Shown: piece after piece, positions 1 through 33,212 of the stretch
How the letters are laid out: each line of letters starts with the position of its first letter
Position numbering within the stretch: the stretch's first letter is position 1
Origin: a virus
Taxonomy: Duplodnaviria > Caudoviricetes
IMG/VR virus record: IMGVR_UViG_3300027690_000133
Coordinates: 1 to 33,212 of that record
Direction: 5' to 3' (one strand)
Length of the DNA: 33,212 nt
Position numbers and translations under genes: made by a program
The notes under the pieces: generated by a model
Seen by the model: only the letters and a program-made list of their open reading frames with translations
What the model was told of the DNA's origin: nothing
The model's database searches: none

Positions 1-183
1 ATGGCGTTCACCAAGAAAGGAAAAAAGTATCTGGAATTCCGCAGAGCCCTGTTGCCGGAGCAAGAAGCTTTCCATACAATGCTGGGGATCAAACCATGCA
101 AGGACATACGTCCTGAAGACTCCGGACACCTCGACCCGAAAGAGGCGTCAAAACGGATTGATGAAGCTTTGAAGTGGCTGTAA
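1..183 (+). CDS. Hypothetical protein (may be 5'-truncated by the window)
   Basis: 60-aa ORF, co-oriented with the neighbouring small ORFs. Confidence 0.5.
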   Translation: MAFTKKGKKYLEFRRALLPEQEAFHTMLGIKPCKDIRPEDSGHLDPKEASKRIDEALKWL

Positions 184-275
184 ACGACACTGCGCAGAGA
201 TTATGGCCCCTGTTGAAAAAGCAACATTGCTGACTGGGAATTGGTGACCCTGGACCTGTAGAGATAGGAAAAATC

Positions 276-485
276 ATGAATAAACAACCGAAATCATCAC
301 TCAGCTCGGCATCCATACGGGAAATCACCAGAGAACTGAAGATATCCTGCATCGACGACGTCATAGATATGGATTTTCCCGATATCGGTGAGGACAAAGA
401 ATATCTAGCATGGCGAGAGAAAGTCAGGGCGCTGAAACTAATATTAGGTAGCCACAGTGAAGTAGAAGCATACATCGATCGGTGA
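276..485 (+). CDS. Hypothetical protein, weak resemblance to an antitoxin N-terminal segment
   Basis: AGGA upstream of ATG; segment IDDVIDMDFPDIGEDKEYLAWREK. Confidence 0.5.
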   Translation: MNKQPKSSLSSASIREITRELKISCIDDVIDMDFPDIGEDKEYLAWREKVRALKLILGSHSEVEAYIDR

Positions 486-618
486 ACAAATAATCGCGGC
501 ACTCAAAGATGCTATTCGTTACGAAAAGGGCGAAGAGGTAAAAGGATTGCGGGTTAGAAAGATCACTGTCGATCCTGATAATACTAAAACCAGCAAGAGC
601 ACGAAGAAGAATAAATAA
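457..618 (+). pseudogene. HigA-2/XRE-antitoxin N-terminal-like fragment with in-frame TAG at codon 3
   Basis: GTG AAG TAG then KHTSIGEQIIAALKDAIRYEKGEEVKGLRVRKITVDP...TAA(616-618); resembles the N-terminal helix of HigA-2-type antitoxins; no HTH follows. Confidence 0.35.
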
Positions 619-655
619 AACCCATCTCACAGTTCGATCAACCGGAGAACGAGTC

Positions 656-856
656 ATGAATGAGAAGCTCACCATTCAGGAAAGAGAGATACTCCATAGC
701 GATTTCCCCGATGACGGCGTTGAATACGACCGAGCGACGATTGAGAAGTTTTCACCTGATGTACGATCAGTTCGTCTGGCAACTGGCAGATACTATACGC
801 CGGCCGAGATGCGGGAGCGAGCGAAGAAGGCCTTTTCAGTAAAATTGTACAAATGA
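656..856 (+). CDS. Hypothetical protein
   Basis: GGAG SD; 66 aa; motif SVRLATGRYYT. Confidence 0.65.
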   Translation: MNEKLTIQEREILHSDFPDDGVEYDRATIEKFSPDVRSVRLATGRYYTPAEMRERAKKAFSVKLYK

Positions 857-1093
857 ATTAATGTACTACTTAAAAGAATATCAATCGGTTACATATATAG
901 AAAAGAAGATGGCCCAAACCCTATACTCTTACCGGGATACGATGCAAGGTGACGAAACCCCGCATCAGAGTTATTGATACATTTCTGAGGCTCGGCACCA
1001 TTGCTGCGATTGCTAAGAAATAAAAGATATGCACGTCAACCGCTGGACGAGCCGATAGCGAGGCCGGTAGTTTTAAATTTAAAGGTGAAGCCT

Positions 1094-1252
1094 ATGCAAT
1101 CATTCGATGACGTTCTTGCCGAAATGATGAAAGACCCCAAATTCCGGGTGGCCTATGAGAAGGAACGCAAGAAAACCCGGAGCCTCATCGAAAAGGCAGT
1201 GAAAAAACAGGAGCGAGCCAAACAGAAATGCAATGATCTTGGCATAATTTAG
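1094..1252 (+). CDS. Small protein resembling the N-terminal (non-HTH) part of HigA/XRE antitoxins
   Basis: AAGGTG SD before ATG 1094; MQSFDDVLAEMMKDPKFRVAYEKE matches the FDD.L.E..KDP.F...YE pattern; no HTH. Confidence 0.55.
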   Translation: MQSFDDVLAEMMKDPKFRVAYEKERKKTRSLIEKAVKKQERAKQKCNDLGII

Positions 1253-1327
1253 ATATTGTGCCGGAGATGAAATTACAACTATACAGTTTGTCGATTTTGT
1301 TCACCACATACAATCCCATCCGCTGTA

Positions 1328-1558
1328 TTATTTCACATAAAGATGATCAGGATTTATACACCGCTTATTCCCGCATTCATGAAAGACTCTCTTCCCTTTC
1401 GGGATTTCTCCATAAGCTATCGAATATGCTAAACGATGCGCATAGTGCTGGCCTGTTATCCTTTTAACAGATATATAACCATTCGCATTGGTTTCATGTG
1501 ACGTTATCAACCAGCATTGAGTTCTTGGATCGACTTCATAATCAAAAGATCTGGGCAT
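1328..1558 (-). CDS. HNH endonuclease (phage HNH_3 type)
   Basis: CW...NGY...YAHRLAY....GEIPKG..V.H.CGNKRCINPDHL motif; GGGAG SD. Confidence 0.85.
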   Translation of the reverse strand: MPRSFDYEVDPRTQCWLITSHETNANGYISVKRITGQHYAHRLAYSIAYGEIPKGKRVFHECGNKRCINPDHLYVK

Positions 1559-1775
1559 ATCATTCTCCCTTAAATAGTGATTGTAATTACAGCCTGTGCC
1601 GTTGATCTATAATTTTACCATAAGTTACTTCACCTACGCGGTACAGTTCTATTACCACCAGATGAAATGACAAGGGCTTACTAATATCATCCCCGAATAC
1701 ATTTTAACTGCTCAGAAATGCTTGACATGGCACTGCAGTTTGAACGGATGGTCATAGATGGTTAGAGGAGGATTT

Positions 1776-1943
1776 ATGACCATCGAAGACCGGAAATTAA
1801 TTGACAATGAATTCCATAATGCTACTATTAATGAGCTCGAGTTTGACAAAGATCTGATTGTTCCTCAGTTACTAGAATTCGCAGCCGTCTATGAGAAACG
1901 AATCAAAATCATAGAGGAGCGCCAAAAATGCAATCTTCATTAG
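1776..1943 (+). CDS. Small hypothetical protein overlapping the integrase start
   Basis: AGGAGG SD before ATG 1776; overlaps the recombinase 5' end. Confidence 0.65.
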   Translation: MTIEDRKLIDNEFHNATINELEFDKDLIVPQLLEFAAVYEKRIKIIEERQKCNLH

Positions 1944-3532
1944 AAATCCAGATCGCCGAAAAGATTGAAACTGCCCGCAATCATAAGACAAAGAACCTTG
2001 CCTTCGCCTATGCTCGTATCTCATCCAAGAAGCAGGAAGATGGAAATAGTAAAGCAGCCCAGATCAAAGGAATAAATACGTATGCCCAGCGTAACAACCT
2101 GTATATAATTCACCTGTTTGCAACCACTGAGTCGGCCTGGTCTCCAGGGCGAATTGATTTCAATCTAATGATCCGCCTTGCAAAAAAGCACAACATTAAA
2201 CATCTTATTTTTAAAAACCATGACCGTATATCCCGTAATGATGAGGATTGGCTTACAGTTGACAAAATGATAAAGCAGGAAGTCCAGTTCCACCTGTATG
2301 AGTTCAACAAGATTCTCGACAGCACCCGATCAGCGGAAGAGAAATTCGGTGACAAGGTTACATCAGGACTCAATGAGTATTGGTCCGATAAAATCTCTCA
2401 AGGTGTTCGCCGGGGTTACAATGAAAAGGCATTTGACAGGCGTGTGGCCCACAAGGCCCCTCTCGGTTATGAGTGGGAAGCTTCCCTTAAGAACTGGATA
2501 ATCGATCCTGAAAAGATGGCCGTTGTAAAATATATGTTTGAGCTTTATGATTCATCAGGCAACACCCTTCAGGAAATAGCTGATCTCTTGAATGCTCATG
2601 GATATACCACTGTAAGGGATGCTGAGTTTACCAAGTCACGAGTTCATCAAATACTTCACAATAGATTCTACACAGGATGGTTTCAGTATAAAAATGAATG
2701 GATAAAAGGGACTCATGAGCCGGTCATCTCTGATGATCTGTTCCAAGAGCGCATCTCACGGATGGATGATAGATATAACGGAAACCGAAAATCAGAAACA
2801 ACATACAATCTGTCTAAATACGTCCGGTGTTCCCATTGCGGAATGATGTATACAGGCTACAAGGTTATTAAGTCTGATGTGTATTACAATCATCATTGTG
2901 AAGCATTGAATGGAAAATATAGGATAGTTAAAGAATCTGAGATAGTAACTGCCCTTGATGATTATATTGAGACTATTGTGTACAGCGACCAGTATTCAAT
3001 GTGGTTAAAGAAAACATTCAGCGAAATCATGAATGATAAGTCATCTGTAACTGAACGCGAGAGAGCAGAAAGTAACAAGAAGATCAGAGAGCTTCAGTCA
3101 TCAAAATCCAAACTGCTCGACATGTATCTCTCTGATGAATTCACCAAAGAAGAAATTGATAAGAAGGCTCATGAGATTAATACGCAGATTACAGTCCTTG
3201 AAGATCGCCTCGTCATCCTTAATAAGGATTTATCCAATCATTTTAATAAGGTGCTCGATATAGTGGATTATCTGAAGAACTTCACAAAGACCTTTCTTCT
3301 TGATTCTATTGATGGAAAGATGGAATTCCTGCGGGCAATGTCCTATGTCATGATATATGATGATGACAATAAAAAAGTGGCCGAAATCCAGTGGAAAAAG
3401 GCTTTCGCCTACCTGCTTGCCAGGGATTTCACCACTCAGATTCCGCCCACTTCTCTTGATTTGGTAAGTCCTTTTACGTACGCATGGAGGGATGATTTCC
3501 GAACTAATCTTGAACGGTGGATGTGTGCTTAA
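1928..3532 (+). CDS. Large serine recombinase (phage integrase)
   Basis: YARISS..Q catalytic motif, DRISRN, recombinase domain (PLGY...GTHEPVIS), zinc ribbon CSHCG...YYNHHC, C-terminal coiled coil; 534 aa. Confidence 0.95.
   Translation: MQSSLEIQIAEKIETARNHKTKNLAFAYARISSKKQEDGNSKAAQIKGINTYAQRNNLYIIHLFATTESAWSPGRIDFNLMIRLAKKHNIKHLIFKNHDRISRNDEDWLTVDKMIKQEVQFHLYEFNKILDSTRSAEEKFGDKVTSGLNEYWSDKISQGVRRGYNEKAFDRRVAHKAPLGYEWEASLKNWIIDPEKMAVVKYMFELYDSSGNTLQEIADLLNAHGYTTVRDAEFTKSRVHQILHNRFYTGWFQYKNEWIKGTHEPVISDDLFQERISRMDDRYNGNRKSETTYNLSKYVRCSHCGMMYTGYKVIKSDVYYNHHCEALNGKYRIVKESEIVTALDDYIETIVYSDQYSMWLKKTFSEIMNDKSSVTERERAESNKKIRELQSSKSKLLDMYLSDEFTKEEIDKKAHEINTQITVLEDRLVILNKDLSNHFNKVLDIVDYLKNFTKTFLLDSIDGKMEFLRAMSYVMIYDDDNKKVAEIQWKKAFAYLLARDFTTQIPPTSLDLVSPFTYAWRDDFRTNLERWMCA
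3478..3493 (-). other. Candidate att core: tRNA-Arg-like 3' fragment (AT CCCTC CATGCGT A C)
   Basis: Reads as end of T-loop + T-stem 3' strand + acceptor 3' strand + discriminator; lies inside the integrase C-terminus (YAWRD). Confidence 0.5.
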
Positions 3533-3770
3533 CGTGCTTTTTTCCGTTCTCACGGCTGGCCCGTTTCTTTGCCTCACTTGTGGATTTTCCACCTTTGCGG
3601 CCCAGGATTACGGCGGCCTCATTAAAAGATATTTTGTTTGATTTTTCAACCTCTTTTTTGAATGGGTAAATATTGCTTTCCAGACATTTTCGATAATATT
3701 CCCGCATCCAATCAGGAGTTGATTCGTTGTTAATGATTTTTTCAAGTTCCATTTTTTCTCTTGTTCTCAT
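3504..3770 (-). CDS. Small basic protein with KGG-type motif (putative nucleic-acid binding)
   Basis: AAVILGRKGGKSTSEAKKRASRENGKK; GGAGG SD. Confidence 0.7.
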   Translation of the reverse strand: MRTREKMELEKIINNESTPDWMREYYRKCLESNIYPFKKEVEKSNKISFNEAAVILGRKGGKSTSEAKKRASRENGKKHVKHTSTVQD

Positions 3771-3791
3771 TTCCTCCTCCTTGCCGGGACA

Positions 3792-4001
3792 TCACTCCCG
3801 TCCGTCGAATTTTATACCCATGCTATTATACCAATCACTCGAACTGCACCCGAAATGACTTTCCACCAACTCATCGTGACAATATTTTCTTTTAAACCTT
3901 TCAATCCTTTCATCTCGAATGTAATAGTATATTTTCCGTATGATAAATTGTAAAATAAAAATCAATGCTATAACCGATAGGACTAATATTTCAAGTTTCA
4001 T
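3792..4001 (-). CDS. Small membrane protein
   Basis: N-terminal hydrophobic helix; start overlaps the upstream stop. Confidence 0.65.
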   Translation of the reverse strand: MKLEILVLSVIALIFILQFIIRKIYYYIRDERIERFKRKYCHDELVESHFGCSSSDWYNSMGIKFDGRE

Positions 4002-4150
4002 TTGGCCCCCTCTATATATTTATCAATTATACGCTTTTCTTTTTTTGCATCGTTAAGATGCTTGATTATCTGTTCGTCTGTGTATACCGCCTTTAATTCG
4101 GGGAAAGCTTTATTGAATCTTTTAATTCTATCCACATCTGATTGTTTCAT
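3998..4150 (-). CDS. Hypothetical protein, 50 aa (MKQSDVDRIKRFNKAFPEL...)
   Basis: Translated by hand; GGAGG/AAGGA SD; first gene after promoter 4184-4212. Confidence 0.65.
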   Translation of the reverse strand: MKQSDVDRIKRFNKAFPELKAVYTDEQIIKHLNDAKKEKRIIDKYIEGAK

Positions 4151-4183
4151 TTCCTTTCCTCCGTTCCTTTTCTTTATGTATAT

Positions 4184-4212
4184 AATATACTAACCGCCTG
4201 GCTTTTTGTCAA
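4184..4212 (-). promoter_or_regulatory. Sigma70-type promoter TTGACA-N17-TATATT
   Basis: -35 at 4207-4212, -10 at 4184-4189, AT-rich UP region upstream. Confidence 0.75.
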
Positions 4213-4267
4213 GTCAAATATCAAATTTTTTTTAATTTTTTGGAAAAAAATCAATTATTTTTTGAGC

Positions 4268-4289
4268 AAAAAAAAGCCCCCGAAGGGGC
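4268..4289 (-). terminator. Intrinsic terminator ending the late operon
   Basis: GCCCC-TTCG-GGGGC followed by T8 on the - strand. Confidence 0.9.
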
Positions 4290-4316
4290 AAAGATGGAGG
4301 AGTTTGAATGATAGCG

Positions 4317-4457
4317 TTATTGATATGGCGGGGTTAAATTTCCGTTCTCGTCAATTATTCCGGCCTGTTGTAATTCCCGCCTAGCTTCATCTTTTGAGAG
4401 AGATTTTCCGTATTGTTTCAACTCTTCTATAAGTTTAATTTTATTTTCAGTGTTCAT
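4317..4457 (-). CDS. Hypothetical phage protein, 46 aa (…LQQAGIIDENGNLTPPYQ)
   Basis: Translated by hand; ATGA overlap with the upstream gene; ends just before the terminator. Confidence 0.65.
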   Translation of the reverse strand: MNTENKIKLIEELKQYGKSLSKDEARRELQQAGIIDENGNLTPPYQ

Positions 4458-4759
4458 TTTAGTAGTTTGTTCCTTATGATGGTATCACCGAGACCCACGG
4501 CCAGCGTGTCAATTATACGCTCCGCATTATCATTGGTGTCTATTTCCACTATACTGAGAGCCTCGATTATGCCGTGTAAAATCTCATGAATTAAGGACTT
4601 CAGGAGGCCGTCTTCGGTTTGATTTTTATATAGATGTATTTCGGCGTCCTCATAAATTATTTGTCCATATCTAGGCGTTGAGTCGCCCCACGTCCATTGA
4701 TCATGTAATATGATTTTATATTCACGGGACATTATGTTTAATTTTTTGGGTAGTATCAA
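4454..4759 (-). CDS. Small zincin-like metallopeptidase (HExxH)
   Basis: LIHEILHGI motif with downstream E..I..LA.GL. Confidence 0.75.
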   Translation of the reverse strand: MILPKKLNIMSREYKIILHDQWTWGDSTPRYGQIIYEDAEIHLYKNQTEDGLLKSLIHEILHGIIEALSIVEIDTNDNAERIIDTLAVGLGDTIIRNKLLK

Positions 4760-5652
4760 AATATTTCCCCGTCGCTTATTTCGTGATTATATGCCCTGAA
4801 ATTTCCATCCCTCGAAAAGTCAACAGTACAGAATCCCTGTGTCCATTGATTAAGAATAGCGTAGTCCATAGCCCCGGCACAGTATCCAAGTGAACCGGTC
4901 CAGAAAGTATGCCCTGAAATATTCTTGAAAGTCTTTTGCTGCTTGCGGTGAAAGTGTCCCACTATGAAATGGTCGTGAATATACTTCCACATTACATTAC
5001 AGACGTATTCAGGGTTATAGCTTCCCCCTGGTTTCTCGTGTCCGTGTAGCACCCACAATTTCCCAACGGCGAACGGCTCGGTTAAATATTGAATATTAAG
5101 CCCGGCAAGGTTTAACTTTACCGGCAACAGATCGGAAACAAGGTCATAAATCTGTGTTGCTGATTGACATATGTAATGTTCCAGCCGGTCCTCATGGTTC
5201 CCTGATTTATAAAGGATTTTAGCATCAGGGAAATTATGTCTCATTTCAGTTAAAAATTTTTTTGTTTCCTCAATCTCCGTGGACGTGCTTTTCTTTTGTG
5301 GATTTTTAACGAACCGGGAAATTTGATAGAAGTCTATTAAGTCGCCGTCAATTATTATTGTGGTTGGTTTATACTCTAGGCCGTATTCCATGATGGCATC
5401 AACACAGAGTTTGTCTTGAAATGGGATGTGAACGTCAGCAAGGATTAAAGCCCGTTCCCCGTCGGCCTCGAAGGTGTCAGGCGTGGCCCGTATTACGTCT
5501 TTATTTTCCAGTGCAAATATTAAGTCCTGGGCCTGGGCTTGCGGTATTTGTAAAGCGTCTTGAAGTTTTCCCCGTGATATGGATTCACCACGGCGGGAAA
5601 ATTCACGTTCAAGTGTTATCGTCCGAAACCATAAATTCTTGTCTATTTGCAA
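4756..5652 (-). CDS. Calcineurin-like metallophosphoesterase
   Basis: DVH, GDLID, GNHE, HGH and GHFH motifs in canonical order. Confidence 0.9.
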   Translation of the reverse strand: MQIDKNLWFRTITLEREFSRRGESISRGKLQDALQIPQAQAQDLIFALENKDVIRATPDTFEADGERALILADVHIPFQDKLCVDAIMEYGLEYKPTTIIIDGDLIDFYQISRFVKNPQKKSTSTEIEETKKFLTEMRHNFPDAKILYKSGNHEDRLEHYICQSATQIYDLVSDLLPVKLNLAGLNIQYLTEPFAVGKLWVLHGHEKPGGSYNPEYVCNVMWKYIHDHFIVGHFHRKQQKTFKNISGHTFWTGSLGYCAGAMDYAILNQWTQGFCTVDFSRDGNFRAYNHEISDGEIF

Positions 5653-5788
5653 ACGACGCCTCCACGTTGTAAGTTTTTCTGTCTCTAAATTCTTGCTTCT
5701 TGCCGGGGTTAAATTGAGAATAAGGGCGGAAAAATCCCACCACTCTGGACCAGACCTCGCAAGGAATTTTTATTTCTTTATCGCCCAC
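5609..5788 (-). CDS. Stand-alone NrdD C-terminal (glycyl-radical) domain peptide
   Basis: CEVWSRVVGFFRPYSQFNPGKKQEFRDRKTY matches the class III RNR C-terminal motif; likely GTG start at 5788 with GGGGGTG SD. Confidence 0.8.
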   Translation of the reverse strand: MGDKEIKIPCEVWSRVVGFFRPYSQFNPGKKQEFRDRKTYNVEASFANRQEFMVSDDNT

Positions 5789-6141
5789 AGTGTAGCACCC
5801 CCGATTATTATTCCAACCGCTCCGGCATATAGTACGTAATTCCAATTTTGTTTAGATGCTATTTTAAAACCCCGCTCGCTCTGCTTGTATCCGTCACTTG
5901 CCACGACATTAAGCCAATCTTTATTGACGGCTCCCTCTATTTCTATCGGGCTGTTATAGGCTTTTTGGAAATCCTCGCACGTTGTCGCAGTCCGTATGTA
6001 CTTATACTCAGTTTTAGTTTTTTCAACGATACGAATTTCCTGTGCCTTTCGGCTAAACACATACCCACCAAAAAAAAAACACGCAAGGCAACAAAGAAAA
6101 AGAATGAATAAGTTTGTTATGTGCTCTTTCATGTTTGACAT
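5770..6141 (-). CDS. Membrane-anchored protein, possibly spanin/Rz-like
   Basis: N- and C-terminal hydrophobic segments; located in the late operon. Confidence 0.55.
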   Translation of the reverse strand: MSNMKEHITNLFILFLCCLACFFFGGYVFSRKAQEIRIVEKTKTEYKYIRTATTCEDFQKAYNSPIEIEGAVNKDWLNVVASDGYKQSERGFKIASKQNWNYVLYAGAVGIIIGGATLWAIKK

Positions 6142-6174
6142 ACTAACGCCTGTTTGTTTGCTGTATAGATTTTT

Positions 6175-6516
6175 TTATGAAAAATCGTCACTTTTTATTT
6201 CTTTTCTGTCGGTGTCGTTGGGGAACGGTCCGACTGTAAATTGTTTGGTTCCTGTGCTTACCACTATATGAAAAACCCATCCCCCCGTACTCATAGTGGC
6301 GTCGGGCTGTGCCGTTACTTCAAGATATCCAGGCGTGCTCCCTGACGCGGCGGTATATGTGACGGTCCCGGTCCACGAGTCCGTGAGTCCATCGGTTTTA
6401 TTTTTCCCGTATATTGTGAATGTGTAAGAGGAAATATCTGTTGCATAATTTATTTTGAAATATAACAGCCTTATTCCGATGTCAGTATTAAAGCCATGCT
6501 CTTGTGTGTAGCTCAT
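6175..6516 (-). CDS. Virion accessory protein (Ig/BppU-like beta protein)
   Basis: Beta-rich, 113 aa; ends the fibre-like module. Confidence 0.5.
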   Translation of the reverse strand: MSYTQEHGFNTDIGIRLLYFKINYATDISSYTFTIYGKNKTDGLTDSWTGTVTYTAASGSTPGYLEVTAQPDATMSTGGWVFHIVVSTGTKQFTVGPFPNDTDRKEIKSDDFS

Positions 6517-7463
6517 AAGTCAACCTCCCCACAGTCGATGTAAGCATCAAGTGTAATAGTCCCGCAGTCGATATATTCAGATAATGTAATTTCCCCGCAT
6601 AACAAGTAAACATAAGCGATAATATTAGTAATGGTCCCGGCCATGCTTAAACCGGCGAGAGTGTGCGAACCTGAAACCTCGGCGGTGTTAAATGAAATTT
6701 GCAGCTCTCCGGATTGAGACAAACCAGGCAGAGCGTGAGAACCGGAAATATTGCATATTAAAGTCAAGTCTCCAGAATGGGTAAGGCCATCAAAATTATG
6801 TGATCCGCTGACCTCGTACGTCCCGGAAACGTCGATTTCTCCCGTCTGTGATAATCCTGGCAAGGTATGGGAGCCGGATAAATTATATATAATATCTATC
6901 GTTCCGGACTGTGATAAATTAGTGAGCGTGTGCGATCCGCTTATCTCGTTAAACTCAGCGGTATATAAATTCCCCGACATCGACATCGTTCCGAGGCTGT
7001 GAGAGCCGGAAAGATTGTAAATTATGTCAAGGTCTCCAGATTGAGAAAGGCCGGGAAGTGTATGCGATCCGCTTATAATTTGCGTAATATCAATTGTCCC
7101 TGACTGTGTCAGGTTGGTAAGACTATGATAGCCGGAAACGCTTATTGCTCCCGTAACGGTTCCTGAATGTGAAAGTCCTGGCAGGGTATGAGAGCCAGAA
7201 ATAACTTGTGTTATGTCAATGGTTCCGCTATGCGACAAACCAAGTAAAGTGTGTGATCCGCCGACGGTTTGCGTAATGTCCATTGTTCCGGTTTGTATTA
7301 AACTACCAAGCGTGTGTGATCCCGAAACCTCATTTCCACCGCTCGCCACATATTCATGGACAATTAACGGCTTTCCGTCTTTCCAGTATACCGTAACGGT
7401 GGTGCCGGAACTTAATATACGGACGGGTTTTCCGTCTTTAAACTTTATGTCACCGACTGACAT
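6513..7463 (-). CDS. Repeat-rich fibre-like virion protein
   Basis: 11 tandem 21-24 aa repeats, consensus xSGSHTLxGLSQSGxxDIxx. Confidence 0.75.
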   Translation of the reverse strand: MSVGDIKFKDGKPVRILSSGTTVTVYWKDGKPLIVHEYVASGGNEVSGSHTLGSLIQTGTMDITQTVGGSHTLLGLSHSGTIDITQVISGSHTLPGLSHSGTVTGAISVSGYHSLTNLTQSGTIDITQIISGSHTLPGLSQSGDLDIIYNLSGSHSLGTMSMSGNLYTAEFNEISGSHTLTNLSQSGTIDIIYNLSGSHTLPGLSQTGEIDVSGTYEVSGSHNFDGLTHSGDLTLICNISGSHALPGLSQSGELQISFNTAEVSGSHTLAGLSMAGTITNIIAYVYLLCGEITLSEYIDCGTITLDAYIDCGEVDL

Positions 7464-9019
7464 TAGCTTATAACTACCATTGGATCAATATATAATATGC
7501 CATCAGCATCATAAAACCCGGTCAATATTTCCAATTCTACGCAACCGGCGACTGCCAATTGAACCGTAACCTCAATATATTGACTCCAATCATCTGCCCC
7601 GGATCGGGCAGAAATAGTTTGCGTGGATTTAACGGTCCCATAATGATATTCACTAGTATCATCATAAGCGTCAACATACGTGGCTTTGACAAAAACCTCG
7701 GCTGCGGTAGTTGACAGAGCATTAGCCTGACAATAAAACCTATATGTATAACTTGACGTATCTGTCCAGATAAGTGTTTTAAAGGCCGACAACATAACTC
7801 CGTCAAAAATAGTGGACCTACTGTCAGATGATTGATTTTGCGTGATCGCCAGAACTATATCGGACCCGCCCGATCTTTTGTATGGATCACCTGATCCAGC
7901 AACTACGGGAACGCTGTACATAATTCCATTGACATTGAAGCAATAATGATTTCCTAAAACTTTTTGGTAATTTTCGATCATTATCTGACCACGATAAAAA
8001 ATACCATCAAGTATTTTATTTGTGCTTCCAAGTTTTACATTTTTCCAGTGTAGGTCATGAATACCCAGTCCCACGTCATACGTGTCATTTGTTGCCTCTA
8101 CGCCAATATTTACATTGTCGAGTTCCGAGTGACCGTTACCTGAATCTATACCCATTCCGCCCATGTTATAAATGGCAGAGTTAGACATTATAAGCCTGGT
8201 CCCACGAGCCAGGGCGATACCGTTCTGACTCGTCCCCGTTGAGTTTCCGTAAACAATGCATTGATCAACAAAGTTTATGGTTGATTCACTGGCACAATAC
8301 AAACAGTTGTTATTTTGATCTTGTTCGAATAGACAATACTTAAATTGAACATGTGAAGATGATCCAACATATACGGTCCCCGTACTCGTGCCACCGACAA
8401 AATGAATGCCCATCATTCTCCAGTGATACGGATCGTTGAACAACAAATAATAAGCAGTTGCTTCCATGTCTATTACCGGCAAATCGTCGGCGTCGGCGGT
8501 CCACGTTGATAACTTTATAGTCCATGTGGAATCATCTATGGCCTGTGCAATGTCATACAGTTCATCTTTCTCAATCGTACACGCCGCAGTTGCGGCAGTA
8601 GTTCCGGCATATTCTCTGTCAATGATAAAATCTGATCCAGAAATGTCTGTTATAATATACCATTTACCATCTGCATCATTTTTTATTTTACGGCCACAAT
8701 GTTGTTCTTTATCGGCAGTTATTCCAGACAGAGAGGAAACTGTTGTCGATCCGTTCGTAAAAGTTGCCGTAAAAGATAATTCTGCACGAGGCCAACACGA
8801 AAAATGAATCCAATTAATGCGCGTGCCATCAGAACCAGAGTTGATAACAATATTACTAGATGCCCCAGAAAAAGCCGAAACCCTTCTGACAAAAATATAA
8901 TCACCGGCATTAAAATGATTATACTCTAATGCCGTTTCTATGTTCTGCCATGCGTCATCCGTGGAGGTTCCGTTATTGCTCCCGGTTGCAAGTGTCGTGT
9001 CTACAAAATAATTAGCCAT
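7463..9019 (-). CDS. Parallel beta-helix (pectin-lyase-like) virion protein / putative depolymerase or receptor-binding protein
   Basis: N-terminal YFVD...G.NNGTS..DAW..I..A motif and N/G/C-rich beta-helix repeats. Confidence 0.65.
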   Translation of the reverse strand: MANYFVDTTLATGSNNGTSTDDAWQNIETALEYNHFNAGDYIFVRRVSAFSGASSNIVINSGSDGTRINWIHFSCWPRAELSFTATFTNGSTTVSSLSGITADKEQHCGRKIKNDADGKWYIITDISGSDFIIDREYAGTTAATAACTIEKDELYDIAQAIDDSTWTIKLSTWTADADDLPVIDMEATAYYLLFNDPYHWRMMGIHFVGGTSTGTVYVGSSSHVQFKYCLFEQDQNNNCLYCASESTINFVDQCIVYGNSTGTSQNGIALARGTRLIMSNSAIYNMGGMGIDSGNGHSELDNVNIGVEATNDTYDVGLGIHDLHWKNVKLGSTNKILDGIFYRGQIMIENYQKVLGNHYCFNVNGIMYSVPVVAGSGDPYKRSGGSDIVLAITQNQSSDSRSTIFDGVMLSAFKTLIWTDTSSYTYRFYCQANALSTTAAEVFVKATYVDAYDDTSEYHYGTVKSTQTISARSGADDWSQYIEVTVQLAVAGCVELEILTGFYDADGILYIDPMVVIS

Positions 9020-9086
9020 TTATATTCCCTACTCTTTTTTGCTTTCTTCTGTTGATTTTTTTTCTTCGGGATTTTTTACGGATATA

Positions 9087-9109
9087 CTGCCCTTAATTTT
9101 TAAGGGCAG
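9087..9109. other. Perfect 9-bp hairpin CTGCCCTTA/TAAGGGCAG (possible terminator or processing site)
   Basis: Inverted repeat between late genes, T-rich on the + side; lies within a roughly 32-aa - strand ORF. Confidence 0.45.
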
Positions 9110-9134
9110 ATTTATTTTAATTTTCATGTTAACC

Positions 9135-9497
9135 TCAGAATGAAGCGGTAATAGTACCAGCGCTCACCGTGGCCCCGGCGGAAACGACAGTATTGTCGAT
9201 ATCTAAATCCTGGCCACTCGTCGCCACAACACCGGAATATTGAGCGGCAGGGGCGCTTGTATACATCGTGAATTTTGCAACAGTCCCACCCGTTGCGCTT
9301 GAATCAGCGGTTATGGTTTTAAATGTAGCGCTTCCGCCTGACGGTGTATTTAAGGCATTACTCCCGTCACTCGACAGGGTGAGCGTTGCCACCTCTGCAT
9401 CGCCGGAAGTCTGAAGCACGAGAGTACCGCCGGAAAGAGCCGCACCCACTGCGGTAAGAAGTGTATTTTTTAAAGCGTCTGTCATGGTTATAGCCAT
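9135..9497 (-). CDS. Small virion structural protein heading the fibre module
   Basis: Ala/Thr/Ser/Gly-rich 120 aa (KNTLL...ITADSSATGGTVAKF); GAGGT SD. Confidence 0.7.
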   Translation of the reverse strand: MAITMTDALKNTLLTAVGAALSGGTLVLQTSGDAEVATLTLSSDGSNALNTPSGGSATFKTITADSSATGGTVAKFTMYTSAPAAQYSGVVATSGQDLDIDNTVVSAGATVSAGTITASF

Positions 9498-9500
9498 TGT

Positions 9501-9746
9501 TTACCTCGTGAAATATTTTATTAAAAATTGGATTATTGTCGTATAACGAACAACGAAATATATATTAAACATCACCGATATAAGTGATATTGTTTGCCAC
9601 AGTTCCCGGCGTCGCCAGGTGTAGAGAAAGGCGATCATTTCCCAGGGTCCATTTACGTCTTTTAAACCCTTCGCCATGAGTATGCGTTCTTTGCTTGACT
9701 CTTTCATCACACCCCCAGGATTGATGACGGGTCTATTTTCCGCCAT
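9501..9746 (-). CDS. Small membrane protein (holin-like candidate)
   Basis: Hydrophobic C-terminal helix; adjacent to the endolysin; start uncertain. Confidence 0.5.
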   Translation of the reverse strand: MAENRPVINPGGVMKESSKERILMAKGLKDVNGPWEMIAFLYTWRRRELWQTISLISVMFNIYFVVRYTTIIQFLIKYFTR

Positions 9747-10129
9747 TTTTTATCATACAAATCAAAATGCAAATGTGCGCCGAATGAATACCCGTAGTCT
9801 CCATATTGCCCTAAAATATCACCTTCATTGACAAAGTCGTTTTTACTAACCGTGTTTTGTCCTAAGTGTAAATAACGCGCATAATAATAATTGCCGTTTA
9901 TCGTGTGTTTAACGATTATCATATTACCGGCAGAATGGTGTTTGTCTACCCATCGGAGAGCGTCGTTATAATTGTCCATGTCATACTCAACTATACCGTT
10001 GGCTATCGCATAAACATTTTTATCATCCGACTTGCTGACAAAATCTATTCCATCGTGAAATTCTTTTTTACCCTTTAAAATACGGTATCCATAGGGGCTT
10101 GATATTCGGTAATCTTTTACAGGTATCAT
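9707..10129 (-). CDS. M23 family peptidase endolysin
   Basis: ISSPYGYR...FHDGIDF, YLHL, G.SFGAHLHF...IDP motifs. Confidence 0.9.
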   Translation of the reverse strand: MIPVKDYRISSPYGYRILKGKKEFHDGIDFVSKSDDKNVYAIANGIVEYDMDNYNDALRWVDKHHSAGNMIIVKHTINGNYYYARYLHLGQNTVSKNDFVNEGDILGQYGDYGYSFGAHLHFDLYDKKWRKIDPSSILGV

Positions 10130-10359
10130 CGATTAAAACCCCTCCTCACTGCGTCACGTAATCGGTGTTTATATTCATCGGGGAAACATTGCCCGGTAAA
10201 ATCGACGGCCTCATTAACGGCAGAGGACAATTGCTCCCCGACATCCTCACCCGCACTCTCAAAGTCGTGTATTGTTTCAAAATGCCGATCGTACACCCGA
10301 AAAAAAGCAACGATAAGCGCGCTTTTAATCGCTCTATATATACTTTTAACTTTTCCCAT
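10126..10359 (-). CDS. Hypothetical protein
   Basis: ORF in the lysis cluster; likely start MGKVK at 10359. Confidence 0.55.
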   Translation of the reverse strand: MGKVKSIYRAIKSALIVAFFRVYDRHFETIHDFESAGEDVGEQLSSAVNEAVDFTGQCFPDEYKHRLRDAVRRGFNR

Positions 10360-10360
10360 C

Positions 10361-10528
10361 TCATACCTTATTACCACGTATCATGAATTTTACCCACGCC
10401 CTGCACTGGTCGAGGCATTTCTCTTTATTGAGTGCGTTACAATTTTCTCTATTTTCGCACGCTTCCCTGCAGGCAAACTGAATAAAATCTATTGCAAGGT
10501 TGTATATCTTATCTGTTGTGTCTGACAT
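10361..10528 (-). CDS. Cys-rich hypothetical protein, 55 aa
   Basis: Translated by hand: MSDTTDKIYNLAIDFIQFACREACENRENCNALNKEKCLDQCRAWVKFMIRGNKV; fills the gap in the operon. Confidence 0.55.
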   Translation of the reverse strand: MSDTTDKIYNLAIDFIQFACREACENRENCNALNKEKCLDQCRAWVKFMIRGNKV

Positions 10529-10844
10529 CACAGATGACCTTTAAATTATCAACGTCTGATTTTATCCCGCGCACGTCTTCCCGTGTTTCATTGAGTCTGT
10601 CATTGTATGATATATCCCTGTGCCACATTTGCTGATTGATTTCTTTTATCTCTTCATTCACATAACGCCTGTCATGCTCTCTTTCGTCTTGTAGTTCTTT
10701 AATATCCGCGTTGTGTTTAATTAACCATTCCCGGAAGTCGCGTATTTGACGGCTCCATATATAACCAATGAGAACCACAACGAAAGATATAACAGGAGTA
10801 ATGTAGTTAAAAACTTGTTCAAATATGTTTGTCGTGTTATCCAT
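10509..10844 (-). CDS. TM + coiled-coil protein (holin/lysis-associated candidate)
   Basis: Single N-terminal TM helix then coiled coil; first gene after the tail fibre. Confidence 0.6.
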   Translation of the reverse strand: MDNTTNIFEQVFNYITPVISFVVVLIGYIWSRQIRDFREWLIKHNADIKELQDEREHDRRYVNEEIKEINQQMWHRDISYNDRLNETREDVRGIKSDVDNLKVICDVRHNR

Positions 10845-10845
10845 T

Positions 10846-11484
10846 TCATATTAACGCTCTCACAAATTTTCGTACTATAAATGATTTCCCGCGCGTTTCA
10901 TCGTCATCGGTTTTTGCTGTGTTGGGCGATATTGATTGTGAGCTGTCAAAATCCAGCTCGTAACCAGTACCGGCTGCATAGGTTGGAAGATTTGTCGTTT
11001 CGTCACCAACTATAAAAACTCCATCTACTTCATAACCAGCACGCATTGGGCCACCGTTAGTATAGCCCTTATTGAACGATCCGGTAATTCTCTGCATCGC
11101 ATCTTCAAGCAATGTTCCGGCGTTTCCAGTGTCAGTCCCTTTTATCCGTTCGGTCCTATTATACAAGTTTGGTATTTCAATATTTGCCCCATTAACCCAT
11201 TCAGGACGGGCGGCGGCTAATAAAGGATAACTGGAAGCGGTTACGTTATACGTCGCGTTTGATGGGTTTCCGGAATCAGCCATTTCTAAATATTTACCGC
11301 TATTTATTAAGGCCGTAGCCTCTGTTTCGCTGTATGCCGTTCGTGTTTTGCCTATCTCAGCCATTGCAGAAATTACAGCCCAGGTTAAGGCCACATAATC
11401 ACCGCCCGATTTTTCCGCTAAAAATTCGGTAGTGCTTGCAATAGATGTTTCGTTTGCGTAACCCGAAATTGTTTTATTTCCCAT
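10846..11484 (-). CDS. Short tail fibre (collar-domain-like)
   Basis: SYPLL...IPNL...R..G......GT..EDAMQRITG...FDSS...ETR pattern typical of tail-fibre C-termini. Confidence 0.8.
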   Translation of the reverse strand: MGNKTISGYANETSIASTTEFLAEKSGGDYVALTWAVISAMAEIGKTRTAYSETEATALINSGKYLEMADSGNPSNATYNVTASSYPLLAAARPEWVNGANIEIPNLYNRTERIKGTDTGNAGTLLEDAMQRITGSFNKGYTNGGPMRAGYEVDGVFIVGDETTNLPTYAAGTGYELDFDSSQSISPNTAKTDDDETRGKSFIVRKFVRALI

Positions 11485-13301
11485 TATATCGCCGTCGCCC
11501 CTAAAATATAATTTCCCTCGCCATCAACAAGAAAATCCCCGTCACCATCCACTATGTAATCATAAGTCACGCTCGTTCTCGGATCGGCCTTCACATAACG
11601 CATAGTTAGTTCAATTTCGTATTTATCAGGAATCTTTTTAGGATTCAAAATTTCATAAACTTTATAATCCGGCGTTCCCCCGACACGATAATACGGATCA
11701 CAGATTATAAAATCCATCACCTCAATGTCATAAAACACTTCGGAATCGGTTTCAAATTTAACCGACCGTGTTATGATGTCTTTGACGTCCGATGAGTAAT
11801 CGAGAATTGTCTGTGATTTTAGTATTGCATCGGCTTCGGTAGTCAGGCCGGTTTCGATAGTCTTCTTGTTATACGTTTTATACGTCTCGTATGCCGTGGC
11901 TTCGTAGTCTTTGTTTTCGTACTGATAGTATTCATCATTATCAATATCGTGATTGTATTTAATTACGGCGGATGTTAAGAATTGATCTTGATTGTCGTCA
12001 ATCTTTGGTTCGTCAATCCAGTCATCAACTAGAATTACTTTTGAATACATTCTGTCAGCGTTGTAAATCCGTATTGAGTAACGCCCGTCATCCTGGACAA
12101 AGAAAACAGCGTCAATGTCTGAGCATAGTTGTTCTATTACCTCTTTGACTTTTTTGTCATCGTCAACGTATATCGAAGTAGAGCGGGAAGCAGCCGAGGC
12201 CACGTTTACGGCGTTGACATTCCAAAATGAATTGAGATATGGTTTCTTGTCGTAGTTAGTGATGATGTCTTTTATAATCTCAACACCATTAGACGGCGAC
12301 ACGGTGAAGGAGGCTGTTACGTTATCGCCTGGTGTATAGTAAGTGCTTGAAAGCGTGAACGTCCCGGTCGTTGGTGAAAGTGTGGCATGTGAAAGTTGAT
12401 CCACTCCCTCAACCCACACGCCATCAAGTGACGTGGTGTGATTCCATTCGGCGTCATGTAAAAGAAAAGTGTATGTGCTTGTACTTTCTTCTTCGTTGAG
12501 ACAAATACATGGAGCGTTTCTTATCGACCCATAGGCAACTGGTTTCGGCTTGTCCACGTTGGACTCGGAAAGGTCGGGATAGTCGGCAAGCGTCAGGAGG
12601 TTATCGGCCAGGGCTTGTGTGAGGCGTTTTCTTATATCCTCGTTTGTAATCGTAATCTTTTCCCATGTTCTCGAAGTCTTTCCCATCGACCCGGTAAACA
12701 TTGCCCGTAAGTCTGCGTAAGCATCCCCTGCGTGGCCCCATAAAATCCGCGATGGTTGGGCATATAAATTTCTTGAACGCCAATCGTCAAACGTGCCTTC
12801 ATGATTTATTAAGTCCACGTTTCCCGATGTGAATTTTAACAGGCCGTAAAATCCGGCGTCTTTCTCCCGGCTCACGGAAAAAATCTTGCTGATAATCGGC
12901 TCGTAATACGAGTCATTGAAATAATATGTCTCATTGGACCCCAAAGTAAAGCCAGTGGCAGCACCGAAGAAAATATTATATCCCCACGGTGGTTCAAAGT
13001 CATCAAAATGCACATAAAGCCGCGTAGTTGCCGGATCATAATAAAAAGATGAGTCCGTCAAGAGGCAATCGGCCACCGATTCTGTCGGGCTGTAATATAT
13101 CCCGTTGGCTCGGAGTGACTTGATATTATATACTATTGTATTGGCGTAGTCATACGTCCCGGTCTCTGATTGGTCGTCAGTGATAGTAATTGACCGGGGA
13201 GTTATGACGATAAACCACAGGCCCGCCCCGGCACTTAACCAGTAAGCCATAGTTACAGGTTCGTCATATTCATATAATAATATATATTGTGGAGTTGCCA
13301 T
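11484..13301 (-). CDS. Tail tip / baseplate hub protein
   Basis: 605 aa, KPKPVAYG motif, position downstream of TMP and distal tail. Confidence 0.7.
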   Translation of the reverse strand: MATPQYILLYEYDEPVTMAYWLSAGAGLWFIVITPRSITITDDQSETGTYDYANTIVYNIKSLRANGIYYSPTESVADCLLTDSSFYYDPATTRLYVHFDDFEPPWGYNIFFGAATGFTLGSNETYYFNDSYYEPIISKIFSVSREKDAGFYGLLKFTSGNVDLINHEGTFDDWRSRNLYAQPSRILWGHAGDAYADLRAMFTGSMGKTSRTWEKITITNEDIRKRLTQALADNLLTLADYPDLSESNVDKPKPVAYGSIRNAPCICLNEEESTSTYTFLLHDAEWNHTTSLDGVWVEGVDQLSHATLSPTTGTFTLSSTYYTPGDNVTASFTVSPSNGVEIIKDIITNYDKKPYLNSFWNVNAVNVASAASRSTSIYVDDDKKVKEVIEQLCSDIDAVFFVQDDGRYSIRIYNADRMYSKVILVDDWIDEPKIDDNQDQFLTSAVIKYNHDIDNDEYYQYENKDYEATAYETYKTYNKKTIETGLTTEADAILKSQTILDYSSDVKDIITRSVKFETDSEVFYDIEVMDFIICDPYYRVGGTPDYKVYEILNPKKIPDKYEIELTMRYVKADPRTSVTYDYIVDGDGDFLVDGEGNYILGATAI

Positions 13302-13319
13302 TTTATTTGATTATTTTAC

Positions 13320-13348
13320 TTGACTTTTCGATTCTATTATATTATTTT
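13320..13348 (+). promoter_or_regulatory. Putative promoter TTGACT-N17-TATTTT for the moron gene
   Basis: AT-rich intergenic region, followed by AAGGAG SD. Confidence 0.45.
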
Positions 13349-13377
13349 ATCATATATCACAAAAAGGAGTTTGAATT

Positions 13378-13662
13378 ATGAAAAAGACACTGTTTATAAT
13401 CATGATTGCCTTCTTGATGTCCGGCTGCATTACAACCGGAAAAAGTATTTACTGTAAAAGTGGCCGAATTATCACCATTGACGACAGAGTTTTTGAATTT
13501 GAAGGGGCGGAAGTTTTCCGGAATCAATGGATAACTGTTGTAAAACAACCTCACGCAATCTATCAAATAGCCAATAAAGATATAAAATATATTTCGGTTG
13601 CTTCTTACTATGTTAAAACCGGAGTCCATATTGGCATGCCGTATTTAGAAAAACAGTTTTAG
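13378..13662 (+). CDS. Moron lipoprotein, antisense to the tail operon
   Basis: MKK + hydrophobic stretch + LMSG-C lipobox; AAGGAG SD. Confidence 0.75.
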   Translation: MKKTLFIIMIAFLMSGCITTGKSIYCKSGRIITIDDRVFEFEGAEVFRNQWITVVKQPHAIYQIANKDIKYISVASYYVKTGVHIGMPYLEKQF

Positions 13663-14513
13663 TATAGTTGTGTAATCGACACCCTGCCGCCACATTGACC
13701 TAGTGTATCACTATTATAAGTTGCTATGTTTATACTTAAGGTATCCCCACTTATAAAATTATAAATAAAAGAGGTATTAAGGTTTGTTTCTTCGGTCCCC
13801 CCAGTAGCGGGTGGTGTCGATTGTCCAATATCAAGATATGTACTTGAATTTATTATTACATACATGCTTACGTTTCTGCTTGCAGACAAAATAGACGTTG
13901 CTTTCATATTTATATTTATAAGATATAAACCCGATTTTGAAATGGTAACCGAGTCTGCACCAACCTCTCCAAGTGCATCCATTGTTTCGGAACTTGTAGC
14001 TATCCCAGTAATCGAATAGGCGCTGACCGGCGTTTCGTCGACATTATATGATATATAAGGGACAAACCTATTTTTAAATTTACCACCGGTATATTTTTTA
14101 TATGAAGCCGTTGCTTTTATTATTACATAATTAAGATACTTATAGTTGGCATAATCCCCGGTCCCATACCATCCCTGTTTAGAATCGCTCCACGTCGGGG
14201 CTGTTGCCGTAAATGCCGCTGTACACGTAGACGCGTCACCACTTGGAATCATGCAGATATAAATAGTACCATCGGCAACGGCTGAAGATGTCACGGGGTC
14301 CGTCGTGGAAATTGCTTCCTCTGTGGCGGCACGATAAAGAGATCCGTTGACCTCGATCTTTGAACCGGCGGCGATTGCCGGGACCGTAGTTGAGTCGTAC
14401 TCTGTAAGGGAATAACTATTTTGATAGAGCGCGTCAACCGTGGTTTGTAGTGCCAGTATGTCGGTGTCATCGTTGGCGAAATTATTTATCTTATCAAGTG
14501 GCATTAAAAACAC
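13659..14513 (-). CDS. Tail-associated protein with C-terminal C1q/TNF-like receptor-binding region
   Basis: VTISKSGLYLIN...GDTLSI pattern; AT-richer C-terminal half. Confidence 0.65.
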   Translation of the reverse strand: MFLMPLDKINNFANDDTDILALQTTVDALYQNSYSLTEYDSTTVPAIAAGSKIEVNGSLYRAATEEAISTTDPVTSSAVADGTIYICMIPSGDASTCTAAFTATAPTWSDSKQGWYGTGDYANYKYLNYVIIKATASYKKYTGGKFKNRFVPYISYNVDETPVSAYSITGIATSSETMDALGEVGADSVTISKSGLYLININMKATSILSASRNVSMYVIINSSTYLDIGQSTPPATGGTEETNLNTSFIYNFISGDTLSINIATYNSDTLGQCGGRVSITQLY

Positions 14514-15259
14514 TCCTCAATTTTTAGACTAAAATTCCATAGAAGACCATGAGACTGTGACCGCTGGAATTGTGGTATCTCAATAAGCGAGCAATAAATC
14601 GGGGCTTGTATGTCCAGGCTATCTTCCCATATACACATGATAAAACATTCAGTAACGTCCACCGCCGTGGTAAAAGTCTGGACCGCTATTTTATTGGTGT
14701 TTGAAACATCGGTAAAATTTATCTCTGCGCCCTGGGACTGGATTCTCCTGTCACCGTATAGCTGGCCGGATGGCGACTTTGTGGCGATAGAATTAGAGTT
14801 CGGCCCCACAATTAGGCCGGGATTCATGCCCGGGAAAGTGGTATAGGTACCAAGAAATACTTGCGATACTTGAATATAAGTGTCTGGATTGGACGCGTCA
14901 TCTATCCATAATCGCCAGTATTGATATGATTGAGTCGTAAAGGTTTTTAAATATATCCCGTCAAACAAATCTGACGTTGTTATGGACTGCGAAAATGACG
15001 GGCTTGTCCATACATCTGTAGCGTTCCCCTCTAAGGTTATCGTCGCACTGGAAGAAATGTTATTATCAAGAATACACACACAAGAGACAGACACAGCTCC
15101 AGTAAATGAAAACTTGATCCACTCATCATCATCGTCGGTTGTCCTCCCCACTCTCGAAAGTCGCTTGTCGTTAAAAGCAGTTGTAAAATCATAATCAGGA
15201 TTTTCAGTGCTTGCCGTGATCGTGGCGTCTCCCACTAAATTGTCATAAGGTATTATCAT
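14504..15259 (-). CDS. Distal tail-like protein (discoidin-like)
   Basis: Immediately after TMP; YQYWRLWI motif. Confidence 0.7.
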   Translation of the reverse strand: MIIPYDNLVGDATITASTENPDYDFTTAFNDKRLSRVGRTTDDDDEWIKFSFTGAVSVSCVCILDNNISSSATITLEGNATDVWTSPSFSQSITTSDLFDGIYLKTFTTQSYQYWRLWIDDASNPDTYIQVSQVFLGTYTTFPGMNPGLIVGPNSNSIATKSPSGQLYGDRRIQSQGAEINFTDVSNTNKIAVQTFTTAVDVTECFIMCIWEDSLDIQAPIYCSLIEIPQFQRSQSHGLLWNFSLKIEECF

Positions 15260-17193
15260 GTAAACACCGCCCTTTTAGGAATAAGCAAATCGCCGTTTTC
15301 CATAGCGTCCATTAGCTCACTAAACATGGATTTTCTCGTACCAACTACCCGGTAAACCTCTTGACCCCCGCTAATATTATTTCTATGCCGTGGATCAGAG
15401 GAGGTTAAAACCTCTTCCCCGCTATTAAGCCAGGCGGGAACTTTATCACCCGTAAAGCTCGTACCTGGTACAATTCCACCCTCGGCAAATTTAGGAGGCT
15501 GAGGCTTGGATGCAATCACGGCACCAAGATTTAGACCGGCGGCGGCGGCGGCGGCTGTACCCATTGCAAGGGGAAACCAGGGGAGCATAAACCACGGGGC
15601 TTGAAAGCCTGACGCAATGGCGTTCATCGTTGCAAGGGGAATCTGAAGCGTGGCAGATGTAACTTGAAATTGCCATGAAGCGAGAGCGGCTTTATATTCC
15701 AGGTCTGCTTTTTTCTTGCGGTACTTTTCCTCAATTTGTGCCTTGACCAAAGCACGTCTTTTTTCCTCGATGTCTAAGGCGTCGCCCGTAGCGACGGCGG
15801 CGTCGTATTCCCTTTGAGCCTGTTCCGCGCTTGTTTCTTCGGCCACTCCTGCGGCTTCCAGTTCGGCTTGCATTTGTGCGTCAAGTTGATCTATTCGTTT
15901 TTGATATATGGCATCAGTGAGGGCGGAGGCTCCCGATAATATACCTGTTATAGACTGGCTTACCATGTTAAAGGTTTGGTTCACCTGGTCTATTTTCTTT
16001 CGTACCTTCTCCCACGCTTTTTCCATATCGCCAGTTTTTTTAGCGGCATCGTCGGTAGTTGCGGCGACACTCCTTGTCTTATCTTTGGCGGCTTCCTGTT
16101 CTTTCCCGACGTTTTTCCATGCGGTTAAAGATTCATTTAATTTCTTGTTTAACTTTGTGGCCTCATCATTAGCCACGGCCCAGGTTGCATATATACCCAT
16201 CGCGGACTTAGCGATTTCTTTTGATACCGATTCAAGTCCTAAGGCGTTAGCGAGTTCTGCCATTTTACGAACCGTTTCAAACACAAGACGGGCAACGTCG
16301 GCGTCAGCTTCCCTTATCCACGCTTTAACCTGTAAAGTGGCAATTCTGAAGGCCAGTAGAGTGTAAGCAACAAATGAGCCGAGTCCTTTTCCTATTTCTC
16401 CAACCTCCCCGGCAGCGTCTATTAAATCACGTTGAAACATTCGTAAAACCGGCAGAACCTGAGAGCCAATATTTACTTTGGTATCTTCTAAAATAGCATT
16501 CAAAACTCTTTGTTGATTAGCGAAGGAATCGGATGATCGGGCAAAGTCTCCCAGGGCATTTTTAGATTGTTTATATGCAAGGGTTAGCGTGGCCTGTGCT
16601 TTCTCCTGTCTTGTTGCCGTTTCGTATGACTTGCCCTGTGATTCTATAAACTCTTTAAGGTCGGCGTCCATTATGGCTATACCTAAAGATTTAAGAGCTT
16701 CCCGCTCCCCTAATAAACCTTTAGTAAGTGCCGCGCTTGCACCTTCGGCGCCCCCCGCGTAGTTGGTAAATGACGCAAGGTCCACGGCAAGAGTATTAAC
16801 TTGTTCCGACATATCCAAGGCGGCTTGTTGAGAAAACCCGAACCCCGTTAAAAGGTCTCCGGTATCTGATAGAAGCTGTTTAGAGGCGGTGGAAGAAAGG
16901 CCGTAATTCTTGGCAAGGTTTCGGGCTACGTCACCCGCCTGTTTTTGAATGGACGAAAATACAACGCCGAATTTCTGCGCGGTTTCCTCGGCATCTGACG
17001 CGGCTTTTATAACTTCTTTGGCAAAAGCGCCTATCCCTGCGGCGGCAAGAGCACCGGCAATCATCGGGCCAATGCGTTTAAAAGTGCTCCCTAAACCTGA
17101 AGCGCTTCTATCTGCCTCGGTGAGTGATTTTTTAAGGCCCGAATTATCCCCGGTAACTTTCCATACCAGTTGACCAAGTTCTATATTTGCCAT
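15256..17193 (-). CDS. Tape measure protein
   Basis: Ala-rich helical 645 aa, LAVDLASF..GERE.LK.LG motif, C-terminal FAEGGIV..G...GD.VPA.L..GE. Confidence 0.9.
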   Translation of the reverse strand: MANIELGQLVWKVTGDNSGLKKSLTEADRSASGLGSTFKRIGPMIAGALAAAGIGAFAKEVIKAASDAEETAQKFGVVFSSIQKQAGDVARNLAKNYGLSSTASKQLLSDTGDLLTGFGFSQQAALDMSEQVNTLAVDLASFTNYAGGAEGASAALTKGLLGEREALKSLGIAIMDADLKEFIESQGKSYETATRQEKAQATLTLAYKQSKNALGDFARSSDSFANQQRVLNAILEDTKVNIGSQVLPVLRMFQRDLIDAAGEVGEIGKGLGSFVAYTLLAFRIATLQVKAWIREADADVARLVFETVRKMAELANALGLESVSKEIAKSAMGIYATWAVANDEATKLNKKLNESLTAWKNVGKEQEAAKDKTRSVAATTDDAAKKTGDMEKAWEKVRKKIDQVNQTFNMVSQSITGILSGASALTDAIYQKRIDQLDAQMQAELEAAGVAEETSAEQAQREYDAAVATGDALDIEEKRRALVKAQIEEKYRKKKADLEYKAALASWQFQVTSATLQIPLATMNAIASGFQAPWFMLPWFPLAMGTAAAAAAGLNLGAVIASKPQPPKFAEGGIVPGTSFTGDKVPAWLNSGEEVLTSSDPRHRNNISGGQEVYRVVGTRKSMFSELMDAMENGDLLIPKRAVFT

Positions 17194-17413
17194 TATATCC
17201 TTTTCTTTCCGAATACTTCAAAAGGCTTTCTTTCAACTTCCCATATCCACCCTGTTATGTGTTCGGGAAATTGAGCGGCGATAATCGCGTTGTTTGTCGC
17301 CGGTATGTCCATCTTGTGTAAGTAGTAATCCATATCAAGAGGCCGCCAATATTTATTGAGTGCTGCAATTAGTCGGTCCTCATGAAAAGTTGAGTCACTT
17401 ACTGTTTTTTTTT
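17193..17413 (-). CDS. Tail assembly chaperone -1 frameshift extension (gpT-like)
   Basis: -1 frame is open from the A9 run (17405-17413) to TAA overlapping the TMP ATG: TVSDSTFHEDRLIAALNKYWRP...GKKRI. Confidence 0.85.
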
Positions 17414-17848
17414 AGGCATGTCCTTCCAGATACATTTAGTCAGAAACTCAATGATGTTATTCGGGTCAACACACCTATCCCAAAAATCGAAGTCATAGAG
17501 AAACGGCTCTTTGTATCCGTTATCGCTTAATAGTTGTTTGATGAGTTCGAAACGTTTCTGAATTACCATTTCCGAGTCGTGGGATAAAATACCAGCGGTC
17601 ATTTCTGACATATCCGATTCAAGCCTTATCATTTTGTCAAGATACCCGTCGGGCTTGTCGAATTTTAAGGCGGCCATTTCAGATGTTATGTCGGATATTT
17701 TGTCCCACTTGTTTTGAACGTCGAAAGCGACTTTCATTATTTTGTTAAATTCTCTTATGCACCAATTAGAGACAAAATCAATTTCCAGAGGGAGGGCTTT
17801 TTGCTCACCCTCCTCCCGGTATAGCAGTATATAATCAATCTTTTTCAT
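17399..17848 (-). CDS. Tail assembly chaperone (gpG-like)
   Basis: Between major tail and TMP; ends CCT AAA AAA AAA CAG TAA. Confidence 0.8.
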   Translation of the reverse strand: MKKIDYILLYREEGEQKALPLEIDFVSNWCIREFNKIMKVAFDVQNKWDKISDITSEMAALKFDKPDGYLDKMIRLESDMSEMTAGILSHDSEMVIQKRFELIKQLLSDNGYKEPFLYDFDFWDRCVDPNNIIEFLTKCIWKDMPKKKQ

Positions 17849-17865
17849 TCAAACCCCTCCCAGGA

Positions 17866-18729
17866 TTAAGAGGCTCCGTTCATTACGGTCCAGCTCATAA
17901 GCTGTTGGCCATCGGTGAGGTCGGGATCAATGTTTGCTTCAAAAGTGAGCGGCATTGTCTCGACACCGTCCGAAGTGGCACCCTTAAAGTTAAACTGCAT
18001 ACCGCCCGATTGAGGCGTTACACTGAAAAGTTCAAGCTCACGCGTTAAGCTGCTGCTGTCAGTGTGGGTGAATTTCATAGAAGCAGCGGCCAGGGTTACC
18101 GTGGAAGACCCTGCGTAAATGGTCGTTGCGGCTCTCGGAGTGTTCGCGGCGTAATCAATGGTTATACTGTAAGTCGTAGGGCTTGCGCTCTCCATGTTCG
18201 CGGCGACAAATACAATTGAGTACCCTGAGTATGAATTGGAGTCTTCAACGATAAAATATTCTTCGTCAGCCACAAGCACCTCAGGCGTTCCGTGGTTAAG
18301 GGTAACGGTTGTCACGGCGGGAGCCGTTGCCATTTTCAGTTTGGTGTCATCTGTTGAAGATGTATAGAGTACAAGTTCATACGGCACTTTAGTTTCCCAC
18401 CCTGCGGCCACGGTCTGATCGGGGATAGATGAATTTTCGGAGGCTGCCGTGGTTGTAGATGAGAATATCCCGCCCGATAGTCTTACAATATTAACAGGGT
18501 TAAGATTCATCAAGGTAAACCCGCCGGTCATTTTCATGTTCTTGATATTGTTAATAACAATTCCGGCGTTACCCGATTCAACCTTGTTTATGTCGTATTC
18601 AAGGGAACACGTAACGTCACCCTCCACCGCTCCGACGTCAGTATATGCACCCGCACCCGATTCCTTAATCTGTACCTGTGTCCCGTCGGGGATGTAAATG
18701 TAATCTTTTATAGTTGTTTGAACTGGCAT
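17866..18729 (-). CDS. Major tail tube protein (with probable inserted Ig-like domain)
   Basis: Position, DVGAVEGD motif, Thr/Ala-rich. Confidence 0.8.
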   Translation of the reverse strand: MPVQTTIKDYIYIPDGTQVQIKESGAGAYTDVGAVEGDVTCSLEYDINKVESGNAGIVINNIKNMKMTGGFTLMNLNPVNIVRLSGGIFSSTTTAASENSSIPDQTVAAGWETKVPYELVLYTSSTDDTKLKMATAPAVTTVTLNHGTPEVLVADEEYFIVEDSNSYSGYSIVFVAANMESASPTTYSITIDYAANTPRAATTIYAGSSTVTLAAASMKFTHTDSSSLTRELELFSVTPQSGGMQFNFKGATSDGVETMPLTFEANIDPDLTDGQQLMSWTVMNGAS

Positions 18730-18732
18730 AAT

Positions 18733-19107
18733 TTACCTCTTTTTAATTAACGCCTCGACGGGCGTATTGTAATTGTCTGTAGAATCGGCGGGCGGTATAG
18801 TAGCCAGCGCGCCGCAAAGTATATAATAGTCTGAGTAATTAACTCTGTTAATTGCAGTTTGTACGGCATAAGCTATTGCAATGGATTCTTTGTATGTCTT
18901 AGCCCTACAGTGTAGGGTGTATCGGTATTCCTCATATTCACGGTTAAGCAATGGACCAGCCATATAGAAATTGATTGATTTATTCCCCGTGAAATCTTCG
19001 GGAATTAAATTGTCGTTAAACAGCGCTTTCCCGGTCCCGTAAGAATCCAGTAACCCGGTTATAGCTGACACGTTGACGGCGGCACATAACTCGCTACTTC
19101 CGAACAC
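18733..19107 (-). CDS. Tail terminator / completion protein
   Basis: Synteny, size and Y...C.A.TY..S..IA.AV pattern. Confidence 0.7.
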   Translation of the reverse strand: MFGSSELCAAVNVSAITGLLDSYGTGKALFNDNLIPEDFTGNKSINFYMAGPLLNREYEEYRYTLHCRAKTYKESIAIAYAVQTAINRVNYSDYYILCGALATIPPADSTDNYNTPVEALIKKR

Positions 19108-19501
19108 GACCGGCCCCCATTGCTTTTCTCATAGCGTTGACGTTTTCGGCGGTTACTTCCACTTTCATTTTTTGAGATTCAACAACGAATACAGACGGCC
19201 TTAAATACGGCTGTGCCGGGGTGTGCTTAGTCCCAAACTCCTGATAGATTGAATATGAAACGGCGCTTCCCACGTACCCCTCGAATTTTTGCGGGTTGAC
19301 GTCAATTTCCCTTTCGCCCTCGTTGCCGCCCTTCGATTTTTGGACTTTCCACATGATCGAGTTTTTTAAATGGCCATCATCAACAGGCGCTAAAAGTTTA
19401 GCCTGGGCTGTTATAGCCGCAACCGTGGCAAGGACTGTGCTTTCCGTTGCATCGTCAGCGCCTTTTATGGGATCGCCGTATTTAATCACTTCAAACGACA
19501 T
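19094..19501 (-). CDS. HK97 gp10-like neck protein
   Basis: AK.LAPVD.G.LKNSI...YQEFGT....AQPYLRP. Confidence 0.9.
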   Translation of the reverse strand: MSFEVIKYGDPIKGADDATESTVLATVAAITAQAKLLAPVDDGHLKNSIMWKVQKSKGGNEGEREIDVNPQKFEGYVGSAVSYSIYQEFGTKHTPAQPYLRPSVFVVESQKMKVEVTAENVNAMRKAMGAGRVRK

Positions 19502-19835
19502 TCAACCTCTTTAGTGATATGACATAGAGTTCGTTTTGCATTGCCACGTTGTCCGGATACACTACCGAATAATACAGATCATTGATCTTAACTCTCCCGC
19601 CTTCGGGGATGGTTTTTGCAACGTAGTCTATGAGGACAACAGCGTCAACGCTTGCGGCAAGTCTGGACCCGACGATTCTTTCAACACTTCCCCCGACAAA
19701 GAACAGTCCGTCAGCGGTGAAATAATTACTCCATACTTCGGGACCGAGTGCGCCCTCTGATATGGTCTGTGTCTTTTCCTGGAATTGAACCGACACAGAG
19801 GTCTCATATTGAAACAGGTCCGAGACTATACTCAT
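19491..19835 (-). CDS. Head-closure (stopper) protein
   Basis: Size, synteny and beta-rich SPP1 gp16-like pattern. Confidence 0.7.
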   Translation of the reverse strand: MSIVSDLFQYETSVSVQFQEKTQTISEGALGPEVWSNYFTADGLFFVGGSVERIVGSRLAASVDAVVLIDYVAKTIPEGGRVKINDLYYSVVYPDNVAMQNELYVISLKRLNVV

Positions 19836-20290
19836 TAAACGTCCCTTTCGTAAAATGTAACCACTACATCAACATTAGTAGCCGTTGTTGCTCCGATATT
19901 GGTAATCTCTAATACATACAGGATGCCCTGATCTAATACGATAGTAGGGAGCGAGCTTTTAACCGTTCCGCTTGACGTTGTGGCCATCACTGTGTCAAGG
20001 GGCGTCCCGCTCGTAGTTGCCGTTGCTCCCTTCGATGCTGTCAGTGTAGCTGCCGCCGATGTATTTCTGTTAAGATTAACGGGAGTCACAGCCGAGCCAC
20101 CCGTATATGAAATATTTTCATACAATGACGCTTGCACCGTGTTTGCCGAAGTGCTCACGGAAAAAGGGAGGAGGTGTATATTTCCCGTGGCTGGCGCGGT
20201 AAGTCCAAGCTCAACCGCACCGGCGGCGGCAAGTGCGGAAATTTGATATACAATAGAAAAATAGCGCCCGCCGTTTATATATTTATCCAT
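19835..20290 (-). CDS. Extra neck/head structural protein
   Basis: Thr/Ala-rich beta protein between adaptor and stopper. Confidence 0.6.
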   Translation of the reverse strand: MDKYINGGRYFSIVYQISALAAAGAVELGLTAPATGNIHLLPFSVSTSANTVQASLYENISYTGGSAVTPVNLNRNTSAAATLTASKGATATTSGTPLDTVMATTSSGTVKSSLPTIVLDQGILYVLEITNIGATTATNVDVVVTFYERDV

Positions 20291-20868
20291 TATCCAACCT
20301 CAATATAAGAGACTCCCAGGTCATCAATTAACGCCTGGGGATAGTTGTATTTCTTGTTGATTTCCGAGTCCGCGAAAGTCTTTGATATGGGTCCGAAAGA
20401 ATAGGAGCTTAATTTTGCATCGTTAACGCTCGTCGTGTTCTGTTTGCTGATCTTATACCATATCATTTTAGCGATGGTCGGCCATTGAGATATATTGACG
20501 GTTGGGTACACATAATCACCCGTCCCCGTAGGAGTGGCCGAGAGTGTGAAAATATTAGTTGTAGGATTATAGCTCTGTAAATAGGTATCATCCGGCAAAT
20601 AGTCATGGACCAGAACAGTACCGAGTTTTAATTTTTGGTCCATTGCCCTGGGGTCTAAATCTCTCATAAGAGAAACAAGCCCGAAGTCGATAGTTGCGGC
20701 GGACGACGAGAAGACCGCTAGACAGTAGCGGTCAAACTCGTTGTTTAATATCCGTCTCACGTCGGCAGAAACGACGGGAATCATCGCGGTAATCTGCGTG
20801 TCATACTCAACCGAGTCTATGCCGAGGTGTGTTTTTACTGTTGTTTGGCTAATAAGATTAAGATTCAT
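20290..20868 (-). CDS. Head-tail adaptor protein
   Basis: VKTHLGI...YD..I...I...S..V...LN and SYSFGPISKTF motifs. Confidence 0.75.
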   Translation of the reverse strand: MNLNLISQTTVKTHLGIDSVEYDTQITAMIPVVSADVRRILNNEFDRYCLAVFSSSAATIDFGLVSLMRDLDPRAMDQKLKLGTVLVHDYLPDDTYLQSYNPTTNIFTLSATPTGTGDYVYPTVNISQWPTIAKMIWYKISKQNTTSVNDAKLSSYSFGPISKTFADSEINKKYNYPQALIDDLGVSYIEVG

Positions 20869-21846
20869 TTAGAACCAATAGGGTTTTATTAAACAATCCT
20901 TAACAACACCGGCAGCGGTTGACGTTTCCAGTGCCATTCCCACCGTAGTGCTATCCACGGTTTCATTAGTGAGAATACTTACATTTACAGTAGAAGCAAC
21001 CGCGCCTATTAACACACTGGTAACCGTTGCAAAAGCTGTTGCCCCGTGATCCTCCTCGGTCGTGCCATTGAGAGCATCAACAAGAGTGAGAGCCGAACCA
21101 TCAACGCCGGTTCCTATAATCCCCACAGGTGCGGTGCTTGTGTCGCTCGCGTCATGTCTCAGTACAAGACCATATCCGTTGGTAGTAGACGGCGTGACTA
21201 TCCCGGCAGTCGTAGATGCCGCCGCTATGGTAGTGATGGCGGCATTTCCCGACGCTTCCCTTATCGTTACGGTTCCCGCACATGCGGCGGAAAGACTCGC
21301 ACCGAGCATATTTTGCCATGTAACCGTAGTGGTTGAAACGGCAGTAGTGCCATTGAGTGATACTGTTTCACTCGTTACCGTGGTAGTGGCTCCGGTAATG
21401 GTCCCATAAATTGTAATAGTCTGCGTGGTGTCACCGGCGGCGTCAGATACAATTTCTATCCCATCACCGGTGGGCTGATTGGCAAAATTCCCGCCCGCCT
21501 CCGCACTTACAAGAGTGACTTGTGACGCCATCTTTTTAGCAATCATTCCGTTGGCCCTGGCAGAAAGCTCGTCAAGAATAGTAACAGGACTGGCAAGATA
21601 AACGGGAACACATCCAAACTCAACCTCCACCGAACCGGAAGACGCGGCAACATCGCCACGCGTAACACCTATTACGGCGGCTGATTGTTCAGATGCTTTT
21701 CTGACTGTAGCGTTGTATTTTTCAACAAGCCGATATCTTGAAATAGTCGCGGCTGTTGCGGTAAGTCCTTTCATCGCAATATTATCCCCAATCCAACGCC
21801 TGATTTCGGGATTCCGTATTGCTTGTTTATAAGATTTTGCGGCCAT
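20869..21846 (-). CDS. Capsid cement/decoration protein (DUF2190-like) with a large internal insertion
   Basis: I.RYRLV...IGV...V...G.VPV N-terminal part and VGMALE...AAG C-terminal part flank two LNGTT repeats; directly after MCP. Confidence 0.65.
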   Translation of the reverse strand: MAAKSYKQAIRNPEIRRWIGDNIAMKGLTATAATISRYRLVEKYNATVRKASEQSAAVIGVTRGDVAASSGSVEVEFGCVPVYLASPVTILDELSARANGMIAKKMASQVTLVSAEAGGNFANQPTGDGIEIVSDAAGDTTQTITIYGTITGATTTVTSETVSLNGTTAVSTTTVTWQNMLGASLSAACAGTVTIREASGNAAITTIAAASTTAGIVTPSTTNGYGLVLRHDASDTSTAPVGIIGTGVDGSALTLVDALNGTTEEDHGATAFATVTSVLIGAVASTVNVSILTNETVDSTTVGMALETSTAAGVVKDCLIKPYWF

Positions 21847-21870
21847 TAGTTTTCTCCTTAGTTTAACATA

Positions 21871-21888
21871 GGCGGGATTACTCCCGCC
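21871..21888 (-). terminator. GC-rich hairpin after the capsid gene (attenuator or mRNA stabiliser)
   Basis: GGCGGGA/TCCCGCC stem; weak U-tract. Confidence 0.5.
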
Positions 21889-21908
21889 GTTCGTTCTGTT
21901 AAGACATC

Positions 21909-22856
21909 TTAGTCGATGCCGTAAATCGATCCATGATAAGACTCGTGGAAAAAGTCTACACTGACAAAACCCTCTATGTATCCTTTCATGGCAGAACCAC
22001 CGTCCATATATTCCCGCATAAGAATGTCTTGTCCCAGGTCGGGAAGTATTACGGGGCGCACATACGCGAGGTCGGCAGCGATTACAAGGCCCGAATCATA
22101 CATACAGTTAGTCATGATAACACCGATATTACCGAAGTCGGAAACGATGGTTTCAACATTAACTCCACCGATGTTCTGAGCTTGGGGAGCGAAACCGTAA
22201 ATCTCAGAAATGGCTTTTTTGTATTTAGCTTCACATACCAGGACAAGCCTTTCCATGGGAGCGCCATTGTTTGACATGGAAATGAGAAGCTCATCTATCA
22301 TGTCTTTGTCAAGCGCGGCGGACGATGCGTTTACTTTGTTGGTGCTTATTCCTATTGTTGAGTCAATAAGCCCGCCCATGGCTACATCGGTAGTAACGGC
22401 GGACCTGGCAACATACGTTCCCCGGAGGCAGGCATATTCCCAGTCGGCCATAAACTGTTTAATCTTCAGCGCGGCCTGTGTGTCAAACTCGGAAACAGTG
22501 GGAGCGATACCTGAAAAAGTAGACGATGAAATCTGCTGTGTTGCGGACTGCCTGAGGTTGGAAACTTGTACTTCCTCTTTCTGGATTTGACACACATTTT
22601 CCTTTTGAGACTTAGCGTAAAACTGAGGAGTTCCGGCAGTCAAAGACGCTGTTTCGTCGATAGCGTTTTGAGAGGGAGTATCGAGAGCATTATAAGCGCC
22701 CATATCAAAAGATTGACTTTGAACGCGTCTTGCTCCGTTAAGCCCACCAATGGCGGCCAGGAATTTTCCGGTATTATTTGCGGCCCCGGTTGAAAGTACC
22801 TGACCGAGAACATTAGTATCATTATAACTTTGTGCAACTGCGGCTGTGCTAGACAT
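21909..22856 (-). CDS. Major capsid protein (DUF5309/SU10-like)
   Basis: N.CQI.KE.VQVS, D.EYA.L.G, MGGL, SDFG.I motifs; follows the scaffold. Confidence 0.85.
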   Translation of the reverse strand: MSSTAAVAQSYNDTNVLGQVLSTGAANNTGKFLAAIGGLNGARRVQSQSFDMGAYNALDTPSQNAIDETASLTAGTPQFYAKSQKENVCQIQKEEVQVSNLRQSATQQISSSTFSGIAPTVSEFDTQAALKIKQFMADWEYACLRGTYVARSAVTTDVAMGGLIDSTIGISTNKVNASSAALDKDMIDELLISMSNNGAPMERLVLVCEAKYKKAISEIYGFAPQAQNIGGVNVETIVSDFGNIGVIMTNCMYDSGLVIAADLAYVRPVILPDLGQDILMREYMDGGSAMKGYIEGFVSVDFFHESYHGSIYGID

Positions 22857-22871
22857 ATAATTTACCTCATA

Positions 22872-23489
22872 TTATTCTTGTAAAATAATCCCTTGACTTG
22901 ACGCCATCCTGCGAGCTGCGACCATTTCCGGTCCTCGATTGTTTTTCTTGGCGTTATCAAAGAATGTTTGAAGGTCGCCCTTCTCTACGGGTCCGCCCGT
23001 TTCGGGTGCTTTCCCGGCAAGTCTTTTATTGACTTCCGCCTCAATTCCTTTGTTAATCTCAGCGGACATAAATTCTTTCAGTTTCTTGACATCGGCCTTT
23101 ATGCTTTCCTCGTCATCGCCTATGATGCGCTTTGCAAATTCTTGTGACAGTCCCGCATCATACAGCGCTTTATCAACATTTCGGCCCCTGACAATTTCAC
23201 GGGCTTCATGTTCGATACGATCTTTTTCCGCGCGGGCTTCATCGAGCTCCGCCTGGATGCGTTCTTTTTCGGAAAGTTTTTCTAGGTCTTTTTTTCTCAG
23301 CTCTTTTTCAAGCTCTGAGTTTCTGCGGTTCAAGCCGGATATTTCGGTCTTGAATTTCTCTTTGACGTCTTCAATGGCTTTAGAGACAAGCTCCTCGACA
23401 TTGATTTCTTTTGACGGTTCCTGCTGGATAGCCTGATCCGTGGGAGTAGAATCCTGATTTACATCCTGATTCTCGTTAATTGCTGTCAT
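22872..23489 (-). CDS. Capsid scaffolding protein (DUF4355-like)
   Basis: Acidic coiled coil, EVNKRLAGKAP; GAGGTG SD before ATG 23489. Confidence 0.85.
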   Translation of the reverse strand: MTAINENQDVNQDSTPTDQAIQQEPSKEINVEELVSKAIEDVKEKFKTEISGLNRRNSELEKELRKKDLEKLSEKERIQAELDEARAEKDRIEHEAREIVRGRNVDKALYDAGLSQEFAKRIIGDDEESIKADVKKLKEFMSAEINKGIEAEVNKRLAGKAPETGGPVEKGDLQTFFDNAKKNNRGPEMVAARRMASSQGIILQE

Positions 23490-23563
23490 TATGTCACCTC
23501 GGTTTAATTTTGTCAAGTACTATTTGACTATTTTATAAATTTTTTAAATACTCTAATATTTTT

Positions 23564-23809
23564 TTATTCACGGCGATAAATAAAGCCATCAGAATGGAAG
23601 GTGACCAAATCCCCCATGACATCCGTAAAAATCACCTTATCGGTTAATATTCTTGTTGATCCACAGGAAATCAAAATGTCGTCATCCTCAATATAGGCGA
23701 TACACTCATGCCCGGTAATGTCTTCAATGTAGCCCCTGAGTAATACAAGCAGTTCGAGTTCTAGTTCACGATCCATTTTAATCACCTTTAACTGTAACGG
23801 TAGCACCAT
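23564..23809 (-). CDS. Hypothetical protein
   Basis: Co-oriented ORF; probable start MDRELE. Confidence 0.55.
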   Translation of the reverse strand: MVLPLQLKVIKMDRELELELLVLLRGYIEDITGHECIAYIEDDDILISCGSTRILTDKVIFTDVMGDLVTFHSDGFIYRRE

Positions 23810-23993
23810 AATGGGAGCCTATGTTTTTACTCAATATTTCCGCAACAACATGCCAATCTCCACCGCCCACCTCTTGCATGGTTGTGCATCTTATTCCGTT
23901 TTTAGCAAAAATCCATACAAGCGATTTTCTTTCATCTTCACTTGGTATGTTCATCCATATTTCCTTGATAAATTCTTTATCCATAATATTCAC
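23778..23993 (-). CDS. Hypothetical protein
   Basis: Co-oriented ORF overlapping both neighbours. Confidence 0.55.
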   Translation of the reverse strand: MNIMDKEFIKEIWMNIPSEDERKSLVWIFAKNGIRCTTMQEVGGGDWHVVAEILSKNIGSHYGATVTVKGD

Positions 23994-25038
23994 CGTATAC
24001 GTTTTTCTTCAGGCCGTTATCTTTGGCCCACGTTGAAAAGTCTTTCATGCTTAATACCTCATTTTCGCCCGTTACTGGATTTCTGCCGATTCTCGCCACG
24101 GGTTCAAGTCCTGGAATTATATCGATGACGGTTTCCCGGTCGTTTATGTCATAGGCGGGGTTTCCCGTGGTCCCTGGATACATTGCCGTTGCCCCGTTGG
24201 GATATTTGAAAGGCTCATCAACTCCCACGGTCTGACCATCTATGCTTGCACTTTGCGCCCTGGTTCTAGTGTCGAGAGTTGACACCATCATGCGCTTAAC
24301 TTCTATTCCCTGAGAGTCAAGGTATTTTGTGGCGGCGTACGAACCGGCGTTCATAGTTCTATTTGATTCGGTGCGGATTATTCGGAGAGCGTTATATTTT
24401 GCACCGGTTATATTAACCTTGCCATTTTTAACAAGCTCCTGGCCGATGACCTTTTTAAGCGACTTTACCATTTCTGGGTACGTCTTGCCCTGCAGTAGCC
24501 CTTGAGTTATAGCGGATTCAATCTTGTTGATTTCGTTTATTCGGTTGGCCTTAATAAATGACAGGAACGTTCCCGCCTTCGGTTGGTAGTTCCCAGGAGA
24601 GCCATATTTATCAATAATGTATTGTCTGAGGTTGTCCTTTTGTTTCTCGATTCCGTAGATGGCCAGCTCTGCAAGTTTTGGCGGGATTATACCAACGGTT
24701 ATTTCTTGCCCGGTCCATGCAGCGGCGTATAGCTTGCGATAATAAACATTTGAAAATGATATATAGGACGACGCTTCAATGTACCTTTGTGCCGTCTTTG
24801 AATAGGCGATATATTCAGCCCTTACGCTTGCAAGCAGATTCTTTAGTCTATCATATTTAATCATTGTGTTATAATATTCTTTCGGGTCCACACCGGCAAG
24901 TGTAGCATATACCGCTTGCAATTGGTCAGACAGGGATTTAATGGCGTCACGGTAAGTCTGCATGACTTTGCGTGACATCGCCTTGACTTCGTCCTCCGTC
25001 AGCGTGTAGGCGGCATATTGAAATTCAGCCCAGTTCAA
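23977..25038 (-). CDS. Minor head / head morphogenesis protein (SPP1 gp7 / Mu gpF family)
   Basis: A.RI.RTE..R, STLD.RTR....DGQ.V...EPF, YPG....A..IN.R. Confidence 0.9.
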   Translation of the reverse strand: MNWAEFQYAAYTLTEDEVKAMSRKVMQTYRDAIKSLSDQLQAVYATLAGVDPKEYYNTMIKYDRLKNLLASVRAEYIAYSKTAQRYIEASSYISFSNVYYRKLYAAAWTGQEITVGIIPPKLAELAIYGIEKQKDNLRQYIIDKYGSPGNYQPKAGTFLSFIKANRINEINKIESAITQGLLQGKTYPEMVKSLKKVIGQELVKNGKVNITGAKYNALRIIRTESNRTMNAGSYAATKYLDSQGIEVKRMMVSTLDTRTRAQSASIDGQTVGVDEPFKYPNGATAMYPGTTGNPAYDINDRETVIDIIPGLEPVARIGRNPVTGENEVLSMKDFSTWAKDNGLKKNVYGEYYG

Positions 25039-26432
25039 GCGGCGTCCTCGGTTTTATCTTGCGTCTCGTCCTTTACGAGTTGCGGGGCGGCGTCTTCCAT
25101 AAATTCCATTGACTCCTCGCGCTCTTGATTAAGCCTTTCTGATTCTTGATTCCAGTCCAGGCCGCACAATTCAACCTTTGTCTGCTTGCTGATAAAATCA
25201 ACACCGGCAAGAGGCACGGCTTTATCTTCTACGTCCATCGGGAGTGTTCTGTTAAATTCAATTGACACATTCCCGACAGGAAGACCCTTAATAGACATTA
25301 GGTGATTTATAAGCCTGATTCTTTTTTTGATTCCCTCGCGGTATATTTTCTCGATTCGATTGGAATACATATCCATATCGAAAAGGCGGGTCTTTAAAGC
25401 CTTAGCGCTTACCTCGCCAGTAAGTCCGGCGTCGGGAGAATACCAGTCTATAACATGAGAATGTTTATGTATTTCATTTATCAGGAGCTTGGAAACGTAT
25501 TCCCTAAACTGCGGAGAGGCGTCTTTTGTTATGTATTCGGCCCGGTCCTCTTTCTGCATACCCTGTAAAACTTTCCACTCGTCCATGTGTTCTAAGTCTT
25601 CCTGCTTAATTGACTTTCCGAGTACCAGGATGGCATCAATCAGCCTTTCAATCTCGTTAGCGTTACCCGTAATGATATAATCAAGGGCGTCGATATAGGG
25701 TAGTATCTGATTGAAGGGTGAATAAATATTAAGCAGTTGGGCGTTGTATATACAGGCTGGATTTTCGTTAAAAAGTAAAGCCCTCGGTTCATCCTTTTGT
25801 GACAGCTCGTTGTTTTTCATGCGGTACGATTCCCACTGATCCGCATATATTACGTCTACATTATAATCGTAATCCTCGTTTTCTGATCCGTACCGGCGGA
25901 TAAAACAGAATACGTCAGACTCGATTGAGTTGTCCCATATTACAATGCACTCCTTGGGGTCCAGGGAGACAAATCTAATCTCTGCAGGTTTTGTGCCATC
26001 CCCTACAGTGTAGACAAGTTCTATTCCCAGGTTATACGCAAGGGACCGTACACCCGTCTGCATGTCCTTAACTTCGGAGTTGTTGTCTTCAAGTATTATA
26101 GACAGTGCGTCAATATAAGCCTGATCGGTTTCCTCTTTGGGTGAGTATGTCACGTTGTTAAACATATACCCAGCCATAGTGTCAACGATTGTGGAATAAT
26201 AAGCGGATGGGACAAAATGATTGGGCGTCTTTTTGCGCTGTTCCCGGTCAACCACTCTATTAACGAGAGCGGCATTTTTTGACTCATAATATTTCTGGTA
26301 GTTGTTTATTAAATTGGCCTGTTTAGATGCGCTATATCCATTGATTACACTTTCCAGCTCTTTAACGGTCAGCTTGTCTTTATTCGGCCACGTTATATAG
26401 TCATTGCTTATTTCTTTGGTAAAAACTTGCAT
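25035..26432 (-). CDS. Portal protein (SPP1 gp6-like)
   Basis: IVDTMAGY, IDALD...T..ANEIE, SAKALK..LF, I.FNRTLP motifs. Confidence 0.92.
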   Translation of the reverse strand: MQVFTKEISNDYITWPNKDKLTVKELESVINGYSASKQANLINNYQKYYESKNAALVNRVVDREQRKKTPNHFVPSAYYSTIVDTMAGYMFNNVTYSPKEETDQAYIDALSIILEDNNSEVKDMQTGVRSLAYNLGIELVYTVGDGTKPAEIRFVSLDPKECIVIWDNSIESDVFCFIRRYGSENEDYDYNVDVIYADQWESYRMKNNELSQKDEPRALLFNENPACIYNAQLLNIYSPFNQILPYIDALDYIITGNANEIERLIDAILVLGKSIKQEDLEHMDEWKVLQGMQKEDRAEYITKDASPQFREYVSKLLINEIHKHSHVIDWYSPDAGLTGEVSAKALKTRLFDMDMYSNRIEKIYREGIKKRIRLINHLMSIKGLPVGNVSIEFNRTLPMDVEDKAVPLAGVDFISKQTKVELCGLDWNQESERLNQEREESMEFMEDAAPQLVKDETQDKTEDAA

Positions 26433-27640
26433 TAGTACCTCACTACTGTAGCATACTGGTTTAACTTTTTCATTTCATTAGTGTGCATTACATATCGTTC
26501 ACTATCCATTGAGTCGTCTTTCTCTTTTATTGGCTCTTCTTTCATTGAGTCTTTCCATCTGTAATAAAAAATTTCTGAAAGGTGATTAGCGTTATGTTCT
26601 TTTACGATGGCGACGTTATTATTTTTATACTGAGTTCCTACCGTGGTTAGTCCCTCAAATACCGCATTTTCGGCCCGCTCAATATTAAGTTGGGCGTTTT
26701 CCCACATCTCTATTAAATCGGCCCTGGATGGGTCAGCATAAAAAACTATACCTTTATGTTTTGACTGTATTTTTAGCGCTTCCTCAATCCACCAATCAGG
26801 TGCTTTATGCCGTTCAACTATTTCATACAGCCTGTAATATTTACCGTCTAATATTCCATAAACCCCGATAACTCCCGGATGATTATAACCCCAGTCAACC
26901 CCGGCGATATATTCTTTAAAATCTTTTGGCGCTTTGTCTTTAGGTATTACATGCAGATCGTAATTAAAATCTCGGTGAATCATGCCTTCCGCTGCGACCC
27001 ACTGACCGAGGATGTCACGGTCAAACCACATGCCTGATGGAATTGATTTTTTTAAGTTCTCTTTGTAGTCCCCTGAAAGAGTGGTATTGTCATCAAGGAT
27101 AAAGTGCCATGATTTAACCCGTATTCTCCCGTTGCTCATCACCTCATCTGATTTATCAATGTAATCAATTTTAATAGGGTGTTGCGGATGGTCGGGATTT
27201 GTGTCAAAAAACATTCTGAAGCCTTCGCCCGAACATCTCTTGACTGCCTGATCCACGCTGTTCATGTGCGAGAGTGTAATCTCGTTTGCATACCAACCGT
27301 ACGCGGTAATACCCCTCATTCTCTTGTACGAATCAACCTTGTCGGTCCCATAACAATGGATAGTGTTTCCAAAGAGCTTGAAAGTGTTATTCTTGTCCAG
27401 CGATGTATCAACGTTAAACATCACCGATATATCATCTAAAACGTTTGATTTCAAAGACGGTATTGTATAACCCGTCATTATGAACTTCACGCCCCGACCT
27501 TTAAATTCCTTGACGTGCATCATCCATAAAAAGTTATTAACGTATGTTTTTCCCGACCTGACCGCGCCTTCGAGAATGGTAATGATTGGCCGGTGCTTAT
27601 TGTCGTATTGTATTATGTCTCTTTGTTTGCCAGAAAACAT
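26432..27640 (-). CDS. terL: Terminase large subunit (PBSX family)
   Basis: GAVRSGKT Walker A, DTNP, DWGYNHP and D.MD..RY nuclease motifs. Confidence 0.95.
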   Translation of the reverse strand: MFSGKQRDIIQYDNKHRPIITILEGAVRSGKTYVNNFLWMMHVKEFKGRGVKFIMTGYTIPSLKSNVLDDISVMFNVDTSLDKNNTFKLFGNTIHCYGTDKVDSYKRMRGITAYGWYANEITLSHMNSVDQAVKRCSGEGFRMFFDTNPDHPQHPIKIDYIDKSDEVMSNGRIRVKSWHFILDDNTTLSGDYKENLKKSIPSGMWFDRDILGQWVAAEGMIHRDFNYDLHVIPKDKAPKDFKEYIAGVDWGYNHPGVIGVYGILDGKYYRLYEIVERHKAPDWWIEEALKIQSKHKGIVFYADPSRADLIEMWENAQLNIERAENAVFEGLTTVGTQYKNNNVAIVKEHNANHLSEIFYYRWKDSMKEEPIKEKDDSMDSERYVMHTNEMKKLNQYATVVRY

Positions 27641-28128
27641 TATAGTTTTCGGAGTCCATCAAGTAACTCGTCAAGCTTGGTAATGGTTATGTCTTTTTTC
27701 TCAGTGAATCCAACCACATATTTCGATAGGGCATCCAGTGCCGATATTTTGTTATGCAGCTTGTATTCAATGGTTGAATTGTCTTTGCCGTGCTTTATTT
27801 TGACAGCCTCTAAAACTGTTGTATCGGTTTCATTTGTTGCGGTGGGTTCTCCCGTGACCGGGTCCACAAATTTGGATATGTCGGAAAAGGCAATTTTCTT
27901 GTACTCGTTTACAACCTGGAGCGCGAGGGCTTCTTTGTCGTCAAGTATGGCGTTTATTTGCTTGTTGATTTCGGCTTTTATCTCAGCATTTCTAAGCAAT
28001 CTATGACCATTTGACATTGCCGTATCATAATCACAATCATAGACCGCCTGATATGCTTTTGTAGCATTGCAGTTATTAGCCACATATTCAGCTATAAATA
28101 GTTTGTGTTTGTCGCTTAATTCTGCCAT
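27640..28128 (-). CDS. terS: Terminase small subunit
   Basis: L..K.KLF..EY....NATKAY......A..NG.RLLRN..I HTH; KLH.K..AL..L. Confidence 0.92.
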   Translation of the reverse strand: MAELSDKHKLFIAEYVANNCNATKAYQAVYDCDYDTAMSNGHRLLRNAEIKAEINKQINAILDDKEALALQVVNEYKKIAFSDISKFVDPVTGEPTATNETDTTVLEAVKIKHGKDNSTIEYKLHNKISALDALSKYVVGFTEKKDITITKLDELLDGLRKL

Positions 28129-28456
28129 TTTATTAAATTCTATAATTCATTTTTATTATTTTATAATTTACTTAAATACTTTATAAAGAATAGCGGCTAT
28201 AATAAATGTTATCTCATACCTTAAAAGTGCTTCAGGACCGGAATCATCCTTTTGAATCGAATACCAGGTTGTTATTACAAACCATATAAGGTAATATAGT
28301 ATGATGTCGGTCATGTTAATCTATTCTCACGCCATTGGCTCTCAGTATATCGCAGTAATCACCAAAGGTTATGTTTTTATTTATATTTTTGCATACTTTG
28401 TGTAAAAACCAATCAGTATATACATCGTGAAGTTCTTTTATAATACCGGTCATAGT

Positions 28457-28774
28457 TTATTTATTATCAATAATATATCTGCCGTGCCATTTCTTCCAGT
28501 ATTTGACACGTGAACCCTTGTTTATGTTTACATATTGAGATTTGTTAATCGGTATGGATACCGCTTCCCCGTTTTCATTAACCAGTATAGAGGCACTTTC
28601 GGGTATAATTATTGTACCCATGGAGGACTTTCCGTCGGCTGAAACACTGTTACCAATACCAACACTCGAAGGAGTATAGTATTTTTCTATAACCACAGAA
28701 TCCATGATTTCAGGATCGGAACACCCGGAGAATGAAATCAAAATCGATATAATAAATGTGTTTATATATTTCAT
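28457..28774 (-). CDS. Putative lipoprotein
   Basis: Signal peptide with FSG-C lipobox. Confidence 0.65.
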   Translation of the reverse strand: MKYINTFIISILISFSGCSDPEIMDSVVIEKYYTPSSVGIGNSVSADGKSSMGTIIIPESASILVNENGEAVSIPINKSQYVNINKGSRVKYWKKWHGRYIIDNK

Positions 28775-29064
28775 AGTTTACCCATGTCAATTCTAAATAG
28801 AGCACATAGAACAGCAAGTTTTAAGTTTATTACAACAAGGTCTAATTCGTAAATTTGATATAATGCGCTATTTTCTACGCCAGGACACAAACAAACACTT
28901 TTATTTAACTGATCCATTATATCAGCCATTTGATGAATATAAAAATTGCATTGATTACGGGCTATTTTTTTTATACGGTTCATAGCCTCCCCACTATCTT
29001 GACAAAATAATATCAGACGCCTTCCGTAAGCATGATTGACATATTTTTGCCGTACGTGATTCAT
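28771..29064 (-). CDS. Hypothetical protein (probable start MNRIKK)
   Basis: Co-oriented; GGGAGG SD before the internal Met. Confidence 0.5.
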   Translation of the reverse strand: MNHVRQKYVNHAYGRRLILFCQDSGEAMNRIKKIARNQCNFYIHQMADIMDQLNKSVCLCPGVENSALYQIYELDLVVINLKLAVLCALFRIDMGKL

Positions 29065-29365
29065 AGTCTGGTTCTTGGCCGATCTGGATTAAAATTTCCC
29101 AATCCTCGCCACACTCATCACAGTAGTTTTCGGTCCATGATTTATTGCCTATAATATCAATTATCTCCGCTTCTGTCGGTTGGTCTAATTTCAGCAGTTT
29201 TTCGTATATTTCCAATTTATCGCCGCCAGGGGTCATATATCTTTTGTATTGCTTATACCATGACTTGGTAATATTATCTATTTTGTGTTGTTTGGTTATT
29301 ATTTTCATAACACCCCCACTATCTTTACAGCTACTATCAGGACTATTACAGAGGACAGAGTCCAA
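28994..29365 (-). CDS. Zinc-finger phage protein (probable start MKIITK)
   Basis: CDEC ... CQSC pairs. Confidence 0.7.
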   Translation of the reverse strand: MDSVLCNSPDSSCKDSGGVMKIITKQHKIDNITKSWYKQYKRYMTPGGDKLEIYEKLLKLDQPTEAEIIDIIGNKSWTENYCDECGEDWEILIQIGQEPDYESRTAKICQSCLRKASDIILSR

Positions 29366-29409
29366 AAGAGTATTGACAGTATGCGGTTTATGAGTTCTTC
29401 AAAGTCCAT

Positions 29410-29631
29410 CTATACAGCCTTATCATAACCTATTGTCGTAGAATCACCGCTTAGAGTTACGGGATAATAGGTATACGGCCACTCCCATCTCCACGGATAA
29501 ATAACCCACGGGGAAACCGGGGATTCGTATATCTCTTTTAGTTGGTTATATAGAGCCCTGGCTTCAGTATTCGACAGGGTGACCTCTTTACCCTTGCCTA
29601 TTTTTATTTTAACGTTAATTTGTACTTCCAT
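29410..29631 (-). CDS. Hypothetical phage protein
   Basis: EAR.LY.QLKEIY...PW pattern; co-oriented. Confidence 0.65.
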   Translation of the reverse strand: MEVQINVKIKIGKGKEVTLSNTEARALYNQLKEIYESPVSPWVIYPWRWEWPYTYYPVTLSGDSTTIGYDKAV

Positions 29632-29649
29632 TTATTACATCCCTATTTG

Positions 29650-29816
29650 TCACGCCGCAATTAAAGCCCTTTTCTCTAGTCGCCTTTTCCTTTTGGCGGC
29701 TCGCCTGGCTTTATTTTTTATCCATCTTTTTTCAAGTGTATATCTCATTTGTGCCGGTTTTTTTTCTTCCGGCCGTACTTTCTTGTCTTTCTCCCTGTTT
29801 TTGTTTTTGTAGCCAT
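29650..29816 (-). CDS. Highly basic peptide, split by an A8 run (23 aa in frame 0; 55 aa ending -ALIAA with a -1 shift)
   Basis: GAGGT SD; MATKTKTGRKTRKYGRKKKNRHK* in frame 0; -1 frame continues PAQMRYTLEKRWIKNKARRAAKRKRRLEKRALIAA*. Confidence 0.65.
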
Positions 29817-29832
29817 ACTTTACCTCATCATG

Positions 29833-29910
29833 TGGACGCTATCGGAATCGAACCGATGTCTTACAGGTTCCTGTCGGTCTTACTTGTAAGCGAAGCCATT
29901 TACAGCGCCC
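29833..29910 (-). ncRNA. Mini-tmRNA-like RNA (tRNA-like domain only)
   Basis: GGGCGCU/AGCGUCC acceptor with G3:U70 and A73; stemless D-loop GUAAAUGGCUUCG; 9-bp P2 (1 mismatch); GAC linker; T-arm AUCGG-UUCGAUU-CCGAU. Confidence 0.75.
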
Positions 29911-29913
29911 CAA

Positions 29914-29986
29914 TGGTCATGTGTTGGAATCGAACCAACAAAATACCCCAAAAGGGGTTAGCGTCAGCCAATTGCGCCTCCATGAC
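29914..29986 (-). ncRNA. tRNA-like RNA lacking an anticodon loop
   Basis: Acceptor GUCAUG/CAUGAC, D-arm GGCG/CGCU with GG, ACCCC-UUUU-GGGGU arm, 6-bp T-arm with UUCGAUU. Confidence 0.75.
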
Positions 29987-29992
29987 ATTTTT

Positions 29993-30030
29993 TCCCTTCC
30001 CATCCCCGGCGTTGCACCGGGGCGGGAGGA
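29993..30030 (-). ncRNA. T-loop-capped long hairpin (minihelix-like)
   Basis: UCCUCCC-G-CCCCGG-UGCAACG-CCGGGG-AU-GGGAAGGGA. Confidence 0.5.
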
Positions 30031-30034
30031 AAAT

Positions 30035-30116
30035 ACCTTCCAAATTTCGCAGGCTAAAGGAACGCGTCCCGTCAACCATTTATCCAGGCATGGAGCCGAT
30101 CAAAGGCGTGGAAGGT
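30035..30116 (-). ncRNA. Unassigned 82-nt structured RNA at the 5' end of the transcript
   Basis: Closing stem ACCUUCCA/UGGAAGGU, nested CGC/GCG and GGCU/AGCC, hairpins CCAU/AUGG and GGGA/UUCC. Confidence 0.55.
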
Positions 30117-30127
30117 TCACTATTACA

Positions 30128-30156
30128 AGTATAATATATTATGTCCCATTTGTCAA
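30128..30156 (-). promoter_or_regulatory. Near-consensus sigma70 promoter TTGACA-N17-TATACT driving the ncRNA cluster
   Basis: -35 at 30151-30156, -10 at 30128-30133, AT-rich UP element; predicted TSS near 30121. Confidence 0.85.
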
Positions 30157-30244
30157 GTTATTTTTGATTATTTTATAAAATTATTAAATAATCTAAGTTA
30201 ATACGCAATGCGGATATTATTTGTTGTACGAAATGGCGCAAAAC

Positions 30245-30445
30245 TTATTGTAGCCTTTCCGCTTTTGTTAAATCAATATTTTGCATTATTCTTCCGATGT
30301 AACATCCCCCCATTTTAGGCTTTTTTAGTCTCCAACCGGCGGAACATTTATCCTCATCAGAACCGTTATGGCCTCTTTCACACTCGGTACAATCAACATA
30401 AAGTTTCCCCTTGTTATCATAAAAACTTGCTACTTTTTTCATCAC
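30245..30445 (-). CDS. Cys-rich cassette protein
   Basis: C.EC.RG.NG...CSAGW....GC; AGGAG SD; flanked by 22-bp inverted repeats. Confidence 0.75.
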   Translation of the reverse strand: MMKKVASFYDNKGKLYVDCTECERGHNGSDEDKCSAGWRLKKPKMGGCYIGRIMQNIDLTKAERLQ

Positions 30446-30484
30446 GTTCTCCTTTAAATTTTATTCTGTAATTTGCGCCACTTC

Positions 30485-30538
30485 GTACAACAACGGGCAA
30501 GCGACATTAAAACGATCGCCTGCCCTGTTTAGTTAGGC
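30485..30538 (+). repeat. attC-like site 1
   Basis: GTACAAC ... GGGCAAGCGA/TCGCCTGCCC hairpin ... GTTAGGC. Confidence 0.7.
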
Positions 30539-30733
30539 GACATTGTTTTTAAAAAATAGTCTTTCTAAGTCATTGCAACTTTCTCCATTTCTGTAAAAAT
30601 AAACACACCTTACACACACATGCAATTTATTATAATTCACACACTCTTCATGGTTAACTTCATGTGAAACAACGTCGCCTAACAGCGGGTATCCAAAACC
30701 GCTGTTACCCTTCGCATTACCTTTTTCTGTCAT
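30533..30733 (-). CDS. Cys-rich cassette protein starting inside attC-like site 2
   Basis: GGAGG SD; stop codon is the TTA of the GTTAGGC core. Confidence 0.6.
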   Translation of the reverse strand: MTEKGNAKGNSGFGYPLLGDVVSHEVNHEECVNYNKLHVCVRCVYFYRNGESCNDLERLFFKNNVA

Positions 30734-30799
30734 GATGCTTTTCCTCCGTTTTAAATTATTTCCGTCAATCGGCTTCGGATCACCCGCTATATGTTAGGC
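30677..30799 (+). repeat. attC-like site 2
   Basis: GCCTAAC AGCGGGTATCCAAAACCG ... CGGCTTCGGATCACCCGCT ATAT GTTAGGC, with one extrahelical base. Confidence 0.7.
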
Positions 30800-30839
30800 G
30801 AAAATAACCGCCCTTTTCTATCACCAATTTTTAGTTAAT

Positions 30840-31019
30840 TTATTCCTTATCTCTTGAACTTCCTTTTAAATCCGCGAACACGGCATCATGCGCCATTGAT
30901 TCCCTGTTTTGCAATTTATCTTCCAGCCAACGGATATATTTGACATTGAATATATCTATACCTGGACTTAGTTCGCTACTATCGGTTTCTCTCTTGAATC
31001 GATCTCTTAATGATGACAT
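30840..31019 (-). CDS. Hypothetical protein, 59 aa (MSSLRDRFKRET...YIRWLE)
   Basis: Translated by hand; GGAGGGAG SD. Confidence 0.6.
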   Translation of the reverse strand: MSSLRDRFKRETDSSELSPGIDIFNVKYIRWLEDKLQNRESMAHDAVFADLKGSSRDKE

Positions 31020-31382
31020 TCACTCCCTCCTTAAATTCAACGGCGCATATTCCGGGGCTTAATTTATTGTCACGTTTTCCCGTGTGTCCAAAATCAATAA
31101 TATAGTATTTTTAATCTCTGAATCGTCGATAAAATATTCCTGGTGCATTGGTCCGTGGCATTCGTCAATGATACGGAATATCAGGGAGCGGAGATCGTCA
31201 AAGGTTATGTATATTATTCTATCCCCGCCTTTCATACATCCGCCCCAGGATAAAAAACATTGCAGAGAATAACGTCAGTACAGATACGATGAAAAGAATT
31301 TGACAGGTGTAATCGAGTGCTGAATATTGCACGGCCTCATAATATCGGTCAACCGCCGAAACCAGAATCGCCTCGTGATAAT

Positions 31383-31751
31383 TCATCCCTTGATTACCTC
31401 CATCAATTTATCATACTGCTCTTTGTCCCACTCTTTGCGGGTGATTCCGTTATCGACTAAATATTGTTTAATGGGTATATTTTCAAGTTCGCATAATCTG
31501 GCGTATAACTCTTCCCCGATGTGCTTTTCTATAAACTTCTCGCCCTGCTTAGTGTGAAAAAATTTATGACACACCATGCAACCGGGTATTCCGTTCAAGG
31601 GATCGTGTCTCGTTAAAGAGTGACGCCTCTTGATTATGTGGTGACATTCGACGTTCGCAAATCGTGCATCGGCTCCACAATAAGCACAACGGTTACCGTT
31701 AAGGATTAAAACGGCCTTTCGCCAAAGTTGCTGCAAATATCCGTCCGTCAC
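31383..31751 (-). CDS. NinG/Rap-like HNH endonuclease
   Basis: LW......RCAYCG....ECHHII.R....TRHD..NG...C..CH. Confidence 0.8.
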   Translation of the reverse strand: MTDGYLQQLWRKAVLILNGNRCAYCGADARFANVECHHIIKRRHSLTRHDPLNGIPGCMVCHKFFHTKQGEKFIEKHIGEELYARLCELENIPIKQYLVDNGITRKEWDKEQYDKLMEVIKG

Positions 31752-31918
31752 GCCCCGAACCTCTCATTATAATTTCTTAACAGCGACCAATAGCAACTCA
31801 ATGATTTATTAAACATGTCTTCTCGTATCCGCTCCCGTGCCTCGGCTAAATCCGGACGGTCTTTTGTTTCCTTACAGCGGATGTCAAACATGGCTTGTAT
31901 TTTTTCTTTGTCCGTCAT

Positions 31919-32173
31919 TTAATCACCAATCATAAAACCGATTGAAAAGAATCCCGCATAAAATTGGATTGTTTTTTTACCAATAAATCCAAACGTATAG
32001 GGTGTTACAATTTTCCAAAACAAATAATTAGTAAAACCAACCCTAAGTTTAAATGAGCCTATATTAAACCCGGCCCACCGGAGCCTGCGCTCACTCCTAG
32101 CTGGAGCCGTTTTGCATCCCCACTGGAAGATCGTAATTTTACTGTAATTTTCTTTTTCCATTTCATCCTCCAT
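31919..32173 (-). CDS. Hypothetical protein
   Basis: GGAGG SD; downstream of promoter 32180-32208. Confidence 0.55.
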   Translation of the reverse strand: MEDEMEKENYSKITIFQWGCKTAPARSERRLRWAGFNIGSFKLRVGFTNYLFWKIVTPYTFGFIGKKTIQFYAGFFSIGFMIGD

Positions 32174-32179
32174 ACATCA

Positions 32180-32208
32180 ACCTTACTGAATTATGTCTCT
32201 AAAGTCAA
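32180..32208 (-). promoter_or_regulatory. Promoter TTGACT-N17-TAAGGT
   Basis: Same architecture and upstream motif as the 30128-30156 promoter. Confidence 0.55.
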
Positions 32209-32265
32209 ATTATTTTTGATTGTTTTAGTGTATTTTTTTGTTATCTAAGATTGTTTGATTATGGT

Positions 32266-32634
32266 CTATGTCAGCTTCTCCACGCGTTTAATAAACTCAT
32301 CCATCATGTAATTATAGTATTCCTCGGAGTCTTCTATGCCCCTGTCATTTCTTCGCCATGCTTTGAAAAGCTCTTCCCGTAGTATCTGGCTTTTACTTCG
32401 CTTGTCGATTTTTTTTATTGGCGGGAGGTCTATAATATCCTTTGTCTCAATCTGATGGACATTGAACGTAAACCATCCGAGTTGATTTAAGTAATTCATT
32501 AGGGTTGACACCGATTCCGGCTTTAGTCCTTCCTGTGTGTCAATCTGAAGTCGCACCGAACCGCCGGACATGGTGGTCATCTTTGTGATGTAGCCTGGTA
32601 CTTGAAATATTCTGTATTCTGTGTTATCCTTCAT
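32266..32634 (-). CDS. Conserved-looking phage nin-region hypothetical protein
   Basis: T...GSVRL..DTQE, GWF.F, KSQ.LR..LF..W, YY...M. Confidence 0.7.
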   Translation of the reverse strand: MKDNTEYRIFQVPGYITKMTTMSGGSVRLQIDTQEGLKPESVSTLMNYLNQLGWFTFNVHQIETKDIIDLPPIKKIDKRSKSQILREELFKAWRRNDRGIEDSEEYYNYMMDEFIKRVEKLT

Positions 32635-32644
32635 AACTCTTCTT

Positions 32645-32968
32645 TTATCCTATCTTTTTTTTTAATAATCTAATAAGTTCGTTTCCGCCTTTCTTACTCT
32701 TTTTATTGCAATCGAAAAAAAGATAAGGAAGTGTAACGAAATAATCTGTTTTAATCTTGGGAATATATTTTAAAACACATTCCCAAGAACAGAAATGTAA
32801 ATATTCTGGTTGATCTGAATTTTTAAAAATAGTCATTTCCAACCTTTCGGTTTCGTTTGGATATTCTTTAATTTCTTTTTTGCATTCATCACACCCATAT
32901 ACCCCTGGAGAAATACACCGTTTTTTCTCCACCATTACTTTTTTGTATTCTGCTTTTTTGATTATCAT
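32645..32968 (-). CDS. Zinc-binding hypothetical protein
   Basis: CDEC and HFCSWEC motifs; GGAGG SD. Confidence 0.7.
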   Translation of the reverse strand: MIIKKAEYKKVMVEKKRCISPGVYGCDECKKEIKEYPNETERLEMTIFKNSDQPEYLHFCSWECVLKYIPKIKTDYFVTLPYLFFDCNKKSKKGGNELIRLLKKKIG

Positions 32969-32993
32969 ATCCCCTCCTTCTGACGTTGTTATT

Positions 32994-33212
32994 TTAATCT
33001 TCCATTACGCATTTATCCATTTTGTGTGAGGTCCAGCACATCAGGTAATCGTCGCAATGATGATCACAATTACATTTATATGCCGGGACACAATCATCTG
33101 GAATTTCACCACAAGGAAATAAATCATTTACCCCGCAACCGCAATCATCTGAGCATAGGCCATCAAAACCTTTCTCTTCGAGATAATTTTTAATCAATTC
33201 TTTTACTGTCAT
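32994..33212 (-). CDS. Cys-rich hypothetical phage protein
   Basis: YL...GFDGLC..CGC...DL.PC....C.P.Y. Confidence 0.7.
   Translation of the reverse strand: MTVKELIKNYLEEKGFDGLCSDDCGCGVNDLFPCGEIPDDCVPAYKCNCDHHCDDYLMCWTSHKMDKCVMED

Follow-up and report, generated by a model that had tools for sequence, protein, structure and literature searches.

A compact cluster of small-RNA genes in a temperate phage carries a mini-tmRNA that belongs to a covarying viral family including the published molecule of phage DS6A. The reading that we prefer, at a probability of about 0.55, is that this DS6A-type mini-tmRNA likely binds host SmpB and damps tagging, and that it stands beside exchangeable RNA slots and an independent, frameshifted gene for a basic microprotein. 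The cluster lies in a 33,212-nt stretch of viral DNA, hereafter the window, and combines a known kind of RNA, RNA slots that vary and a microprotein family that is widespread but has no name; it is not one fixed new system.

The locus and its promoter

The 33-kb record is classed as a provirus. An integrase lies at the left of the window, the minus strand carries a full head-tail-lysis set with the large structural genes open, and TerL is at most 39% identical to the TerL of cultured phages. The small-RNA cluster shares the minus strand with terS and precedes it by about 1.5 kb (Table 1). Downstream of the promoter, the order is an 82-nt RNA, a 44-nt hairpin, a 72-nt tRNA-like gene, the mini-tmRNA, an SD-like GAGG and the ATG at 29816. 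An earlier sequence-only reading of the region had described a near-perfect sigma-70 promoter and elements separated by only a few nucleotides, and both descriptions hold: the promoter tops the 29 consensus sites in 27000–33212, and the measured spacers are 1, 3 and 4 nt between the elements of the cluster and 16 nt from the mini-tmRNA to the ATG. The window has five sites matching 11 of 12 consensus positions, where 10 shuffles gave 0.7 on average; the four besides the cluster promoter, at 28790, 23516, 11731 and 4212, are all on the minus strand. The DNA immediately upstream of the cluster promoter is a tract of 91% AT, and the promoter spacer contains a perfect palindrome of 12 nt (30131–30142), overlapping or adjoining the -10 box, that may be an operator.

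Table 1. Features of the cluster from the promoter to the peptide gene, with positions in the window
Feature	Position	Strand	Remarks
Sigma-70-type promoter TTGACA-17-TATACT	30128..30156	-	11/12 consensus match; predicted start about 30121
82-nt predicted multi-stem RNA	30035..30116	-	Perfect 8-bp closing stem; no family
Hairpin capped by UGCAA T-loop-like motif	29990..30033	-	Stable predicted fold; core 29997-30031
Degenerate tRNA-like gene	29915..29986	-	T arm and D-loop GG intact; short anticodon arm around CUUUUG
TLD-only mini-tmRNA, DS6A type	29830..29910	-	Covariance-model score, fold, kept in relative X2
SD-like GAGG	29826-29823	-	Ahead of ORF1 ATG 29816
ORF1, 23 aa, 52% K/R, N-terminal half of microprotein	29745..29816	-	Matches family profile positions 1-20
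A8 homopolymer at frame break	29758..29765	-	Source sequencing run agrees; A9 in relative X2
ORF2, 32 aa, C-terminal half, ends LIAA	29650..29748	-	Matches profile positions 25-52, E 1.6e-13

Between the peptide gene and terS, a terminator search of the minus strand found none, its sole match being the arm of the tRNA-like gene itself, and the cluster is therefore likely to form the 5' portion of a transcript towards the packaging genes. None of the sequencing runs listed as containing the sequence was an RNA run. Some temperate phages have their tRNAs located behind late promoters. Rfam searches of the whole window, of 29600–30200 and of two narrow windows gave zero matches at gathering level, so the Rfam check proposed with the earlier reading placed none of the four RNAs in a known family; in ARAGORN, the sole call in the cluster was the tRNA-like gene, as tRNA-???. 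When the region was compared with cultured phages by BLASTN, the best 20 of 61 matches were all to AT-rich promoter DNA; a TerL-based locus search found one distant locus, without the cluster; and the search for antisense targets of at least 11 nt elsewhere in the window gave low-complexity matches only. Contig joints skip 30223–30531 in the source run and 28322–29313 and 29411–29646 in a relative, which suggests that the skipped blocks around the cluster are exchangeable small-gene segments.

A viral family of mini-tmRNAs

The window mini-tmRNA has a 7-bp acceptor with G3:U70, A73, an unpaired D loop of the tmRNA type (GGnUUCG), a GAC connector and a T arm; a short P2 arm with an inner hairpin replaces the mRNA-like domain, and CCA is not encoded. 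Counted to the CCA positions, the gene is 81 nt long (the family mode is 81–82), and its folding z score is -2.7, with 1 of 200 shuffles as good. It has no resume codon or tag-frame domain and drew no tmRNA call from ARAGORN or RF00023, and a scan with its exact 5' motif found no homologue. The family was collected with a pattern of a tmRNA D loop followed within 15–45 nt by GAC and a T arm, which fits about 390 IMG/VR stretches (an estimate from 20 of 64 parts scanned, with 120 returned). The pattern prescribed U70-C71-C72-A73 and left their pairing partners free; a perfect 7-bp acceptor is formed by 92 of the 97 distinct sequences, the window included, and among these G3:U70 is present in 91 and the 5-bp T stem in all 92. 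The five sequences with poor acceptors are probably tmRNA fragments or chance matches. Only 24 in the survey of 97 encode CCA, and the last base of the D loop, which is C in the window copy, is A in 90 of 97 and C in 4.

The covariation check proposed with the sequence-only reading came out positive for this RNA. Among 38 mini-tmRNA sequences of equal D-loop length, the window excluded, base pairing occurs in 95.6% of cells and both partners vary in 17 of the 22 pairs, a level reached by 0 of 500 shuffles, in a test inflated by relatedness, and by no slid control. A model built on the same 38 viral sequences (R1) gives the window gene 49.8 bits (E 5e-10) as its sole match in 33 kb, bearing out the description of a tag-less mini-tmRNA; the TLD-only tmRNA published for DS6A shares the inner hairpin and scores higher, at 60 bits, and ordinary tRNAs score at most 28. 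A copy in Streptomyces phage LuckySocke reaches 92 bits; it is unannotated and sits in a tRNA cluster (L214:1501–1581, equal to OR725497.1 17977–18057), and phages related to LuckySocke also match the mini-tmRNA search. Canonical tRNAs were nearby in 17 of 100 distinct mini-tmRNA loci. Candidate nondecoding T-arm RNAs stand beside other mini-tmRNAs at about five loci, and L003, L024, L069, L096, L104 and L212 carry T-arm RNAs that have complete or nearly complete acceptor stems, odd middle arms and no tRNA call.

The DS6A TLD-only tmRNA, described by Hudson et al. 2014 (PMC4131195) and Nawrocki et al. 2025 (PMC11915505), has its fold, size, G3:U70, tmRNA D loop, T arm, P2 inner hairpin and unencoded CCA in common with the window copy. 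It differs in ending the D loop with A and in having gp33 and a DNA polymerase III gene as its neighbors, whereas the window copy belongs to a cluster of four RNAs together with a promoter and a basic microprotein gene. With standard tmRNA (SsrA, RF00023), the window gene shares the tRNA-like domain with alanine identity; unlike SsrA, it is without pseudoknots, resume codon and tag frame, and the LIAA open reading frame lies outside the 3' end of the RNA, with its own SD and start. The arrangement had been thought undescribed, and this needs dividing: the mini-tmRNA kind was already published with DS6A, and the peptide family is unannotated. A search of the literature, with subscription journals largely outside its scope, found no other reports of the tag-less form or of such clusters.

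The neighboring RNAs and the split microprotein gene

The 82-nt RNA had been proposed as a structured element. It is present with its closing stem, of a perfection found at 32 of 33,102 window positions, and its overall folding is weak: the z score is -2.0 (6 of 200 shuffles as good) and, in a second run, -1.5, a value equaled or undercut in 11% of 150 same-size genome windows. A pattern search with the closing stem found no homologue, and a narrow Rfam search returned only a 9-bit match on the opposite strand and no known ribozyme or riboswitch. A likeness to twister, pistol or HDV-like ribozymes was considered and is unsupported by Rfam.

The hairpin is a different matter. It folds strongly, with a z score of -4.95 (0 of 200 shuffles as good), and has the T-loop-like cap named in the earlier reading. 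Eleven other viral stretches (L122–L132), of which six are one sequence, contain its 19-nt core, and we read it as a recurrent phage element that is not clearly a tRNA mimic. In these GC-rich phages, the cores are stand-alone and intergenic, have no tRNAs beside them and mostly follow a stop codon directly.

The tRNA-like gene had been read as an anticodon-less tRNA with essentially intact stems. The short loop is real, and the gene folds with a z score of -3.3 (2 of 200 shuffles as good); the intact stems are contradicted by G7.A66 and C13.A22 mismatches, to which A8, C73 and a missing CCA are added. Its elbow is kept, with the D-loop GG, the T loop and A15-U48. The arm can be read in two ways, as 5 bp with a 4-nt loop or, following ARAGORN, as an anticodon loop around UUU that lacks one base. 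The gene lacks the 7-nt anticodon loop, the U8 and the above-cut-off Rfam score of a decoding tRNA, and the claim that the RNAs are unable to decode is upheld, no decoding tRNA being present in the cluster. A scan with its motif found no homologue and one unrelated long-armed element. It shares the cloverleaf, T arm, D-loop GG and loop UUU with tRNA-Lys(UUU) and RF00005 and, on these likenesses, may be a tRNA-Lys(UUU) relic, from which it would differ in its 26.6 bits against a cut-off of 29, its short loop, A8, G7.A66, C73 and lack of CCA. C73 is not known to be a Lys identity base. tRNA-Lys(UUU) is targeted by PrrC (PMC10264068), and a decoy role of the tRNA-like gene is therefore conceivable; decay is, too.

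The earlier reading placed an SD and ATG ahead of a K/R-rich peptide with a long form ending in LIAA. The SD-like GAGG and the basic ORF1 are there, and no unbroken frame encodes the long form in the window DNA, where ORF1 and ORF2 overlap at ATGA. In an independent groundwater run, a relative has one more base at the A run, joining both halves in one frame, and 119 of 121 homologues have both halves in a single open reading frame; the long form is thus the normal gene and the window copy is frameshifted. Together, the window halves fit the family motif, GR-x4-P-[SA]-x2-RY-x2-E-x-RW-x2-NK within a K/R-rich open reading frame of 46–78 aa. A degenerate ORF2 pattern found 19 viral stretches, all in small basic open reading frames that also have the N-terminal basic part; a second peptide pattern gave 16 matches, of which 2 chance ones were dropped. 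A profile of 16 of the 19 stretches plus ORF2 collected 292 proteins at E <= 0.001, and none of the 120 listed among these has a functional name.

Searches with the family in Pfam, PHROG, NCBIfam and PDB gave no assignment beyond weak DUF7022 matches in 4 of 55; single-sequence peptide searches gave nothing in one case and two matches in another, ESM Atlas returned unnamed clusters only, below its recognition level, and a search for fused longer forms found none, which is weak evidence. The literature on the peptide context, again with subscription journals largely outside scope, yielded nothing further. The microprotein is predicted to have a flexible basic N terminus and one helix, and AlphaFold models homologue P0007 as one long helix. 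K/R-rich composition and a helix are common to the microprotein and to the C-terminal tail of SmpB or basic ribosome-binding peptides. Mimicry of the SmpB tail was rejected: scores against 29 SmpB tails equaled those of shuffled controls, and the hhalign probability was 0.1%. At L136, L139, L141, L144, L145 and L146, in large phages, a tiny open reading frame of about 10–15 codons with GGAGG (Gly-Gly) directly precedes a second strong SD and the microprotein start.

The LIAA end had been proposed as a degron tag. AA C termini occur in 4 of 121 homologues, where 4.0 are expected from tail composition, and LIAA is hence not a conserved degron or a feature of the family; the contig of relative X2 stops before that end. 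The end of the window ORF2 itself could nevertheless be a ClpXP substrate.

Conservation of the arrangement and its likely function

The closest comparison comes from X2, a single 880-nt contig of depth 5.9 from one study. It matches the window over 30124–30217 with 2 differences, over 29997–30031 without any (35/35) and over 29676–29911 with 4 substitutions and 1 insertion, 3 of the substitutions being in the mini-tmRNA itself. In place of the 82-nt RNA, X2 has 38 other nucleotides and, in place of the tRNA-like gene, 150 others; its flanking genes differ from those of the window or are missing. We read the two RNA slots, replaced in this one relative, as exchangeable. Conservation of gene order, a check proposed earlier, is thus found in part: the promoter, hairpin, mini-tmRNA and peptide keep their order in X2, whereas two RNAs are swapped and distant phages show no link. 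The peptide was absent from the flanks of all 120 mini-tmRNA loci, which reached up to 800 nt and, in one third of the cases, some 300 nt; a score at the level of the mini-tmRNA was reached in 0 of 21 peptide-bearing viral records (best 28.2 bits; mostly fragments, three at least 90% complete); and the linked pattern of T arm plus peptide had L152, identical to the window, as its sole match in the metagenome collection. Across distant phages, the sequences surveyed have the mini-tmRNA and the peptide occurring independently. A looser, apparent association is seen with tRNA and tmRNA genes: the flanks of 20 peptide loci contain tRNAs in 5 cases and a full tmRNA in 2, several of the phages looking related. 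At L144:1642–2012 and L163:2183–2563, the microprotein gene is followed, after a few hundred bases, by a full-length phage tmRNA gene. About 1 kb upstream of another microprotein gene, whose product ends in AA, L151:1951–2038 (minus strand) holds a tRNA-like RNA with a G3:U70 acceptor, a CCA end and a long arm for the anticodon arm, which ARAGORN and Rfam missed.

Under the reading that we prefer, a single transcript would begin near 30121 and extend in the direction of the terminase genes. At its tRNA-like shapes, RNase P and 3' nucleases would cut it, the host would add the CCA of the mini-tmRNA, and AlaRS would charge its G3:U70 acceptor. The mini-tmRNA would bind SmpB and EF-Tu with no tag frame and, because of this, we infer that it would compete with host tmRNA. 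For the microprotein, with its predicted flexible basic N terminus and one long helix, binding to RNA or to the ribosome is likely; in this copy, the full-length protein would require slippage on the A run, and without it the two halves would be made separately. There is precedent for the central step: PMC4131195 and PMC11915505, citing Mao et al. 2009, state that a tag-less DS6A-like molecule, of different sequence and in E. coli, inhibits endogenous tmRNA, perhaps by SmpB titration. Of the functions proposed by the sequence-only reading, interference with ribosome rescue is then the likeliest, and one integrated, degron-controlled system is unsupported. A bolder version, which we regard as rather unlikely, would make the promoter, T-loop hairpin, mini-tmRNA and microprotein the fixed frame of an anti-translation-surveillance cassette with two swappable, noncoding tRNA-decoy slots, the microprotein, whose family occurs next to tRNA clusters and full tmRNAs of unrelated phages, being an undescribed ribosome- or tmRNA-binding factor switched here by homopolymer slippage.

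Much of what is irregular in the cluster could also come from decay of a prophage tRNA cluster, in which the tRNA-like gene would be a tRNA-Lys(UUU) pseudogene, a deletion in the homopolymer would have inactivated the peptide gene and the 82-nt RNA would be a leader structured by chance, so that some parts or none work. The provirus classification fits this, as do the mismatches, the score below cut-off and the loop one base short around UUU, the splitting of the peptide in the window copy only, and the weak folding of an 82-nt RNA that is absent from X2. We nevertheless hold decay to be unlikely, since X2, in which the flanking genes differ or are missing, has almost the same mini-tmRNA, promoter region and hairpin core, the tRNA-like gene keeps its elbow and has C73, which is not known for Lys identity, and the large structural genes are open.

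The strongly conserved alanine identity (G3:U70 in 91/92) raises a further alternative, as pure SmpB titration would not need it: alanylated mini-tmRNA with SmpB may accept the nascent chain in stalled ribosomes, recycling them without a degradation tag and aiding phage translation. Some mitochondria retain tmRNAs without a coding sequence together with SmpB (PMC11915505), and host SsrA is stable during T4 infection (PMC9697503). Against this, the experiment cited above, as described in PMC4131195, found inhibition regardless of whether the RNA could be charged, and release without a stop codon needs a further factor; we find tag-free rescue quite improbable.

The integrated system of the earlier reading, with four RNAs and a degron-controlled peptide as one conserved module decoying tRNA-targeting defences and rewiring rescue, draws on the tight spacing behind one strong promoter, the lack of a decoding tRNA, the order kept in X2 and the peptide relatives often near tRNA or tmRNA genes, but is very improbable given that 2 of 4 RNA slots differ in the closest relative, that the linked pattern matched only the window's own sequence in the metagenome collection, that the peptide and mini-tmRNA were never found together in either survey (0/120 and 0/21) and that AA ends are at chance level.

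The layout has a counterpart in the tRNA region of T4, where PMC3014915 and PMC9697503 describe two small RNAs of unassigned role, RNAC and RNAD. Closely spaced tRNA-shaped and other stable RNAs are found in both, a likeness by description only; unlike the T4 cluster, the window has no decoding tRNA and belongs to a small temperate phage.

TLD-only tmRNAs in print come from one phage, DS6A, and a few organelles, whereas our strict pattern finds about 390 viral stretches, and the LuckySocke copy, being in a cultured phage, makes the question of what a mini-tmRNA does testable. The swap of the RNA slots, which rests on one contig, would point to selection by host defences. The microprotein family, with at least 292 proteins, has no name or domain model and is often near tRNA or tmRNA genes; if its members do bind ribosomes, they would be a new phage translation factor.

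What the first reader, a model, noticed from the sequence alone, without database searches (positions are those of the whole stretch)
29833..29910. 78-nt tmRNA tRNA-like domain with the entire mRNA-like domain replaced by a 13-nt loop
Seen: 5'-GGGCGCU GUAAAUGGCUUCG CUUACAAGU AAGACCGACAGGA ACCUGUAAG AC AUCGG UUCGAUU CCGAU AGCGUCC A. It has the Ala identity elements (G3:U70, A73), a stemless D-loop with GG.UUCG and the short GAC linker, all tmRNA hallmarks rather than tRNA ones. CCA is not fully encoded. Known: tag-less tmRNAs occur in jakobid mitochondria, while the phage tmRNAs I know retain a tag frame. Inference: it may release stalled ribosomes without tagging phage proteins for decay, or sequester SmpB.
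Basis: partly seen in the sequence, partly recalled or inferred. Interest (0 to 1): 0.85.

Follow-up and report, generated by a model that had tools for sequence, protein, structure and literature searches.

The report
Divergent phage tag-less mini-tmRNA gene
This prophage carries a 78-base gene copying only the tRNA-like end of the bacterial ribosome-rescue RNA (tmRNA), a kind already reported from mycobacteriophage DS6A and here found in many phages, which likely competes with the host's rescue-and-tagging system.

Summary
The element is real: window 29833-29910, minus strand, in a provirus. It has a 7-bp acceptor stem with G3·U70 and A73, a stemless D-loop, helix P2a, the GAC connector and a T-arm, but no tag frame, pseudoknots or encoded CCA.

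It is not unique. IMG/VR scans gave 118 distinct TLD-only RNAs with strong covariation. G3·U70 is kept in 91 of 93 from a scan that did not ask for it. A model built without the window scores it 56.7 bits, and the published 'TLD only' RNA of mycobacteriophage DS6A 59.0 bits.

The '13-nt loop' is the family's A-rich internal loop plus a mini-hairpin. This copy is divergent: Rfam tmRNA gives 19.9 bits and Rfam tRNA 20.5. A relative from a second study keeps it.

Likely mechanism (untested): host-charged with alanine, it binds host SmpB and out-competes host tmRNA. The rival is tag-free alanine or poly-alanine addition.

This scan reported the same kind at least eight times on other DNA. Verdict: new member of a known kind.

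The parts
29833..29910 (-). TLD-only (tag-less) tmRNA gene, 78 nt up to the discriminator A73
   Evidence: Sequence; family model R1 56.7 bits, E 3e-10; RF00023 19.9 bits, E 6.8e-7, below cut-off; missed by ARAGORN and by whole-window Rfam scan
29904..29910 (-). Acceptor stem 5' strand (G3 of the G3·U70 pair)
   Evidence: Pairs 7 of 7 with 29834-29840
29891..29903 (-). Stemless D-loop with the equivalents of E. coli U17, C18 and G19 (predicted SmpB contacts)
   Evidence: Alignment to R1 and RF00023; contacts as described in PMC8363625
29860..29890 (-). Helix P2a (8 of 9 pairs) closed by an A-rich strand and a 2-bp hairpin with loop GACA, in place of the pseudoknots and tag frame; C instead of A at tmRNA position 20
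   Evidence: family P2a pairs all covary; C20 in only 2 of 118 family sequences
29841..29860 (-). GAC connector and T-arm (5 bp, loop UUCGAUU)
29833..29840 (-). Acceptor 3' strand with U70 and discriminator A73; CCA not encoded beyond C74
30128..30156 (-). Sigma-70-type promoter (TTGACA-17-TATACT), predicted to drive the RNA cassette
   Evidence: Best site of 21 in 28000-31500, 11 of 12 matches; kept in the X2 relative; transcription not shown
29991..30033 (-). Long G+C-rich hairpin upstream of the two tRNA-like genes, role unknown
   Evidence: -29.7 kcal/mol, z -4.8; 29997-30031 identical in the X2 relative
29915..29986 (-). Second tRNA-like RNA with a 4-6-nt loop in place of an anticodon loop, ending 4 nt before the mini-tmRNA
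   Evidence: ARAGORN tRNA-???; RF00005 26.6 bits, below cut-off; replaced by other sequence in the X2 relative
29650..29816 (-). Two tiny overlapping Lys/Arg-rich ORFs (23 and 32 aa) starting 16 nt behind the RNA; the second ends ...LIAA-stop. Probably co-transcribed, not part of the RNA
   Evidence: no Pfam or PHROG match; in one frame in the X2 relative; no such ORF is conserved behind family members

Best explanation
The gene is a phage tmRNA reduced to its tRNA-like domain, of the DS6A type, and its RNA is likely matured and charged with alanine by host enzymes, then likely binds host SmpB and competes with the host's own tmRNA, which would lower tagging and destruction of proteins on stalled ribosomes. 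Shown here: structure, alanine identity elements, family membership, covariation, no smpB found in carriers, retention in a relative. Inferred: transcription from the promoter at 30156-30128; 5' cut by RNase P; CCA addition; alanylation; SmpB and EF-Tu binding; entry into non-stop ribosomes, where it could accept the nascent chain but offers no resume codon, tag or stop codon.
For: (1) In a scan whose pattern left the acceptor free, 114 of 120 loci parse as TLD-only RNAs. Of 93 distinct sequences, 91 have G3·U70, 92 have A73 and 91 are 75-81 nt long. (2) On 91 aligned sequences 97.9% of cells pair and 16 of 20 pairs change on both sides. No shuffle of 500 reaches this, and slid controls give 37-54% (alignment fitted to the model). 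(3) The window scores 56.7 bits and DS6A 59.0 on a model built from neither; DS6A has the same A-rich strand and cap. (4) The residues described as SmpB contacts (U17, C18, G19, A334; PMC8363625 passages) are all kept. (5) No smpB in 46 carrier records (0 of 22 near-complete ones) or in this provirus, so any SmpB must be the host's. (6) PMC11915505 says the DS6A form inhibits endogenous tmRNA in E. coli. PMC4131195 says 'a similar molecule' does so, chargeable or not, perhaps by titrating SmpB. (7) A relative in a second study keeps promoter, hairpin and RNA (3 substitutions, P2a still 8 of 9 pairs) while the flanking RNA segments are replaced.
Against: There are no expression, charging or binding data for this RNA. 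It is among the weakest family members: 56.7 bits in a range of 54-86, and 19.9 bits on RF00023 where the minis in 44 of 46 carrier records score 43-81. It has C at position 20, where all 36 parsed host tmRNAs and 116 of 118 family RNAs have A. Its predicted lowest-energy fold disrupts the T-arm. Pure SmpB titration reportedly needs no charging, yet G3·U70 is conserved, which fits an active role in the ribosome at least as well. The inhibition result was seen only second-hand; Mao et al. 2009 is not held, and the two citing papers word it differently. Two carrier records also hold a full-length tmRNA, which is odd for a pure inhibitor.
Confidence: 0.55

Rival explanations
1. Tag-free rescue or alanine tailing: Ala-RNA with host SmpB enters non-stop ribosomes, takes over the nascent chain and adds one or several non-templated alanines. 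The ribosome is then freed by drop-off or a backup release factor, which helps phage translation.
For: G3·U70 in 91 of 93, A73 in 92 of 93 and C74 in 113 of 118 point to selection for charging. A TLD fragment with SmpB makes polyalanine in vitro without mRNA (PMC3929946 passage citing Shimizu and Ueda 2006). Tag-less mitochondrial tmRNAs are thought to free stalled ribosomes (PMC3590771). Some members sit in tRNA arrays (15 of 66 loci have a tRNA within 1.5 kb).
Against: Without a stop codon the RNA cannot itself trigger release (argued for mt-tmRNA in PMC11915505). The only reported in vivo effect of this form is inhibition. C-terminal alanines may themselves be degradation signals (own knowledge).
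Confidence: 0.25
2. This particular copy is a decaying member of the family that no longer binds SmpB well.
For: Low scores. Rare states at several positions: C15 (1 of 118), C20 (2 of 118), 6-nt D-loop prefix (3 of 118). Competing folds. An odd tRNA-like neighbour.
Against: All 7 acceptor and 5 T-stem pairs are intact, and C20 makes a Watson-Crick pair with the connector G. A relative keeps the RNA at 75 of 78 bases with no change in acceptor, D-loop or T-arm, while neighbouring segments are exchanged.
Confidence: 0.1
3. A tRNA-derived alanine-accepting decoy (for example for anticodon nucleases or EF-Tu), not tied to SmpB.
For: RF00005 scores it 20.5 bits against 19.9 for RF00023. An alternative fold with a 4-bp D-like stem and a 4-bp hairpin can be drawn. 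The upstream gene is a tRNA-like RNA without a normal anticodon loop.
Against: That fold is less stable (-19.4 against -22.1), has no 7-nt anticodon loop and loses a pair in the relative. The family model gives 56.7 bits against at most 25.4 for tRNAs. The GG.UUCG and GAC motifs match host tmRNAs.
Confidence: 0.06
4. An assembly artefact or an attachment-site remnant of a host tmRNA gene.
For: tmRNA genes are common integration sites (PMC11915505 abstract), and the record is a provirus.
Against: A contig of run X1 crosses it without a difference (this may be the source) and an independent contig of run X2 holds the same short form. The family has a tight length although the pattern allowed 25-55 nt in the middle. 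Both halves covary. The integrase is a large serine type at 1928-3532, about 26 kb away.
Confidence: 0.02
5. A split tmRNA: the downstream ORF ending ...LIAA-stop serves as the tag template in trans.
For: The ORF lies on the same predicted transcript and its end resembles SsrA tags.
Against: It has its own ribosome-binding site and ATG. None of the first downstream ORFs found for 65 other family loci ends in AA. No pairing to the RNA and no pseudoknots are apparent.
Confidence: 0.02

Closest known systems
'TLD only' (CDS-less) tmRNA of mycobacteriophage DS6A (JN698994 28478-28557; tmRNA Website tmID 11587; Mao et al. 2009 as cited in PMC4131195 and PMC11915505)
   Same: About 80 nt, G3·U70, A73, CCA not encoded, P2a closed by an A-rich strand and a short hairpin, phage-borne, no smpB; 59.0 against 56.7 bits on the same model
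   Different: Different sequence. DS6A departs in the D-loop and connector (GGUGGUCGAC, GCAC); this copy has C20, a U7-A66 pair, a longer D-loop and a 2-bp cap. Here it lies behind its own predicted promoter, in tandem with an anticodon-less tRNA-like gene.
Standard bacterial and phage tmRNA (Rfam RF00023)
   Same: TLD, alanine identity elements, SmpB-contact residues, P2a and the A-rich start of the P2a/P2b junction
   Different: No pseudoknots, resume codon, tag frame or stop codon; 78 against 316-423 nt in 39 host tmRNAs; 19.9 bits against a cut-off of 47
Tag-less mitochondrial tmRNA of jakobids and oomycetes (RF02544) and ~65-nt CDS-less plastid tmRNAs (PMC11915505)
   Same: mRNA-like domain absent, alanine identity kept
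   Different: No match to RF02544; mostly two-piece; they are the organelle's only tmRNA, whereas this RNA would coexist with a complete host tmRNA
Engineered TLD fragments used for SmpB structures and template-free polyalanine synthesis (PMC3929946)
   Same: Same architecture: both ends of tmRNA joined by a small loop
   Different: Laboratory constructs; the natural family keeps a conserved A-rich loop and cap at nearly fixed length

Membership tests
DS6A-type TLD-only phage tmRNA | One-piece TLD of about 80 nt with G3·U70 and A73 | tested here: met
DS6A-type TLD-only phage tmRNA | P2a closed by an A-rich strand and short hairpin instead of pseudoknots and tag frame | tested here: met
   the cap has only 2 pairs here
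DS6A-type TLD-only phage tmRNA | Scores with the family on a model that also recovers DS6A | tested here: met
   56.7 bits; DS6A 59.0; family 54-86; 3' ends of full host tmRNAs at most 39.3; tRNAs at most 25.4
DS6A-type TLD-only phage tmRNA | Phage-encoded | tested here: met
   Provirus record with terminase, portal, capsid and integrase
DS6A-type TLD-only phage tmRNA | Inhibits host trans-translation when expressed | not testable with these tools
   Reported second-hand for DS6A or a similar molecule
Standard tmRNA (RF00023) | TLD with stemless D-loop, GAC connector, T-arm and alanine identity | tested here: met
   Full-length local alignment to RF00023, E 6.8e-7
Standard tmRNA (RF00023) | Internal tag reading frame and pseudoknots | tested here: not met
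   13 nt between the P2a strands; ARAGORN finds no tmRNA
Standard tmRNA (RF00023) | Rfam gathering score of 47 bits | tested here: not met
   19.9 bits; no match in the whole-record search
Standard tmRNA (RF00023) | Alanylation, SmpB and EF-Tu binding | not testable with these tools
   Sequence determinants present; no experiment possible
Mitochondrial tmRNA (RF02544) | Match to the mt-tmRNA model | tested here: not met
   No match at E up to 10
Canonical tRNA (RF00005) | Cloverleaf with D-stem and 7-nt anticodon loop | tested here: not met
   ARAGORN does not call it; 20.5 bits, below 29; best alternative fold has a 4-nt loop

The most novel reading that the evidence does not exclude
Hundreds of phages use an unannotated family of ~79-nt alanine-charged mini-tmRNAs with host SmpB to put non-templated alanine or poly-alanine tails on stalled chains. 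This would be a natural tag-free form of trans-translation that replaces the host's tag-and-destroy step during infection. Here it is co-transcribed with an anticodon-less tRNA-like RNA and a small basic protein as a translation-hijacking cassette.
Probability: 0.2. Interest if true: 0.75.

Novelty: new member of a known kind. Interest (0 to 1): 0.3.

Why it matters
The locus itself is one more, rather divergent, example of a form known from DS6A. The family matters more. It is common in phages, is unannotated in the six GenBank Streptomyces phage records found to carry it, and keeps the alanine identity pair. That makes an old question testable in cultured laboratory phages: what does a tmRNA without a tag do in a living cell? 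The answer bears on phage control of host protein quality control and on tag-less organelle tmRNAs. This copy also shows that divergent members escape both ARAGORN and the Rfam cut-offs.

Tried and rejected
- ARAGORN and a whole-window Rfam scan miss the RNA. blastn against GenBank phages found only T-arm-sized matches, and the three regions opened were not family members.
- The single scan of bacterial genomes used too loose a pattern. Of 120 loci most were 3' ends of ordinary tmRNAs or chance matches, and 1 was a mini form (L342, on a 1.6-kb contig). It gave a host control set but no estimate of frequency in prophages.
- A search for close relatives with the C20 variant gave 8 viral loci. 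Three were one family sequence already seen; the other five scored 19-33 bits on the model. Of 2 metagenome loci, one was identical to the window and one scored 26 bits and lies at a permuted tmRNA called by ARAGORN.
- The capsid protein found no related viral locus, and its homologues carry no host names, so the host is unknown.
- No RNA holder was listed among sequencing runs. This is no evidence on expression.
- The 32-aa ORF has no Pfam or PHROG family, and Atlas hits are below 0.9. The search against cluster representatives was still queued at the end and gave no result. A recalled likeness of this peptide to the SmpB or ArfB tails was not supported by any search and was dropped.
- The 19-nt core of the upstream hairpin occurs in 11 unrelated viral loci without tRNA-like neighbours of this kind, so it is not specific to the cassette.
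- No conserved neighbour gene or tag-like ORF was found for the family (a simple first-ORF rule, not a full annotation).
- One indel-bearing sequence (L158) was left out of the 118-sequence counts but is inside the 93. Lengths outside 72-83 nt and sequences over 90% identical were left out of the 89 aligned.

Full report
Observation. They form a 7-bp acceptor stem with G3·U70 and A73, a 13-nt stemless D-loop ending GGCUUCG, a 9-bp helix with one A·C mismatch, a 13-nt middle, the GAC connector and a 5-bp T-arm. Only C74 of the CCA end is encoded. A generic TLD-only pattern matches the window once and none of 300 shuffles. ARAGORN and a whole-window Rfam scan miss the element. A narrow scan aligns it end to end with the tmRNA model RF00023 at 19.9 bits, E 6.8e-7, best of its clan but far below the cut-off of 47. 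The tRNA model gives 20.5 bits and the mitochondrial tmRNA model nothing. The predicted lowest-energy fold is not the TLD fold (-24.9 against -22.1 kcal/mol). The energy model ignores tertiary contacts and protein, and only 73 of 118 family sequences show acceptor plus T-arm in their own lowest-energy fold.

Setting. The record is a provirus, 92% complete, with a large serine integrase, terminase, portal, capsid and tape measure. The host could not be named. On the minus strand a near-consensus sigma-70 promoter (11 of 12) is followed by a leader, a long hairpin (z -4.8) and a tRNA-like gene with a shrunken anticodon loop. The element starts 4 nt further on, and two tiny basic ORFs begin 16 nt after it. 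A contig from a second study (run X2, depth 5.9) keeps the promoter, the hairpin and the element with the ORFs, but has other sequence in place of the leader and the tRNA-like gene. Its three substitutions in the RNA fall in the cap loop and in P2a, where one closes the A·C mismatch and one opens another. P2a stays 8 of 9 paired, while both alternative folds lose a pair. This is one low-depth contig, so modest support.

Family. A second pattern that left the acceptor free gave 120 loci (about 400 estimated). Of these, 114 parse as TLD-only RNAs, 5 look like chance and 1 is cut by a contig end. Among 93 distinct sequences, 91 have G3·U70, 92 have A73 and 22 encode CCA. Together the viral scans give 118 distinct sequences. 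A covariance model from 27 of them, without the window, scores the window 56.7 bits (E 3e-10). Family members score 54-86, 3' ends of full-length host tmRNAs at most 39.3 and annotated tRNAs at most 25.4. On the 91-row fitted alignment 97.9% of cells pair and 16 of 20 pairs show changes on both sides, far above shuffled and slid controls. After P2a the family has an A-rich strand and usually a small hairpin (predicted in 105 of 118). The A-rich strand resembles the start of the P2a/P2b junction in many of 39 host tmRNAs (by inspection). The '13-nt loop' is therefore a short version of a conserved cap. Six GenBank records of Streptomyces phages carry the RNA, none annotated as such. No smpB was found in 46 carrier records or in this provirus. 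Two of the 46 also hold a full-length tmRNA, and RF00023 in local mode detects a match over its cut-off in 42 of 46. The window's copy is thus unusually divergent: C at tmRNA position 20 (2 of 118), C15 (1 of 118) and a 6-nt D-loop prefix (3 of 118).

What is known. PMC4131195 (passages) lists mycobacteriophage DS6A as 'TLD only'. It says a similar molecule strongly inhibits tmRNA whether or not chargeable, perhaps by titrating SmpB. PMC11915505 (parts 1 and 3 of 5 and passages) says the DS6A form was shown to inhibit endogenous tmRNA in E. coli and reports CDS-less plastid forms. The primary paper (Mao et al. 2009) is not held. I located the DS6A RNA at 28478-28557; it has the family's cap and scores 59.0 bits on the model. 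PMC3929946 (passages) reports template-free polyalanine synthesis by SmpB with a TLD fragment. PMC8363625 and PMC3968760 (passages) give the SmpB contacts and alanine identity rules. PMC3590771 (passages) covers jakobid forms. Passages of PMC9004378, PMC10690425 and PMC5009743 did not mention TLD-only phage RNAs. Seven full-text searches found no paper describing the family's breadth. The library lacks most subscription journals, and I did not open the supplements of PMC11915505 or PMC10690425, which may list members. Earlier notes of this scan report the same kind on at least eight other genomes. I had reached this reading before seeing them, and they are not independent evidence.

Mechanism. 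Most likely (0.55) the RNA is cut from the predicted precursor like a tRNA, receives CCA and alanine from host enzymes, binds host SmpB and competes with host tmRNA, so that fewer stalled chains are tagged for ClpXP-type decay. Every step after the sequence is inferred. The conservation of G3·U70 is more than a pure SmpB sponge is reported to need, so competition probably includes the ribosomal A site. The main rival (0.25) is that this entry is the purpose: tag-free transfer to alanine, possibly repeated, followed by release through another route. Decay of this copy (0.10), a tRNA-type decoy (0.06), an artefact or attachment remnant (0.02) and a tag supplied in trans by the downstream ORF (0.02) are less likely, for the reasons listed.

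Verdict. This is a new, divergent member of a known kind (DS6A-type TLD-only phage tmRNA); it is not a standard tmRNA, an mt-tmRNA or a tRNA. Interest 0.3 for the locus. The family-level question of what a tag-less tmRNA does in infection would deserve about 0.75 if alanine tailing proved true (probability about 0.2).

Noticed in passing
window 29915-29986 (-): tRNA-like RNA with a class-II-like D-loop, a 4-6-nt loop instead of an anticodon loop, and C73. A pattern scan found 31 viral loci (18 distinct); 12 of the 18 have a full acceptor and T-stem around a similarly shortened middle, which suggests a separate family of anticodon-less tRNA-like RNAs in phages. None has a mini-tmRNA within 400 nt.
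   Followed up: partly
window 29650-29816 (-): Two overlapping Lys/Arg-rich ORFs separated at an A8 run that contains an in-frame A-AAA-AAC heptamer (shift-prone motif recalled, not tested). In the X2 relative the run is one base longer and the two frames are continuous. The second ORF ends ...LIAA-stop, like an SsrA degron.
   Followed up: partly
window 30036-30121 (-): Leader between promoter and hairpin can form a multi-branched fold closed by a long stem (z -1.5); the relative has a different 38-nt segment here.
   Followed up: no
window 23509-23556 and about 30149-30196 (-): The A+T-rich stretch ending in a TTGACA box is repeated (85% over 48 nt) upstream of the gene at 22872-23516, a possible shared phage promoter element.
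   Followed up: partly
L058:189-265 (+); G037; G003; G006: Some carriers hold two mini-tmRNAs (L058's second has an aberrant T-loop; G037 has two), and two hold a mini plus a full-length tmRNA.
   Followed up: no
L254:1438-1527 (Microbacterium phage Armstrong): Unannotated 90-nt RNA with a G3·U70 acceptor and T-arm but no tmRNA D-loop motif, just before two tRNAs; 31.5 bits on the family model.
   Followed up: no
window 30223-30531: In run X1 a second contig joins 30222 to 30532, skipping 309 bases that include the ORF 30245-30445: a variant or related copy of this region in the same sample.
   Followed up: no
L376: A 94,774-base metagenome contig is identical to window 26833-32897, so the provirus lies near the end of a longer contig whose remainder could identify the host.
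   Followed up: no
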